Below are positions 1-64,000 of a DNA stretch of 64,000 nucleotides, in pieces (position 1 is the stretch's first letter; every line of letters begins with the position of its first letter). The position numbers and the translations under genes are program-made. This stretch comes from Desulfobacterales bacterium (GTDB lineage Bacteria > Desulfobacterota > Desulfobacteria > Desulfobacterales > UBA5852). The notes under the pieces were generated by a model. That model made no database searches, had not been told where the DNA came from, and saw only the letters and a list, made by a program, of their open reading frames with translations. The stretch is taken from NCBI GenBank assembly GCA_963674755.2, contig CAXXVS010000002.1:2528001-2592000 (forward strand), written 5' to 3'.

Positions 1-167
1 TTCCAACCGCAATCGGCTGAGGGGAGGACTGAACTGGGACTTTCACCATAGTGGGGCGCTTCCGCCGGGCGACCGGGCGGTGGCTTTCAGTTTTTCGGGT
101 CATGCCGGAGACAACGCTACACGGTGGGATTTCTGGCGCCCCCCCTGAGATGGCATAGGAAGCCTGG

Positions 168-551
168 TTATATCGTCGGCCGGATATAGTCGACGGCGAC
201 ACCAAAGCGCAGTCGGTTCGCCTTCTCCAGAGATTCGCAGCGGGTAACCCGGGCCGTAACCATACTGATGAAACTTGCCAGTTGGTGATCTTCAGGACGG
301 TTTTCGGTCGCACAGGCGAAATCGGCGACCACATCGCATTCGCCATCGCCCCACAAAGGGGCGGCGGCCCCGCAGGCTAGCGGAAGAATGACGATGCAGC
401 TGCCGGGGCTGAGCTTGCGGGTAGAAAAGAAAAACATCCCGCTGCGGCTGAAGTTGCGGACGATGCCGATATAGTTTTCGTTCTTGTTCAGCTGCGAGAA
501 GGTTATCGCGTTGTTTGTCGTGAAGCGGGGTTCTCTGCGTTTATCGCTCAT
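168..551 (-). CDS. PilZ domain protein
   Basis: From ATG 551 it reads MSDKRREPRF (RxxxR) and NFSRSG (D/NxSxxG), the two c-di-GMP-binding motifs, and ends in RFGVAVDY. Confidence 0.8.
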   Translation of the reverse strand: MSDKRREPRFTTNNAITFSQLNKNENYIGIVRNFSRSGMFFFSTRKLSPGSCIVILPLACGAAAPLWGDGECDVVADFACATENRPEDHQLASFISMVTARVTRCESLEKANRLRFGVAVDYIRPTI

Positions 552-980
552 TTCGTTTGTCACGCCGGCACCCTCCAGTGTTCTCCGACACCGATCCTGA
601 CCCGAATCGACGGTGGGGCTTAAACCACATCCATGGGCAGCACCTAACATCCGCTACCGCCTAGGTTACCCCACCCGGCCTGCGCCGTCTTCAAGGTTTT
701 GGTTTACGCGCAGCAGCGGCTATCAAAAGGCATTCGGAGACTGGCGGGGAGTCCTCAGCGGTCGAAGCTGCAATAGCATGGGCCGAGGATCGTTGAGGTC
801 ATGGCCGCATCCAGGCGAAGCGATGCTGCTCTTGGTGCGCTGAACTGTTACAAAATGAGGGCTCTCAGGGCTGATGTCAAGAATCAGGAGGCACGAAACA
901 AGCCCGATGACAGGTTTTGTCAGGCTCTCCCCACCGTCGGGCCGACAGCACCCGGCGGCATCGCGCAAAGGGCCCCAATG

Positions 981-1841
981 CTACTGGCTGAAAAAGCGGT
1001 AGATAGCAGCAAAATCCTCTTCCCCCAGGCCGTGCTGTTCAGCAAGGGCGTAGATCTCTTTGACGCTGTTCAGGGCCGGCAGCGCGACATTACATTCGTA
1101 GGCCGTCCGGGCGGCCAGATGGAGGTCTTTGCGCATCCAGCGCAACGGGAAATGGGCTTTGAAATCATTCCGCTCGATGAGGCCTTGTTTCAGCTGCAGA
1201 AAAGGAGCCGCCACCGGGGAACTGAGGATCGTTTCGGCGATGGTGGCTTTGGCAAACCCCAGGGCTTCGCCGAGCACCAGCGCTTCGCTGTAAGCGGCCA
1301 TGGCGCTGCCCAGCATGAGGTTGACCAGCATCTTCATGGCCGCCCCCTGCCCCGCTTCCCCCATGGGTAAAATCGCCTTGCCCATGCAGGCCAAAAGGGG
1401 ACGGGCTTCTTCCAGATCTTCGGCCTTACCGCCCACGAAGAAAACCAGCTCGCCGTTTTCAGCCGGTCCTTTGGTGCCAGCCACCGGGGCGTCCAGGTGG
1501 CGCACCCCGCTGTCAGCGGCCACGCCCGCCATCCAGCGTGCAAAACCGGGATCCACCGTGGAACAGTCGACCCACAGGGCGCCTTGCGGCAGAGCACCTA
1601 AAAATCCATTTTCCGCGACCGCCAGATTCTGCACCACCTCGGGGGTAGGCAGCATGGTAAACAGCACGTCCACCCGGCTTGCCAGATCGCTCGGGGTCGC
1701 TGCCCACTTCGCCCCCCGGGCCAGCAGATCTTCGGCCTTGGACGCGGTGCGGTTGTGAATCGTCAGGTCGTATCCGCCGTCCAGGAGATTGCGGGCCATA
1801 CGGCTGCCCATAATGCCCAAACCGATGAAACCGGTTCGCAT
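981..1841 (-). CDS. NAD(P)-dependent oxidoreductase, 3-hydroxyisobutyrate dehydrogenase family
   Basis: GFIGLGIMG Rossmann motif, DAPVAG, catalytic K in AMKMLVN, MRKDL; strong SD (AAAGGAGG). Confidence 0.92.
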   Translation of the reverse strand: MRTGFIGLGIMGSRMARNLLDGGYDLTIHNRTASKAEDLLARGAKWAATPSDLASRVDVLFTMLPTPEVVQNLAVAENGFLGALPQGALWVDCSTVDPGFARWMAGVAADSGVRHLDAPVAGTKGPAENGELVFFVGGKAEDLEEARPLLACMGKAILPMGEAGQGAAMKMLVNLMLGSAMAAYSEALVLGEALGFAKATIAETILSSPVAAPFLQLKQGLIERNDFKAHFPLRWMRKDLHLAARTAYECNVALPALNSVKEIYALAEQHGLGEEDFAAIYRFFSQ

Positions 1842-1889
1842 GGATCCTCCTTTAGCTGTTCCATTGCATTGGGTGTTCGCAATTCGCCC

Positions 1890-2873
1890 TCATCGGGCCG
1901 GCGGCGCCATGAATTCGGGGCCCACCGGGTCCGGAATCGTCTCCGCCAGAATCGCATCCACCGCGCTCTTGAAGGCCCCGTCGATCTGCCAGCCCACAAT
2001 ATCCTCGATGGGATCCATCTGCTCCGGACGGCGTCCGCCCCAAATGGCGATCGCAGCCCCCATGTCGAGTACCCAGCGCACGGCAGCGGCCAACAGTGTT
2101 CGCTGATAACGCTCCCGGGCGAGCTGTTCGATGCGGCTAGCCGCCGTAAGATAGTGGTCGAAGCGCGGGGCCTGGAACTTGGGATCATAGTTGCGCAGAT
2201 CGTCGCCGGAAAAATCGCGGTCGGACGTCATCTTGCCGGAGAGCAGTCCCCGGCAGAGAGCCCCGTAGGTCATGAGCGCAATGCTGTTCCTTTTGCAATA
2301 GGGCAAAATGTTATCCTCGATGTCGCGCTCAAATATATTGTAAGGCGGTTGGCACAGGTGCAGGTCGACGGCCTGACGAAAGACATCCATCTGGTCCGGC
2401 GAAAAATTGCTCACACCGCAGGCCCTGATCTTGCCTTGTTTCTTCAGGCGCTCCATGACGCCTGCCGTATCCTCAAAGGGGACTTTCGGATCGGGCCAGT
2501 GGATGAAATAGATATCGATGACATCGGTCTGCAGACGCTTGAGGGAGGCCTCCACCTCTTCGCCGATGCGCGCGGGCAACGAATTGCGCGAGACCTTGCC
2601 GTCCTGCCATGCCAGTCCGGCCTTGGTGGAGATATGGATCTGCGTCCGCCGGCCGTACTGCTTGACGGCCCGCCCGACGATTTCCTCGGAACGTCCGAAC
2701 CCGTAAACCGGGGCCGTGTCGATCAGGTTCACGCCCTTGTCGAGGGCCGCGTGGATCGTGTCGATGGACATCTTCTCATCCGTACCGCCCCACATCCAGC
2801 CTCCGATGGCCCAGGTCCCCAAAGCGATGCGGGACACCTCCAAATCCGTCCCCGGGATGGTCACCATTTCCAT
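1890..2873 (-). CDS. Aldo/keto reductase (YhdN/GSP69-like)
   Basis: LGTWAIGG, DTAPVYGFG, LQTDVIDIYFIHWPD and GVSNF motifs. Confidence 0.93.
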   Translation of the reverse strand: MEMVTIPGTDLEVSRIALGTWAIGGWMWGGTDEKMSIDTIHAALDKGVNLIDTAPVYGFGRSEEIVGRAVKQYGRRTQIHISTKAGLAWQDGKVSRNSLPARIGEEVEASLKRLQTDVIDIYFIHWPDPKVPFEDTAGVMERLKKQGKIRACGVSNFSPDQMDVFRQAVDLHLCQPPYNIFERDIEDNILPYCKRNSIALMTYGALCRGLLSGKMTSDRDFSGDDLRNYDPKFQAPRFDHYLTAASRIEQLARERYQRTLLAAAVRWVLDMGAAIAIWGGRRPEQMDPIEDIVGWQIDGAFKSAVDAILAETIPDPVGPEFMAPPAR

Positions 2874-3131
2874 TTGAAAAACTCCTTTCGTCTAACCGGC
2901 GCTGGCGCAAAACCGCTATGCGTTATGATGCCCACTAAACAGCTATCTTTTTGTTCCGATGAATAGAAGGCAGCGGCTGGTGGTTGTAAATGGGGTTGAT
3001 GCCGTATTTATGACAGGCGCCCCCCCTTCCAATACGCACCCTTCACAAACCGCCTGCCAGGTATAAAAAGGAAAAAGTCGCTGCCAAAGGGCGCTCACTT
3101 GGTGGTGACGAAATAAATGATCGATCGCCTG

Positions 3132-3668
3132 TCATGGTCGAGCCGGAAATGGCACAATGGGTCCTAGATCATCTGGTGTTGTTGGGGTGCGCTGCTCATA
3201 GGGACACATTTCGCCTTTCGCCAGGCATCCTTCGGCTTGCTGCCCAAAAAAGCCCGAGCCAATGACCAATGTGGGAAGCGGCTCCAGGCCGATTTCAGGT
3301 CGACACTGATTAAACGTTTTCAGCAGGGGAAGCATTGAACTTCCACGATCAATGGCATTGCAAACAAGCCGCTCGGAATCACCAATCCCCATGTAGATGT
3401 TTAAAAGATAGGCGACCGCCTCATTACCCGCATCGGAGCGATCGCGCAGGATGGCGTTAAACCATTTGTTGACCTTAGGCGTATACCGGGATTCAGCACG
3501 CCAAAGACCGTCCTCAGTGTACTGCTCGCGCACCTGCTTGATCCGCAGTTCCATAAAGGGCCTTACGATCCAGTAGGCCTGGTGAGACAGGGCTGGGGGT
3601 TTGCAATCCTCCGCCTGGACGGCGCCTCCCACTAGCATAAAGGCCAGCAGCAAGAAAACGGTACGCAT
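3132..3668 (-). CDS. Hypothetical exported protein
   Basis: Signal peptide MRTVFLLLAFMLVGGAVQA, SD AGGAG, co-oriented with its neighbours. Confidence 0.75.
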   Translation of the reverse strand: MRTVFLLLAFMLVGGAVQAEDCKPPALSHQAYWIVRPFMELRIKQVREQYTEDGLWRAESRYTPKVNKWFNAILRDRSDAGNEAVAYLLNIYMGIGDSERLVCNAIDRGSSMLPLLKTFNQCRPEIGLEPLPTLVIGSGFFGQQAEGCLAKGEMCPYEQRTPTTPDDLGPIVPFPARP

Positions 3669-3691
3669 GGTTTATCTCCTGAAGGTCGTCG

Positions 3692-4141
3692 TCAGCTTGG
3701 CGCGGTATCGTCTTTGAATCGCAACGCACCACTGGCCGTAAAGGCAAACATCGGCCCCCAGGCCACTTCCCAGTAGGTGCCGTCCGGATCGGCAAAGTAA
3801 CCGCTGAAGCCGCCCCATCCGGTGTTCTGGGGGGGCTTCACGATACGCCCCCCGGCCGATCCCACCCGCTCCATGATCGCCCGGACCTCATCCCGGCTGC
3901 GGGCGTTGTGAGCCAGCGTGATGCCGCCGAAACCGCCGCGGCTGACCGTGAGGTCGGGTGCGATATCCTGGGCAAGATCCTTTAGCGGATAGAGGGCAAG
4001 CCAGGTTCCCGGCAGTTCGATAAAAGTGACACCGTCATAGGATGTGTTGGGGGGCGTATCCAGAACGGTTTCATAAAATGCGGTGGCCCGGCCCAAATCG
4101 GCCACGCCGAGGGTTACCATGCTGAGCCTTGGGATTTTCAT
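3692..4141 (-). CDS. VOC/glyoxalase family protein
   Basis: LSMVTLGVADL, ITLAHN and GWGGFSGYFADPDG..WE motifs. Confidence 0.92.
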   Translation of the reverse strand: MKIPRLSMVTLGVADLGRATAFYETVLDTPPNTSYDGVTFIELPGTWLALYPLKDLAQDIAPDLTVSRGGFGGITLAHNARSRDEVRAIMERVGSAGGRIVKPPQNTGWGGFSGYFADPDGTYWEVAWGPMFAFTASGALRFKDDTAPS

Positions 4142-4199
4142 GATCTCTCCTTGGCCGAAGCCATGAACACGCAGGTACGATACTCCGGGTGCGCTTCGT

Positions 4200-5657
4200 T
4201 CAGTTGAGGTTATGGATGATGTCTCCTATCGTTTTAACCCCCGCCTCCAATGCGTCACTCCAGGGAAAGCCGCAGGACAACCGGATGCAATGGCGGTAGC
4301 GGCGGGTGGTGGAACACATGATGCCCGGCATGATGGCGATGCGCTGCTCACGGGCCTGATGGAACACGTCCAAGGCATCGATCTTGTTGGCCAGTTCGAT
4401 CCACAGGGTAACGCCGCCTTTGGGGGAAGTCATCTTCGTCCCCTCCGGGAAATAGCGGGCCACCGCCAGGGCGAGATTGGCGGCCTGGGTCTTGAGGGCC
4501 GGACGGAGTCGACGGAGGTGGCGCTCGAAGGCGCCATCTTTTAAATAGGCGGCCATCACAAGCTGGTTCAGGGTCGGGGAGGCGATGGAAAGATTCAACT
4601 TGAGCCGCCGCACCTTGTCCCGGTAGCGGCCCGGGATGGTCCAGCCCAACCGCAACCCCGGGGCCAGGGTCTTGGAAAAGGAAGAACAGTAGAGCACCTC
4701 CCCCGTACGGTCATAGGCCTTGAGCGGTGTGGGGCGCGTTTCCTCGAAAAAAAGCTCCCCGTGGATATCGTCTTCGATGATCGGAATACCACGCTCCCCG
4801 AACATCGTGACCAGACGCTTCTTATGCGCGTCCGGCATCACACAGCCCAGGGGATTGTGAAAATTCGGCACGAGAATGCATGCGGCAACCGGGTTTTCAC
4901 GGACCGCGCGCTCCAGGGCCTCCAGATCGATGCCCTTCTGGGGATCGGTGGGCACTTCCAGGGCCAACATGTTCAAATCTTCGATCAGCTGGAGAAACCA
5001 GGGATAGGTGGGCGATTCGACCACGATGGTATCCCCCGGACGGGCGGCCGCCTGGAGGCACAGCCCCACGGCCTCGATGCAGCCGTTGGTGATCACCAGA
5101 TCGTCGATGTCGTTCACCGGGCCGATATGCAGGCTCCGCTTGGCAATCTGCTCCCGCAGGCCCGGATTGCCGTATGGATTTTCATAGGTCGCAAGGCCGG
5201 TGGTCAACTGCCGGGCGGTCAGGGCGCGCAGGCTGCGGGACAAGGCCTTGACCGGCAGGAGCGCCGGAGCGGTCAGCGTGCCGCCGAGCTGCAGAAACGA
5301 TGGATCGCTCATGGCCTCCACGATGGAACTGGCCAGTGTGCTGACGGTCACTTTTTTGGGAACCGCCCGGTAGCGCTGCCAGTCCGGCGCCTTAAGAATC
5401 CTTTCCTTGCGGGGACGGACGAAATAGCCCGATTTCTGGCGCGGGGTCACCAGGCCGCGCTTTTCAAGCTCGATAAAGGCCTGGTAGACCGTGGTGATGC
5501 TCAATCCGGTCCTCCGATGAAGGCGGCGGATGGACGGCAGTTTTTCACCGGCCCGGTAGACCCCGGTGGTGATATTGCTTTCAAGTTCATCCGCCAGGCG
5601 GATGTAGCGAAACCCTTCTTTAACGGCCGTCTGCGAACCCAATGAAAGTTCCCGCAT
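4200..5657 (-). CDS. MocR-type GntR regulator with PLP-dependent aminotransferase domain
   Basis: N-terminal wHTH (KLPSIR...TVYQAF.ELE), then IIEDDIHGEL and SFSKTLAPGLRLG. Confidence 0.93.
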   Translation of the reverse strand: MRELSLGSQTAVKEGFRYIRLADELESNITTGVYRAGEKLPSIRRLHRRTGLSITTVYQAFIELEKRGLVTPRQKSGYFVRPRKERILKAPDWQRYRAVPKKVTVSTLASSIVEAMSDPSFLQLGGTLTAPALLPVKALSRSLRALTARQLTTGLATYENPYGNPGLREQIAKRSLHIGPVNDIDDLVITNGCIEAVGLCLQAAARPGDTIVVESPTYPWFLQLIEDLNMLALEVPTDPQKGIDLEALERAVRENPVAACILVPNFHNPLGCVMPDAHKKRLVTMFGERGIPIIEDDIHGELFFEETRPTPLKAYDRTGEVLYCSSFSKTLAPGLRLGWTIPGRYRDKVRRLKLNLSIASPTLNQLVMAAYLKDGAFERHLRRLRPALKTQAANLALAVARYFPEGTKMTSPKGGVTLWIELANKIDALDVFHQAREQRIAIMPGIMCSTTRRYRHCIRLSCGFPWSDALEAGVKTIGDIIHNLN

Positions 5658-5695
5658 CTGTTATGGTCGTAAAATTTATTTTCTGTATCTGTTAT
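5656..5695. promoter_or_regulatory. Putative MocR operator (direct repeat)
   Basis: ATCTGTTAT at 5656-5664 and 5687-5695, between the divergent mocR-type gene and azlC. Confidence 0.55.
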
Positions 5696-5801
5696 TACTT
5701 AGCAGATGTGGTACCCCTCGGCAACCGGTTTTCGTTGGTTGGAAGATGTTGAGCGCCGTCTGGGTCTTGCGCGGGCAGCACCGCTTCGATAGCCTGTCCC
5801 C

Positions 5802-6584
5802 ATGCGCCTGCCGAAGAAAGATAAATTTCCCATGCAAGTTGCTGTTGACCATCGCCCAAGCCACCTGCACGAAACCGCCGCGCTTCAGTTGCGCCGCGGC
5901 TTCATTGCCAATCTGCCGGTGGCGGCCAGCGTTGCCGCCTACGGGAGTGTGCTGGGGGTGCTGGCCGCCCAGAAGGGTATCGGCTGGTCCACACTGCTGC
6001 TGATGAACCTTTCCGTCTTTGCCGGTTCGGCCCAGTTCGTGATGGTGGACATGTGGGCCCCGCCGCTGCCCGTGGTCGAAATGATTATGGCCGTTCTGAT
6101 CATCAATATGCGCTACCTGCTGATCGGGGCCTCCCTGCACCCGCTTTTCCAAGGCAAAACCCTGCGGCACAAAATGGCCATGATGCACCTGGTGGCCGAC
6201 GAGAACTGGGCGGTGACCATGGCCGCCCACCGCAGCGGCATTGCCACGACGGCTTTTCTCTTCGGCGGAGGCCTCTGTGTGCTCTCGGCCTGGTGCGCCG
6301 GCACCATGCTGGGACACCGGCTCGGCGCCGTGGTGCAGAACCCCGAGGCCTATGCCCTGGACTTCGCTTTCGTGGCCGTATTTACGGCCCTGACGGTGAG
6401 CCTGTGGCGTGGACGGCAGGACGTCCTGCCCTGGCTGGTGGCCGCTGTGGTAGCGGTCGGTGTGGAAAAACTTCTGCCCGGCAAGTGGTACATCCTGGCC
6501 GGCGGCATCGCCGGCGCCCTGGTGCCGGTGTTGCGCCCATACGGCGGCCAATGGCGAAAGGGAAAACGTGATGGTCTGGGATAA
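5802..6584 (+). CDS. azlC: AzlC family branched-chain amino acid exporter permease
   Basis: SVFAGSAQF, INMRYLL, ADENWA and LDFAF motifs. Confidence 0.9.
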   Translation: MRLPKKDKFPMQVAVDHRPSHLHETAALQLRRGFIANLPVAASVAAYGSVLGVLAAQKGIGWSTLLLMNLSVFAGSAQFVMVDMWAPPLPVVEMIMAVLIINMRYLLIGASLHPLFQGKTLRHKMAMMHLVADENWAVTMAAHRSGIATTAFLFGGGLCVLSAWCAGTMLGHRLGAVVQNPEAYALDFAFVAVFTALTVSLWRGRQDVLPWLVAAVVAVGVEKLLPGKWYILAGGIAGALVPVLRPYGGQWRKGKRDGLG

Positions 6585-6885
6585 CATGGATATGGCGGCG
6601 ATTACGGCCGTTCTGGGGGCGGCGGCCGCCACCTATGGACTGCGCCTGGGCGGCCTGCTGCTCTCCGAGCGGCTGCCCCAAAACGGCGGATTCCGGCGCT
6701 TCATGGAAGCCCTGCCCGGCACCATCCTGCTCTCCCTCGTAGCGCCCGGCATTCTGGCGGCGGGACCTTGGGGTGCTGTGGCGGCCGCCAGTACGGCCGT
6801 GTGCACCTGGAAGACCCGCAACGTCTTCCTGTCGATGATTGTCGGGGTGGTCATCGTGGCCGCCACCCGCCGACTGGGTCTGTGA
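6571..6885 (+). CDS. azlD: AzlD family protein
   Basis: TYGLRLGG and ALPGTILLSLVAP; small hydrophobic ORF overlapping the azlC end. Start could be 6571, 6586 or 6592. Confidence 0.85.
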   Translation: MVWDNMDMAAITAVLGAAAATYGLRLGGLLLSERLPQNGGFRRFMEALPGTILLSLVAPGILAAGPWGAVAAASTAVCTWKTRNVFLSMIVGVVIVAATRRLGL

Positions 6886-7100
6886 CCAACTCGATTCAAG
6901 ACCTGTCTGTCAGACACTCAGTTTGTACCCCACGCCATAGATGGTCCGGATGACCTCTTTGCCGGGAAGCCGCGCCGCGATTTTTTTGCGCAAATTTTTC
7001 ATATAGTTACCTGTCTGTCGGCTGCGGTTTAGGTCCTTCCTTAAAATCATTGACCGCCATTTGCAATCGTCATTCCGTCATTCCTGACAAATCCCAGATT

Positions 7101-7122
7101 TCCTCCACAATTTCTCCACATT
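7101..7122 (+). promoter_or_regulatory. OmpR/BaeR-type direct-repeat box upstream of the efflux operon
   Basis: CTCCACA at 7103-7109 and 7114-7120 (11-bp period). Confidence 0.5.
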
Positions 7123-7343
7123 CAAGGCTAAATCATCTCATGCGCAGCAAAAAACTGGCGAAAAGGGCATTTTTCATGTCGTCCATTTCCCGACATCCAA
7201 CGTCACACACAATAGATAAACCGTCTTGCAGATCGGTTTGGTGAAGGCAGCGATAATGCAACTTTTTTCAGGCAAGGATGTCGCCGGCGACCGGGGCATC
7301 ATTTCAGCACATCGAGATCGATAGCGAGGAGAGACGCCTCATC

Positions 7344-8789
7344 GTGACACGCATATTCCCCATCATTGGCCTGCTCGGGCTCCTCGTTTTTCAGGCGGGG
7401 TGTGCCGCGGTAGGTCCGGATTACATCAGGCCGCAGATGTCCCTGCCCGATCAGTGGCACGGTATTTCCGCTCCGGGATCGCCCCCTGGCGACCGTTTGT
7501 TGCCGGACTGGTGGGAAACCCTGAATGCCCCGGTTCTAACGGATTTGATCGATCAGGCGGCCGCCGCCAATCTGGATGTCCGCCAGGCTGCTTCACGGGT
7601 GCGTCAAGCCCGTTTGCAGCGCCGGCAAACCCAGGCCGCGCTGTACCCGACCGTGGATGCCACCGGCAGCGCCCGCAAAAGCGGCGCCCATGCCAATGAC
7701 GGGACCTATTCGGATAGTGAACTCTACGCCGCGGGGTTCGATGCCGGCTGGGAGCTGGATGTCTTCGGCGGTGTGCGGCGCGCGGTGGAGGCCTCCCAGG
7801 CCGACGTCGAGGCTAACGTCGAAAATCTCCGGGATGTCCAGGTGACCCTGCTGGCGGAAGTGGCCGTCAACTATGCCGATGTGCGCACTTATCAGGCACG
7901 CCTGGCCGTAGCCGAGCGCAATCTGGCGATCCAGGAAGAGACCTGGCAGCTGCTGGATGCCCTTTCCCGGGCGGGCGCGGGCGATGAACTGGCCGTCACC
8001 CAGGCCCGTTACAACCTGGAAAGCACGCGCGCGAAGATTCCCGATTTGAAGGTCGGGTTGGAAGCGGCCCTGAACCGGCTGGCCGTGCTGACCGGAAAGG
8101 CGCCGGGTTCGCTGCACAGTGGCTTGGAAGAGATCCAGCCGATTCCCCGGGTATCCGTCGCGATGGCTGTCGGCATCCCGGCCGATGTCGTGCGCCAGCG
8201 GCCGGACATCCGCCAGGCCGAGCGCGAACTGGCCGCCCAGACCGCCCGCGTCGGCGAAGCGACAGCCGAACTCTACCCCAAGTTCACCCTGAGCGGCTCC
8301 ATCGGGCTGGAATCCCTCTCGCTGGGCGACCTGTTCTCTTCCGGAAGTTCGCTGTGGTCCATCGGGCCCTCGGTCAGCTGGCCGGTCTTCGACGCCGGGG
8401 CGATTCGCAGCCATATCGGTGTGCAGGACGAACTCCGGCAACAGGCCCTGTTCACCTATGAAGCCGTGATCCTCTCCGCGCTCGAAGAAGTCGAAAACGC
8501 CCTGACCGCTTACGCCCAGGACCAGCATAAAATCGCGTCCCTGCAAGCCGCCGCCGAGGCCGCCCGCCAGGCCGCCCAGCTGGCCGGCCAACAATACATC
8601 GCCGGTCTGACCGGCTTCAGCGACGTGCTGGACGCCCAGCGCTCGTTGCTCTCCTTCGAGGACCAGATGACGGAAAGTCAAGGGGCGATTTTCGCGGATT
8701 TCGTCCGGCTTTACAAAGCACTAGGGGGCGGTTGGCAATCCTTGGAGCAAACGCCTTTAACGACGGCGCCCGCAAAGAACAAAGGATAA
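7344..8789 (+). CDS. Outer membrane efflux lipoprotein (NodT/TolC family)
   Basis: GTG start after GAGGAG, lipoprotein-like AGC followed by AVGPDY, WELDVFG, RPDIRQAE and LYKALGGGW. Confidence 0.93.
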   Translation: MTRIFPIIGLLGLLVFQAGCAAVGPDYIRPQMSLPDQWHGISAPGSPPGDRLLPDWWETLNAPVLTDLIDQAAAANLDVRQAASRVRQARLQRRQTQAALYPTVDATGSARKSGAHANDGTYSDSELYAAGFDAGWELDVFGGVRRAVEASQADVEANVENLRDVQVTLLAEVAVNYADVRTYQARLAVAERNLAIQEETWQLLDALSRAGAGDELAVTQARYNLESTRAKIPDLKVGLEAALNRLAVLTGKAPGSLHSGLEEIQPIPRVSVAMAVGIPADVVRQRPDIRQAERELAAQTARVGEATAELYPKFTLSGSIGLESLSLGDLFSSGSSLWSIGPSVSWPVFDAGAIRSHIGVQDELRQQALFTYEAVILSALEEVENALTAYAQDQHKIASLQAAAEAARQAAQLAGQQYIAGLTGFSDVLDAQRSLLSFEDQMTESQGAIFADFVRLYKALGGGWQSLEQTPLTTAPAKNKG

Positions 8790-8794
8790 TCGAC

Positions 8795-10081
8795 ATGTTG
8801 GACCCGAATACGAGCTCCGTGGAAAAGATCCTGGCCGACAAGGCGACGGCTTCCGGCCGCCGGCGACGGTGGCTCTGGATCACCGGCATCGGCCTTGTGG
8901 CGGTGATGGCAGCGTTGGCCGCCCTGTTTGGTACGCGGCAACCAAACGGCGCCTCCCGCTTCCAGACCCAGGCGGTGCAGCAGGGCGACCTGGCCATCAC
9001 CGTCACGGCCACGGGCAACCTGGAAGCCACCAACCAGGTCGAGGTGGGCAGCGAGTTGTCCGGCATCATTACCCGAATGACCGCGGACTATAACGATACG
9101 GTAAAAGCCCGCCAGCCGCTGGCCTATCTGAACGACGTCAAATACAAAGCCGCCGTCATGAAATCCAAGGCCGAAGTGGCCTCGGCCCAAGCCCAGTACC
9201 AGGAAGCGCTGGCCACCCGCGAAGCCAATCAAAAACAGGTGCAGCGCTACCGCAAGGCCCGGGAATTGACCAAGGGCAAACTGCCCTCATTGAACGATCT
9301 GGAACAGGCCGAGGCCGAGCTAAAAAAGTCGACGGCCGCGGTAACGGCCGCGGCCGCCGCCATCGAGATGGCCAAAGCATCCCTGCAATCCAACGAGGCC
9401 GATCTCGAAAAAACCATCATCTATGCCCCCATCAGCGGCATCGTCCTCAGCCGGAATGTGGAACCCGGACAAACCGTGGCGGCATCCCTGGAAGCACCCG
9501 TGCTCTATGTCCTGGCCGAAGATCTGCGCCGCATGGAACTCCAGGTGGATGTGGATGAAGCCGATGTGGGCCAGGTCCGGGAAGGTCAGACCGCCACGTT
9601 TACCGTGGATGCCTACCCGGACCAGACCTTCGAGGCCCACATTACCCAGGTGCGTTACGGGGCCGAAACCACCGACGGTGTGGTAACTTACAAGGCCGTG
9701 CTGAGTGTGGAAAATCCCGATCTTCTGCTGCGGCCCGGCATGACGGCCACGGCCGACATCACAGTGTTGAAAATCGAAGATGCCCTGCTCGTGCCCAACG
9801 CGGCCTTACGCTTCACCCCGTCGGTGCCCTCTGCCGAAACGAATGCCAAACGCGGCCTGTTGGATTCCCTGCTGCCACATCCGCCCCGGCGCACCAAATC
9901 CAAAAAGATAGGCGGGCCGGATGCGGCCAACGCTTCACAGGTCTGGGTTCTGCAGGAAGGGCGGCCGCAACCGGTCCGGGTCGAAAAAAGGGCCACGGAC
10001 GGCGCCTTGACAGCGGTTCGATCAAAAGATTTGAAGGTCGGTATGGATCTGATTGTCAATGCCCTTACCACGAGCAACTGA
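8795..10081 (+). CDS. Periplasmic adaptor subunit, MacA-like
   Basis: VEVGSELSG, IYAPISG, VDEADVGQV and FTVDAYP motifs; one N-terminal TM segment. Confidence 0.92.
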   Translation: MLDPNTSSVEKILADKATASGRRRRWLWITGIGLVAVMAALAALFGTRQPNGASRFQTQAVQQGDLAITVTATGNLEATNQVEVGSELSGIITRMTADYNDTVKARQPLAYLNDVKYKAAVMKSKAEVASAQAQYQEALATREANQKQVQRYRKARELTKGKLPSLNDLEQAEAELKKSTAAVTAAAAAIEMAKASLQSNEADLEKTIIYAPISGIVLSRNVEPGQTVAASLEAPVLYVLAEDLRRMELQVDVDEADVGQVREGQTATFTVDAYPDQTFEAHITQVRYGAETTDGVVTYKAVLSVENPDLLLRPGMTATADITVLKIEDALLVPNAALRFTPSVPSAETNAKRGLLDSLLPHPPRRTKSKKIGGPDAANASQVWVLQEGRPQPVRVEKRATDGALTAVRSKDLKVGMDLIVNALTTSN

Positions 10082-10091
10082 GTCGTTGAAA

Positions 10092-10805
10092 ATGTCACCG
10101 GTACCGAAGAAATTATTGATCGAATTCCGCAAGATCGCCAAGGTTTATGGGAGCGGTGTCGCGTCCATGCGGGCCCTGGATGGTATCGATTTGCAGGTCG
10201 GCGACGGCGAGTTTGTCGCCATGATGGGACCCAGCGGCTCCGGAAAATCCACTTGCCTCAACATACTGGGCTGCCTCGACACCCCCACCGAAGGGACTTA
10301 CCGCTTCGACGGGGTGCCGGTGGAGCACCTGGCCCGGGACCAGCGGGCGCTGCTGCGCCGCCACTTTTTGGGCTTCGTTTTCCAGGGGTTCAATCTCCTG
10401 AACCGCACCTCGGCCCTTGAAAACGTCGAATTGCCCCTCATTTATCGCAAAATCCCCGCCAAGGTCCGCCGCGCGAAGGCCCTGGCAGCCTTACGGGCCG
10501 TGGGGTTGGAAAACCGGGCGCACCATGCACCGGGCGAGTTGTCCGGCGGCCAGCAGCAGCGGGTGGCCATCGCCAGGGCCATCGTGGGGCAACCACGGGT
10601 GTTGCTGGCCGACGAGCCCACCGGCAATCTGGATTCCGTGCGCAGCCACGAGATTGCCGAGATGCTGCGGGAATTCAACCGACGGCAGGGCATCACCATC
10701 GTCATGGTAACCCACGAAGCTGAAATGGCCGCCTATGCCGACCGCCAAATTCACTTCCAGGACGGTATGATCAGGTCGGATAGTCGCAATGGAGGAACCT
10801 CCTGA
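10092..10805 (+). CDS. ABC transporter ATP-binding protein (MacB/LolD type)
   Basis: GPSGSGKS, LSGGQQQRVAIAR, LLADEPTGNLD and VTHE motifs. Confidence 0.95.
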   Translation: MSPVPKKLLIEFRKIAKVYGSGVASMRALDGIDLQVGDGEFVAMMGPSGSGKSTCLNILGCLDTPTEGTYRFDGVPVEHLARDQRALLRRHFLGFVFQGFNLLNRTSALENVELPLIYRKIPAKVRRAKALAALRAVGLENRAHHAPGELSGGQQQRVAIARAIVGQPRVLLADEPTGNLDSVRSHEIAEMLREFNRRQGITIVMVTHEAEMAAYADRQIHFQDGMIRSDSRNGGTS

Positions 10806-12016
10806 TGCTCTGGGAAACATTTTTGCTCGCCCAACGAACGATCCGGCGCAACGTGCTGCGCTCCTTCCTGACGATTTTGGGCATTGTCATCGGCGTGGCC
10901 GCCGTGATCACCATGGTCACCCTGGGCAGCGGGGCCACGGCCAAGGTCACCAGCGACATCTCCTCCCTGGGCAGCAACATGCTCCATGTCCGTCCCGGCC
11001 AGGGGATGCGGGGACCGGGCGGTGCCCGCACCAGCGCGGACGCCTTCACGGTGGAAGACGCCACCGCCATCGCCAACAACATTGCCGGGCTCAAGGCCGT
11101 CGCGCCGACGGCCTCCGCGGCCAGTCAAGCCATTCACGGCAGTGCCAACTGGGCCACCTCCGTGACCGGCGCCACCAATGCCTATCTGGATGCCCAGGGA
11201 TGGCAGCTGGACCAGGGGCGTATCTTCGCCGTGAACGAATTAAAAGCCGGCAAAGCGGTCTGTCTGGTGGGGCAGACCGTCCGAAGGGAACTCTTCGGCA
11301 ATACCCCTGCCTTCGGCCAGTCCCTGCGTCTGGGGAAACTGGCCTTCAAGGTCATCGGCACTCTCAAGGCCAAAGGCCAGTCCACCTTCGGCACGGACCA
11401 GGATGACATCGTCATCGTTCCGCTGCGCACGCTGCAACGCCGCATCAAGGGCAATACCGACGTCCAGGCCATCCTGGTCGCGGTGGCCGACGGCGTCTCC
11501 ACCAGCGCCGTTCAGCGCGAGATCGAACAGTTGATGCGTGAGCGGCGCGGCATCAAGGCGGATCAGGATGATGATTTCCATGTGCGCGACATGAAGGAAA
11601 TCATCGACACCCTCACCGGAACCACCACCGTCCTGACAGCCCTGCTCAGCGCGGTAGCCGGCGTCAGCCTCCTGGTGGGCGGCATCGGTATCATGAATAT
11701 TATGCTGGTCTCCGTAACCGAACGCACCCGTGAAATCGGCACCCGGCTGGCCATCGGCGCTCTGGAGAGCGAAGTCCTGCTGCAGTTTCTGGTGGAATCG
11801 GTCGTTCTCTCCACATTCGGCGGTTTGGTCGGTATCGTTCTGGGTATCGGTGCCGCCGGGTCGGCCGCCCACCTGATTGGTGTGCCCTTTGTCTTCAAGC
11901 CCGGCATCGTCGTGGCAGCCTTTCTTTTTTCAGGCGCCGTTGGCGTTGTTTTCGGATACGTACCGGCCCGCAAAGCGGCGCAGTTAGATCCGATTGTCGC
12001 CTTGCGGTATGAATAA
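10805..12016 (+). CDS. ABC transporter permease (MacB/FtsX type)
   Basis: RSFLTILGIVIGV, GGIGIMNIMLVSVTERTREIG and PARKAAQLDPI motifs. Confidence 0.95.
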   Translation: MLWETFLLAQRTIRRNVLRSFLTILGIVIGVAAVITMVTLGSGATAKVTSDISSLGSNMLHVRPGQGMRGPGGARTSADAFTVEDATAIANNIAGLKAVAPTASAASQAIHGSANWATSVTGATNAYLDAQGWQLDQGRIFAVNELKAGKAVCLVGQTVRRELFGNTPAFGQSLRLGKLAFKVIGTLKAKGQSTFGTDQDDIVIVPLRTLQRRIKGNTDVQAILVAVADGVSTSAVQREIEQLMRERRGIKADQDDDFHVRDMKEIIDTLTGTTTVLTALLSAVAGVSLLVGGIGIMNIMLVSVTERTREIGTRLAIGALESEVLLQFLVESVVLSTFGGLVGIVLGIGAAGSAAHLIGVPFVFKPGIVVAAFLFSGAVGVVFGYVPARKAAQLDPIVALRYE

Positions 12017-12075
12017 AAGGTTATAGGAGCAACTCGCCATTCGCGTTGCCCATTGAGGAATACTTCCTTTTTTAT

Positions 12076-12132
12076 GGGCTTGACCGGCGGACCACCCTGT
12101 TCGGGTATAAGCCCGCCGGTCGAAGAAAGCCC
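12076..12132. terminator. Hairpin between convergent genes (possible bidirectional terminator)
   Basis: GACCGGCGG...CCGCCGGTC inverted repeat with outer GGGCTT/AAGCCC pairing. Confidence 0.45.
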
Positions 12133-12135
12133 TTA

Positions 12136-14016
12136 TCAGCCCGAAAACGTTTCATCCCCGTCAAAAGGGATGACCTGCTCCGGGGCGAAACCCGACCTGG
12201 TTTTAGGGCGGGATGATGGTGCTGAGGCCATCGCATCGGGTATGGCCCCCTTCTTTAGCGCTTCCCCGTGCCCCTCCACCATCGCGACCAGATCACTCAC
12301 CAGGTCCTGCATCTGTTCGGCCTGGGCCCGCATCTCTTCCGATGCGGAAGAGGACTCTTCGGCGTTGGCGGCGTTGCTTTGAACCACTTTGTCCATCTCG
12401 GTAACGGCCTTGTTGATCTGTTCCACACCTTGGGCCTGCTCGCTCGAAGCACTGGCGATTTCACCCAGGAGATCCGTCACCTTGGCGGTGGACGACGCAA
12501 TTTGGGCAAACGCCTGGTTGGTTTCGCCGACCAGCGATGACCCTTCCGCGATGCGCCCGGCCGTACCCTCGATCAGGGCCGCTGTATCCCGGGCCGCATC
12601 GGCCGCCCGCAAGGCGAGATTGCGGACCTCGTCAGCCACGACGGCAAACCCGGCCCCCGCCTCACCGGCACGGGCCGCTTCAACCGCCGCATTCAACGCC
12701 AGCAAGTTGGTCTGAAAAGAGATCTCGTCGATCGTTTTAACGATTTTCTGGGTTTCGTCACTGGATCGGGAAATTTCCGCCATGGCGTCGGTCAGGGCCT
12801 GCATGGAGCCATTCGACTTTTCGACAATGGCTTTCGCGCTTTGCATCAACTGGTTGGCCTGGCCGGCATTTTGGGCATTCTGATTCGTCATGGCCGCCAT
12901 TTCTTCCAGGGAGGCTGATGTCTCTTCGATGGAGGCCGCCTGTTCCGTGGCCCCGGAAGCCAGTGTCTGGCTCGCCGATGAAATCTGCACGGTCGCTGTC
13001 GCCACGCTTTTGGCACCGCTGTCCAACCTGCCGGTCAGCTGCTGAAGCGTCCTGGAGGTCTTCGAGATAACCATAAAGAGGACCGCCGCGATGATCAGCA
13101 CGGTGGCGCCGCCCAAGCCGGAGGTCATCAGCTTGGTTTGGGAGTTGATATCCCGGCTGAAATCCTTGATGGTGGCTGCAACGGTTTGTACGGCGGCATT
13201 GTTCTGGGCCGCCACCTGGCCGAAATGGTCCTTCATCTCGCCCACCACGGCTTTCGCCTCTCCATCGATCACGGCACTGACGCTGCGGGTATTGGCGTCC
13301 ACCATCCTCTCAAAACGACCGGATATGTCGGCGATGCGCTGCCGGGCAGCCGCTTTGCTCACGCATATGACGACTTTGCCAAAATGCTTACCTTCAATCT
13401 GAATCTGCCTCTCAACCCGCAGGACAGCCGGATCATCCTGCGAAGCGCTGAGAATCTTATCGAGCTTCTTGGTGCCGCTGCCCGTCTTCAAAAACCGCTG
13501 GATATCGGGGTCCTTGCGATCGATATAGCGGGTAAGGGGCTTGCCGTCCGGCTTCAAAAACAGGGCATAGACCACATCCGGGTTCTGGTTGGCGGCCTTG
13601 GCAAAGTTGATCAAGTCGATGAAATTGTTCGCCAGTATGGCGGCCGGGGCCACCTGGGCCAGAAGATCCGTCATCGAGTCGGCGTTGTTTTTAAGCATGT
13701 CTTCGAAGGATTGCCCCAGCACGGTCTTTTCCACCTCCAGCGCCGATCGCGATTCCTGGGATAGCGTTGCGGCGCTGGTTGTGGACATGTCGGATAGGCG
13801 GGTCTCGACCTCCCCGGAAAGCGCGCTGAAACTGTTTTGCGCACTCGCATCGGCCTTATTGACAGCCGTAACGATGGTGTCGCTGAGTTTGTCGAGCTGC
13901 TTTTGTTGCAGCACAATGAGAACCGTAGACAACAACAGCATACAAACGACAAGCACCGCCATGGTGGGAATGAGGAGACGCTGCCGAAGGCCGCCTGAAA
14001 TTAGCTTGTGTATCAT
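12136..14016 (-). CDS. Methyl-accepting chemotaxis protein
   Basis: Two TM segments, a large periplasmic domain and the [37 protein letters not shown] hairpin. Confidence 0.96.
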
Positions 14017-14168
14017 AACTCTTTGCTCCGCATAAATGGAATCGAATGGATCATGTTACGTCGGTCCGCCCTGATAAAGAAATAACCTGTTCGATCGGCG
14101 CAGAAGGCCCGCATATGGCCGCCGTTCTTCTTCCTACGGCCATGTGCGGAAAGCGGTGGCCACCAGGA

Positions 14169-15065
14169 TCACTTGGCAGCATAGGCGCCGACCCGGAGAG
14201 TTTTTTGCAACGCCTCCACCGGCCCGTAATCCAGTGCATCGATCCAGCCGACCACTTTGGCACTCTTGGCCGCGGCATCGTCGGATGTCATCTGCTTAAG
14301 GGCTGCGACCACCTCTTGGGCGACCTGTGGGTCGGTATTTTTGGTTTTGGCCAGCGGCCACTCGGGATAAAGCGTTGTACTGCAAACAAAGGGGAAATCA
14401 CTGTAGGAGACCTTGTGAACGATCTTGAATTCCTCCATATCCACAAGGCCCTCGGCGGCCATGCGCTCCAGGGTATCGGTACGCACGGTGCCGCAGTCCA
14501 CCACCCCGTTCTGGATCGCGAGAACGACATTGTCGTGTTTGCCGGCAAACTCCACCGAGGCGCATTCCTGAAAGGGATCGATGCCGGCATCCACGAACTC
14601 CTTGTAGGCCATTTGCCAGCCTCCGAAGGAGCTTTTCTTGACCGCCATAAAACGCTTGCCCTTGACGTCGGCCAGGGTGTTGATGGCGTCATTGTCCGCC
14701 AGCGTCAAAACAACACCGCCAAACGATTTCAAGGGCTGGCCCTGTCGCGAATTGATCATCGTGGCGATGGCCGATGCGCCGAATCGGACCTTGGCGGTGA
14801 CAAACATGGATGAATTCACCAGAAAGAAATCCACATCGCCGTTGGCGAGGGCCGAGTTTACCGCGTCGAAATCCAGGGGAACGATTTCAAAGGTTTTCCC
14901 GGCAACCTTTTGATTGAGATAATCAGCGGTCGCTTTCCACTGTGCCATGGCCTTGACCGGTCCCCGTTTGGCCAAAACGCCGATCTTGTATTGGTCTCCC
15001 GCGAATCCGCCGGTAGCCATCGTCAACACGAATGCGATTGCAATCACAATAATTCTTTTCATCAT
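14169..15065 (-). CDS. PhnD/phosphonate-binding-fold periplasmic protein
   Basis: Signal peptide; SFGGWQMA, GTVRTDTLE and ST.LYPEWP motifs. No ABC permease or ATPase is adjacent. Confidence 0.85.
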   Translation of the reverse strand: MMKRIIVIAIAFVLTMATGGFAGDQYKIGVLAKRGPVKAMAQWKATADYLNQKVAGKTFEIVPLDFDAVNSALANGDVDFFLVNSSMFVTAKVRFGASAIATMINSRQGQPLKSFGGVVLTLADNDAINTLADVKGKRFMAVKKSSFGGWQMAYKEFVDAGIDPFQECASVEFAGKHDNVVLAIQNGVVDCGTVRTDTLERMAAEGLVDMEEFKIVHKVSYSDFPFVCSTTLYPEWPLAKTKNTDPQVAQEVVAALKQMTSDDAAAKSAKVVGWIDALDYGPVEALQKTLRVGAYAAK

Positions 15066-15267
15066 TAATCTCCTTCAATTGGAATTTGGGAAACATCGGA
15101 TAGATGCACCCGGGTCATGACACTACAGACGGTTTCGGAAAACGATCGCGATCGGAGCCGGCTTATCTCGTGTAGGATGGCGGACATCAGCGCGCCAACA
15201 AACGAGTCATGGGGGATAACGCCGATAGCGAACGTTTGATAAATCCCACCGCTAAGATGCTGAGGGT

Positions 15268-15294
15268 TTATCGGTGTCGGGAAAATTTTCTTTA
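15268..15294 (-). promoter_or_regulatory. Sigma28 (FliA) promoter
   Basis: Minus strand reads TAAA-N15-ACCGATAA against the consensus TAAA-N15-GCCGATAA, upstream of the binding protein-MCP pair. Confidence 0.75.
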
Positions 15295-15397
15295 GGGATT
15301 TTGCTTCACGGTCATCTGGGGAGGGTTGAGCGGCGGAACGGTATTTACTTGCCGGGGCGACACGGCGTTTTCAATTTGGCGTCAAATTCCAGCACAT

Positions 15398-15609
15398 TAG
15401 AAGTCATCTCAAAATCAGGATTTTGGTTTTAGATCAAGGCGGACACGCGTTTTATCCCGCAGAGCGGGACTTCCCATCTGATTGATTCTACAGCGGTGGG
15501 TGCCCGCAGGAATTCATTGGTATTTCGAGGACATAAGAGGAGCGTCCAACGCCGATACTTGTCAGCCTTTGGCTGATCGGGCTAAAAGACTTTTTAGAGA
15601 TCGCTTCTA
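15398..15609. mobile_element. MITE-like element, family B copy 1
   Basis: Terminal inverted repeats TAGAAGTCATCTCAAAA / TAGAAGCGATCTCTAAA; interior shares blocks with the 35272 copy; no credible ORF. Confidence 0.7.
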
Positions 15610-15671
15610 TATAAAACGGAACCTCTGGACAAAGGACCGCAAAAGGTCGTGCCCCGCATCAGACCGCCTCT

Positions 15672-16148
15672 TTAGGAGGCCAGGATCTTTGCAATCATTT
15701 CGTCACGCTCGCGATCGGAGATGTAAGGCATCGTTTTTATGCGAAGGATCTCATCTTCACGCCCCCTTTTTCTGGCAGCGGCCGCTTCGGCGCGGATGAG
15801 GAGGTAGTCCAAATCACACGGTTTGATCAGAAAATCGGCCGCCCCCAATTTCATGGCCGCGATGGCGGAAGGCACCGTTGCATGACCGGTCAGCATGATA
15901 ACCTCCACCAGGGGGTAGCGCTTCTTAATCGCTTGCACCACTTCAAAACCGTCGCTGCCGGGCATCCGGACGTCGAGAACCACGACGTCAATCGTGTCTT
16001 TTTTTTCCAACAGCATCAGCGCTTCAGTGCCGGAAAAGGCGCAGTCCGCCCGGAATCCCCTTTGGTCCAATCGTGTCGCCAGCGTTTCGATAAACAGCCG
16101 TTCATCATCGACAAGCAGAAAATGGATGGGCATCATCGCGGTCTCCAC
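15672..16148 (-). CDS. Single-domain response regulator
   Basis: LLVDDE, VLDVRMPG, MLTGHA and FLIKP receiver motifs. Confidence 0.93.
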   Translation of the reverse strand: METAMMPIHFLLVDDERLFIETLATRLDQRGFRADCAFSGTEALMLLEKKDTIDVVVLDVRMPGSDGFEVVQAIKKRYPLVEVIMLTGHATVPSAIAAMKLGAADFLIKPCDLDYLLIRAEAAAARKRGREDEILRIKTMPYISDRERDEMIAKILAS

Positions 16149-16177
16149 TGGCCTTGATATCCATGTCGGCGATCCGG

Positions 16178-17146
16178 TTATGACGTGACGAAGGTAAGTT
16201 CCGGCAACGACCGGGCGGCGGCCAAACCCATTTCATAGCCCTCCCTGAGTTTGGCGGAATCCGTGGTCATACGGCCGACCGCAAAATCGCGGGGTGGCGC
16301 GACAACCCGGATACGGCACCCCGCGGGCGGATTTTCAACAAAGTCGATGGATTGGTTGTATCGTTCGGCACGGCTGATCATGGCTTCCGCCAGCCGAGGG
16401 GTTTTCGCCAGCAGGCGTCGTAAAAACCAGGGCGAGCGCGGTGGCTGTTTCCGGTAGCCATTGGGGCGGGAGAGGATCACGGTAATATCCCGCGCGCCCA
16501 TGCGGTGCGCCTTTACAACCGGTATCGAGTCGGCCACGCCGCCGTCCGTCATGGGCTCTCCGTCGATCATCGTGAAATTGCGGTATACGATGGGGACGGA
16601 GCAGGACGCTTTGAGCAGTTGTTCCAGGTTTTCCGGCGTGGCCCTGATGTAGGCCGCCTGGCCATCGGCGACCTTGGTGGTCACGACGTAGAGCGGAATC
16701 GGTTGTGCGGCAAACGCTTCGAGGTCGAGCCGGATTTCCCGGATCGTAATATCCCAGAGCCAATCGAGATCGAGCCAGTGTCCCCCGCGAAGGAAACGCT
16801 TGAAAGAGATGAATTGCGGCCGGCAGGAGTAGTCCGTGATGACTTTATGGTTGCGGCCCCGTTGATGAGACAGCCAGGCCGCCAGGTTGGTGGACCCGGC
16901 GGAAACCCCAAGGCAAACATCGAAGGGCCGGTAGCCCTGGTCGCTGAAACCGTCCAGAACGCCCGTTGCAAAAATGCCGCGCATCCCGCCGCCCTCGACG
17001 ACCAGGGCACGCTTTGTCGCATGATCGGTTGGTGTCTGATCCATTTTTTCTATCTTTTTATGCGTTAACCCGCCCACTTCGTCATGAATCATAGATAGGG
17101 CTTTTTTATGGCTGCGGGAAAGTCTCTTCCAGGTTCCCAATTTCAT
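16178..17146 (-). CDS. Patatin-like phospholipase family protein
   Basis: GGGMRG, GVSAG and DGG motifs. The start may be ATG 17044. Confidence 0.92.
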   Translation of the reverse strand: MKLGTWKRLSRSHKKALSMIHDEVGGLTHKKIEKMDQTPTDHATKRALVVEGGGMRGIFATGVLDGFSDQGYRPFDVCLGVSAGSTNLAAWLSHQRGRNHKVITDYSCRPQFISFKRFLRGGHWLDLDWLWDITIREIRLDLEAFAAQPIPLYVVTTKVADGQAAYIRATPENLEQLLKASCSVPIVYRNFTMIDGEPMTDGGVADSIPVVKAHRMGARDITVILSRPNGYRKQPPRSPWFLRRLLAKTPRLAEAMISRAERYNQSIDFVENPPAGCRIRVVAPPRDFAVGRMTTDSAKLREGYEMGLAAARSLPELTFVTS

Positions 17147-18114
17147 GATCGAAACACGATCAGGGCAGCATACTTTCTCATGATATTGTTGTTCAAATCC
17201 TGGAAAGCCTTGTAGATCCAGGGGTGCAAAGTATGCGTATCGGCTATGATGAAAGTTGTGGGCGCCAGGCCGATTTCATCCAGAAAAAATACAAACGCCT
17301 CGAGCATGCCATTCTGGTGTTCTCCTACGACACAGACATTCAGCATGCTCTCTTTTAGAAAGGCGTCCGCCTGGCTGCGAAGGTTGTAAAAAAGCCAATT
17401 CTCCTCGTTCGCGCAGTGCAGCGCGCCAAATAAGATAACATGGCGTTCCCCGGGAATAAAGGCCCTCCAGAAGTTGGCGGCAATGGCGCGATCGCGCGCA
17501 CCCGATTGCCCGGATTGTCTCTTTTCATGTTGCGCGGTTTCTTCGATTCCGCAAATTCTAATAGACGGATTCCTGGCTTTGGCGGCCCTCATAATCCCCA
17601 GGCCATCGACCCCCAGCAAAGGGAAATAGGGCCGTCCGGCATTCAGGCGCCTGTGGATACGGTTCAATGTCTCAGCGGTCGCCTCTAACATGAGGGTGTC
17701 GACGCTGTATCCAGCGAAAAAGGCTTGGGCCAGAAAAGCGCGGGTTGCCTCTTCATGAAGCTCGCCGAGACAGATCACCTGGTATGGAGAATGGTCTACC
17801 TCGTTCAGCCACGGTTCCAAGGAACGCATGCGGGTCGTCAGATTTTCCTCGATCGCTTCTCTTTTGGTTGGCGCTAGCTGAAAAAAGCGTTTCACCGTTG
17901 CTTCGGCCCGGGCATGATAAAAAGCATGGCTAACCCCTGCGGTATTCTCAACCTTTGCAGGCGGTTGCGGAAACTCGGTTTTGATCCAGTTGTACGCGGT
18001 CATTAAAAGCAGGATAATGACATATCCGCTTAGGATGGCCAAAATCACACGGGCCAATGGGGAGTGCATCGCGGGTGCTCCGCTGGTTGGGGAAATCTCT
18101 TCCACATCCGGCAC
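17143..18114 (-). CDS. Membrane-anchored hypothetical protein, possibly ChaN/EreA-like fold
   Basis: N-terminal TM helix; VICLGELHE and VILFGALH motifs; overlaps both neighbours. Alternative start at ATG 18069. Confidence 0.65.
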   Translation of the reverse strand: MPDVEEISPTSGAPAMHSPLARVILAILSGYVIILLLMTAYNWIKTEFPQPPAKVENTAGVSHAFYHARAEATVKRFFQLAPTKREAIEENLTTRMRSLEPWLNEVDHSPYQVICLGELHEEATRAFLAQAFFAGYSVDTLMLEATAETLNRIHRRLNAGRPYFPLLGVDGLGIMRAAKARNPSIRICGIEETAQHEKRQSGQSGARDRAIAANFWRAFIPGERHVILFGALHCANEENWLFYNLRSQADAFLKESMLNVCVVGEHQNGMLEAFVFFLDEIGLAPTTFIIADTHTLHPWIYKAFQDLNNNIMRKYAALIVFRS

Positions 18115-19238
18115 TAGCGTGTTAAATCGGCAAGGGCCCTTTCCACTTCCTGGTTGACCAGCTCGCCGTCTCCGCCCCTCATCGCGCGGAGTGCGGATTC
18201 GGCCTCCCGGCCTCCGATCCTGCCGAGTGCCCAGGCCGCCATCCCTCTTACGCGTTCGTCGCTGTTTTCTTTCATGGCCCGGATCAGATCCGGGACATAT
18301 CGGCGATCACGGCTGTTGCCCATCACCCGGGAGGTGTTCATCTTCCAGCGCCAGATATCCTCATATGACATATAGAACATATGAGGCCAGATCTTGGTTT
18401 CGAAGTAGACTTTGTCCATGTGGAGCAGCGAAGGCAAGTCGAAATACGGCGCCTTGGCCACCACCTTTTCGTTTAAGGGCCTTTCCTGTGCCAGCCAGGG
18501 CTGATTGCGCGGGCAGACATTCTGGCAGCGGTCGCAGCCGTAGACATACATGCCCATGGGTTCTCGGAGCTCGAGGGGGGTCAGGCCATCTCCAAAATAG
18601 GAGAGAAAGGAGACGCATTTGCGGGGATCGATCCGGCCGTTGCCTTTCAAGGCCCGGGTGGGACAGGCTGCAATACAGGCGTTGCGGCACCAGTCCGGGC
18701 AGCCGTTCTCGATAGTCGGTATCCCGGGTTCGAAAGCCTTGTCGATAACCACCGCGATGGGAAGCGTCCATGAACCCTCCCGGGCCACGGTGTTGGAGTA
18801 GAAGAGGCAGTTTTTCCCGAAAGTTCCCATGCCCGCACGGGCCGCGGCCACACGGTGCGGCAGATTGAAGGGTACCTTGGAATTGATGCCGTGATCGCGC
18901 AGGAATCCCCTGAACGCCTTGATGCGCTGATAGAGGCCGTCGTGGGTCACTCGGTCGTCATCCAGGTAGCAGCGACCGAAGTGCCCCTCCATCGATCGGG
19001 GATAGGCTTGGCGGAAATAGACCTCCATGAGGACAATGATGGTTTGGGCCTCCGGCATGATGGCCCTGGGGTCTGTGCCATTGAGGAGTTCCAGTCCGAC
19101 GGCTTCGGCCCAGGCGTATTCCGCGCGCATTTCAAGCAGCCGTTCCCTGTGCGCCGTAAAAGGTTCGGCCGTCGTAAAGCCGACATCTTCGAACCCCAAT
19201 TCCCGGCCCCGCGCGACAACGGTTTCTCTGGTGAGCAT
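18114..19238 (-). CDS. QueG-like Fe-S/cobalamin-type protein with C-terminal HEAT repeat
   Basis: AARAGMGTFGKN, CxxxCxxxCxxxCP, YGCDRCQNVCP and VRGMAAWALGRIG motifs. Confidence 0.85.
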   Translation of the reverse strand: MLTRETVVARGRELGFEDVGFTTAEPFTAHRERLLEMRAEYAWAEAVGLELLNGTDPRAIMPEAQTIIVLMEVYFRQAYPRSMEGHFGRCYLDDDRVTHDGLYQRIKAFRGFLRDHGINSKVPFNLPHRVAAARAGMGTFGKNCLFYSNTVAREGSWTLPIAVVIDKAFEPGIPTIENGCPDWCRNACIAACPTRALKGNGRIDPRKCVSFLSYFGDGLTPLELREPMGMYVYGCDRCQNVCPRNQPWLAQERPLNEKVVAKAPYFDLPSLLHMDKVYFETKIWPHMFYMSYEDIWRWKMNTSRVMGNSRDRRYVPDLIRAMKENSDERVRGMAAWALGRIGGREAESALRAMRGGDGELVNQEVERALADLTR

Positions 19239-19506
19239 GGCCTCTCCTTGCTACCCGTGCAGATACGGATCCATGTGTTGCCGGTGATGGCAGACGATAT
19301 GTACAACTTTGGAGAAAAATTTGCAAAGATGGACCTGCGGCACCAGGCGGCTGGCGGTGTTTCATGCTTTGTGATAAATTTGTTCACTGGCCCGGAACGA
19401 CGGGATCTGACATTGTTAGGAAATTCGGCGCGGAACAATGCCAAGGGGCGGATGTCCACCTGTTGTTGCTTCGCGCGTCCGCAGGTTGGTTAAAAGGCAA
19501 ACCAGC

Positions 19507-19920
19507 GTGGGATCCATAGACGCCATTACCGACAAGGCCCAAAATCTCACCATTGTCACGGGGACCGGCCCGTTGACGGCGGATGAGCTTATCGACTGGG
19601 TTCAGCAGTATTATGCCGGCGAAGTTACCCGCTTTATCCTGTGGGATTTGACCAAAGCGACCCTCTCGGCCATTTCGTTTGAAGAGGTGGAGGCACATGC
19701 CAAATCCTTCAACCGGTTGACAGGGCCGCGCCAGGGCGGCCGGTCGGCGTTTGTTTTCGACTCAGACCTGGAGTACGGATTGGGCCGGATGTATCAAGCC
19801 CTGTCTGAAATTGAAAACGTCCCCATTGAATTTCAAACCTTCCGGGATATCGACGAAGCCCGCCAATGGCTGGGATTGGATGATGCCGGGACGGCCCTTG
19901 CCGGGGCCGATGAGGCTTAA
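19507..19920 (+). CDS. Hypothetical protein (SpoIIAA/STAS-SEC14-like)
   Basis: ILWDL, RSAFV, YGLGRMY and FRDIDEARQWL pattern; GTG start inferred. Confidence 0.7.
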   Translation: MGSIDAITDKAQNLTIVTGTGPLTADELIDWVQQYYAGEVTRFILWDLTKATLSAISFEEVEAHAKSFNRLTGPRQGGRSAFVFDSDLEYGLGRMYQALSEIENVPIEFQTFRDIDEARQWLGLDDAGTALAGADEA

Positions 19921-20006
19921 GGATCCGGCTGATCGCAAGGCCGCCATCCCATCGGCCGCGGAAGCATCCCTGCCTGAGTGTCTGCATGCCCCCGTCGCAA
20001 GGCGCC

Positions 20007-20438
20007 TCATTGGGGAGCGGCCGGGCGCCAGACCTCGTCATCCGGGGTTACATGCAGGGTGAGTCCTGTCCTGCTGCGGATGCGCACCGGGCTCCCCTGC
20101 TCAATGGGCGGCCCGTCCCCGGCGCGCACCGCTTTCCAGCGCTCGCCGCGCACCTGGACGTAGCCGGAAGGATTCAACCTGCTTTTGGCGATGCCCAACT
20201 CACCGATCATGCTGCCGGCGGCACCCGGCGCGTCCTGATCGTAAGCCCGCCAGACGAAGGGAAACAGCACCGCATCTTTTATGATCCAGCCGCAAACAAG
20301 ACCCCAGAAGAGCCCATCGGGCATCATCCACCACTGCCGGACGACCAGGAGCGCAAGCACCACTACTGCCAGCTCGATCAGTTGCAGTGCGACATAACGC
20401 ACGTAGACCGATGGTTTTATGATGCCTTTGGGATGCAT
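20007..20438 (-). CDS. NfeD-like membrane protein
   Basis: Two TM helices, then LNPSGYVQVRGERWKA and GLTLHV (OB-fold). Confidence 0.8.
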   Translation of the reverse strand: MHPKGIIKPSVYVRYVALQLIELAVVVLALLVVRQWWMMPDGLFWGLVCGWIIKDAVLFPFVWRAYDQDAPGAAGSMIGELGIAKSRLNPSGYVQVRGERWKAVRAGDGPPIEQGSPVRIRSRTGLTLHVTPDDEVWRPAAPQ

Positions 20439-20469
20439 CGTGCGATCCGACGGGCAGAGCCCCCGTGCC

Positions 20470-20922
20470 TCACGGCTTTGGCTTCTTGCCCTTTTCCTTG
20501 CCCTGGTGCTTGGCGTTGTCGCCGCCGTTCTCACCGTAGAGATCCTGATGCTGTTTCAAGGCGTGAAATTCTTTTGAGCCGGGCTTGATGCCGAGACTCT
20601 TGGCCAGCACCCCCCAGCCCTGGCCCTTATGATCATCGTAGCGTTCGACCACGCGCCCGATGGGCTGACCGGCGATCTCACCCAGCCGGAAAAGCATATA
20701 GGCCTCGGCCGGACTCGGAACATGGGCCAATACGGCATCGATTTCCAAATACCCTATTTTGAAACGCGCCTCCATCCTGGCCCGAAAGTCCATGGGGTTG
20801 GCCTCGGCGCGAGTGTTAACGTCCCGCATCCAGCCGAAATCCCCTGATGCCAAGACGGCCGCGCCAACCAAAATGACGGCCAGCACCATACTAAATCGTA
20901 AAATAAGCTTCATGGTCCGCAT
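20470..20922 (-). CDS. Conserved hypothetical exported protein
   Basis: Signal peptide, GQGWGVLAKSLGIKPGSKEFHALK motif and a K/G-rich tail. Confidence 0.8.
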   Translation of the reverse strand: MRTMKLILRFSMVLAVILVGAAVLASGDFGWMRDVNTRAEANPMDFRARMEARFKIGYLEIDAVLAHVPSPAEAYMLFRLGEIAGQPIGRVVERYDDHKGQGWGVLAKSLGIKPGSKEFHALKQHQDLYGENGGDNAKHQGKEKGKKPKP

Positions 20923-20969
20923 CCTTTCCGTATTTCAGCTATCGATAGGAAACACTCAGGACCTGTTTT

Positions 20970-20996
20970 TCATCGGCCGCACTTTGTATAGCCTGG
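20970..20996 (-). promoter_or_regulatory. Possible sigma28 promoter
   Basis: Minus strand reads CCAG-N15-GCCGATGA about 50 bp upstream of the 20922 start. Confidence 0.4.
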
Positions 20997-21034
20997 GGAA
21001 CCCAAATTATCAAATGCGGGGCCTATTTAGATCA

Positions 21035-21904
21035 CTAAAAATTCTCCCTGATTCTTAGAAAGGAAGGGAATCGTGGTATACCCGACGCATAAAAACCGTA
21101 ATATTTGAACGTGATAAGTGATCCGACAGGAGGCGGATTTTCTCTTACGGCATCGGAAAACCCGGTACCGATCTTGAACTCAATAGTTTTATCCGGCAAA
21201 GCCACCAGCAAGGCCCCCATTCGGCCCGCGTTCCTGCCCTTCCCTGGAAGCTGCGCGATCACCACGGCTTCCATATCGTCGTAGCTTTTGACCTTCAGGA
21301 TGTCCCGGCTGCGCCCGGGGGAATAGGGGGATCCGCGTCTTCTGAGGATGATGCCCTCTCCACCGAGCTTTTCGATGCGATGAAGCTCACTGTCCAAATA
21401 CTTCTGATTTACCACCGGCCGGTGTTCGATGACAAACGCATATGCGGAAGGATGTTCGTCAAACCACTTGGCGGCTTGGCTCAATCGCGTTTCAAATCCA
21501 CCGGGGGCTTCGGGGGCATCGAATATGGCGAACTGCAATTCCAGCCACCCGTCGTGCGACCCTTGTTGCTTGACGATACCGATGGTCTTTTCAAAGGTGT
21601 TGCGTCCCCCCCAGAGTTCCCCTTCAACCGGAAAATCCGGGAAATTGCGGGTAAACGCCGCAGGCGGATCGAAGGGGTTTCCACTCTTGGATAAGAGCCG
21701 ATGGCCGTCCCAATAGCCCCTCACTCCGTCAAGTTTCTCGCTCATCAGCCAGTCGGAAAAATTAATGTGGCCGTCGTATACAAGCGGCAGCATGACATCC
21801 GAAGCATGTATATATGATCCCGGAAAAACCGTCAGGATAACAATCAGAAGAACCATATACTTCGAAATGGTGCCATCACGAAACGCTTCCTCATTGATGA
21901 TCAT
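21035..21904 (-). CDS. Minimal ATP-dependent DNA ligase with signal peptide (Lig E type)
   Basis: SEKLDGVR (KxDG), EGIILR, ILKVK, FKIGTGFSD and PRFP motifs; hydrophobic N-terminus. Confidence 0.92.
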   Translation of the reverse strand: MIINEEAFRDGTISKYMVLLIVILTVFPGSYIHASDVMLPLVYDGHINFSDWLMSEKLDGVRGYWDGHRLLSKSGNPFDPPAAFTRNFPDFPVEGELWGGRNTFEKTIGIVKQQGSHDGWLELQFAIFDAPEAPGGFETRLSQAAKWFDEHPSAYAFVIEHRPVVNQKYLDSELHRIEKLGGEGIILRRRGSPYSPGRSRDILKVKSYDDMEAVVIAQLPGKGRNAGRMGALLVALPDKTIEFKIGTGFSDAVRENPPPVGSLITFKYYGFYASGIPRFPSFLRIRENF

Positions 21905-21991
21905 TTTTTATGCTTTCATGGTTTGTTCGGACTGGATGGAATTCACCTTTCAGAAGATCAAATGCTGCTAACGCTAATGGAAAAGCTCCGC

Positions 21992-23002
21992 TCAAAAAGT
22001 ATTCTGGGACCCGGTTCGCTCGGCGGGCGTTATATCCTTCGGGAGCGCGGCCGCCCCTAAATCCGGCGTCCGCGACGGCGGCAGGAAGGTCGACATTTCG
22101 ATGCCCATGGGCTCGGACGGCGCGGTCTCGTCTTTGCCGGCACTCTTGGGGGGCAGGATGGTCTCGATAGCCACCCGGTAGACCCGGGCCAGATGATGGG
22201 CCACTTCCGTCATGGGCAGGCCGGCCTCCACGGCGGCCAGATAGGCGTCTACGGCCCCATTGGGATCGCCCCGGCGCTCATGGAGCTGCCCCAGGACCAC
22301 CAGGGCCTCCTGGCGCTCCCGGCCAGTCGCTTCGTTGGCCGCGCCGTCGATCAGCGCCGCCGCCAGGTCGTCATCCGTCTGACCGAAGAAGAGCAGGTAG
22401 CCCGCAAAGAGCCGGTAGCGCACACTTCCTGTCAGCGGATCGGCCGTCTCGGCCATCTTTTGGCGCATCTCGCCCAAACGGCCCGGCGTGATGCCCATGG
22501 TATCGTTGGCCAGCAGCCGGAGGGGAATATCTTCTTCCAGGATGGCCTCCACCTCCGCCCGTCGATCCGCCATGACCAAAGGGTAGAGCTGATTCAGGCT
22601 TACCCCGGCCGCCTTGAGCGGCGCGCGTTCCTTGTGGACCTGGGCCACCATGATGAAGGGCTGCAGGTCTGCCTCCAGCTCCGGGTCCGCTGCAATGGCT
22701 TGCCGGTAATGCGATAGCGCTCCGGGATAGTCTTCCTGGATTAAGGATATGTTACCCAGGGCGGCGTGGGCCGGTCCGTAATCCGGGTCCATTGCGATGA
22801 CCGCTTCGAAGCCCTCTCCGGCCCCCGCATAGTCGCCCTCTTTGTAGAGCTTGCAGGCCCCCTGGTAGCGATGCAGGGTCTCTTTGCGGTAGAGTTCGGT
22901 TCGCAGACCGCTGCAGGACCAAAGGAGTGCAAGAAGAAAAATCACCAAAACTAAGAATCCAATGGTGCGGATCGGTGTCCCTATCAGTATTCTGTTTTCC
23001 AT
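21992..23002 (-). CDS. TPR-containing lipoprotein
   Basis: Lipobox LWSC; TPR motifs (DPDYGPAHAALGNI, ALVVLGQLHE); good SD. Confidence 0.85.
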   Translation of the reverse strand: MENRILIGTPIRTIGFLVLVIFLLALLWSCSGLRTELYRKETLHRYQGACKLYKEGDYAGAGEGFEAVIAMDPDYGPAHAALGNISLIQEDYPGALSHYRQAIAADPELEADLQPFIMVAQVHKERAPLKAAGVSLNQLYPLVMADRRAEVEAILEEDIPLRLLANDTMGITPGRLGEMRQKMAETADPLTGSVRYRLFAGYLLFFGQTDDDLAAALIDGAANEATGRERQEALVVLGQLHERRGDPNGAVDAYLAAVEAGLPMTEVAHHLARVYRVAIETILPPKSAGKDETAPSEPMGIEMSTFLPPSRTPDLGAAALPKDITPAERTGSQNTF

Positions 23003-23020
23003 TCCTCATTACCTCTGTTT

Positions 23021-24814
23021 TTAAAACCGCAGTCCCATGCCCACTTCCACCTGCTTTTCAAACTCGAACGCTGCGCGGTTACCCAGCGACGCATAGGTCA
23101 CCACCTGGTAACGGTGCAGAAATTCCCGGCGATATTCCACCCGCCCGAAAGCGTTAAAGCCGCTGTCCTCGGCGTTCTCACTGTAACGGCCCTGGAGCTG
23201 CACCCCCCAGCGCCGGTTGTCCCAGTCCAGGCGCAGATTGGTTTCCTCATAGGGGGAGAGCGTGGAGGCGTCGATGCTGCGTCGGATCCATTCCAGCGCC
23301 ACCCGGGCGGTCTGCTCCTCCCGCCGGTAAGCTGTGTCCAAGGTAAAACGCCAGGTGCCGCTGGCCTCCGCATCGACGCGGTTCACCTGCAAACTGGACG
23401 TCCACCAGGGGTTCCATTGGTGGGTGGCCGTCCCCAGGAAAGTGTTGCTGGTGCCGAATTCATTCTCCTGGCCGTACCAGTTGAGAAAAAAGGTGTCCCG
23501 CTCGCCGGCGGCAAAACGCAGGGAGGCATCCATTTCACGCAGGGTTTCATCGTCGCTGTGGCGGTTGAGATCAAAAAACTGCATGGTGAAGATGGGGTTT
23601 TTAAAGTAGCGCCAGGTGCTGGGGAGAACGACGTCGGCACCGGCCTCAATACCCCTGGCATCCGTGGTGACCCCGTGCAGCGGGTCGGCAAAATCGGCGA
23701 AAAAGTTCTCCCCCAGGTCGATGTAGCCGCCTGTCAACCGCAGCCGCCCCTGATCGAAGGCCGCCAGGGCCGTATAGCCGTTGTCAGTGCCCTTCACAGT
23801 GTCCTCGGTGTGAGCATATTCCACGGACAACGTTAAAGGCTCGATAATGGGCACCAGCAGGTCGGCGGCCATGGCCTGGTTGCGGTAGCGGTCCTCGCCG
23901 CCGTCGGCCAGCCGGGCCTCCTGGTGGGTGAAACCCGCCCCCCAGCGCCAGCCGCCGTCCTCCCCGAAACGCAAACGGGCCGCCGCCCCGGAGGCCTCCG
24001 TGTCCACATCCCCCTCGGTGGTGAAGGCCAGCCCCGTAGCCTGCCAGGCCCCCAACGCCTGGTCCGCCCGGAAGCCGAACTTCTTGCGTGCGCTTTTATA
24101 ATCGCTGAAGAGTTTGATGGGGTCTTCAAAGTCCCCCAGGCTGTCCCGGAACACCCCCTTGATCCGGCCCTCGGCCCAACGCTGCTCCACAAAGGCCTGG
24201 CTGGCGTCATAGTTGGTGTCCCCGCCGGGATAGGTGTCGATGGCGTCCAGGACGCCGTCCGCCCGGCGGGTGTCGTCGGCATAGGAAAGCCGGGTGCGCA
24301 CCCGCACCTGTCCTGAATCTTCATGGTTTTCCCCGTCATGACGCCAGAAGGAAGACACCGCGCCGCTGATCTTATAGCGGTGCTCTTCCGGCGGGAGAAG
24401 TTCCGGTACAGGGCCGCCTGGCGCGGCCGGCATCGCGGCGATGCGGGCCGCCACCACGCTGCGGCCAATCGTGCCGTCCTTGAAACGCGCCTCGAAGACC
24501 AGCTGGTAGTTGCCCTCGGGCAGCCGGTCGCCATTGGCATCCCGGCCGTTCCATTCAAAGATGTGGTCTCCCGCCAAAAGTTCGATAAAACGCTCTTGGA
24601 GGACCACCTGTCCCCGGAAGTCACGGATACGCACCGCCACCTCTTCGGCATCCTTGCGCAGCTCGTAGGGCACGACAAGCGGCCCCTTGTCCGGGTCGAA
24701 GATGCCTGCATCGTTCAACGGGATATTCAGGTTCTGTTGCGCTGTCGATGGGCGAGGGAAAACCATCAGCGAGACGAAAAGAAGTGTTGCGCAGATGAAC
24801 CGGGATCGAACCAT
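23021..24814 (-). CDS. FlgD-Ig domain plus predicted outer-membrane beta-barrel protein (597 aa)
   Basis: True start is ATG 24814, overlapping the upstream TGA. Signal peptide, WNGRDANGDRLPEGNY, alternating amphipathic strands, C-terminal VEVGMGLRF. Confidence 0.8.
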   Translation of the reverse strand: MVRSRFICATLLFVSLMVFPRPSTAQQNLNIPLNDAGIFDPDKGPLVVPYELRKDAEEVAVRIRDFRGQVVLQERFIELLAGDHIFEWNGRDANGDRLPEGNYQLVFEARFKDGTIGRSVVAARIAAMPAAPGGPVPELLPPEEHRYKISGAVSSFWRHDGENHEDSGQVRVRTRLSYADDTRRADGVLDAIDTYPGGDTNYDASQAFVEQRWAEGRIKGVFRDSLGDFEDPIKLFSDYKSARKKFGFRADQALGAWQATGLAFTTEGDVDTEASGAAARLRFGEDGGWRWGAGFTHQEARLADGGEDRYRNQAMAADLLVPIIEPLTLSVEYAHTEDTVKGTDNGYTALAAFDQGRLRLTGGYIDLGENFFADFADPLHGVTTDARGIEAGADVVLPSTWRYFKNPIFTMQFFDLNRHSDDETLREMDASLRFAAGERDTFFLNWYGQENEFGTSNTFLGTATHQWNPWWTSSLQVNRVDAEASGTWRFTLDTAYRREEQTARVALEWIRRSIDASTLSPYEETNLRLDWDNRRWGVQLQGRYSENAEDSGFNAFGRVEYRREFLHRYQVVTYASLGNRAAFEFEKQVEVGMGLRF

Positions 24815-27800
24815 CAGGAGCAACCCCTTACAGTGATGGCGATGGTATCGATTGCTTGAACCCCTTCGGTGGTGGTGATGGTGGCCTTGATCTCGTAGAA
24901 TCCCCCAGGCCAATATGAGCCATCCCCGCAATTCACCCTGAAGTTGGAGCCGTCGATGACGGTGACCGGGCAGGTGAGTCCGGCCCAGGGCGCATCCACG
25001 GTAATGTCGCCCAGCGTTCCGCTGCCGGTACTGTAGGTCCCCGTCACCGTCAAGTTGTTGCACTGGTCCAAATTTCCCTGGGACGGCGACGTAATGGTGA
25101 TGGCGGGCGGCGTAAAGGAAACCGTGCGGAAGATGTATCCCGCCGCCGATCCTCTTGCGCCGTTGCTGTCCGCTCCGCTCACCTCGATGGTGTTGGCGCC
25201 GTCCGCCAGTGTCACCGTGGCTTCGAAACGGCCGCCATCCCGGTTGAAGGCCACGGGCCCCTGAAGCACGCCGTTGACGCGGATCTCCATCCAGTCGATG
25301 AACTCGGCCTCGCTTGCAACGATGCCCTGCACGCGGACGCTGCCGGCCGTGGTGGTGGGGGGCATGCGGTCCAGGGTAATCGTCAGACCCGCATCGATGG
25401 GAATGGATGGCTGGTAAATCGGCAGCTTCAGGGGCAAAACAAATTCTTCCCCCGGCCCGCAATCGAGGGTGAGGTCCAAATAGGCTTCATAGGGATCGCT
25501 GATGGTCTTCTCCAGGATGTCCCTGCCGATGTCGAGGTCAAATCCTTTCATGGGAACCACGGTGCTGCCGGGCACCATAAGGCCGTAATCCACACTTGCG
25601 GTTTCCACCCGGATGTCGGTGTCCTCGGACGTCAGGCGGCCGATACAGGCCAGATCATCATCGGTGTCGTTGTGCAGGGTGATGAAAAGCCGCACCAGCT
25701 CGCCGGGATTGGCCTGCCCGTCGCCGTTTTGATGCTCGAGCTCCATCAGCGTCAGATTTTCAATAAAAAGGTCCTGGCCGCCGCTCTGATAGGCTGTGGT
25801 GATCTCGGCAGCCCTCGTGAAGCGCAGGCTGTCGCGGGCCTGGTTGCCGTGGCTGTCCGTGGCCGTGATTTCAGCCCGATGGGGACCATCGGACAACTCC
25901 AGGGGACCGTCCACCGCAAAGTAGCCGCTGGCCGGATCGAAGTAGAAATGGGATGGATCCAGGGGCTGACCGTCGATGATCAATGACAGACCGCCGATGT
26001 CCAGATCGCCCCCCATATCGATGATCATGGCGGTCAGGGCCGGCCCGCCGATTTGCCGCACCGCATCGGGCATCACCTTGAAGTCGTAGATGTAGGGGGC
26101 CAGCTTAAAATCGAAAGCCGCCGTTGTTTCGGCCCAGAGGCCTGTGGCGTCCGTGGCCCGGAAACGGGCCAGGTGCGGACCTTCCCCCACCCCGGCCGCA
26201 TAACCGGCTTTGTAGTCGAACCGGCTGCGCCAGTCAGCGTCGGGCCTATTGGAGTAGAGGGTAAGGGGCTGGAGCACCTGCTCATCCAGCCACAAGGTGG
26301 TTTTCTCGGGAACAATCCGGGAGTCGTCCCTGGCCTCGCCCGTCATGAAGGCGGAAGCATTCACGCCATTGCGGGTCGTCGACTGATTGGACGCCTGGGT
26401 TTCGGCCGTCAGGCTTACGTCAGGGGGATCACGCGGTATGACAACGTCGATATCGACAAAGCTGCGGTTGCCCGCCTTGTCCCTCGCGTAAATCCGGAAT
26501 GAAAAAAACTCTCCCTTGGGGGGTGGCGTGAACTTGCTGGTGAGAATGCCGTTTTGAAAAGTGAAATCCGGTTGGCGGCCTGCGTTGCTGCTCCGGTAGT
26601 CCCAGTGAGCGATGCTGTTGGCGGAATCGCTGCTGACGTTCATATCGATCTCAAGCTCGGACAGGGGCATGCCGTGATCGTGGATGGAAGCCTTCAGAAC
26701 CTGTGTTCCCGCATCGAACGAGGGCCGGATGACCGGCGCCAGGATGTCGCGCTCCTCGGCATGGCATTGTGTTATGACCCCTCGTCCCAGTGAGAGCCCG
26801 CATGTAAAACCCGCATTGCGCATGGGGATGTTGCGGTTGCCGGCCCGGGCCATGACGATGTAATAAAATGGTCGGCCTTTGTTTGTATTTTGCGTGCCCG
26901 TCATGGCAAGGGAGGTGCCCCCCGCCCCCCCTCCGGATGGCAGGGCCATGGGCTCATAAAGCCGCTTGTCGTAGCTCTCTCCCACGATCTCCACATACAG
27001 GGGCAACTGCTTCGAGACCGCCTTGGCACTTTCTTTGATGTTCGCGGGATCCAGGGAGCGCAGCTGGACCAGAACCAGGGATTCCGGGCTGCTGTTGAGC
27101 GGCACGAATTGACCGTTGCGGTAATAGCCCCAGGTCATGACGTCCTGGCAAATTTTCACGATGGCTTTACCCTCACCGGTCGTTCCTATGATCTGATCTA
27201 CACCCTTTGTATTCGGGCTGTAGCTGTAAGTCTTGTGTACCGTTGCCTCCGTGCTCTCCTGGGTATCCTCTTGCGGTTCGGCCTCTCCGAATACCTGGCA
27301 GCTATCCGTCGTGGTCTGTTTGGCCAGATCCGTCACGCTCAAACTCGCGGTCTGCACGGAAACCGGTGTGAAGGGCAACTCGGCGGTAAGTTCTCCCGTC
27401 TGGGAATCGAACTCCGCATCCAGACGCATACCGGAAAGCCAGAGGGCGATGGAAAGATCCTCCGGAGGGGTCCCCTCATCCTCAATCCTGGCATTTAGGG
27501 TGTTGGCCTCTCGGTCGTAACGGAAGCTCTCGATCTCCGGCGGATCCAGGCAGACCACGACATCGCCTTCGGTTGTCATGGTGCGGCTGGTGGCGCCCGC
27601 ACCGCCCGTGAGGTCCCAAAATTGGGCGTTTTTGTGGGCAGCGGCGATTTTGTAATGCACCGTTCCCTCCCGGGCCGGCCCCTGGGCCACGCAGGCCTCC
27701 CCCTGGCGCTCGAACCAGTATTTTCTTCCTAGAAACGCGAACCAGGAAGCACCCGTGTCCATCATTTCGATGGGGGCGGCCCACACTTGAGCGATAAGCT

Positions 27801-29226
27801 GATCGCCTTCCTGTTCCACCCGCAGGTTGAACGGTTCGGCGGCGGTTTCTAAATAAACCGGGATGGAAATGGTCTCGTAGGTATAGATAAACGCGTCTTC
27901 CGCTATGTGATAATAGGTGTTGTCTTCAATATCGTAGACGTCCTTTTGCTGCTGGGCTTCACAATAATCGACCTTCGACGGGTCGATACGGCAGGATACG
28001 GGGACCGTTACCAGGAGGGCGTCGATCTGGTCGCCCATGGCGGCGGGATTGACCTGATGGATCGTGAACGATACGCGGCTGTCCTTGAAATCGCTGTCTT
28101 CCAATTTGTGAGCGATGATATTGCCGGATGTGCTTTGAATCTCGATGCGATCACTGACAGCCTTTTGAAAAAAGGCGTTCATGGTGACCACTTCGGATTC
28201 CGTTTCCTTGTCGATCGCCTCCCATTGACGCATGAGTTCGCGTACTTTTTCGGGATAAGAATAGTTCTTGCCGTAGCAGCCGCGGGTAAACACATCGAGC
28301 TGCCTGTCACTTCCCACGGTCAGGGCCATGGCGCTGAAAGCGGGCTGCACAAGGAATTCCATCTCCGTTTCGATATAGGTCTCCCGCCCCTTGCATTTAT
28401 AAATTTCGAAAACCGGGGACACGAGACTCCGGATGGTGAATGTTTCGCTGGCCTGTGCCACGTTACCGGCCCGATCCTGCAGGGATACCGAAACGGTGAA
28501 ACTTGAATCGTGCGCGGCGGCGCCGTCGGGAAAGGCCACGAAAACCGTCAGACTGAGCTCGTTCGCATCGAAAGAGAAAATCCTGTCTTGAAGCGATGCG
28601 CCGCTGACCACCACGTTCAGGGCGCACTCCACCGGGTCGATGGACACGCCCGAACCTTCCTCCGGGTCGGTGATCCGAAAGCGGACCGCTCCGGCGGTGC
28701 GGGGGAAGATATCCCCCTCGGGTTCCACCCGCTCGATGAGGGGGGGCTTGGAATCCACGAAAATGAGCAGTTCTTTACGGTCCTTCTGGCTGCCCTCGCG
28801 GGTAAGGGTCTTGACCGCACCCCGGTGCCGGCCGTCGGCCAGGCCCGGTAGCTTGCCGCTCAAGTCCATTTGTCCGCCCTGCCCGGGCGCAAGTTGAATT
28901 GCAATCGCGTTGTCGTTGGCCGTGGCCTCCACCAGAGAGGGATCATCGGGAACGGCGCCGGGGGTCTGATCGGGGACCAGCGTCGCCGCCACCGCATCCC
29001 GGCCGGAGTTGACATAGACCACTTGGTCGCTAGGGGGATCCGCGGCCCAAAGCCCATGGGGACAGGCGCAGCCAACGGCTAAACCAAGCAGCAGTGCCAT
29101 CCTGAGCCTGGCGGCTGTCCATCGCAACCGGGCTATGGCACGGCAAACGGAACTGAAAACGCCGGATGCTATGGCCGGCAAGAAACATCTGCGGACACTT
29201 TGCGGGAATCGTCGATACGGGGTCAT
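24814..29226 (-). CDS. Large exported protein with multiple Ig-like repeats
   Basis: 1470-codon ORF with repeated D..PP.I ... D.AGN-type modules and a hydrophobic leader. The start may be ATG 29100. Confidence 0.85.
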   Translation of the reverse strand: MTPYRRFPQSVRRCFLPAIASGVFSSVCRAIARLRWTAARLRMALLLGLAVGCACPHGLWAADPPSDQVVYVNSGRDAVAATLVPDQTPGAVPDDPSLVEATANDNAIAIQLAPGQGGQMDLSGKLPGLADGRHRGAVKTLTREGSQKDRKELLIFVDSKPPLIERVEPEGDIFPRTAGAVRFRITDPEEGSGVSIDPVECALNVVVSGASLQDRIFSFDANELSLTVFVAFPDGAAAHDSSFTVSVSLQDRAGNVAQASETFTIRSLVSPVFEIYKCKGRETYIETEMEFLVQPAFSAMALTVGSDRQLDVFTRGCYGKNYSYPEKVRELMRQWEAIDKETESEVVTMNAFFQKAVSDRIEIQSTSGNIIAHKLEDSDFKDSRVSFTIHQVNPAAMGDQIDALLVTVPVSCRIDPSKVDYCEAQQQKDVYDIEDNTYYHIAEDAFIYTYETISIPVYLETAAEPFNLRVEQEGDQLIAQVWAAPIEMMDTGASWFAFLGRKYWFERQGEACVAQGPAREGTVHYKIAAAHKNAQFWDLTGGAGATSRTMTTEGDVVVCLDPPEIESFRYDREANTLNARIEDEGTPPEDLSIALWLSGMRLDAEFDSQTGELTAELPFTPVSVQTASLSVTDLAKQTTTDSCQVFGEAEPQEDTQESTEATVHKTYSYSPNTKGVDQIIGTTGEGKAIVKICQDVMTWGYYRNGQFVPLNSSPESLVLVQLRSLDPANIKESAKAVSKQLPLYVEIVGESYDKRLYEPMALPSGGGAGGTSLAMTGTQNTNKGRPFYYIVMARAGNRNIPMRNAGFTCGLSLGRGVITQCHAEERDILAPVIRPSFDAGTQVLKASIHDHGMPLSELEIDMNVSSDSANSIAHWDYRSSNAGRQPDFTFQNGILTSKFTPPPKGEFFSFRIYARDKAGNRSFVDIDVVIPRDPPDVSLTAETQASNQSTTRNGVNASAFMTGEARDDSRIVPEKTTLWLDEQVLQPLTLYSNRPDADWRSRFDYKAGYAAGVGEGPHLARFRATDATGLWAETTAAFDFKLAPYIYDFKVMPDAVRQIGGPALTAMIIDMGGDLDIGGLSLIIDGQPLDPSHFYFDPASGYFAVDGPLELSDGPHRAEITATDSHGNQARDSLRFTRAAEITTAYQSGGQDLFIENLTLMELEHQNGDGQANPGELVRLFITLHNDTDDDLACIGRLTSEDTDIRVETASVDYGLMVPGSTVVPMKGFDLDIGRDILEKTISDPYEAYLDLTLDCGPGEEFVLPLKLPIYQPSIPIDAGLTITLDRMPPTTTAGSVRVQGIVASEAEFIDWMEIRVNGVLQGPVAFNRDGGRFEATVTLADGANTIEVSGADSNGARGSAAGYIFRTVSFTPPAITITSPSQGNLDQCNNLTVTGTYSTGSGTLGDITVDAPWAGLTCPVTVIDGSNFRVNCGDGSYWPGGFYEIKATITTTEGVQAIDTIAITVRGCS

Positions 29227-29427
29227 AGGCTCGGCATTCGATAAGGTTGAGACCCCTTAGGGGGTCAGACAGGATAAACCGGGTGGCGCCATTGCATGGC
29301 GCACGTCCCCGGCGCGCCCCTGGTGATGGGTGCCCCTGTCACCTGGTGCGCATGATGAAGTGGTCTTGAAGGCGCGTCAGCGTAATGGCCGGACAGCCGT
29401 CCTTCGATCCGATAACGACTCTGTCCA

Positions 29428-29445
29428 TGGCAAAATGAGTGCCAA
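29428..29445 (-). promoter_or_regulatory. Sigma54 promoter facing the Ig-protein operon
   Basis: Minus strand reads TTGGCACTCATTTTGCCA, i.e. GG-N10-GC with TGGCAC and TTGC. Confidence 0.65.
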
Positions 29446-29942
29446 CTCCCCCTACGCAGAATGATTAACGGGACGCATGGGTCCCCGTGGACGAGGCATA
29501 GATGGCGGTCGACTCCGGGGAACCAAAGGCAGGTTAGCGTGGAAAATCAGAACCATATTTTGACGGTGGGGTGTTCAAGTTTATCCCTCCAAGGGGAATC
29601 GCGGCATGATCAAAAAAAAGTTTTCTGCCCGACAGCTTGCTTTCCGCAAACCGTGGCAAGGTTGTTCAGGCTGGCTGTCCGCCCTGTAAGATGGGCGGCC
29701 TGCCTTGCAAAATGGGCACCGGTGGCAGGCAAAATCGTGTTCGCGGGCCGGCCGTCTCGCCATCCGAGAACTTGTCCACAGCCGTCACCTAACGGATGAT
29801 CTTGCAGAAACATATCTGGTAGGCACGATAAAACCGCCCCGAAAGCGATGACGATAAAAAGCTCAAGATATCGGCAGCAATAACCGATAAGATTTCCAAG
29901 TCTGTTATGTCAGCCCTTTTGAGGAGGTCCACAACGAAACGC

Positions 29943-30335
29943 ATGAAAGTCGATGTAACGGTAATCGCAGAGTTTCCGGAAGGTATGTCCCATGAGGTCA
30001 TCGCCAAGCTGGCCAAAGCCACCCGACATCCCGCTGCTTCCCAAAAAACCACAGTAAGCTGTGACGGCCTCAAATGCCTTCCAGGCCGCCCACCCCGCCG
30101 CCGTGTGGCCTGGGAAACGGACGGCATCGATTTCAAACATGCCATCCCGGATGAGGTCTTTCATGCCCGCATTCAGGCCGCAGCCAAATATGGCATTAAA
30201 CTGCAACGCACGATCCGCAGGGGGGAGAACGACGAAACCGACAGCCCCGGAAGGGGCCAGAACGTCTTTTGGACTTGGGGCGAGGGTGATCTCATGGAAC
30301 TTGCTCCGCCGCCGCTGCCGAACACCGCCCCCTAA
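29943..30335 (+). CDS. Hypothetical protein
   Basis: Open frame preceded by a sigma28-like motif (29863-29890) and GAGGAGG at 29921; no recognisable domain. Confidence 0.4.
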   Translation: MKVDVTVIAEFPEGMSHEVIAKLAKATRHPAASQKTTVSCDGLKCLPGRPPRRRVAWETDGIDFKHAIPDEVFHARIQAAAKYGIKLQRTIRRGENDETDSPGRGQNVFWTWGEGDLMELAPPPLPNTAP

Positions 30336-30703
30336 GATTCTGAAACGCGCGACGTGATCGCCCCATGGCGTCGCCCCTCTCATTTTGATCGTGCCGGCAG
30401 CGGGTTGGCCACCGCCAAGGACATCGAGGGGGAAGACGACATCACCGAGCGCAAAGCCCTGCTAGGCACAATCGGCTGCGAGCGATCAGGGCAAGCGCCA
30501 CCCCTTATACCCCCACGCCGACCTCTATCGCCATACCGCGGGGAATGCTCCCCAACCTCTTTTCGGGCTCCCGCCGCAACCACCCCCAAACGCCCCGAAT
30601 CACGAAAATTACGGTTCCCAAATGCACTGTAACATGCTAAGATATATCTCATAAAAAATTTACGGCACTCTCTTCCGAAACCATTCTTAATTGAATTGAA
30701 ACG

Positions 30704-32362
30704 ATGCGCCCCATGTCCAATGCCGTGAAGAAGTCTTTCGGCTGGGGGTTACCGGTTATGCTGGCCATCGGCTGGCTGGTCGCTGCCCTGCCGGCGATGG
30801 CGGCCGAAGCGCCCCGGCGGTATATCAGCCTTGTCAGGGAATTGGACGCACCCACGGCCCGGGCCAAGGTGGAAGCCCTGCAGCCCTTCCTGGCATCCGA
30901 TATCTATTTACCGGAAATCGATATCCAGCATCCGGACGACGGCGCCCTGTTCCCGCCGAACATGGCCGCCCCCCATATTTTCTGGAACGATCCCTTCCTG
31001 CTTTCCGACACCTGGCTCGTTGTCATGGAGGCCCGCAACGGTGCACGAGTATGCTGCTTTACCGACCGGCCGCGCTGGGTGCCGGATCGGTCCACCTGGG
31101 CATGGCTCCGGCAGCAGGCCGGCCACGACCCGACGGGGTTAACCGTTATCGGCTTGGCCCGATCCACCGACCTGCACCCGGTAACCCGCACCCACATCAC
31201 ATTTACGATATCACCGGACCCCTTCGACGGCCTCATCTTCTTCAAACAGACGCGGCTTCCTTTTTTGCGGGCCCGGGAACATCCGGAACAGGCCCGCTGG
31301 GTGCTGGCCGACATCGCCGACGATGGGCCGCCGCAAATCGTCCTGGAAGGGGTCGGCACCTGCGCCCATTGCCACACGTTCTCGCCGGACGGCCATATGT
31401 TCGGAATCGATATTGATCGTAACGGCGACAAGGGGGGCTTTCTGCTGGCCCCAACCGCCCCCCGGATGCAGCTTGGTACTGCGCACTATCTCTCCTGGAA
31501 CAGTTACCGCCCGCAGGACGGCCGCTCCAGCATGGGGCTGTTCACCAAAATATCACCCTGCGGGCGCTACCTGATCAGCACGGTCAAGGAAACATCACTG
31601 TTTGCCATGTTGCCGGATCTCGCCTTTTCACAGCTTTTTTTCCCGCTGGAGGGCCGTCTGGCCGTTTATGATCAGGCGGCCGGCCGATTCTGGGTGCTGC
31701 CGGGCGGTGACCTAAACGATGCGGTGCAAACCTGCCCGGAGTGGAGTCCGGACGGGAAGACGATCATGTTTGCCAGGGCCCCTGTGAACGCTGCCCTGGC
31801 CAAGCAGATGCAGGCTAAAAAATTTCTGGAACCGGCCAGGGGGGAAACCATCGCCGATCTCAACCGGCGCTATCGCATCCGGTTCGACCTCTACACCTTG
31901 CCGTTCAACAACGGACGCGGGGGCACCCCCCGGCGGTTGGAGGGCGCCAGCAGCAACGGCCGCAGCAATTTCTTCCCGCGCTACTCTCCCGACGGGCAAT
32001 GGGTGGCTTTCAACCAGAGCGCCACAGGACTGGTCCTGCAACCGGACAGCGCTCTCTACCTGGTTCGCTCACAGGGCGGTCCGTCGCGGCGCATGCGCTG
32101 CAACACCGGACGGATGAACTCCTGGCACAGTTGGTCGCGCAACAGCCGCTGGCTGGTATTCGCCTCCAAAGCCATGAGCGCCTATACGGAACTACTTCTG
32201 ACCCATGTGGATGCGGCGGGCAACGACAGCCCGCCGGTGGCGCTGAACCGCCTGAACCAGGAAGGGTTTGCGGCCGTGCTCCCAGAAGTCATTCCGCGAA
32301 CATCCATGCCGCTGGAAAAAATTCGATTTGAAGAAGGTTTCTTCAGAAAAATCTCAAACTAA
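30704..32362 (+). CDS. Exported TolB-like (PD40 beta-propeller) protein with one CxxCH motif
   Basis: Signal peptide, CAHCH, PEWSPDGKTIMF, PRYSPDGQWVAF and SWSRNSRWLVFAS repeats. Confidence 0.88.
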   Translation: MRPMSNAVKKSFGWGLPVMLAIGWLVAALPAMAAEAPRRYISLVRELDAPTARAKVEALQPFLASDIYLPEIDIQHPDDGALFPPNMAAPHIFWNDPFLLSDTWLVVMEARNGARVCCFTDRPRWVPDRSTWAWLRQQAGHDPTGLTVIGLARSTDLHPVTRTHITFTISPDPFDGLIFFKQTRLPFLRAREHPEQARWVLADIADDGPPQIVLEGVGTCAHCHTFSPDGHMFGIDIDRNGDKGGFLLAPTAPRMQLGTAHYLSWNSYRPQDGRSSMGLFTKISPCGRYLISTVKETSLFAMLPDLAFSQLFFPLEGRLAVYDQAAGRFWVLPGGDLNDAVQTCPEWSPDGKTIMFARAPVNAALAKQMQAKKFLEPARGETIADLNRRYRIRFDLYTLPFNNGRGGTPRRLEGASSNGRSNFFPRYSPDGQWVAFNQSATGLVLQPDSALYLVRSQGGPSRRMRCNTGRMNSWHSWSRNSRWLVFASKAMSAYTELLLTHVDAAGNDSPPVALNRLNQEGFAAVLPEVIPRTSMPLEKIRFEEGFFRKISN

Positions 32363-32404
32363 CAGGATCCATCAACCGGGCACTGCCTAACCAAGGGAGG
32401 TCTT

Positions 32405-33061
32405 ATGCGAAAATTGCTCTACGGCACCTTGACTCTGTTCCTCTTGATGACGCTTTCCGGCCTTCCGGCGTACGGTTACGGGGGCGGCGGGGGTGGGGGC
32501 GGGGGTGGGAGCGGTAGTGGCGACGGCAGTGGAGCGGACGCCAACATGACGGATCTGGCAAACGGCGAGACCAGCAACCCGCCGGTCGGGTTTACCCCGC
32601 TTCCTCTTGATGAAAACTACATCACCGAGCTGTCCCCCGAACAGACCGCCAGCACCGACCGGACGGCTATCACTGGGGAACCGGAGACCCTGTCGCCGGA
32701 AGAATTGCAGCAATTGCAGGCCGCCTTCGACTTCATCATGATCACAACCGGCGGCATCATATTGGGATATTCCACGGCAGCGGCAGGGTGGACCGTCCTG
32801 GGGCAGGCCACCGCCTCGGGCGCCTATGCCGGCCTGACAACCTACGCCACAAGCGATGATGATAAGGCGGCAGGGAACACCACCAAAGCGACCATCCAGG
32901 ACTTTATAATCGGCTTTATCCCCGTCAACCCGATAGGGCAGGCGGCGATCAGCCAAGGGGTCAACAAGCTCAGAGAAGTCCTCCCCGAACCAAGCTTCAA
33001 CCGTGATCGCGCCTCGCTGGCAACCCTGCAGAGGAGCTTTGATCCCCACTATGCCTGGTAA
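32405..33061 (+). CDS. Exported glycine-rich hypothetical protein
   Basis: SD GGGAGG, signal peptide, a run of 10 Gly, then a Gly/Ala-rich hydrophobic segment. Confidence 0.82.
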   Translation: MRKLLYGTLTLFLLMTLSGLPAYGYGGGGGGGGGGSGSGDGSGADANMTDLANGETSNPPVGFTPLPLDENYITELSPEQTASTDRTAITGEPETLSPEELQQLQAAFDFIMITTGGIILGYSTAAAGWTVLGQATASGAYAGLTTYATSDDDKAAGNTTKATIQDFIIGFIPVNPIGQAAISQGVNKLREVLPEPSFNRDRASLATLQRSFDPHYAW

Positions 33062-33091
33062 ACTGACGCATTCTTTCAGGAGGAAGGCTGA

Positions 33092-34342
33092 ATGAAAACC
33101 GATTTCCGCAACCATCTGCACTTCGCTCTGGTGGTGTGCCTGATCGCCTTCTGGTTGGCAGCGCCAGCCTTGGCATCGGATGTCAATGATCCCCGGGCCC
33201 GCCAATTGGCACTGGCCATCGGCTACGCGATGAGCGGGCAGCAAGACTGCCTCTCCGCTATTGAGGAGGTAGAAACAGGCGCCGTGTTGCAACGGATCGA
33301 TGAAAAGTTGGCCGATCCCGATTTTTACCTGGCCGGCGCCTATATCCATAGCTTCACGAATACAAATGCCAAGGGCTGTCTGTCCGGTCTGATTTATCAC
33401 CGGGATGGCTTGAGCCGCATCATCCTGACGGGATTCAAAGCCGCCTTTCGGGAAGACGCCCGATTGGCCATCACGCGCCTTGATCTGTCCCCCACCTATA
33501 CGCCCACCCCCCGCACGTCGCTTTATTTTGTTCCGGCCGAAAAGGCCTCCGCGGACAGCTTCCGCGGCCTCGCTTTCAAAAAAGCACTGCTGAAGGCCAA
33601 CCGGCACGCCATCCCATCGGAAGGGCGACGGGGCGACAGCCGCCCCAGGGCGTATACCGTGGTGGCCTTCATGATGGACCGCCAACCGCCTGACGTTCAG
33701 ATGGAGATAGTCCAAAGCACCATTTCCGGCAGTGCTTCGGGAGCCCGTCGTCATCATGGGCAAAACCAGGACGGATGGTGTTACACGATCCTTCCTGCGA
33801 CCTTCGCCTACAGCCAGGGAGAGGAAAACTTCTTCAATATCTTCCTCCATGTGAATAAAAATCTCTGGCTGGCCAATACTTACTCTACTCACTCCCTGCT
33901 CATGCGCACCCAGCAGGCTCTGGCTCAGCGGGGATATGATCCGGGCCCGGTCGACGGGCAAATGGGCGCCCAAACACGCCGGGCCATCGAGCGTTTCCAG
34001 AAGCAACAGGGACTTCCGATGGACGGACAACCCTCCCTGGCCTTGCTGGCGCTATTACGGGCGACCGATTGGCCCCCTGCGGTGCCGCTGGTCCAAACAT
34101 CCCTGACAATGTTGGGTTACGATCCGGGACCCATCGACGGCCAGATGGGTCGCCAGACAGCCGGAGCCATCCGTGCCTACCAGAACGCCTGCGGTATGTC
34201 GGCCGACGGAAAACTCAGCGCAGGTCTGCTATGCCATCTGGCCGAAGCCGCCGGCCCCCTGCCGGCCATGACGGGTGGCCAGGGCCTCCGGGTCAAGCGC
34301 TTCACCGCCAAGATGTGGCCTAACATGTTGGGAACCCCCTGA
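33092..34342 (+). CDS. Exported protein with an unknown N-terminal domain and two peptidoglycan-binding (PG_binding_1) repeats
   Basis: Signal peptide ending ALA; two copies of Q..L...GYDPGP.DGQMG.QT..AI...Q...G...DG. Confidence 0.88.
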   Translation: MKTDFRNHLHFALVVCLIAFWLAAPALASDVNDPRARQLALAIGYAMSGQQDCLSAIEEVETGAVLQRIDEKLADPDFYLAGAYIHSFTNTNAKGCLSGLIYHRDGLSRIILTGFKAAFREDARLAITRLDLSPTYTPTPRTSLYFVPAEKASADSFRGLAFKKALLKANRHAIPSEGRRGDSRPRAYTVVAFMMDRQPPDVQMEIVQSTISGSASGARRHHGQNQDGWCYTILPATFAYSQGEENFFNIFLHVNKNLWLANTYSTHSLLMRTQQALAQRGYDPGPVDGQMGAQTRRAIERFQKQQGLPMDGQPSLALLALLRATDWPPAVPLVQTSLTMLGYDPGPIDGQMGRQTAGAIRAYQNACGMSADGKLSAGLLCHLAEAAGPLPAMTGGQGLRVKRFTAKMWPNMLGTP

Positions 34343-34378
34343 AAAAGCATAACGGTCCAACAAGCCGGAGGATAGCTG

Positions 34379-35260
34379 ATGATCACAAAGCAATTTTGGG
34401 CAATATTGACGATAGCCATGATAGCCATGCTGCCGGGCTGCAGCGCGACGCGCCAGATGATGGGGGTGGTCGCCTCCCCGGAGCTGGTGGCTGAATCTTT
34501 GGAAACCATGCCGCCGGATGCGGCCGTAGTAGCCCGCGCCATCGGGAACCGTCTGGGCGGCGATGCCCTGCCGGCCGCTGTGCGGCTGGAGCCTGCGGTG
34601 GATCGGGTTTTAAATACCTACCCGGGAATTGAACCCGGCTTCAGGGTGCGCTCGGCCAATCTATGCCAGTATACGAAAACGGGTACCGGATCCGCTGCCC
34701 GCCGGGCGGCCGGACGCCTCGAATTGCAGGACGGTCTGGGACGCACGGCGGCGGTGACCTTTGAAGCGGATTACGACACCGGACCCCGCACGGTCGTAAA
34801 GAAGGTGCGTATCACCCCTCTTTTCGACACCCCACCCGAAGCGATTTGTTTTGTGGTGCCGGCCCAGGCGGCGCGTCTGGACAAGGGCAATCTTCCCCGC
34901 AGCTTTGCGGCCTTCTACCAATATATGGGCGAACGGGCGCTGAGCCCCCAGGCAGTGGTCCCGGGGGGGGCTTCTGACTATGTGATGGCCGTGTTCTTCC
35001 TGAACCGGATGTCACCTTCGGCCAAAGCAAGCCTGGCCGTTTCTAGTACACCGGCCGGCATCCAGGGCTATGCCAAGGACAGCCGCTATGCCGACTACAA
35101 CGGCTGGCGCGTGGGACTGGTCGCCGGGCGCCTGGCCCTGAAAAATCCCCAGAGCACAAGCAGCGTATATCTCAAAGCCGTCTATACCCCCGGCAAGGAA
35201 GCCGGCTTTTTTAAGATAGCCAAACTGGTGGGCGTGTATGCCTTGGCCCAAAGAGAATAG
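34379..35260 (+). CDS. Lipoprotein, paralog of the N-terminal domain of the upstream gene
   Basis: Lipobox LPGC; colinear motifs shared with the 33092 protein. Confidence 0.83.
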   Translation: MITKQFWAILTIAMIAMLPGCSATRQMMGVVASPELVAESLETMPPDAAVVARAIGNRLGGDALPAAVRLEPAVDRVLNTYPGIEPGFRVRSANLCQYTKTGTGSAARRAAGRLELQDGLGRTAAVTFEADYDTGPRTVVKKVRITPLFDTPPEAICFVVPAQAARLDKGNLPRSFAAFYQYMGERALSPQAVVPGGASDYVMAVFFLNRMSPSAKASLAVSSTPAGIQGYAKDSRYADYNGWRVGLVAGRLALKNPQSTSSVYLKAVYTPGKEAGFFKIAKLVGVYALAQRE

Positions 35261-35271
35261 GGACCCTATCA

Positions 35272-35460
35272 GTGCCCATCCCTAAATGGCAGACTTTGGT
35301 TCCTGGCAAAGCCCGAGCGCATTTTCCCGCTCCGCGGGACTTCTCGGCTGATCGATTCCCAGCGGTGGGTGTCAACCGGAGGAAAAGCAAGCTATTTCGA
35401 GGATTGAAAACAAGCGAGAACGCCGCCAGGGGATGAAAAATGCCATTTATGGATGGGCAC
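35272..35460. mobile_element. MITE-like element, family B copy 2
   Basis: 20-bp terminal inverted repeats GTGCCCATCCCTAAATGGCA / TGCCATTTATGGATGGGCAC (19 of 20 match). Confidence 0.78.
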
Positions 35461-35665
35461 GAACTAGGTAAAAATACCCATGCGATCCATCCCTGATTGG
35501 GCAATTGTACCAATTGCATACCCATGCAGGGCTTCTATAATATAGGAGGGTTAAAAGCCCCATGCAAACGCCCACCGTCGGCCGCCTTGCCGCGATTTAA
35601 GGGCGTAGGTCAGTGGCCATCCATAATTAGAGAAACCGCCCGCTTTCCGTGAAGGAGACAAGACC

Positions 35666-36148
35666 ATGGAGCTTAAATCCGTTGCCATCGACAATCCCGA
35701 TCAGTTGAATTTCATTCTGGGCCAATCCCATTTCATCAAAACCGTCGAGGATCTCTACGAAGCCATCGTGACAACCGTCCCCGGGGCCAGATTTGGTCTG
35801 GCCTTTTGCGAAGCCTCGGATGTCTGCCTGGTCCGCCATGCCGGAACCGACGAGGAACTTGTCGCCCTGGCCCAGAAAAACGCCATGGATCTGGCGGCCG
35901 GGCACAGCTTCATTATTTTCCTGCGCGACATGTTTCCCGTCAATATCCTCAACACCATCAAGAATGTTCCCGAAGTATGCCGCATTTTCTGCGCCACGGC
36001 CAACCCTGTCGAAGTCATCATTGCCGAAAGCGATCTGGGCCGCGGCATTATGGGCGTCATCGACGGTTATGCCGCCAAGGGCATCGAAGGGGAAGAGGAT
36101 ATTGCCAAACGCAAAGCCCTCTTGCGCACCATCGGCTACAAGCTTTAG
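35666..36148 (+). CDS. Adenosine-specific kinase family protein (DUF355)
   Basis: NFILGQSHFIKTVED, FCATANP, GRGIMGVIDG and C-terminal IGYKL. Confidence 0.92.
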   Translation: MELKSVAIDNPDQLNFILGQSHFIKTVEDLYEAIVTTVPGARFGLAFCEASDVCLVRHAGTDEELVALAQKNAMDLAAGHSFIIFLRDMFPVNILNTIKNVPEVCRIFCATANPVEVIIAESDLGRGIMGVIDGYAAKGIEGEEDIAKRKALLRTIGYKL

Positions 36149-36244
36149 GGGCGGAGTCTGCCCATGCAGACGTTCGGCGCCGGCCTCGATCGGTTTGTTG
36201 CAACGGATTTTTTCCGGAAACCCTTTTTACAAAAGGAGATCCCC

Positions 36245-36439
36245 ATGGCCAAGCGGATTGTCATCGATGAAGATGAATGTGAAGGCTGCGAAACCTGTGT
36301 CGAGCTGTGCCCGAACGTCTTCGCGTTTGACGACGACGCGCAGAAGGCGCGGGTCATCGACCCTGAATCCAAAGAGGACTGTGTCGAGGAAGCCATGGAT
36401 TCATGCCCGGTGGAATGCATCAGCTGGGAAGAAGATTAG
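36245..36439 (+). CDS. Single-cluster ferredoxin
   Basis: CEGCETCVELCP ... SCPVECI; SD AAGGAG. Confidence 0.93.
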   Translation: MAKRIVIDEDECEGCETCVELCPNVFAFDDDAQKARVIDPESKEDCVEEAMDSCPVECISWEED

Positions 36440-36545
36440 CGTCCGAACGTTCTCCCGCAATACCACCTGCCAAACGAAATCACCGGGGGCAACATCTTTC
36501 AGGATGCCCGGACCGAATGCCCCTGCCCTGCCACAGGATTGAATC

Positions 36546-36887
36546 GAGAGTCTCCTCCTGCATAGCGGGAGGCCTCAGGTAGCCCCCTAAAAGAAGGCTT
36601 CAAGAATGAAGTTTTGGTCTTTGGTTTTCAGATTTCCCTTTGTCCCGCGCCGAGCATCGGCGATGCGGCCGGATAAAAGCGCGCGGACTGTCTGACCCCG
36701 CCGCAGGCGGGGGAGTTTCCGCGCGCTCCGGCCGTGTCGACGACGCGCAGGGTTAAGCGGGACACGGGCGTTTTCTTTTAGCTTCCTTTTCTTTCACGGG
36801 AAAGAAAAGGAAGGATCCAATTGATGTAAAGGCACTCCGGATCGGTAGAACTCTCCGCGTCCTCCACCAGAGGCGGAGGGTTTAGAT
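36546..36887 (+). repeat. Structured repeat family A, copy 1
   Basis: Shares G(A/T)GAGTCT..GCATAGC, TTTGTCCCGCGCCGAGCATCGGCG, GCGGGACACGGGCG and a terminal TAGAT with the other copies. Confidence 0.88.
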
Positions 36888-37250
36888 TATCGCTATGGCA
36901 ATAATACATACCAACTCACCATCTTGCAGCCTGCGTCGCCTCCAGTCGACTGCCGCCGCAGGCCAATCATGAGTGCCGGATCTCCTTCAAAAGCCAAAGG
37001 TTGCTCCATATCCGGCCGCCTGCCTCGCCCGTCACAATGACCATCCCTCACGGCCTCGAAGGCCGCCGTAGCCGGTAATGCCCATCCGCCCTTCGATACA
37101 CGCTTCTGCATGGCCAACCGAATCCTAACGAACCGATTATCAGGGGCTAACCTTTACGGCTCTTTTATAGACCCGTTTTCAAGCGCTTGGGATCTCCATC
37201 GGTCGGCGTTTCCCGCCGGCATAACTTTTTTTTGCAACGAGGAGGCTTTG

Positions 37251-37916
37251 ATGAAACATCCTGCGGCCAAAACCGAATCTTCCAAACGCCTCACCCGGCG
37301 TCATTTCCTCAAACAGTCCGCCCTGGCGGGAGCGGCGGTCTTCGCCACCGCCAGCGTGGGGCCGTGGTTCATCAAGGACGCCTTCTCCACTTCGGGTGAT
37401 CTGCGCCTGTTCACCTGGTCCGACTATTCCAAGCCCGAAGTGATCGAGGCCTTTGAAAAGGCCACCGGCATCAATGTAAAGCTGACCAACTACAGCACCA
37501 ATGTGGCCTCCTTCGTCGGCGAGAACCACCGCCTGAAGGGGCGGGTCCAAAAAGCCGCCGGGCCATTGGCGGAAGTAAAACCGCCTCCGGCATCCTCCAC
37601 TGCCAGAACCCGAAACATCTGGGGGAGGGCCATGCCTCCCACCTGTTTATCCGCCCCGAGGCCATTACGCTGGCCAATGGCAACGGCAACGGCAACGGCA
37701 ACGGAGAAAATTGCCTTGCCTGCCGGGTGGAAAACCACCATTTCGAAGGGCCGTACGCCAACATCTTTCTTCGCACCGCCGGCGACGAGGTTCTGACCAT
37801 GCGGTTGAACAATGACGGCCACACGATTGCCCTGGACGCCGGTCAACCCGTCACGGTAACCTTTCGCCCGGCCAGCGCCGTGGCGTTTGACCGGGGGGGA
37901 GAGGCCCCATGCGTGA
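37251..37916 (+). pseudogene. Fused remnants of a PotD-like Tat binding protein (N-terminus) and a PotA-like ABC ATPase (C-terminus)
   Basis: TRRHFLK Tat leader and LFTWSDY..FEKATGI.V join near 37503 to VASFVGEN; LFIRPEA and the TOBE-like tail continue in a shifted frame. Confidence 0.85.
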
Positions 37917-38802
37917 GCTCTGGCAACAGGCCCTGCAAACCTTCGGCCGGGCGGGCCTCACGTATATATTGATGGCGGTGGGGCTATGGCTGCTCTTGAT
38001 GGTTCTGGTGCCCCAACTCATCATGATCGATTACGCCCTGCGTCCCCTGCTGCCCCTCGACAAAATCGGCGGCCCGGAGGATGTCCGGACCCTCGCCAAT
38101 TTCCGGTTTCTCTTCACGAACCCCCTCCATCGCATGGTCTTTCTGAAAACCATCTGGTCCAGTCTCGTAGTGACTGTGGTGGCGCTGGGGGTTTGCTACC
38201 CGATGGCCTTCTACCTCGCCAAGGTCGCCGGGGGCCCCCGGATCGGCTGGATCATGATCGGCCTGATCATCCCCTATTGGATCAATGAACTGCTGCGGCT
38301 GTTCGCCTGGCAGCTCATCCTGTCCGACAACGGCATCTTCAACCTGGTCCTCATGGCCGTCGGCGTCATCCACGAGCCGGTCAATTTCCGGGCCGGCAAC
38401 GGGGCGGTGATCGTCGGGAGGACCTATGCCTATGTGCTGTTCATGGTGTTTCCCCTCTACAACGTCATGGAGAGCCTGGATCGCAACCAGGTTGACGCCG
38501 CCCGGGACCTGGGGGCCTCCTGGTTTCGCATCCATCGCCGGATCGTGGTGCCCCATGCCAAACCGGGCATTGCGGTGGGCGGCATCATGACCTTCATGCT
38601 GGCGGCCGGCTCGATTGCGGCCCCCCAGCTCCTGGGCAGTCCCAGCAGCTTCTGGTTCACGGAAATCATCTATACCCATTTCGAAACGGCGGACTGGAAT
38701 CAGGGGGCGGCCTATGCCACCGTGCTGGCGGCCCTGTGCCTGGCATTCGGCTTTTTGATGCTGAAAGTCTTCCGCGTCAGTTTAAGGGAGCTGGCCCGCT
38801 GA
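37909..38802 (+). CDS. Polyamine ABC transporter permease, PotB-like
   Basis: Multiple TM segments, YPMAFYL, AARDLGAS (EAA loop) and WNQGAA. Confidence 0.88.
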   Translation: MRELWQQALQTFGRAGLTYILMAVGLWLLLMVLVPQLIMIDYALRPLLPLDKIGGPEDVRTLANFRFLFTNPLHRMVFLKTIWSSLVVTVVALGVCYPMAFYLAKVAGGPRIGWIMIGLIIPYWINELLRLFAWQLILSDNGIFNLVLMAVGVIHEPVNFRAGNGAVIVGRTYAYVLFMVFPLYNVMESLDRNQVDAARDLGASWFRIHRRIVVPHAKPGIAVGGIMTFMLAAGSIAAPQLLGSPSSFWFTEIIYTHFETADWNQGAAYATVLAALCLAFGFLMLKVFRVSLRELAR

Positions 38803-39566
38803 TGTCGTCCCAGTCGATCCTCCGTAGCGCCACCGCATGTTATCTGGCCCTGTTTTTCACCTATCTTTTTTTGCCGCTCCTGATATTGAACGGTGTCGAA
38901 CTGGACGGCCTCGATGCCGCAGGCCGCTATTTCCATGTGCTCGTGGTGGGGTCCGGGCATCCTATCCCCCAAGATACGCCGCTTGTGGATGCCATGGCAT
39001 TGGCCCGTCAACAGGAAGCGCTGGTGATCTGGGCCCATCCCCACTGGACAGGCAACACGGTGGCAGAAGCGCGGGGCCACGAATTTGACGGTCTGGAAAT
39101 CTACAACCACGGTTGCCAGTGCGAAATCGGCAAAGGCTATGCCACCTCACAATGGGATGAAATGCTCGAAACCCGTTCCGAAGTTATCGGCATCGCCACG
39201 GACGACGCTCATTTTACAACCGATAGTATGTTCTGGAAGGGGGGCTGGGTCATGGTCGATGCCCCCCGCTGTAAGCGAAGGGCCATTCTGGAAGCTCTCC
39301 GGCAGGGCCGGTTTTATGCCTCCCAGGGGCCGGTCATCCATTCCCTGGAGGTGGAAGACGATCAGGTGCGGATGCAGACCTCGCCGATCCGGTTCGCCCG
39401 CTTGGTCGGTCCCCGCTACAAGGGGGAATGGATCCACCAAACCCGGAAATTCACGGAAGCGGCCTTCCGTCTTCCGACGGACTGGGATTTCGTGCGCCTT
39501 GAGATCGAAGATGCCGAAGGCCGCCGGGCCTGGACCAATGCCCTTCCCGTCTGCTCCAGGCCGTGA
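38802..39566 (+). pseudogene. In-frame fusion of a PotC-like first TM helix to the C-terminal part of a PHP (CehA/McbA-like) hydrolase
   Basis: YLFLPLLIL followed by NGVE, AHPHW, LEIYN, ATDDAH and AWTN; the N-terminal HxH motif of PHP domains is absent. Confidence 0.75.
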
Positions 39567-39677
39567 GTCTCCCGCCGCATAGGGGGCAGGTCTCTGACAG
39601 CACGACCTGAGGCGGTTTAAAGTCGGCTTATAGTTTTTGGTTTTGAATTGCCGTTTGTCCCGCGCCGGGCATCGGCG
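39563..39677 (+). repeat. Structured repeat family A, copy 2 (left part only)
   Basis: GTGAGTCTCCCGCCGCATAG ... TTTGGTTTTGAATT ... TTTGTCCCGCGCCGGGCATCGGCG, after which homology stops. Confidence 0.8.
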
Positions 39678-39719
39678 CGGGGGCCAATAGAAACCCGCCC
39701 CCGTCAGCCGGCCGTCGGC

Positions 39720-40559
39720 CTAATCCGACGCCGCTACGGGATTGACCAGCTCGCCGATGGCATCGATGCGGCAGGTCACCACATTGCCGGCCGTAAGCGT
39801 GATCGGCGGATCCCGGAAAATGCCGACCCCGGCCGGCGTGCCGGTGGAGATGATGTCCCCTGGCAGGAGCGTGATGTCAGCGCTGATATATTCGAACAGG
39901 TGGGGGATGTCGAAGATCAGATCGCGGGTGTTGCCGGTCTGCATGAGGGTGTCGTCCACCGTGGCGGTCAGTTGCAGGTTGCCGATATCCTCGATTTCGT
40001 CGGGAGTGACCAGCACCGGCCCCAGGGGCGCGAAGGTGTCGAAGGACTTGCCCCGGAACCACTGGCCGTCGCCGAACTGGGCCTCCCGGCCGGAGACGTC
40101 GTTCATGATGGTGTAGCCGGCGATGTAATCCCAGGCGTCTTCCCGACGGATACGTTTGCCTTCGCGGCCCACCACCACGGCCAGCTCCACCTCCCAGTCT
40201 ACCTGGCCGCAACTGCGGGGCAGGACGATGGGGTCGCCGGGGCCGGTGAGCGCACTGGGCGCCTTGGCGAACAGCAGCGGCTTTTCGGGTTCATCGAAAT
40301 TACCCTCCTGGGCGTGCTCCAGGTAGTTCTTGCCCAGGCAGATCAGCTTGGAGGGCCGCGCCACGGGCGTTCCCAGACGCACGTCCATGGGCTGGCCGTC
40401 ATCCGCCAGGCTGCTAATCTTCTTCAGCCAGCCGTCCCGGAAGAAGGTCTCACCGATATCGGGCAGTTCCGGAAAATGCCGGCGCAAATCCACGATGCGG
40501 CCGTCCTTCCACAGGCCGGGCCGTTCCTCCCCTTTATTGCCGAACCGAATCAGTCGCAT
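39720..40559 (-). CDS. Fumarylacetoacetate hydrolase family protein
   Basis: CLGKNY, DWEVEL, NDVSGR, GKSFDTF and STGTPAGVG motifs. Confidence 0.94.
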   Translation of the reverse strand: MRLIRFGNKGEERPGLWKDGRIVDLRRHFPELPDIGETFFRDGWLKKISSLADDGQPMDVRLGTPVARPSKLICLGKNYLEHAQEGNFDEPEKPLLFAKAPSALTGPGDPIVLPRSCGQVDWEVELAVVVGREGKRIRREDAWDYIAGYTIMNDVSGREAQFGDGQWFRGKSFDTFAPLGPVLVTPDEIEDIGNLQLTATVDDTLMQTGNTRDLIFDIPHLFEYISADITLLPGDIISTGTPAGVGIFRDPPITLTAGNVVTCRIDAIGELVNPVAASD

Positions 40560-40564
40560 GGGCT

Positions 40565-41338
40565 TCACTCCTTTGGGCTCTGTCGACGCCCTTCTTCGAG
40601 GCCGTCTTCGTAGTTCTTGCGGGCGTACCAGTCTACCTGGCGGCAAAGTCCTCTGATAATACTCACTTCCCGGGCCCGCAACTGGATGCGGGTAAAAAAA
40701 TGGCGGATATGGCTCAGCCAGTAGTCGGGATTTTCCGGGTTGATGTAAGAGATGCGCACCAGGATGTCCTTGAGCTGGTCGTACATGCGGTCCAGCTCGT
40801 GGCGCGTGGCCAGCCGGGGCGCCGACGGCCCGCCATTCTTGCCGCCGGCCGTGAAAAGGGCGTAGCAGACCACCATCACGGCCTGGGCCAGATTGAGGGA
40901 AGAAAAATCTGCGGTGGGAATATTGATCAGCGCATGACAGAGCCGCAGGTCCTCGTTGGTCAACCCGCGATCTTCGGGGCCGAAGACCAGGGCAATCTCA
41001 TTCTCCCGGGAAATGGGGATCAACCGCTTGGCCATGACCCCGGGTTCGAGCACCACCTGGCGCTGGCCCCCCAGGCGGGCCGTGGTGCCCACCACGTACT
41101 GGCAATCCTGCAGGGCCTCCCCCAGGCTGTCGAAGGCGGCCATGCGGTCCACCACATGGCCGGCGGCATGGGTGGCCATCATGCGGATGCGGTCTTCGGC
41201 CGGATTTTCCGGCTGGACGATGGCCAGCCGGAAAATCCCCATATTGCAGGCCGCCCGGGCCGCCGCCCCGATGTTTTCCGGGTAGCGGGGCCGGTTGAGA
41301 ACAATCCGCACCCGGGCCAGGTCGATGCCGTCGGACAT
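40565..41338 (-). CDS. trmJ: SPOUT RNA methyltransferase, TrmJ/LasT family
   Basis: NIGAAARA..NMG, LVFGPEDRGL and SLNLAQAV motifs. Confidence 0.9.
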   Translation of the reverse strand: MSDGIDLARVRIVLNRPRYPENIGAAARAACNMGIFRLAIVQPENPAEDRIRMMATHAAGHVVDRMAAFDSLGEALQDCQYVVGTTARLGGQRQVVLEPGVMAKRLIPISRENEIALVFGPEDRGLTNEDLRLCHALINIPTADFSSLNLAQAVMVVCYALFTAGGKNGGPSAPRLATRHELDRMYDQLKDILVRISYINPENPDYWLSHIRHFFTRIQLRAREVSIIRGLCRQVDWYARKNYEDGLEEGRRQSPKE

Positions 41339-41754
41339 CAGCCCACGATTTCGAAACTGTTGAAGAAATAACCGATCTCGAAGGCCGCCGTCTCCGGCGC
41401 GTCCGAACCGTGCACCACATTCTTTTCAATGTCCGTGGCAAAATCGGCCCGGATGGTGCCCGGGGCCGCATCCTTGTAGTTGGTGGCGCCCATCAGCTCG
41501 CGGTAGCGGGCGATGGCGTCGTCCCCTTCCAGCACCATGACGACGCAGGGTCCGGAGGACATGAATTCGGTCAGGCTGCCGAAGAAGGGCCGCTCCTTGT
41601 GCACCGCGTAAAAGCCTTCGGCCTGGGGGCGGGTCATATGGATCATTTTCATCGCGGCGATCTTGAGATTGTTGCCCTCCAGCCGGCTAACCACCTCGCC
41701 GATCAGCCCGCGGGCCACGCCGTCCGGTTTCACAATCGATAGGGTTCGTTCCAT
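41338..41754 (-). CDS. ndk: Nucleoside diphosphate kinase
   Basis: [19 protein letters not shown] and NVVHGSD; 138 aa. Confidence 0.97.
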
Positions 41755-41794
41755 TGGGTCCAAGTTCCTTTCCATAGGGTTGAAATTTGCCGCT

Positions 41795-41823
41795 GCCATA
41801 CCAGAAGCCCATGGGCAAGTCAA
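41795..41823 (-). promoter_or_regulatory. Sigma70-type promoter for ndk
   Basis: Minus strand reads TTGACT-N17-TATGGC with a TG extended -10. Confidence 0.5.
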
Positions 41824-41895
41824 CGCGGCAGGCAGGCTGTCATAAAATGGACAACGGCAGAACAACGAGTGTGATGATGGGCCGTTCGCATCAGC

Positions 41896-42264
41896 GTGAG
41901 TCTCCTTCCGCATGGCAGAAGGTCTTTGGCAGCTCCATTGAAGGCATTTTAAAATACGGTTTTTAAGGTTTTGGTTTTGAATTTCCCTTTGTCCCGCGCC
42001 GAGCATCGGCGATGCGGCCGGATTAAAGCGCGCGGACTGTCTGAGTCCCGCCGTAGCCTTGGCGAAGGCGGGGCGAGTTTCCGCGTGCTCCGGCTGTGTC
42101 GACGACGCGCAGGAAGAAGCGGGACACGGGCGTCTGAAGCCTGTCACGCCGCGGCGTGATTGGTTACTTTTCTGCCACGCGGAAGAAAAGTAACAACGGC
42201 AGAAAAACCGAATCGATAAAACCTCTCCGGGTACTTCACTCTACCAGTAATGGAGGCATTAGAT
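41896..42264 (+). repeat. Structured repeat family A, copy 3
   Basis: Same conserved blocks as copy 1, with different apical hairpin modules. Confidence 0.88.
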
Positions 42265-42870
42265 TAAAGATAGATGCGACATAAGGGCGCGGGACATGTA
42301 TTCCCCCACATCGGCCAAAGCGTCCGTGGGCAGAAAGCGATGGGCATTGTTGGAAAAAAGGCAGGTCACATTGGCGGGAAAGTCTTCATCCGGCAGATAA
42401 AAATGGTAGCAGAGCATGATCTTGGGCAGGGGCGCCACGATCAGCGACCAGTCCCCGGGACTGTCGTCCCCGGCCGGACACGCCTGGAACGCTTCGGCAA
42501 TGGCGGCCTGCTGCTGGTGGAGCGCCGGCACATGGGGCACCAGAATCCGCTCGGTGTGGGCGCGGAAGGCGCCTACATAGGGTGCGCTGTCCGGAAACTC
42601 GCGGAAGGCCCGCCAAGGCATTTCGACAACCATGTCCGGCACCGCATGGCGCGCCAGCAGCGCCACGATGATCCCCCGCGGCCCCCATTCGGCTTGTCCG
42701 CCGAGGAAGATCCCGGCCGGTGAGATACGGCAGGGTTGGCCGAAGGCCGTCATGTCAAAGGCGTCCTGGGAGGCGGCGACACCGGGATAGGAAGCCAGGA
42801 CACCGGTATCCCCCTGGAACAGCGCTCCAAGGTGACCGCGGATAAGGCCGGCATAAGCGGATTCGTTCAT
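42259..42870 (-). CDS. DUF3786 domain protein
   Basis: WRAFREFP, GDWSL...PLPKI, DEDFPA...CLF and FLPTDALAD motifs. Confidence 0.85.
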   Translation of the reverse strand: MNESAYAGLIRGHLGALFQGDTGVLASYPGVAASQDAFDMTAFGQPCRISPAGIFLGGQAEWGPRGIIVALLARHAVPDMVVEMPWRAFREFPDSAPYVGAFRAHTERILVPHVPALHQQQAAIAEAFQACPAGDDSPGDWSLIVAPLPKIMLCYHFYLPDEDFPANVTCLFSNNAHRFLPTDALADVGEYMSRALMSHLSLI

Positions 42871-43017
42871 GGCAGGATTCCCTTATCGGTATGAGGGGCG
42901 GCATTCCGCCCAGAGGCGCACACCCGCGCCTTATTTCATCATACGAAAACGCACCCTATCGTTTGGGACGGCTCAGGGTCAAGCCGCCCGCCGCAACACT
43001 GCCCACCCCAGGAGTCG

Positions 43018-43046
43018 TTGACTGAAAACAAACCGCGCGGTATATG
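43018..43046 (+). promoter_or_regulatory. Sigma70-type promoter
   Basis: TTGACT-N17-TATATG upstream of the GNAT gene. Confidence 0.5.
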
Positions 43047-43239
43047 AGCATAGAAACAATACGAAATCCGCCCAATTTGCACGACCAGCACCATCATTAC
43101 CCTACCCCCAGCCGGCACGATAAAAATTTAGACGAACAGTGCGCCATCCTTCAGGATGGCCATATCTAAAAACAGGAACGCCGAAGATCATGGGCGTCCC
43201 TCTGACGGCCCCCAAGAACAGAAAAGAGACGGAAGCAAT

Positions 43240-43734
43240 ATGGTTGTTAAATACGCCCATCTGAATGACTTTGTGCAATGGCTTGCCCTTGCAAGGGAAG
43301 TGGAGCCTTTGTTCGGTCCCATGATAAAAAACGATGGCTTCAAGTCCGCTTTGATGGATGCCATCTCCAACCAAACCGCCCTGTGTATTTCTTCGGCAGA
43401 GGGCTCCGCATTGGCGGGCGGCATCGTTATTTCAAAGAATTCGAATGAAATCATGTGGCTGGCTGTTTCCGAAGCCGACCGCGGAAAAGGATTCGGTCGG
43501 CAATTGGTCGCATTGGCCCTGAATGCTTTGGACACAACCAGAGACATTGTTGTCCAGACCTTTGACCGTGCAGTGGAAGAAGGTCAAGCGGCGCGAAAAT
43601 TATATGCGGTTTTTGGGTTCATTGACGACCAGGATGGTGGATTGAATCCCGCAGGCATTCCCACCGTTATCATGAAACGCCCTGGCGCGAAGCCGACAGC
43701 GACGAAATCATCCAACGCCCATCGACTGCGTTAG
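43240..43734 (+). CDS. GNAT family N-acetyltransferase
   Basis: WLAVSEADRGKGFG and ARKLYAVFGF motifs; start 43240 or 43156. Confidence 0.9.
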   Translation: MVVKYAHLNDFVQWLALAREVEPLFGPMIKNDGFKSALMDAISNQTALCISSAEGSALAGGIVISKNSNEIMWLAVSEADRGKGFGRQLVALALNALDTTRDIVVQTFDRAVEEGQAARKLYAVFGFIDDQDGGLNPAGIPTVIMKRPGAKPTATKSSNAHRLR

Positions 43735-43899
43735 AAAAAGCCGGCCAACCCATTCAAAGCCCCTTTCCTTCCCGGACCCCCGAAATCGCATTTTCTCCCT
43801 TGCTATCCGTCTGGATTTCTGAGATGGCTATGTGCATATTACCAATATAGCTGATATTTTGGGAAAAATTACGTCTAAATCCTTGCCAGGTGAGGCAAA

Positions 43900-45891
43900 A
43901 TGACCACCAAGCCAACCGATGAAGGTTTGGAAAAGGCGATCAAGGACCTGGCGTCCAAAAATGCCGCGCTTACCGCCAGGGTTAAATCGCTTACCGAAGA
44001 TAACCTGAGGTATCGGAGCCTTTTCGATCGAGCCATCGATTCCATTTTCACTTTGGAGGACTATGCGTTTCTCGAATGCAACCAAATGACGCTGGCGATG
44101 TTTGGATGTAATCGCGTCAACGATATCCTGGGATCCCACCCCTGGGATTTTTCTCCGCCCCACCAGCCTGATGGACGCCCGTCAAAGGAAAAAGCTATTG
44201 AATTGATCGAAGCCACTTTAGGTGGAAAACCCCAGAAATTCTTCTGGCGGCACTGCCAGAAAAATGGCCGGAAATTCGATGCGGAAGTATCCTTGAATCT
44301 TTTGGAAACGACGGGGAAGCAGCTGGTGCAGGCGATCGTGCGGGAGACCACCGAGATTAATCTGGCAAGGGAGGCCCTGCGCGCGCGGGATGAGGAATAT
44401 CTTACCCTTTTCGACATGGTTTCGGATGCGCTTGGCTTGATTGACATCGAAACCGGGCAAATGCTCGATGTCAATCAAGCCTTTGTCGAACTGTATGGCT
44501 ACAGCAAATCGGAAGTGCTCCGGATGAAGAACACCGATTTTTCAGCGGAGCCGGACAAAACCGCCGAAGCTACCCGGTTGCGAGGCGCATATATCCCCAT
44601 CAGGTGGCACAAGAAGAAGGATGGAACCGTATTCCCCACGGAAATTTCCGCCCGGATTTTGAAATATGAAGGGCGGGATGTCCACATGGCCGCCATCAGG
44701 GATATTACCGAGCGTTACAGATATGAAGCCCAGCATCGTCGATCACAGAAGATGGAATCTCTGGGCCTTCTGGCCGGAGGTGTTGCCCATGACCTCAACA
44801 ATGTCCTCTCCGGACTGGTAAGCTATCCTGAATTGTTGCTGCTGGACCTGCCGGCGGACAGCCCGCTCCGAAACCCCATCGAAACTATCCAGGAATCCGG
44901 GAAAAGAGCGACCGCCATCGTAGAGGACCTGCTGACCATTGCCCGTGGCGTCGCCATCACTAGAGGACCTCTTCGTCTGAACGACGTTATAAAAGAATAT
45001 TTGGCCTCCCCTGAATTTAAAAAACTCCTCCAATTCCATCCCGATGTTACGGTCAGGACCAAATTGGATCCCGACCTGATGAACATTTCAGCCTCCCAGG
45101 TTCATATCCGCAAAGCGCTGATGAATTTATTGTCAAACGCCGCGGAAGCCATTGAGGGAAGCGGTACCGTAACCATTTCGACATCAAACCGCTACATCGA
45201 TATGGAGGTGGATCGTTATGCAAAACTGACGGAAAACGACTATGTGGTTTTGTCGATTACCGATGAGGGCCCGGGAATTTCACCCGGGGAATTAGAACGG
45301 ATTTTCGAACCGTTTTTCACCAAGAAAGTCATGGGCCGAAGCGGCACCGGCCTCGGATTGGCCGTGGTATGGAATGTGGTGCAAGATCATGGCGGAACCA
45401 TCGAGGTGACATCGGACAATACCGGAACGACGTTCCAGCTGTACTTCCCGATAACCAAAGATGCCGTTTTAGACAGCGCTTCAGCCAAGCCCCTTGCCAT
45501 GTACCAGGGCAAGGGGGAAACCGTATTGGTTGTCGATGACGTGGGACCCCAAAGGGAAATCGCCTGTAAGCTTTTGCAGCGATTAGGCTATGACGCTAGG
45601 GCCGTATCCAGCGGCGAGGAGGCGGTCGAATTCCTGAAGCACGCTTCGGTGGATCTGGTCCTGCTCGACATGATTATGGAACCCGGCCTGAACGGGTTGG
45701 AAACCTACGCCAAAATCACCGCCCTGCATCCCAAACAAAAGGCTATCCTGGTGAGCGGTTTTGCACAAACCGACGAAGTCAGGAAGGCGCAGCGCTTAGG
45801 GGCAGGCCAATTCATTAAGAAGCCCTACACATTAGAAAAAATTGGGCTGGCGATCAGAGATGAATTGCGTGAACAACGGGAACCGAACTAA
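43900..45891 (+). CDS. Hybrid sensor histidine kinase/response regulator with two PAS domains
   Basis: AHDLNN H-box, N/G1/F/G2 boxes and a receiver domain (VVDD, LLDMIM, KP). Confidence 0.95.
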   Translation: MTTKPTDEGLEKAIKDLASKNAALTARVKSLTEDNLRYRSLFDRAIDSIFTLEDYAFLECNQMTLAMFGCNRVNDILGSHPWDFSPPHQPDGRPSKEKAIELIEATLGGKPQKFFWRHCQKNGRKFDAEVSLNLLETTGKQLVQAIVRETTEINLAREALRARDEEYLTLFDMVSDALGLIDIETGQMLDVNQAFVELYGYSKSEVLRMKNTDFSAEPDKTAEATRLRGAYIPIRWHKKKDGTVFPTEISARILKYEGRDVHMAAIRDITERYRYEAQHRRSQKMESLGLLAGGVAHDLNNVLSGLVSYPELLLLDLPADSPLRNPIETIQESGKRATAIVEDLLTIARGVAITRGPLRLNDVIKEYLASPEFKKLLQFHPDVTVRTKLDPDLMNISASQVHIRKALMNLLSNAAEAIEGSGTVTISTSNRYIDMEVDRYAKLTENDYVVLSITDEGPGISPGELERIFEPFFTKKVMGRSGTGLGLAVVWNVVQDHGGTIEVTSDNTGTTFQLYFPITKDAVLDSASAKPLAMYQGKGETVLVVDDVGPQREIACKLLQRLGYDARAVSSGEEAVEFLKHASVDLVLLDMIMEPGLNGLETYAKITALHPKQKAILVSGFAQTDEVRKAQRLGAGQFIKKPYTLEKIGLAIRDELREQREPN

Positions 45892-46103
45892 AACCGCAGC
45901 CCTTTGTTCAAACCATCTCTGAATTTCCACCGAAATTCCCCTCGCGTAAAGCAAGGTCAAACATCCGGAACCCGAATTTTCGCCATTTCAAACCATAGTG
46001 GCCCCATTCGCAAATAACGGCCAGCGGATTGACAGCCAAGCGACACTATGGTTATTTTTGCGACCCGTACCCGCATCGATGAACCATTCGCAGGAGAGGA
46101 CGC

Positions 46104-46598
46104 ATGCCCATTTACGAGTTCTATTGTGACCGCTGCCACACCATCTTCAACTTCTTTTCCCGCACGGTCAATACCACCAAGACCCCCGACTGCCCCAAAT
46201 GTAAAAAGAACAAACTCTCCCGCCAGGTCTCCATGTTCGCCGTCACCGGACGCGCCAAGGAGGACGGGGATGCGGACGACCTGCCCTTTGACGAGAGCCA
46301 GATGGAAAAAGCCATGCAGATGCTGGCCGGCGAAGCGGACAAGATCAATGAGGACGACCCCCGCCAGGCCGCGCAGTTGATGCGCAAGCTTTCCAATATG
46401 ACCGGCATGGAGTTGGGCGACGGCATGCAGGAAGCCCTGAGCCGTATGGAACAGGGGGAGGACCCCGAAAAGATCGAGGCTGAAATGGGCGATCTCCTGG
46501 AAGGCGAAGACCCCTTCATCCTGAAAAATAAAAAGGCCCGCCTGGCCGCCGCCAGACAGCGCGCCCCGTTTCGCGATGAAACCCTCTACGACTTATAG
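46104..46598 (+). CDS. FmdB family zinc-ribbon protein
   Basis: MPIYEFYCDRC...CPKC. Confidence 0.9.
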   Translation: MPIYEFYCDRCHTIFNFFSRTVNTTKTPDCPKCKKNKLSRQVSMFAVTGRAKEDGDADDLPFDESQMEKAMQMLAGEADKINEDDPRQAAQLMRKLSNMTGMELGDGMQEALSRMEQGEDPEKIEAEMGDLLEGEDPFILKNKKARLAAARQRAPFRDETLYDL

Positions 46599-46625
46599 GC
46601 CGATCGGTCCGCCGCCATTGACAGC

Positions 46626-46913
46626 GTGAGTCTTATCCCGCATAGCAATAAGCGTCAGGGAACCCCCCTTTTATAAGTAAAGGGATTAAAAACAGTCTGT
46701 TAGCCTTTGGTTTTAAGATTTCTCTTTGTCCCGCACCGAGCATCGGCGACGCGCAGGATGAGGCGGGACACGGGCGTTTGAAGCCTGTCACGCCGAGGCG
46801 TGATTGCTTCGTTTTCTTCCACGTGGAAGAAAATGAAGGTTCCAATTGATGTAATTGCATGCAGGATCGGTAGAACCTATCCGGGTCCTCCACTAGAGGT
46901 AAGGGGCTTAGAT
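46626..46913 (+). repeat. Structured repeat family A, copy 4 (inner stem deleted)
   Basis: Conserved left block, GAGCATCGGCGACGCGCAGG junction and conserved right block. Confidence 0.88.
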
Positions 46914-46935
46914 CAAAACCAAGGGGAATAATGCC

Positions 46936-47460
46936 ATGGACAAACGCTTGCTTGAACGCATCGGGATCCAACAGGGCGACATCACCCGCCTGGAGGTGGA
47001 CGCCATCGTCAATGCCGCCAACACCCGCCTGCTGGGGGGCGGCGGGGTGGACGGGGCCATTCACCGGGCGGCCGGTCCGGAGCTGCTGGCAGAATGCCGT
47101 GGCCTCGGGGGCTGCCCCACCGGGGAGGCCCGTCTCACCAAGGGCTATCGCCTGCCGGCACGCTATGTCATTCATACCGTGGGGCCGGTTTACCGGGGCC
47201 GCCCGGAGGATCCCCGCCTGCTGGAAAGCTGCTATGTCAACACCCTGAAGCTGGCCGCCGGACGCCAGCTTGAGAGCATCGCCTTTCCGGCCATCAGCTG
47301 CGGGGTGTACGGCTACCCGCTGGAAGCGGCCTGCAAGATCGCGGTGGACACGACCCTGGCCTTTCTGGCCAACCACCCCGGCCTCCAACGGGTCGTGTTC
47401 GTCCTGTTTTCGGACAGCGACCGGCGCGTTTACGAGGACTATCTCAAAAGCCTGGCCTGA
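46936..47460 (+). CDS. Macro domain O-acetyl-ADP-ribose deacetylase (YmdB-like)
   Basis: [20 protein letters not shown] and [13 protein letters not shown] motifs. Confidence 0.95.
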
Positions 47461-47528
47461 AACCACGGCCGGCTCGTCTTTAGCCTCATTTTTCGCTGCT
47501 CCACACGGACGCGAATCGCAATTTTTCA

Positions 47529-47556
47529 TTGACAATCAAGGGAAAACCATTAAGTT
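47529..47556 (+). promoter_or_regulatory. Sigma70-type promoter
   Basis: TTGACA-N16-TAAGTT upstream of the HesB-like gene. Confidence 0.5.
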
Positions 47557-47637
47557 GGGCGCAAATTGCAAACGCCCTGACCCAATTGGTCGGGGGGCGG
47601 GCCCGACAGCCCGCATCAACCAAGGAGGATTACACGC

Positions 47638-47958
47638 ATGATTGAAGTCACCCCGGCAGCAACCGAGCAGGTTGCTGAGTATTTTAAAGGCAAAGAGGCC
47701 TCCCCCATTCGGGTTTTTCTTAATTCCGGCGGCTGAGGCGGCCCCTCTCTGGCATTGGCTCTGGATGAGCCAAAAGACAGCGACCAGGTCTTCGACGTCG
47801 ACGGATTCCAGTACATCGTGGACAAGGATTTCATCGAGAAGGTCAAACCCATCAAGGTAGATTTCGTGGATATCGGTTTCCGCTTGTCATGCGCCGTGGA
47901 TTTCAGCGCGGGCGGCAGCTCCTGTTCGGGATGCGGATCATCCGGCACCTGCGGATAA
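47638..47958 (+). CDS. HesB/IscA-like selenoprotein (Sec at codon 33)
   Basis: SD AAGGAGG and ATG 47638; reads PIRVFLNSGG-TGA(47734)-GGPSLALALDE and continues in frame to CSGC...CG. Confidence 0.9.
47755..47773 (+). promoter_or_regulatory. Putative bacterial SECIS hairpin
   Basis: TTGGCTC-TGGAT-GAGCCAA: a 7-bp stem with a G-containing loop 25 nt after the TGA. Confidence 0.6.
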
Positions 47959-47978
47959 CTATCGACCCAAGGTCATCG

Positions 47979-48009
47979 AAGGCAGCGCCCAACAGCGCTG
48001 CCTTTTTTT
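47979..48009 (+). terminator. Rho-independent terminator
   Basis: GGCAGCGC-ccaaca-GCGCTGCC followed by seven T. Confidence 0.85.
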
Positions 48010-48070
48010 ATGCCGTATTGACGGGGCATCATCATGATGGTAACTCAGCCGTTAAGTTTTCACTTAAATA

Positions 48071-48267
48071 GTATCCATCCAGAAATGGCATCTTTTGACC
48101 CCTGGCGGCGTTCTCGCCTCCTGTCGGTCCTCGGCGTAGCCGGGCTACGCCTGCGGGCGCCCGTCGGCTGCGGTTTGTTGAACACCGTTGTGTTCAAAGA
48201 TCAGATGTGAAATCCCGCGCTGTGCGGCGGGACCAAAAACCAAAACCTACCACCTCTGGATGGGTAC
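48071..48267. mobile_element. MITE-like element, family B copy 3
   Basis: Inverted repeats GTATCCATCCAGAAATGG / CCACCTCTGGATGGGTAC; interior is the reverse-orientation homolog of copy 2. Confidence 0.78.
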
Positions 48268-48367
48268 TGAATAGCATCCCGTTCAAATCTGACGGATTAC
48301 TATCGGTCTAAGAAACCGGTGGCAAAGGCAACAGGCTTATTCAACGACCCGCAGGAGGAAATGAGGC

Positions 48368-49084
48368 ATGGCCAAGATTGACTACACCCTGGACGAATCC
48401 GTTGCCGTGGTGGCATTGAATGACGGCGAAAACCGTTTCAATCCGAATTTTCTGAACGCTTATTTGGCGGTTCTGGACGAGATCGAGCAGCAGACCGAGG
48501 CCCGCACCCTGGTGGTCCATTCCACCCATGCCAAGATCTTCAGCAACGGCATCGATCTGGAGTGGCTGGTGCCTGTCATCCAAAAAGGTGATATCCCGGC
48601 CGCCAAGGACTTTTTCTTTCTGCTCAACAAACTCCTGCTACGTCTGGTGACCTACCCGGCCGTCACCATCGCGGCCATCACCGGCCATGCCTTTGCCGGG
48701 GGCGCCATCATGGCCTGCACTTTCGATTTTCGCCTGATGCGCTCCGACCGGGGGTTTCTCTGCCTCCCGGAAGTCGATCTGGGCATCCCCTTCCTGCCTG
48801 GCATGAACGCCATCCTGGCCAAGGCCATCCCCCACTACAAGCTGGAGGAAATGCAGTATACCGGCTGCCGCCTGACCGCGGAAGATTGTGAGCGGCACCA
48901 TATCATCCGCAAGGCCTGCCACATCTCCGACCTGCTCGATGAGACCCTGACCTTCGCCCGCAGCCTCAACAAGAAGCGGGCCATCGTGCAGGAAATGAAA
49001 ATGCGGCTGAACCGCCCGATCATCCAGGCCATTGAAGTGGAAGACATCCCCTATATCGAATCCGGAAAATATAATATAGGCTGA
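48368..49084 (+). CDS. Enoyl-CoA hydratase/isomerase family protein
   Basis: FSNGIDL, GHAFAGG and LPEVDLG motifs. Confidence 0.92.
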   Translation: MAKIDYTLDESVAVVALNDGENRFNPNFLNAYLAVLDEIEQQTEARTLVVHSTHAKIFSNGIDLEWLVPVIQKGDIPAAKDFFFLLNKLLLRLVTYPAVTIAAITGHAFAGGAIMACTFDFRLMRSDRGFLCLPEVDLGIPFLPGMNAILAKAIPHYKLEEMQYTGCRLTAEDCERHHIIRKACHISDLLDETLTFARSLNKKRAIVQEMKMRLNRPIIQAIEVEDIPYIESGKYNIG

Positions 49085-49125
49085 TGGCGCGGCACGCCGT
49101 TGCCGGGCAGCCCGGGAGAGCCTCC

Positions 49126-49296
49126 ATGGAATTTGTCATCACCGGCGCCATTGCCGCCGCGGCGGGAATCGCCGGCTTTTTTATCTTGCGACGCACCCGG
49201 CCGGCCAACCCGCCGAAAGTCGAATTTGTCTGCCGGAACTGCGGCGAAAAGCATTGCGAGTGTGAGAACAAGCCTGGAGAGCGGCCCCAAGCTTAA
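49126..49296 (+). CDS. Small membrane-anchored Cys-rich protein (56 aa)
   Basis: SD GGAG, a TM helix, then FVCRNCGEKHCEC. Confidence 0.65.
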   Translation: MEFVITGAIAAAAGIAGFFILRRTRPANPPKVEFVCRNCGEKHCECENKPGERPQA

Positions 49297-49521
49297 GCCC
49301 CGTCATAGGGGATTTGAAAAAGGTTTTTTCTGCCTTTGGTTTTCATGCTTCCCTTTGCCCCGCGCTGAGCATCGACGGGGCGGAGGGTTAAGCGGGACAC
49401 GGGCGTTTTCTTTCAGCTTCCTTTTCTTTCACGGGAAAGAAAAGGAAGAGACTATCTTTGAAATGCACCACGGATCGATATCCCCTCTCTGGGTCCTCCA
49501 CCAGAGGTGGCGGGTGTAGAT
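49295..49521 (+). repeat. Structured repeat family A, copy 5 (left block missing)
   Basis: TTCCCTTTGCCCCGCGCTGAGCATCG, AGGGTTAAGCGGGACACGGGCG, the 14-bp hairpin identical to copy 1 and the right block. Confidence 0.85.
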
Positions 49522-49593
49522 CGAAACTAAGGCCGTGGTCGGCCGTACAACGTGCCCTTCCCTGAAGCCCCCGCCGCCGCCCAAGGAGGCGCC

Positions 49594-50430
49594 ATGGATT
49601 CCGATCGAATCAAAGAACTGATGCCCGACGAGCTCCGGCAGCTGCTGGCCCGCACCCGGGAGAAGCGCTACGCCCTGATCGACGTCCGGCAACCGGGAGA
49701 ATATGCCGTGGCCCATATTCCCGGGGCCACCCTGCTGCCCCTGATGGAGCTGGAGGAGCGTCTGTTCGATCTGCCGGCCGACCGGGAGCTCATCTTCTAT
49801 TGCAGTGCGGGACCGCGCTCCGCAATCGCCGCGGCCCTGGCCGCCGAGGCCGAACTTTCCAATCTGCCGATTTATACTCTGGTGGGCGGCATGCTGGCCT
49901 GGGACGGCCACAAGATCGCCGATTTCCCCCGGGTGCAGGTCTTCGACCAGGCCCGCAGCCTGCCGGACATGCTGCTGACGGCCATGGATCTCGAAAAGGG
50001 CGCCTATCGCTACTACCGCGCCATCCTGGATCGCTTCGATGCCCTGCCCTTTCGTTCCGTGATCGAACACTTGTCCCGGGCGGAAGAAGCCCACGCCCAC
50101 ATGATCTACGCCCTCTGGCAACCGAATCAAGCCGACCCGCCGCCTTTCGAAGCCCTCTTCGACGACCTGCTCGGCGATATCCTGGAGGGCGGCGCAACGT
50201 TAAAGGAGGCCCTCGATCACCTCCAGGCCTTGCATTCGGATAACCATATCCCTATCCTGGAATTGTCCCTCAGCATCGAATACCGGGCCTACGATCTCTA
50301 TCGCAGCCTGGCCGAACGCACTGCGGACGCCCATGTCAGAGACAATCTGCTGACCATCGCCCAGGCGGAGAAATCCCACATGCGGCAGTTGCAGCAGGCC
50401 CTGGCCGACAGCTTTAAACCCGCGCCTTAA
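49594..50430 (+). CDS. Rhodanese plus ferritin-like (rubrerythrin) domain protein
   Basis: LIDVRQPGEY..AHIPGA, YCSAGPRS and LVGGMLAW; ExxH motifs EEAH and EKSH. Confidence 0.9.
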   Translation: MDSDRIKELMPDELRQLLARTREKRYALIDVRQPGEYAVAHIPGATLLPLMELEERLFDLPADRELIFYCSAGPRSAIAAALAAEAELSNLPIYTLVGGMLAWDGHKIADFPRVQVFDQARSLPDMLLTAMDLEKGAYRYYRAILDRFDALPFRSVIEHLSRAEEAHAHMIYALWQPNQADPPPFEALFDDLLGDILEGGATLKEALDHLQALHSDNHIPILELSLSIEYRAYDLYRSLAERTADAHVRDNLLTIAQAEKSHMRQLQQALADSFKPAP

Positions 50431-50473
50431 CCGACCTGTTGCGCAAAGGCGCACAATTCTGAACGGTGCCGCC

Positions 50474-52111
50474 ATGTCCCTATCCGAATCCCCTGGGTGC
50501 CAGGTTCTTGATTACCACGAGCGAACCAAGCACCACTTCCATCGCTTTGCCCGCTCGGCCGGTTATATGGATTGGGACAACCAGCCGGCCCCCTTCCGAA
50601 CCTATACCGGGACGCGCTCGATCCCCCTGCCCCTGGTCGGCAGCGACCCTTCCCTGGAGTACGCCGCCCTGTTCCAGCCGGCCGCGGGCCTACCGATGCC
50701 CTGGGAGCTTGCCCCCATCGGCTTGCTCTTCGAACTCGCCATGGGGCTCTCTGCCTGGAAAGCCTTAGCCGGCCAGCGCTGGGCCCTGCGCATGAACCCC
50801 TCCAGCGGCAATCTGCACCCCACCGAGGCCCATATTATCGCCCTCGGTTTCCGGGACCTGCCCGACGGTCTCTATCACTACCATCCCCTGGCGCATGCCC
50901 TGGAGGAGAGGGCCCGGCTCTCGCCGGCCCAGGCCTCCGCCCTGGCACCGCACCTCGGCGCGCCCTGTGGCCTGGTGGCCCTCACCAGCATTTTCTGGCG
51001 TGAAGCCTGGAAATACGGGGAGCGCGCCTTGCGCTACTGCCAGCACGACGTGGGCCACGCCCTGGCGGCCCTGCGCCTGGCCGCCCGGATCTTAAACTGG
51101 CGGCTGGTGCGTCTGGCAGCCGCGGACGACGATATCAGCACCGCCCTGGGGTTGGATCGCACCCCCTGGCCGCCCCAGGAAAGCGAAGCACCGGCCCTGA
51201 TCGCCACCCTGCGCCCGGCCGGCGATGCTCGTCCGCCACAGATCTTCCCGGCCGAAGCCGCCCGGATTCTGGGAACCGTCGAGATTATGGGGCGTCCGAA
51301 CCGGCTCAGCCCGGAGCACCGGGATTGGGATATCATTCCCCAGACCGCCGCCGCCTGCTGCTGCCCACAGCAAACGGTAGCCCCGCCGCCGATAGAAACA
51401 GCGCCGGATACGCCCATTGCCGGTCCGCCACCGGCCGGCCTCCGAGCGGCCGCCATTATTAGGCAGCGGCGCAGCGCCCAGGCCTTCGATCCCCAGGGGC
51501 AGCTCGACCGGGACGCTTTCCTGGGCCTGCTGGACCGGACCCGGCCGCGGCCGGCCGGCCCGCCCTTCGATGCCCTAAACGGACCGGCGCGCATCAGCCT
51601 GGTGCTTTTCGTACACCGCGTCCGGGACGTACCTCCCGGGCTGTATGCCTTCATCCGCCATCCCTCTCATCTGGCGGATCTGCGCCGAGCCACCTCGTCC
51701 GCTTTTGCCTGGGATTGCCCGGAGAGCGGTTTTCCGCTCTACCTCCTGGAGCCGGGCGATGTTCGGGCCGAGGCCATCGACCTTTCCTGCCGGCAGGAGA
51801 TCGGCGGCTTCAGTTGCTTTTCCCTGGGCATGTTAGCCCGCTTTGAAGCGCAAGTGCGCGACACGCCCTGGGTCTACCGGGAGCTCTTCTGGGAAGCCGG
51901 CCTGATCGGCCAGGTGCTCTATCTGGAAGCCGAGGCCCGCGGAGTGCGGGGCACGGGCATCGGCTGCTATTTCGACGATGCCGTCCACGAACGCCTCGGC
52001 CTCCAGGACCATATCTGGCAGAGCCTCTACCATTTCACCGTCGGTGTCCCCATCGAGGATTCGCGTCTGCAGACCCTGCCGCCCTATTTCCATCGCGCTC
52101 CCGATCGATAG
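50474..52111 (+). CDS. SagB/ThcOx-type nitroreductase family protein
   Basis: YHERTKH, LRMNPSSGNLHPTE, WKYGERA.RY and GIGCYFDD motifs. Confidence 0.9.
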   Translation: MSLSESPGCQVLDYHERTKHHFHRFARSAGYMDWDNQPAPFRTYTGTRSIPLPLVGSDPSLEYAALFQPAAGLPMPWELAPIGLLFELAMGLSAWKALAGQRWALRMNPSSGNLHPTEAHIIALGFRDLPDGLYHYHPLAHALEERARLSPAQASALAPHLGAPCGLVALTSIFWREAWKYGERALRYCQHDVGHALAALRLAARILNWRLVRLAAADDDISTALGLDRTPWPPQESEAPALIATLRPAGDARPPQIFPAEAARILGTVEIMGRPNRLSPEHRDWDIIPQTAAACCCPQQTVAPPPIETAPDTPIAGPPPAGLRAAAIIRQRRSAQAFDPQGQLDRDAFLGLLDRTRPRPAGPPFDALNGPARISLVLFVHRVRDVPPGLYAFIRHPSHLADLRRATSSAFAWDCPESGFPLYLLEPGDVRAEAIDLSCRQEIGGFSCFSLGMLARFEAQVRDTPWVYRELFWEAGLIGQVLYLEAEARGVRGTGIGCYFDDAVHERLGLQDHIWQSLYHFTVGVPIEDSRLQTLPPYFHRAPDR

Positions 52112-52336
52112 CGACCGCACCCGACGCCACAGACCCCGATCTGGAATTGCCCCCGTCCGGGGGCGTGTCTCCCGGCCCCCGCTGATTTCCCCTTGTGCCC
52201 GCTTCCGAAAACCGCTATGCCGCTTTGGGTGGGAATGCCCCCTAAAACACCTCTTGCCAAACCAAGGCCTGATTCCTGCGGAGAAAAACATTTGGACACC
52301 ACCCCTCTGAAAAACCGCGACTGCCTGAGCCGCCCC

Positions 52337-53395
52337 ATGGAGGGAAACGTCATCCGCCGGGACCTCCACGACTGGTACCGCAAAAACCTCCGCCGTCTGC
52401 CCTGGCGGGAGACCCGCGACCCTTACGGCATCTGGCTGTCGGAAGTCATGTTGCAGCAAACCCAGGTCAAAACCGCCATTCCCTACTACAACCGTTTCGT
52501 GGCGGCCTATCCGGACATCGCCCGCCTGGCCCGGGCCGCCCCCCAGGCCGTTCTGAAACTCTGGGAGGGCCTGGGCTACTACCGCCGGGCCCACCATCTC
52601 ATGGAAGCCGCCCGGATCATCGTCCGGGAGTGGGACGGCCAGGTGCCGGACCGGCGCGAGGCTTTCCGTTCCCTGCCGGGGGTTGGGGACTACATCGCCA
52701 ATGCGGTCATGAGCATCGCCTTCAACCAGCCCTGGGCCGTGGTGGACGGCAATGTCAAACGGGTTTTGGCACGCCTGTTCGGCATCGCTGAACCGGTCAA
52801 CCGCCCCGGGTCCCACGCCTGCTACCAGGCCGTCGCCGACCGCCTCCTGGACCATGCCGATCCGGCCCTCCACAACCAGGCCGTCATGGAACTGGGAGCC
52901 CTGGTCTGCACCCCCCGCCGTCCGTCCTGCCCGACCTGCCCGCTGACGGATTCATGTAAGGCCTGGCGGGAGGGTGTGGTGGACCGCTACCCGCTGCGGG
53001 ACCGCAAGGCCGCCGTGCCGGAACACGCCCTGGTGGCCGGGATAGTTTTAAAACGGGGCAAACTGCTGTTGCTGCGGCGCCCTGACGAGGGATTTCTGGG
53101 CGGTCTGTGGGAGTTTCCGGGAGGACGCCGCCGGCCCCGCGAAACGGCCGGCCAGGCCTGCCAGCGGACCATCAGGGACCACACCGGCCTGTCGGTAGCC
53201 GTGGGGGACCCCATCGCCCGGGTGCGGCATGCCTATACCCATTTCAAGATTACCATGGAGGTGATGGCCTGCCGCTGGCAGGCGGGCCGGGTGCGGCTGA
53301 ACGGGTCGGCCGCCTTTCGCTGGGTACCCCCGGACGAACTTCAGGACTTCCCCCTACCCGGAGCGGTGAAAAAGGTGCTCCCCTACCTGGGGTGA
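52337..53395 (+). CDS. mutY: A/G-specific adenine glycosylase
   Basis: SEVMLQQT, WEGLGYY, LPGVG HhH, VDGNV, Cx6Cx2Cx5C and a NUDIX-like C-terminal domain. Confidence 0.96.
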   Translation: MEGNVIRRDLHDWYRKNLRRLPWRETRDPYGIWLSEVMLQQTQVKTAIPYYNRFVAAYPDIARLARAAPQAVLKLWEGLGYYRRAHHLMEAARIIVREWDGQVPDRREAFRSLPGVGDYIANAVMSIAFNQPWAVVDGNVKRVLARLFGIAEPVNRPGSHACYQAVADRLLDHADPALHNQAVMELGALVCTPRRPSCPTCPLTDSCKAWREGVVDRYPLRDRKAAVPEHALVAGIVLKRGKLLLLRRPDEGFLGGLWEFPGGRRRPRETAGQACQRTIRDHTGLSVAVGDPIARVRHAYTHFKITMEVMACRWQAGRVRLNGSAAFRWVPPDELQDFPLPGAVKKVLPYLG

Positions 53396-53446
53396 CCAGG
53401 TGCAGTCCCCGTGATTCGGTGGGGAAAGGCGTCGATGCCCGGCTGG

Positions 53447-53463
53447 TTGGCACATCCCGCGCA
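53447..53463 (+). promoter_or_regulatory. Possible sigma54 promoter
   Basis: TTGGCACATCCCGCGCA has GG-N10-GC spacing with an imperfect -12 element. Confidence 0.35.
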
Positions 53464-53527
53464 AATATGATATGTGCCGGCGGCCGTGGGCGACGAACTT
53501 ATGGCCATACATGTTGAGGGGGTTTCA

Positions 53528-54934
53528 ATGAGCGCAAAGACACACTACGACGTCATCATCGTGGGCGGTGGCCCGGCCGGCCTGTTTGCGGCCTATTACC
53601 TGGCCGAGCATTCCGACCTGGATATCCTGCTGCTGGAAAAAGGCAAGATGCCCCACCAGCGCCATTGCCCCATCAGCGACAGCCAGCAGTGCATCAAATG
53701 CCAGCCCTGCAATATTTTGAACGGCATCGGCGGGGCCGGGCTGTTTTCCGACGGCAAGCTCAACTACATCCACAAGCTGGGCAAGACCGATCTGACTCAA
53801 TTCTTGAACCGCACCGCCGCCGAGGCCCTGATCGACGAGACCGAGCTGATCTTCAACCGCTTCGGCATGGACGGCCCCACTTTTCCCACGGACATGGCCG
53901 AGGCCCGGCGCCTGCGCAAGGAAGCCAAAAAGTACGGCATCGACCTGCTCATCATCAAACAAAAACACCTGGGCAGCGACTGCCTGCCCCGGCACATCAC
54001 GGCCCTGGCCGAGCATATCGCCCGGCGGGTCGACATCCACACCGGCGAGGCCGTGGAAGACGTCCTGGTGGAAAACGGCGCCGTGACCGGGGTGCGCACG
54101 CCCCGGCAGACCTATCAAACCAGGCGGGTCATCCTGGCCCCGGGCCGGGTGGGGGCCAACTGGGTCTCCCAGCTCGTTCAGGGGCTGGGGATCGCCGTCT
54201 CCCAGCGGGGCATCGAAGTGGGCGTGCGGGTGGAGGTCCACAACGACATCATGAAGGATCTCTGCGATGTGATCTACGACCCCACTTTTTTTATCCAGAC
54301 CCAGAAATACGACGATCAGACCCGCACCTTCTGCACCAACATGGGGGGCTATGTGGCCCTGGAAAACTACCAGGATTTCGTCTGCGTCAACGGACACGCC
54401 TATCAGAATAAAAAGTCGGAAAACTGCAATTTCGCTTTTCTCTCCAAGGTCGTGCTCACCGAACCGGTGACCGACAACCAGGCCTACGGCGAATCCATCG
54501 GCAAGCTGGCCTCCATCATCGGCGGCGGCAAACCTATTTTGCAGCGCTTCGGCGATCTTAAGCGCGGCCGGCGCAGCACCTGGAACCGGGTCAGCAAGGG
54601 CTATATCGACCCCACCCTGGGGAACGTGGTCTGCGGCGACATCGCCATGGCCCTGCCGGAGCGCATCTTGAGCAACCTGATCGAAGGCCTGGAAAAGCTC
54701 AACCTGATGATTCCCGGCGTCTCCAATGACGAGACCCTGCTCTATGCCCCGGAAATCAAATTTTTCGCCACCCAGGTGGACACCGACCACAACCTGCAGA
54801 CCCCGGTGCAGGGCATGTACGTGGCCGGTGACGGACCGGGCGTGGCCGGGAATATCGTCTCCGCCAGCGCCACCGGGCTCATTCCGGCCAAGGCCATTGT
54901 GGCGGAAAGCGGACATCGAGAGGAGGGGCGTTAG
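53528..54934 (+). CDS. NAD(P)/FAD-dependent oxidoreductase (uncharacterised FAD dehydrogenase family)
   Basis: GGGPAG, GGAGLFSDGKL, GVRVE and YVAGDGPG motifs; N-terminal Cys cluster. Confidence 0.9.
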   Translation: MSAKTHYDVIIVGGGPAGLFAAYYLAEHSDLDILLLEKGKMPHQRHCPISDSQQCIKCQPCNILNGIGGAGLFSDGKLNYIHKLGKTDLTQFLNRTAAEALIDETELIFNRFGMDGPTFPTDMAEARRLRKEAKKYGIDLLIIKQKHLGSDCLPRHITALAEHIARRVDIHTGEAVEDVLVENGAVTGVRTPRQTYQTRRVILAPGRVGANWVSQLVQGLGIAVSQRGIEVGVRVEVHNDIMKDLCDVIYDPTFFIQTQKYDDQTRTFCTNMGGYVALENYQDFVCVNGHAYQNKKSENCNFAFLSKVVLTEPVTDNQAYGESIGKLASIIGGGKPILQRFGDLKRGRRSTWNRVSKGYIDPTLGNVVCGDIAMALPERILSNLIEGLEKLNLMIPGVSNDETLLYAPEIKFFATQVDTDHNLQTPVQGMYVAGDGPGVAGNIVSASATGLIPAKAIVAESGHREEGR

Positions 54935-54937
54935 ACC

Positions 54938-55309
54938 ATGGACATGGTGCTTGTGGCCGGCATCGCGGTGGGATTGATCATGGGGAGCTTCGGCTACGTC
55001 CTGGTGCGCTTCGTGCTGCGGCCGGTGATGGCCTACCGGCGGCTGAAACAACGTCTGGGGAATCCCGTCAAGGCGGCCGCCCGTGATAAAACCCTGACGG
55101 ATGAGACCCGCGACACCTTGCGGCGCACGGCCGCGGAGCTTCAGGACCTGCTGGACGAGGTGCTGCCGGTCTGGTATGCCCTCTCCCTGCAAAAACGGGA
55201 AGAGCGGCCCAAGGAGGCCGTCCCCCACCTGCAGGCCCTGGCCAATTGCCGCGAGCCGTCGGCGATCGCCCGGCGAGCGGCCGCTATCATTCAAAACCTG
55301 CGGCTGTGA
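54938..55309 (+). CDS. Hypothetical protein with N-terminal TM helix
   Basis: SD AGGAGG, starts 3 bp after the upstream stop, host-like codon usage. Confidence 0.8.
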   Translation: MDMVLVAGIAVGLIMGSFGYVLVRFVLRPVMAYRRLKQRLGNPVKAAARDKTLTDETRDTLRRTAAELQDLLDEVLPVWYALSLQKREERPKEAVPHLQALANCREPSAIARRAAAIIQNLRL

Positions 55310-55480
55310 CCGGCCGGTCCCTGAAGTCAATGGAAGGGTACGGTTTATGACAGGATGGTGTCAAAAAATGTCACTTTAAAACAGAATCATATTCATCGAT
55401 GATTCTGTTTTTATCAAATAACATATAGATATATCAGTATTTATTGATCCAAAAGGTCGCCTGCCGAATCTGCCCGGATG

Positions 55481-55497
55481 CAGGCATGGGATTTGCA
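55481..55497 (+). promoter_or_regulatory. Sigma54 promoter upstream of the YcbK-family gene
   Basis: CAGGCATGGGATTTGCA = GG-N10-GC with TTGCA, preceded by an AT-rich tract. Confidence 0.55.
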
Positions 55498-55587
55498 AAA
55501 ACCAGCGTAACTTTTACAAAAAGCGGAATGATCGCGCCCACGCCGGATTCGTGAACGCCCATTGACTTCCCAAGACCTTACGATAGG

Positions 55588-56193
55588 ATGACTGGCATGA
55601 CTGAAACAGTGCGAACGCAACCGACGCCTTCCCGGTCGAACGACCGCACCCATCTCTCCCGCCGACGTTTTCTCCAACTGGGCACCTTGCTGGCCGCCGG
55701 ACTGGTCCTGCCCAAATCCCTGTATGCAACGCCCCGCCCGAAAGAGCGGGGCGAACGGTCCCTCAAGTTTTTCAACACCCACACCCGCGAACATCTGGAA
55801 GTTTGCTATTGCCGGGACGGCCATTACGACCAGGATGCCATCAGGGCCGTGAATACGATTTTGCGCGACCACCGCACGGATGAAGTCCACCCCATCGACC
55901 TGGGCCTCCTGGACTTGCTGCACACCATCCGCACCAAAGTCGGTCACGACAGCTGCCTGCATATCATCTCAGGCTACCGCTCACCGGCCACCAATGCCAT
56001 GCTGCGGCGCCACAGCAGCGGCGTGGCCCGCAAAAGCCTGCACATGCAAGGCTTTGCGGCCGACATCCGCATCCCGGGAATTCGCACCGGGGCCCTGCGT
56101 AAAATCGCCCTGGCCCTGCACCGGGGCGGGGTCGGCTACTACCCCAAATCCGACTTTGTCCATGTGGACGTCGGCCGCGTGCGCACCTGGTAG
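55588..56193 (+). CDS. YcbK/MepK (DUF882, peptidase M15) family protein
   Basis: Tat SRRRFL, LRDHR, ISGYRS, SLHMQGFAAD and FVHVDVG motifs. Confidence 0.93.
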   Translation: MTGMTETVRTQPTPSRSNDRTHLSRRRFLQLGTLLAAGLVLPKSLYATPRPKERGERSLKFFNTHTREHLEVCYCRDGHYDQDAIRAVNTILRDHRTDEVHPIDLGLLDLLHTIRTKVGHDSCLHIISGYRSPATNAMLRRHSSGVARKSLHMQGFAADIRIPGIRTGALRKIALALHRGGVGYYPKSDFVHVDVGRVRTW

Positions 56194-57957
56194 ACCTTCG
56201 GCCGGCGTCAGGTCCGGCGGCGCCGCTTTTTCACGCAAGGCCCGCATGAGGGGCGCATCCCGTCCGTAAATATCCTCCCGAAAGAAAACCGTACCGTCCG
56301 TATCCGCCCAGGCCGTCCAGTAGAGCAGATGAACCGGGATCGGCCGCTGGAGCCGCACGATCCGGTGCTCACCGTCCCCCAGACGTTCCGTTATGGTCTT
56401 GCGGTCCCACCCGGCCGTCCCGTCCAGAACGAATTCCGCCAGGGTGGCGGGATCCTCCACCCGGATACAACCGGAGCTGAAGTCCCGCGTCACCCTGTTG
56501 AACAATCCCCTGGCGGGGGTGTCGTGAAGATAGACGGCGTGCGGGTTGGGGAACATGAATTTGATCCGTCCGAGGGCGTTCTTGGGACCCGGCGCCTGCT
56601 GCAGGCGGATGGGGAAATAGTTCTGGTTGAGAGAGGCCCAGTCCACCTCACTGGGCGAGAGCATCACGGCGTCCTCCGACCAGCCGGAAAAAATCCGGAT
56701 ACCCTCCCGCTCAAGATAGGCGGGATCCTTTCTGACCCGCGGCAGAATGTCCTCGACGGCCAGTCGCCGGGGGACGTTCCAGAAGGGGTTGAATTCCAGA
56801 TAGGTCATGGTGCCGCTGAAAACCGGGGTCTTGCGATAGTTGCGGCCCACCACCACGCGCATGGTGCCCCGCACCCGTCCCTCGTCCACCATGGTCAGGG
56901 AGAAATCGGCAATGTTGACCACGATATAGCGCGGCCCCAAGTCGTGGGGAATCCAACGCCAGCGCTCCATGTTGATCATCAACTGCTCGATGCGTTGCGC
57001 GACCGGGACATTCAAGGCCTGCCGCGTCTGCTTGCCCACCACGCCGTCCGCCGCCAACCCGTGGCGGTGCTGGAATCGCTTCACGGCCGCATCGAGGGGT
57101 TCGTCAAACATGGCGGGCTGTAAAACCGGCGCGGCATCTTGCAAATCGCCGGAGATCTGCAAACGCTCCCGCAGTCCTGCCACGGCCGGATCTTGGTCAC
57201 CCAACCGAAGGCTGGGCCCTTCGGCCAGCGCGGGCCAGCCGCCGGCCGCCGCGATACGGCGATAGTCGGCCAGGGCCTGGCGCAGGCCGGAATAGCTGGT
57301 GTAAGGCGGGTGCAGCCCTTGCAGCAAATGGGCCACCTGCCCCCCGTCAAGACCGTTGTTGAGGAGCTGGATAAGGTCGACTTCATGACTAAAGGCACTC
57401 CAGGCCGCATGAATCGTTTCCGGATTGACACGCCCGCCCAGAATGTGGGCGCCCAGCAGGAACACCGCATCTGTCGCCAGGAGGTCAAAGTCCGCCCGCA
57501 TGCGAGGCGTCGCAGGCCCGGCGGACGAACCGTCCGCCGTCAGTTGCTCCGCCATGGCGCGCAGGCGATTGAGGTGGTAGTCTTCAGGAGACAGCCCGTA
57601 TTCATCCACCCGGGCGATTTCCGCCAGCAGGGCCGAGGCCTGGGCCGTAGGTCTCTGGGGGGTCGACCAGACCGGTTCGTAATGCCGGCCGGCATAAAAA
57701 TCGGGAATCAGGGCAATGCCGCAAATGAGCTCGCCCCGGCAGGTGAACTGATGGTCGTTCTGACGGGTTTCGATATCTTGCCGGATCAATTGGGAAACGG
57801 CGGATCCTTCCACCGCCTCCTGCGACCGCGGCGCGCCATGGGCGCCCATGGGAATGAGGGTCAGAAACCCCACCAGTATTACCGTATGCAGGGCGTTCCC
57901 ATAATGGGGACGAGGAGCGCGGGATCGGTGCTGCCAGCCGAGGAAATTGGAACGCAT
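55981..57957 (-). CDS. L,D-transpeptidase, YcbB/LdtD family
   Basis: PG-binding domain, NMERWRW, NPFWNVP and YLHDTP...SSGCIR; the C-terminal tail overlaps the YcbK gene. Confidence 0.93.
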   Translation of the reverse strand: MRSNFLGWQHRSRAPRPHYGNALHTVILVGFLTLIPMGAHGAPRSQEAVEGSAVSQLIRQDIETRQNDHQFTCRGELICGIALIPDFYAGRHYEPVWSTPQRPTAQASALLAEIARVDEYGLSPEDYHLNRLRAMAEQLTADGSSAGPATPRMRADFDLLATDAVFLLGAHILGGRVNPETIHAAWSAFSHEVDLIQLLNNGLDGGQVAHLLQGLHPPYTSYSGLRQALADYRRIAAAGGWPALAEGPSLRLGDQDPAVAGLRERLQISGDLQDAAPVLQPAMFDEPLDAAVKRFQHRHGLAADGVVGKQTRQALNVPVAQRIEQLMINMERWRWIPHDLGPRYIVVNIADFSLTMVDEGRVRGTMRVVVGRNYRKTPVFSGTMTYLEFNPFWNVPRRLAVEDILPRVRKDPAYLEREGIRIFSGWSEDAVMLSPSEVDWASLNQNYFPIRLQQAPGPKNALGRIKFMFPNPHAVYLHDTPARGLFNRVTRDFSSGCIRVEDPATLAEFVLDGTAGWDRKTITERLGDGEHRIVRLQRPIPVHLLYWTAWADTDGTVFFREDIYGRDAPLMRALREKAAPPDLTPAEGLPGAHAADVHMDKVGFGVVADPAPVQGQGDFTQGPGANSRDADVGRKALHVQAFAGHAAAVAPQHGIGGR

Positions 57958-58115
57958 AAGAGGTTCAAAGCCTTTCGGTGTTTCAGTTGTCCCTCGGCCG
58001 CATCCGGCGGCCGGGGCGGTTGCAACGCATGAGGAATCCCAATATAAGGAGTGCGACGGAATCATTCAACCGCCGCAGACGAGAGAAAGAACCGCAACCG
58101 CAGGGATGCTTGCCG

Positions 58116-58577
58116 ATGAAATCCGCCGATCCCCATATGCACACCGCCGAACACATCCTCAACCAGACCATGGTACGCCGGCTGGGCTGCGGGCGCTGCT
58201 TCAGCGCCCACATCGAAAAGAAGAAGTCCAAGTGCGACTATCGCATTACCGCCCCTCCGACCTCCGAGGACCTGCAGGGCGTCGCGGATCAGGTCAACCG
58301 CATCATCCAGGCCGACCTGGCGGTGTGCGCCGACACCCTGCCCCGGGCGGCAGCGGCCCGGGAGTTCAACCTGGAACGCCTCCCGGACGATGCCGGCGAG
58401 ACCATCCGCATCGTCCGGGTGGGCGACTATGACGCCTGCCCCTGCCGGGGCGCCCACGTGTCGCACACCGGCGAACTGGGCGCCTTCCGCATCACCTCCT
58501 GGGATGTCGATGGCGACGTGCTGCGCATCCGTTTCAAGCTGAACCGCGCCGCCGGGCGCCCAACCGAATCCCCTTGA
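58116..58577 (+). CDS. Free-standing AlaX-like tRNA editing (tRNA_SAD) protein
   Basis: HTAEH (HxxxH) and CRGAH (CxxxH) zinc motifs. Confidence 0.85.
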   Translation: MKSADPHMHTAEHILNQTMVRRLGCGRCFSAHIEKKKSKCDYRITAPPTSEDLQGVADQVNRIIQADLAVCADTLPRAAAAREFNLERLPDDAGETIRIVRVGDYDACPCRGAHVSHTGELGAFRITSWDVDGDVLRIRFKLNRAAGRPTESP

Positions 58578-58608
58578 CAACCAAGAGCCCGGCCCCCTAT
58601 ACGGACCT

Positions 58609-59100
58609 ATGCTGAACGAACAGGAAAAGAAAGTGATTGCGGCCATCCAGGGGGATATCCCCGTCTGTGAGCGCCCCTACCGGGAATTGGCGGAACGCAT
58701 CGGCCTCACCGAAGACACCTTTCTGGCAACCCTGGTCGACCTGCGCCGACGGGATCTGATCCGGCGCTTCGGCGCCACCCTGCGCCATCAAAAATCGGGC
58801 TATGCCGCCAACGCCATGGGGGCCTGGCAGGTGGCCGAACCGCGCGTCGAGGAGGTCGGCCGGATCATGTCGGCCTGCCGGCAGATTTCCCACTGCTATC
58901 GACGCAACCCCACCGCCGATTGGCCCTACAATCTCTACACCATGATTCACGCCGAATCCGAAGCGGCCTGCTGGGATATCGCGCGTGGGATGGCCCGCCA
59001 GGCCGGGGTGGACACCTATACCCTGCTCTTCAGCCGGCGGGAGCTCAAAAAGACCTCCATGACCTATTTCACCGTGGACGACGATGACGAAGGGTCGTGA
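58609..59100 (+). CDS. ahbB: Siroheme decarboxylase subunit beta (AhbB/NirH-like)
   Basis: IRRFGATLRH, SHCYRR, WPYNLYTMIH and ELKKTS motifs. Confidence 0.88.
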   Translation: MLNEQEKKVIAAIQGDIPVCERPYRELAERIGLTEDTFLATLVDLRRRDLIRRFGATLRHQKSGYAANAMGAWQVAEPRVEEVGRIMSACRQISHCYRRNPTADWPYNLYTMIHAESEAACWDIARGMARQAGVDTYTLLFSRRELKKTSMTYFTVDDDDEGS

Positions 59101-60443
59101 CCACCGACGCGCCCCATATCCTCCTGGTCAATCCCTGGATCGACGATTTCGCCGCCTATGACGTGTGGGCCCAGCCCCTGGGGCTGCTCACCCTGGCCAG
59201 CCTGCTGCGGCGGCAGGGCTATCGACTGACCTATGTGGACTGCCTCGACCGGTTTCATCCCAAAGCCCCCCGATCCGATCCCTTTGCGCGCCACGGCCGC
59301 GGCCCCTACCTTAAAACCCCCCTGCCCAACCCTCCGGGATTGGAGGGTGTTCCGCGCCGTTTCTCCCGCTACGGCATCCGCGAGACCTGGCTTCGGGAAG
59401 ACCTGGCGCGCACACCCCGGCCCGATCTGATCCTGGTAACTTCCACGATGACTTACTGGTACCCGGGCGTCCGGGCCACCATCGCCGTCCTGAAGCGAAC
59501 CTTTCCCGACACGCCCCTCGTATTGGGGGGCATCTACGCCACCCTCTGCCGGGCGCATGCCGAACGCACCTGCGGGGCGGACGAAGTGCTGACAGGGGGC
59601 ATCGACGGGCCGCTGCTGGACGCCATCGGCCGGCTCACCGGCTATACCGGCGGGACCGTCTACGCCCCTCAAGATGTCGATACCTATCCCTATCCGGCCT
59701 GGCATCTGAAGCGCCGGATCAATTACCTCCCCGTGCTGACGTCTTTCGGCTGCCCCTTCGATTGCGCCTACTGTGCCTCCCGTTTCCTGCAACCCCGTTG
59801 CCGCCGGCGCCGGCCCCGGGCCGTGGTGGAAGAGATCCTGTTCTGGCACAAGACCACCGGGGTCAGGGACTTTGTCCTCTACGACGACGCCTTCCTGCTG
59901 GATGCCGAGGCCCATGCGGCCCCCATCCTGGAGGGACTGATCCGTGCCGGCCTCCCATTGCGCTTTCACACCCCCAATGCTTTGCACATCAGGGGCCTGA
60001 CCCCGGCCATCGTCGCTTTGCTGGCCCGGGCGGGTTTTCAGACCGTCCGGCTCGGCCTGGAGACCACCGTGCGACCTTCCGGGCAGGCCGACGATCACAA
60101 AGTCGAGCTGAACGAATTCATTCGCGCCGCCGAAGGCCTGCGTCAGGCCGGCTTCACCCATCGCGAAGCCGGCGCCTATCTTCTGATAGGCCTGCCCGAC
60201 CAGGATTGGAATGCCGTGGCGGACTCGATCCATCTGGTAAAGAATAAGGGGGTCCGCCCCATTCTGGCCTATTACACCCCCATCCCCCATACCCGGATGT
60301 GGGCCCGCGCGGTGGCCGCTTCCCGCTATGATCTGGCGGCCGACCCGCTTTTCTGCAACAATGCCATCTTCCCCTGCCAGCCGGAAAATTTTTCATGGGA
60401 AGCATTGGCGAGGCTCAAGGAAATGACCCGCATGAACGGCTGA
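59097..60443 (+). CDS. B12-binding radical SAM protein
   Basis: NPWIDDFAAYD, LGGIYATL and CPFDCAYC; GTG start overlaps the ahbB stop. Confidence 0.92.
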   Translation: MTTDAPHILLVNPWIDDFAAYDVWAQPLGLLTLASLLRRQGYRLTYVDCLDRFHPKAPRSDPFARHGRGPYLKTPLPNPPGLEGVPRRFSRYGIRETWLREDLARTPRPDLILVTSTMTYWYPGVRATIAVLKRTFPDTPLVLGGIYATLCRAHAERTCGADEVLTGGIDGPLLDAIGRLTGYTGGTVYAPQDVDTYPYPAWHLKRRINYLPVLTSFGCPFDCAYCASRFLQPRCRRRRPRAVVEEILFWHKTTGVRDFVLYDDAFLLDAEAHAAPILEGLIRAGLPLRFHTPNALHIRGLTPAIVALLARAGFQTVRLGLETTVRPSGQADDHKVELNEFIRAAEGLRQAGFTHREAGAYLLIGLPDQDWNAVADSIHLVKNKGVRPILAYYTPIPHTRMWARAVAASRYDLAADPLFCNNAIFPCQPENFSWEALARLKEMTRMNG

Positions 60444-60515
60444 AGACGGCCAGGATGCTTTGGGGGCGAACGCGGCGCGCCATGTCTTGACCCCTGGGGA
60501 CGAACTGCTTAGATA

Positions 60516-60737
60516 GTATCCGTCCGGCAATAGCATCTTTTGGCCCCTGGCGGCATTTTCGCTTCCTGCCGTCCCTCGGCGCAGCCCGGTTAGACAACGC
60601 TGTCGCTCATAGGGCTACGCCCTCCGGCGCCCCTCGGCGGCAGCTTGTTGAACACCGAGAGGTTTAAAGATCAGAGGTGAAATCCCGCGCTGTGTGGCGG
60701 GATCAGGAACCAAAATCGGCCCTTCCCGGGCGGATCC
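60516..60737. mobile_element. MITE-like element, family B copy 4
   Basis: Colinear with copy 3 (e.g. AAAGATCAGA.GTGAAATCCCGCGCTGTG.GGCGGGA); degenerate inverted repeats; AGATA on both flanks. Confidence 0.75.
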
Positions 60738-60839
60738 AGATAAGTTGCTCGACCGCTTTATCAGCAGAGCCAGAGTCGCCTTCTGCAGCGGCGCTTCTCT
60801 GCAATCGCACAGCTGATACCCCACAAGGAGACCACCGCC

Positions 60840-62351
60840 ATGATCAAACTGATTTCATCCGCCCTGAGCCGCATCAAAACGGAAACCCTCATCATACCGG
60901 TCTGCCCGGACCGGGAGCTGTATCCGTCCCCCTCCATCTCGTCGCTGGTGCGACAAGCCCTGGGTATGAAGCCTTTTAGCGGCAAGCAGGGCGATGAACT
61001 GATCCTTTACCAGCCGCCGAATGTGGGGGCCGAACGGATCGTGTTCCTGGGGATAGGCTCCCAGGCCGAATTGGACCTCGAACGGTTCCGGCAGGCCGCC
61101 GGCAGGGGCGTCCGCCTGTCCCAGCACACCGATCCGGGCGATGCGGTCCTTTTGGTGCCGGAAATCGACGGGGGCGATGCCTTGGAGCGAAAGGCCATAC
61201 TGTCCGCCCTGGCCGAAGGCGCCCTTCTCAGCAACCACCACCAGAACCGCTATCAATCGGATCCCAAAATTCAGCCCCTGAAATCCATCCGCCTGCATAC
61301 GGATACATCCCTGGCCCGCAACGCCAAAGCCGATTTAAACCATATCGAAGCGGTCGGCCGCGCCACGTTGCTGGCCCGGGATTGGATCAACCAGCCGGCC
61401 AACGAAAAAACGCCCGACCAACTGGCCCGCCGGATGGCCCGGGCTGCCCAGGGAAAAGGGCTCAAGGTGACCATCTTTGACGAAAAGAAGCTGAAAACCA
61501 TGCAGATGGGCGCACTTTTGGCCGTGGGTCAGGGCAGTGCCCACCCGCCGCGCCTCCTTATCCTCGATTACCGCCCGCCTAAAGCGTCCGGAACCATCGC
61601 GCTGGTGGGCAAGGGCATCACCTTCGACGCGGGCGGTCTCAACATCAAGCCCAGCGGATCCATCGAATTGATGAAGATCGACATGGCCGGCGCCGCAGCG
61701 GTGGCCGCCAGCGTCATGGCCCTGGCCGAAACCGGCGCGCGCCAGCGCGTCGTGGGGGTCATCCCCCTGGCCGAAAACATGGTCTCCGGCGACGCCTTTC
61801 GACCGGGCGACATCGTCCGGGCCGTCAACGGACGCACCATCGAGATCGGCAACACCGATGCCGAGGGACGCTTGATTCTGGCCGACGCCCTGGCCTACGC
61901 CGCCCAGACTTACCGCCCGCAGATCATGATCGACATGGCCACCCTGACAGGGGCCTGCGTGGTGGCCCTGGGGGAACGCATCGCCGGGATCTTCTCCCCG
62001 GACGACGCTTTAAGGGGCGTGATCGAACAGGCCGGCCGCGAGGTCCATGAACGCTGCTGGCCCATGCCCCTGCCGGAGGACTACCGGGAACTGCTCAAAA
62101 GCGATCTCGCCGATATGCGCAACATCGGCCCCCACCGGTGGGGCGGTGCGATTCTGGCAGCCCTGTTTCTGAAGGAATTCAGCGGTGAAACCCGTTGGGC
62201 GCATATCGACATCGCCGGCCCGGCCTACCACAAGAAAGGCGAACCCTACCACCAGCCCGGCGCCACGGGATTCGGCGTACGTCTGCTCTGCCGGACTATT
62301 GCGGCCTTGGCTGGAACCCAAAACGACCATCTACCGACAGCCACAATTTAA
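60840..62351 (+). CDS. pepA: Leucyl aminopeptidase (M17)
   Basis: GKGITFDAGG, MKIDMAG, NTDAEGRL and ATLTGA motifs. Confidence 0.95.
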   Translation: MIKLISSALSRIKTETLIIPVCPDRELYPSPSISSLVRQALGMKPFSGKQGDELILYQPPNVGAERIVFLGIGSQAELDLERFRQAAGRGVRLSQHTDPGDAVLLVPEIDGGDALERKAILSALAEGALLSNHHQNRYQSDPKIQPLKSIRLHTDTSLARNAKADLNHIEAVGRATLLARDWINQPANEKTPDQLARRMARAAQGKGLKVTIFDEKKLKTMQMGALLAVGQGSAHPPRLLILDYRPPKASGTIALVGKGITFDAGGLNIKPSGSIELMKIDMAGAAAVAASVMALAETGARQRVVGVIPLAENMVSGDAFRPGDIVRAVNGRTIEIGNTDAEGRLILADALAYAAQTYRPQIMIDMATLTGACVVALGERIAGIFSPDDALRGVIEQAGREVHERCWPMPLPEDYRELLKSDLADMRNIGPHRWGGAILAALFLKEFSGETRWAHIDIAGPAYHKKGEPYHQPGATGFGVRLLCRTIAALAGTQNDHLPTATI

Positions 62352-62378
62352 CGGCGCCTCAGTGCAATTTGGCGCCGT
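62351..62378. terminator. Hairpin between convergent genes
   Basis: ACGGCGCC-N12-GGCGCCGT. Confidence 0.4.
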
Positions 62379-62383
62379 ATCTT

Positions 62384-62890
62384 CTAATCCGGAAAGGTCC
62401 GGGGGCCATAAGGCGCCGGAGGGGCCTCATCGTCCGGGGACTCACTGGCATCCGGTTCGGTTGTCTTGGTTTCCGGATGCTTGGCCGGAGCGGACGCTTT
62501 GCCGTAACGGCGGGCATAGCTGCGGGTCATGGGCTCGGTGCGGCGGGATAGTTCCTGGGGGATGAAGACCACGTCGCCGGGGCGCAGGTCATCGTCCCGT
62601 AGGTTGGGGGTGACCTGGGCCAGGATGCGGGCATTGCGCGTGCTGCCGGTGTACCAGCGCGCAATGGCGGAAAGCGATTCCTCCGGCCAGCGCACCTTGT
62701 GGAGATAGCACGGCACCCCCCGGTAGGTGGCGCGGGCCGGGGCCGGAGTGGTCTTGCGGGGCGGGGCCTGGCTGCCGGGGCTTACGGGGTCCACCTTGGG
62801 CTTGAAGGCCGCACAGGCTGTCAGGCAAAACACCGTCAGCAATAACAGCAAGGCGTGCCGGCCCAAGCCTTCCCATGCAGATCGTCTCAT
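62384..62890 (-). CDS. LysM-like lipoprotein
   Basis: Lipobox LTAC; HKVRWPEESLSAIARWYTG...LRPGDVVFIP. Confidence 0.8.
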   Translation of the reverse strand: MRRSAWEGLGRHALLLLLTVFCLTACAAFKPKVDPVSPGSQAPPRKTTPAPARATYRGVPCYLHKVRWPEESLSAIARWYTGSTRNARILAQVTPNLRDDDLRPGDVVFIPQELSRRTEPMTRSYARRYGKASAPAKHPETKTTEPDASESPDDEAPPAPYGPRTFPD

Positions 62891-64000
62891 GGCGGTACCG
62901 AAAAGCGGCCTTCCATCCGTGCCAGATAAGTGATCGCCCGGACATTGTGGGGGTTGAAATGAATGGCGTTTTGCAGGCTCCGGGTCGCGGCCTGGCGATC
63001 GCCCTGCAAATCCTGCACGATGGCCAGATTGAAAAGCACTTCATCGAGGTATTGCGGCATGCTGTCGGCCACCTGGGCATACTGCGCCGCCGCATCCTCA
63101 TAATGCCCCAGCTTAACATAGGCATAGCCGAGATTAAAGCGGGCATCCGCCATATCCGGATCTAATGCCAGAACCTGCTCGAAAGCGGCGCTGGCCTGGG
63201 GGTAGTCGGCCAGGTTCAGCTGGATCAGCCCCAGGTTGAAGTACGCCCGTATATTGCCGGGCGCCCGCACAACGATCTGCTCCCAGAGTTCCCGCGCCTT
63301 GTGGGGATCGGAATCCATCAAAGCCCGCGCCTGCTGCTCGAGGGGTGTCGCTTCGGCCGACAGTTCCTGAGCGTCTGACGCTCCAGCGAGACGCCCGCCC
63401 GCCCGGGCGTCGTCAAGGGACGCCCCGTAGTGGCGGGCATCGAAGGCTTTCAGTGATGCCGCCCCTCCCCGACCGGGGATATGCCAGCGCATCCACATGA
63501 ACAGCGACGCCGCCAGCAGCAGGCCGGCCAAGCCCAAGGTCAGCCATCGCCCCAGCGGGTTGCGAAAAAGGCGGTTCGATGGCGGGGGAACTTCCGGCAG
63601 GGCCCTCTCATCGGGCGTCTCCCGGTCCACGGAAGCATGATCGGAAGCGGTTTTGGAACGCTGGGCCATGGGGTCCTCACCGATCAGCGTCTGCAGGGCC
63701 GCGTCTTCGGCCGCCTTGTCGTCACGGAAAAGGTCGCTCACGAGATCGGCCAGATGCCGTTCAAGGGCGCGGTGGGGCAAATCCCCCAGGCATTCCTCCA
63801 GAGCGGCCAGAGCGGCCCCGGCATCCGCGAAGCGTTCCTCCGGTTCCAGGGCCAGCAGATGCCGGAAGACATGGCGCAGTTCCGGGGACAAATCCGGAAG
63901 GTGCTCCTCGATCGGAATAAAATCGGCCGTCTGGGCCCGGCGCAGAATCTCCATGGTATTGCCGTGGTAGAAGCGCCGGCCGGTGAGCAGTTCGTACAGG
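62887..64000 (-). CDS. Ser/Thr protein kinase with TM helix and TPR repeats (5' end outside the window)
   Basis: The frame is open to the window edge: LYELLTG..F, LALEPEERF, a TM helix, then TPRs (YFNLG, FNLGY, LFNLA). Confidence 0.88.
   Translation of the reverse strand, partial: LYELLTGRRFYHGNTMEILRRAQTADFIPIEEHLPDLSPELRHVFRHLLALEPEERFADAGAALAALEECLGDLPHRALERHLADLVSDLFRDDKAAEDAALQTLIGEDPMAQRSKTASDHASVDRETPDERALPEVPPPSNRLFRNPLGRWLTLGLAGLLLAASLFMWMRWHIPGRGGAASLKAFDARHYGASLDDARAGGRLAGASDAQELSAEATPLEQQARALMDSDPHKARELWEQIVVRAPGNIRAYFNLGLIQLNLADYPQASAAFEQVLALDPDMADARFNLGYAYVKLGHYEDAAAQYAQVADSMPQYLDEVLFNLAIVQDLQGDRQAATRSLQNAIHFNPHNVRAITYLARMEGRFSVPP

Follow-up and report, generated by a model that had tools for sequence, protein, structure and literature searches.

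Two cassettes of predicted envelope proteins at a divergent locus of a Desulfobacterales bacterium

Few barrels have about 26 strands, among them LptD and MtrB, and each defines a pathway. In the Slam (type XI) proteins, TPR repeats and a 14-strand barrel share one chain, while intimin joins a barrel to an Ig stalk. The Tol-Pal system combines a TolB-type propeller with a wall-binding protein and a lipoprotein. Neisseria MafAB consists of a Sec substrate, with a conserved head and a variable tail, encoded beside a lipoprotein, and the curli CsgA/CsgG signal is a YGGGG-like N-terminus. The locus described here, part of a 64,000-nucleotide window from a Desulfobacterales bacterium, is best read, on a slight balance of probability, as two cassettes: A-B-C, dedicated to surface display, and (D)-E-F-G, a handler-substrate module. 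No description of either appeared in the open full-text literature searched.

Layout of the locus

The region had been read from sequence as a divergent cluster of seven genes for exported proteins, and all seven ORFs are real, at the place given for them and in two divergent runs. The left run, on the minus strand, begins with A (24814..29226), a 1470-aa ORF for an exported tandem Ig-like repeat protein, the probable start of which is Met44 at 29097. It continues with B (23021..24814, start most likely at 24814), encoding a signal peptide, a FlgD-Ig domain and a predicted outer-membrane β-barrel of ~26 strands with a terminal Phe, and ends with C (21992..23002), a TPR protein and predicted lipoprotein. 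Domain searches bore out this content (Big_13/Glucodextran_B in A, FlgD_ig in B, TPR in C), and an AlphaFold model backs the barrel claimed for B.

The right run, on the plus strand, comprises D (30704..32362), a TolB-like PD40 propeller protein; E (32405..33061), with a signal peptide, a Y-(G)n mature N-terminus, a PPxGFxP motif, an acidic linker and a Gly/Ala-rich hydrophobic C-terminal region; F (33092..34342), an exported protein that adds two PG_binding_1 domains to the domain pair of the G family; and G (34379..35260), a predicted lipoprotein with an NTF2/VirB8-like domain (residues 44-150) followed by an Ig-like domain (150-292). Here too the propeller, the peptidoglycan-binding domains and the paralogy of F and G (24% over 228 aa, E 2e-7) were recovered as claimed. 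Each of the seven products has an N-terminal hydrophobic stretch, as judged by hydropathy only. The lipoboxes of C (LWSC) and G (LPGC) are non-canonical and fall outside the regex pattern, with the Cys kept in C homologs and invariant in 26/26 G homologs.

A and B meet in a TGATG stop-start overlap, and the remaining within-operon gaps are 18, 42, 30 and 36 nt. The divergent gap of 1,477 nt is occupied by an eighth, conserved ORF, X (29943..30335, plus strand), overlooked by the sequence-only reading. This ORF of ~130 aa, divergent from A, has no signal peptide and no Pfam, NCBIfam or PHROG match. X travels with A-B-C in some relatives, its homologs in G552 (86%) and G553 (45%) both lying divergently upstream of A. 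Promoter and terminator counts at the locus equal those of shuffled sequence, and no RNA holder is listed.

The right cassette and its candidate substrate

The right-hand genes, (D)-E-F-G, form a conserved cassette for the envelope, one member of which is a predicted wall anchor. An E-like Gly-rich exported gene lies upstream of the G family in 22/25 loci with room for one, a count in which several of the 25 loci are near-duplicates and for which the E-like test was defined after the sequences had been seen. A loose form of that test is passed by 626/23,459 six-frame ORFs of the genome carrying the window, in which E is the only such protein by motif. F and G are predicted to carry an unnamed NTF2+Ig domain pair, with G founding an unnamed family of 430 clusters at 50% identity that has no Pfam match and in which F-G fusions exist. 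The G model (pLDDT 82.0) gives only generic best structural matches (Z 8.5 and 8.2), no Foldseek match at E ≤ 0.001 and uninformative Atlas matches (≤ 0.80). Neither E nor G contains a domain above cut-off.

The propeller D would be an optional member of the cassette, being present in 11/25 F/G loci and absent from 14/25; it also occurs without F/G in G542 and G544. Its CxxCH motif, at residue 220, is invariant in 12/12 aligned homologs. In alignment with the propeller 2OJH it falls where a blade begins, a position that speaks for a disulfide or a metal site rather than for haem. D falls far short of a full TolB (TIGR02800, 28.7 bits vs a cut-off of 343).

The Gly-rich/PPxGFxP head of E may be recognised by the lipoprotein G together with F, its paralog predicted to bind the wall. 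The variable and often hydrophobic C-terminus of E would then do the work, probably by acting on membranes. That E is a variable substrate of F/G is a tentative identification, for which its architecture is suggestive: a conserved N-terminal head is joined to swapped C-terminal domains, as in polymorphic toxin systems. E has no immunity-like neighbour gene and no Pfam or toxin family match. In L010 and L043 only, where E has a different C-terminus, the PG-binding gene that comes next has a different N-domain as well.

Alternatively, the cassette could be a Tol-Pal-like structural tether or stress module, with G and F linking the outer membrane to peptidoglycan, D binding as TolB does to Pal, and E acting as a flexible spacer. 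The acidic linker of E, which varies from ~20 to ~250 residues between loci, would suit a ruler-like role, and the PG_binding_1 domains of F and of many G-family fusions, the TolB-type propeller of D and the VirB8-like domains, a kind known from assembly scaffolds, all point the same way. Against this, different loci carry different C-terminal domains on E, and L031 has the domain in duplicate, a pattern expected of cargo more than of a scaffold. With D also missing from most loci and no TolQRA-like motor as a neighbour, this reading is possible but doubtful.

The A-B-C cassette

A-B-C is an invariant unit of a predicted barrel, an Ig stalk and a TPR lipoprotein, apparently Sec-fed, for which no named family was matched. 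A directly precedes B in 14/14 genomes with B, and C follows B in 12/12 loci where this position is visible. The modules of A are repeated Ig domains of D-x-A-G-N type, a conserved D-G-x-A-N-P-G-E domain (~1150-1270) and further Ig domains at the C-terminus, so that its sequence describes a tandem Ig stalk. Nine A homologs likewise matched Ig families only (Pfam). FlgD_ig was not found in A, profiles built from A and from B gave no match to each other, and a search of 7,993 longer candidate proteins, a weak negative, returned no A-B fusion. In C, TPR_Slam scored below cut-off.

B is predicted to combine a FlgD-Ig domain with a barrel of ~26 strands that belongs to no named family. FlgD_ig is present in 38/38 B members (Pfam), and the AlphaFold model (pLDDT 77.8, pTM 0.62) places 26 strands across residues 148-597. 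The highest Z-scores against this model belong to ordinary porins (15.9-16.1), of which those with 18 strands align only to residues ~145-466. Whole-barrel superposition is obtained with FimD ushers (Z 14.3-14.5, 365-377 aligned, 4.2-4.6 Å) and with MtrB (6r2q_B; Z 14.0, 412 aligned, 4.9 Å, 7% identity), the latter giving the longest barrel alignment. Alignments of TonB receptors begin at residues 34-69 of B, consistent with its Ig domain at a plug position, a position which the pTM of 0.62 leaves uncertain. Strand amphipathy marginally exceeds that of shuffles (1.78 vs 1.45 ± 0.21; 313/5000 shuffles reach 1.78), and the barrel had no match on plasmids.

In the preferred scheme, A, B and C would cross the inner membrane by Sec, after which BAM would insert B. 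Like the Ig plug of an usher, the FlgD-Ig domain of B probably gates a wide lumen. A would then pass B domain by domain and stay docked as a stalk or adhesin, with C as a probable assembly partner. That A is displayed through B is considered rather probable.

The barrel may instead face inward. B would then be a large uptake channel or conduit, MtrB- or SusC-like, with either its Ig domain or C as the plug. A would not be secreted through it but would serve, in the periplasm or at the surface, as a scaffold or binding protein. The length of the MtrB alignment is in keeping with such a role, as are weak Porin_4 matches in 7/38 B members and an Atlas neighbour of the barrel, DUF6029 (score 0.93), proposed as a possible polysaccharide-export barrel (PMC9603273). 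Atlas barrel clusters also include some from Cloacimonadota and Eisenbacteria. Nevertheless, A, B and C contain no CxxCH, neither a binding nor a catalytic domain was recognised in A, and the loci read hold no conserved TonB plug, cytochrome, glycan-synthesis or transporter neighbour, leaving an inward-facing function unlikely.

Under the display reading, a further passenger may be considered, as a signal-peptide, Ig-headed Rhs toxin may take the B route in some lineages. A signal-peptide Rhs gene directly follows C in 2/11 loci (G551 and G555, of two genera), overlapping the C stop in G555. The genome carrying the window has a stand-alone Rhs gene, 61%-identical, which is followed by what is likely an immunity gene. 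A T6SS sheath gene was found in 0/6 genomes tested, with a positive control. The split of Rhs genes (8/11 vs 1/6, p 0.05) covers only two Rhs lineages, chosen post hoc, among kin. Four genomes in which A-B was not found (G099, G123, G152 and G548) nonetheless have signal-peptide Rhs genes, and an exclusive Rhs-delivery role for A-B-C is therefore not supported; conversely, no Rhs was found in G167 and G558, both of which have A-B-C. A shared cargo tag was likewise rejected, the profile of the Rhs N-terminal Ig domain matching only Rhs itself in the genome carrying the window.

Distribution and comparison with known systems

Within the family, A lies directly upstream of B in 11/11 genomes with B, and A-B is present in 11/17 genomes. 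Beyond it, A-B was found in G167, G080 and G558 at ~24-31% identity, the only three genomes outside the family in which a full-length B was found. At 1e-25, B searches of 400 genomes of the class and of 350 more of the phylum gave no hit beyond the family. At 1e-3 it gave 161/401 hits, and among the matches listed all were to the FlgD domain only, except in G000 and G167. In a 150-genome sample of the order, G080 was the only non-family genome with B. B homologs number ~50 and include SHI05504.1 of Desulfofustis glycolicus and proteins of other Desulfobulbaceae.

The two cassettes are, with high confidence, independently inherited. F/G occur in 4/17 family genomes, and only five genomes carry both cassettes. 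These are adjacent, and divergent, in G000 and G058 alone; in G546 they lie 1.65 Mb apart on one contig, and in G545 and G080 on different contigs. That all seven genes form one wall-anchored trans-envelope apparatus is very unlikely. The operons are unlinked in 3/5 genomes with both, an outcome that the sequence-only reading had itself set against its proposal. Eight genomes (some 96-98% complete) have A-B with no F/G found, seven or more carry F/G but yielded neither A nor a full-length B, B lies within 2/25 F/G loci, and Fisher's test inside the family gives p 0.24. In favour of a single apparatus, the cassettes adjoin divergently in two genomes, A-B is present in each of the four family genomes that carry F/G, and G080, of another family, has B together with the G family, a hint of partial co-occurrence. 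The idea of an envelope system survives for each half separately, with wall anchor F belonging to the right cassette and not to the barrel system.

With only three genes, A-B-C makes a compact candidate for a surface-display route of a new kind, its predicted barrel adding a further ~26-strand family, always paired with an Ig polyprotein and a TPR lipoprotein. It may also bear on how signal-peptide Rhs toxins exit diderm cells that lack type VI secretion. On the right, the G family can now be given a predicted fold and, in E, a partner that recurs beside it and carries a candidate recognition motif. At its boldest, the joint reading would make A-B-C an unnamed secretion system of sulfate reducers, in which a 26-strand, Ig-gated barrel exports folded Ig domains, puts up a stalk of 1,400 residues and, where cells have no type VI secretion, serves Sec-exported Rhs toxins, and would make E-F-G a second unnamed export or targeting module for Y(G)n/PPxGFxP-tagged substrates with interchangeable membrane-active tips; that both hold together is improbable. 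The narrow range of full-length B limits the general importance of A-B-C until its function is shown.

By analogy, we infer that A-B-C works like two-partner or usher secretion. As in two-partner secretion (Vb), where the cargo is a TpsA adhesin or CdiA, the gene of a giant Sec-exported protein is inherited beside that of its own barrel. TpsB, however, has POTRA domains and a 16-strand Omp85 barrel, whereas 38/38 B members lack a POTRA or ShlB match (Pfam) and B has ~26 strands in its model; the TPS domain, β-helix and haemagglutinin domain of TpsA are absent from A, and A-B-C adds a third partner, the lipoprotein C. With the chaperone-usher systems (FimD/PapC) it shares a predicted wide barrel, an Ig-fold domain on the barrel protein and candidate cargo of Ig fold. 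Yet A, B and C have no Usher or PapD-family match (Pfam, NCBIfam), A is one covalent polyprotein in place of separate pilins, and the Ig domain of B is N-terminal and of FlgD type. MtrAB has in common a 26-strand barrel, predicted only in the case of B, which has no MtrB/PioB Pfam match; without CxxCH, A-B-C has neither a haem-binding motif nor the multihaem cytochrome partner of MtrAB/PioAB. Slam and intimin differ in that here TPR, barrel and stalk are each encoded by a gene of their own, and the predicted barrel is about twice as large. FlgD_ig sits N-terminally on the barrel and is not a C-terminal sorting domain of cargo as in type IX secretion; a SprA_N search matched neither the genome carrying the window nor any control genome.

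The right cassette resembles Tol-Pal in its propeller, wall-binding protein and lipoprotein, and differs from it in that no TolQRA or Pal neighbour was seen by eye among the ORFs of the loci read. E resembles MafAB in its head-and-tail plan beside a lipoprotein, and curli in its YGGGG-like N-terminus. From both, the cassette is set apart by the predicted NTF2+Ig fold of G, for which no CsgG or MafA match is listed, and by the lack of an immunity-type gene behind E.

Gene content of the two divergent operons

The seven open reading frames of the sequence-only reading are all present, in two divergent runs. The left operon, on the minus strand, is composed of A (24814-29226), a series of Ig-like modules matching Ig families of Pfam; B (23021-24814), with FlgD_ig (Pfam) and a predicted barrel; and C (21992-23002), a predicted TPR (Pfam) lipoprotein. 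The right operon, on the plus strand, comprises D (30704-32362), a PD40 (Pfam) propeller with a CxxCH motif; E (32405-33061), a Gly-rich exported protein; F (33092-34342), with two PG_binding_1 (Pfam) domains; and G (34379-35260), a predicted lipoprotein paralogous to F. E and G have no Pfam match above cut-off, NCBIfam names none of the seven proteins above its cut-offs, and export signals were assigned from hydropathy and a conserved Cys only. The A stop and B start overlap (TGATG), the remaining intergenic gaps are 18-42 nt, and each gene is single-copy in its own genome.

The 1,477-nt divergent gap holds an eighth frame, X (29943-30335, plus strand; ~130 aa, without signal peptide or annotation). 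X is kept beside A, divergently oriented, in genomes G552 and G553, and a shorter gap without X is found in G058; X is possibly a regulator of A-B-C. The gene following C in the window's own genome (G000), G058, G552 and G554 encodes a short DNA ligase of the ATP-dependent type (PRK09125; 21035-21904, minus strand), whose N-terminus is hydrophobic. Truncation or frameshift seems to have affected the ABC-transporter genes (binding protein, permeases) at 37110-39566, with one permease apparently continuing into a PHP-like domain; this suggests a decayed segment adjoining the right cassette.

The right cassette

Records of relatives bear the names Desulfobacteraceae, Desulfobacterales and Desulfobulbaceae; those of the G family extend to Syntrophaceae, Rhodospirillales and Sneathiella. 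A profile search with G yielded 430 clusters at 50% identity, with an N-terminal hydrophobic stretch in 119 of the 129 long representatives. Among 47 matches, picked mostly by length, fusions to PG_binding_1, SHOCT, Sel1, cohesin/dockerin, CBM96, FGE-sulfatase and cytochrome P460 were seen; some family members carry the domain twice, as F-G fusions. The G model (pLDDT 82.0) contains an NTF2/VirB8-like and an Ig-like domain, with a generic Z of ~8.

An E-like gene, defined by a hydrophobic signal and a Gly-rich head, lies just upstream of the G family in 22 of the 25 loci that leave 1,600 nt or more for it (post hoc test, near-duplicate loci included; excluded were 19 shorter loci and one that gave no profile match). 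Among the 23,459 ORFs of the own genome, the loose form of this test admits 626 and its motif form 5. The signal, Y(G)n and PPxGFxP are constant in E, and the linker (20-250 aa) and C-terminus are variable. The C-termini, mostly Gly/Ala-rich hydrophobic helices, are unrelated in loci L010/L043 and L134/L135; L031 has two E copies, and the gene after E in L010 and L043 has a swapped N-domain with PG-binding retained.

Of the 25 F/G loci, 11 include D, which is also found without F/G. The invariant CxxCH of D falls, in an alignment with 2OJH, at the start of a propeller blade, so haem binding by D is doubtful. In G544 (L136:7798-11855) translational coupling joins a D homolog to the gene of a fatty-acid cis/trans isomerase (CTI), and in G542 (L137) a D homolog comes after a Sel1 + PG-binding protein. 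A second E-G-D copy occurs in G545 and G058, with corresponding matches in G546; in this paralog cassette (L134:7261-10841, L135:7067-10589) a same-strand ~1,900-aa protein, polyketide synthase-like by eye, lies directly downstream.

Tentatively, G as an outer-membrane lipoprotein and F as its wall-bound paralog may recognise the tag of the exported, variable-tipped E. Nearly as likely, E-F-G would form a Tol-Pal-like tether.

Separation of the two cassettes

Across the 17 own-family genomes, A and B occupy an identical set of 11, adjacent in every one, F/G occur in four and full-length D homologs in six. Both cassettes are found together in G000, G058, G545 and G546, as well as in G080 outside the family, and of these only G000 and G058 have them side by side. 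The two share a contig in G546, at 2.36 Mb and 0.70 Mb, and are on separate contigs in G545 (its coordinates are those of G151; the pair is counted once) and G080. G552 keeps the order ligase-C-B-A-X, with an A 85% identical to the window's, and no F/G was found there, nor in the other A-B genomes G549, G551, G553, G554, G544, G555 and G167 (75-98% complete). A or full-length B was not found in F/G genomes G099, G152, G153 and G154 (single-protein queries) or G244, G372 and G528, and B is present in 2 of the 25 F/G loci that have enough sequence upstream. The two operons are thus separable, and the single wall-anchored apparatus proposed for all seven genes is not real as a unit, although the presence of A-B in all four own-family F/G genomes (p 0.24) and of both cassettes in G080 counts against full independence. 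What stands of the proposal is two real, undescribed cassettes. Family models name neither the B barrel, the G/F domain pair, E nor X, and a listing-level literature search found no description of them.

The left cassette

A directly precedes B in 14/14 B-bearing genomes, at identities down to ~24-31% (G167, G080, G558), and C follows B in 12/12 where the contig continues (those of G549 and G080 end there). B belongs to a small protein family, 50 members out of 7,996 candidates; beyond the window genome's own taxonomic family it was found in 1/148 order, 0/393 class and, in two samples, 1/400 and 0/350 phylum genomes, and in 2/22 of G167's class. A is best conserved at ~1040-1380, G167 lacks the final Ig domain, and no catalytic domain was found in A; A, B and C have no haem motif. 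Frameshifts break the A of G552 into several pieces (L130:8693-13113; B and C intact), and that of G555 is split over two frames, through either assembly error or decay. An 813-aa ORF at G000:C1:827361-829802 (minus strand) has several Ig repeats like A's C-terminal domains.

The AlphaFold model of B (38 sequences; pLDDT 77.8, pTM 0.62) has the FlgD-Ig domain, 26 strands in residues 148-597 and a C-terminal Phe, and all its top structural matches are outer-membrane barrels. The 18-strand porins score best (Z 15-16), yet span only residues ~145-466 at ~7 Å; MtrB covers residues 144-598 (412 residues, 4.9 Å, Z 14.0) and FimD ushers align over 365-377 residues at 4.2-4.6 Å. TonB-receptor alignments start at residues 34-69, which suggests that the Ig domain may occupy the plug position. 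Strand amphipathy is marginal (313/5000 shuffles reach the observed value), and the barrel matches no Pfam family in 38 members. Atlas look-alikes, as leads only, are unnamed clusters at 0.95-0.96 (Pseudomonadota, Cloacimonadota, Eisenbacteria) and, at 0.93, DUF6029, regarded in PMC9603273 as uncharacterised and a possible polysaccharide porin.

A same-strand signal-peptide Rhs/YD gene follows C in 2/11 loci with the next gene visible, overlapping the C stop in G555 (1,441 aa) and after a 52-nt gap in G551. These genomes are of different genera and their Rhs proteins only ~29% alike, both opening with a ~110-aa domain, Ig-like by eye. Outside the window, G000 has a stand-alone 61% ortholog (G000:C2:1834090-1839699, minus strand; 1,869 aa, signal peptide, Ig-like head); the next gene encodes a 295-aa exported protein, ankyrin-like by eye and likely an immunity protein. 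Orthologs of the Rhs gene occur in G545, G546, G551, G552 and G058, in pieces in G546 and G552. For the T6SS sheath family, 0/6 genomes tested gave a match (control positive). Genomes in which no A-B turned up (G099, G123, G152 and G548) also carry signal-peptide Rhs genes, and no Rhs was found in G167 and G558, both with A-B-C; the Rhs link is a lead and no defining feature. Loci L154, L155, L156 and L160, from genomes that likewise gave no A-B match, hold Rhs proteins with a signal peptide in several mutually unrelated architectures (up to 2,785 aa), in G099 with orphan C-terminal cassettes.

A-B-C is the stronger of the two cassettes as a candidate new display system. Probably, B would be a wide, Ig-gated barrel dedicated to exporting and anchoring A, its cognate Ig polyprotein, with the TPR lipoprotein C assisting. 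Although A-B-C falls outside the membership criteria of two-partner secretion and of usher secretion, its mode of working would be like that of both.
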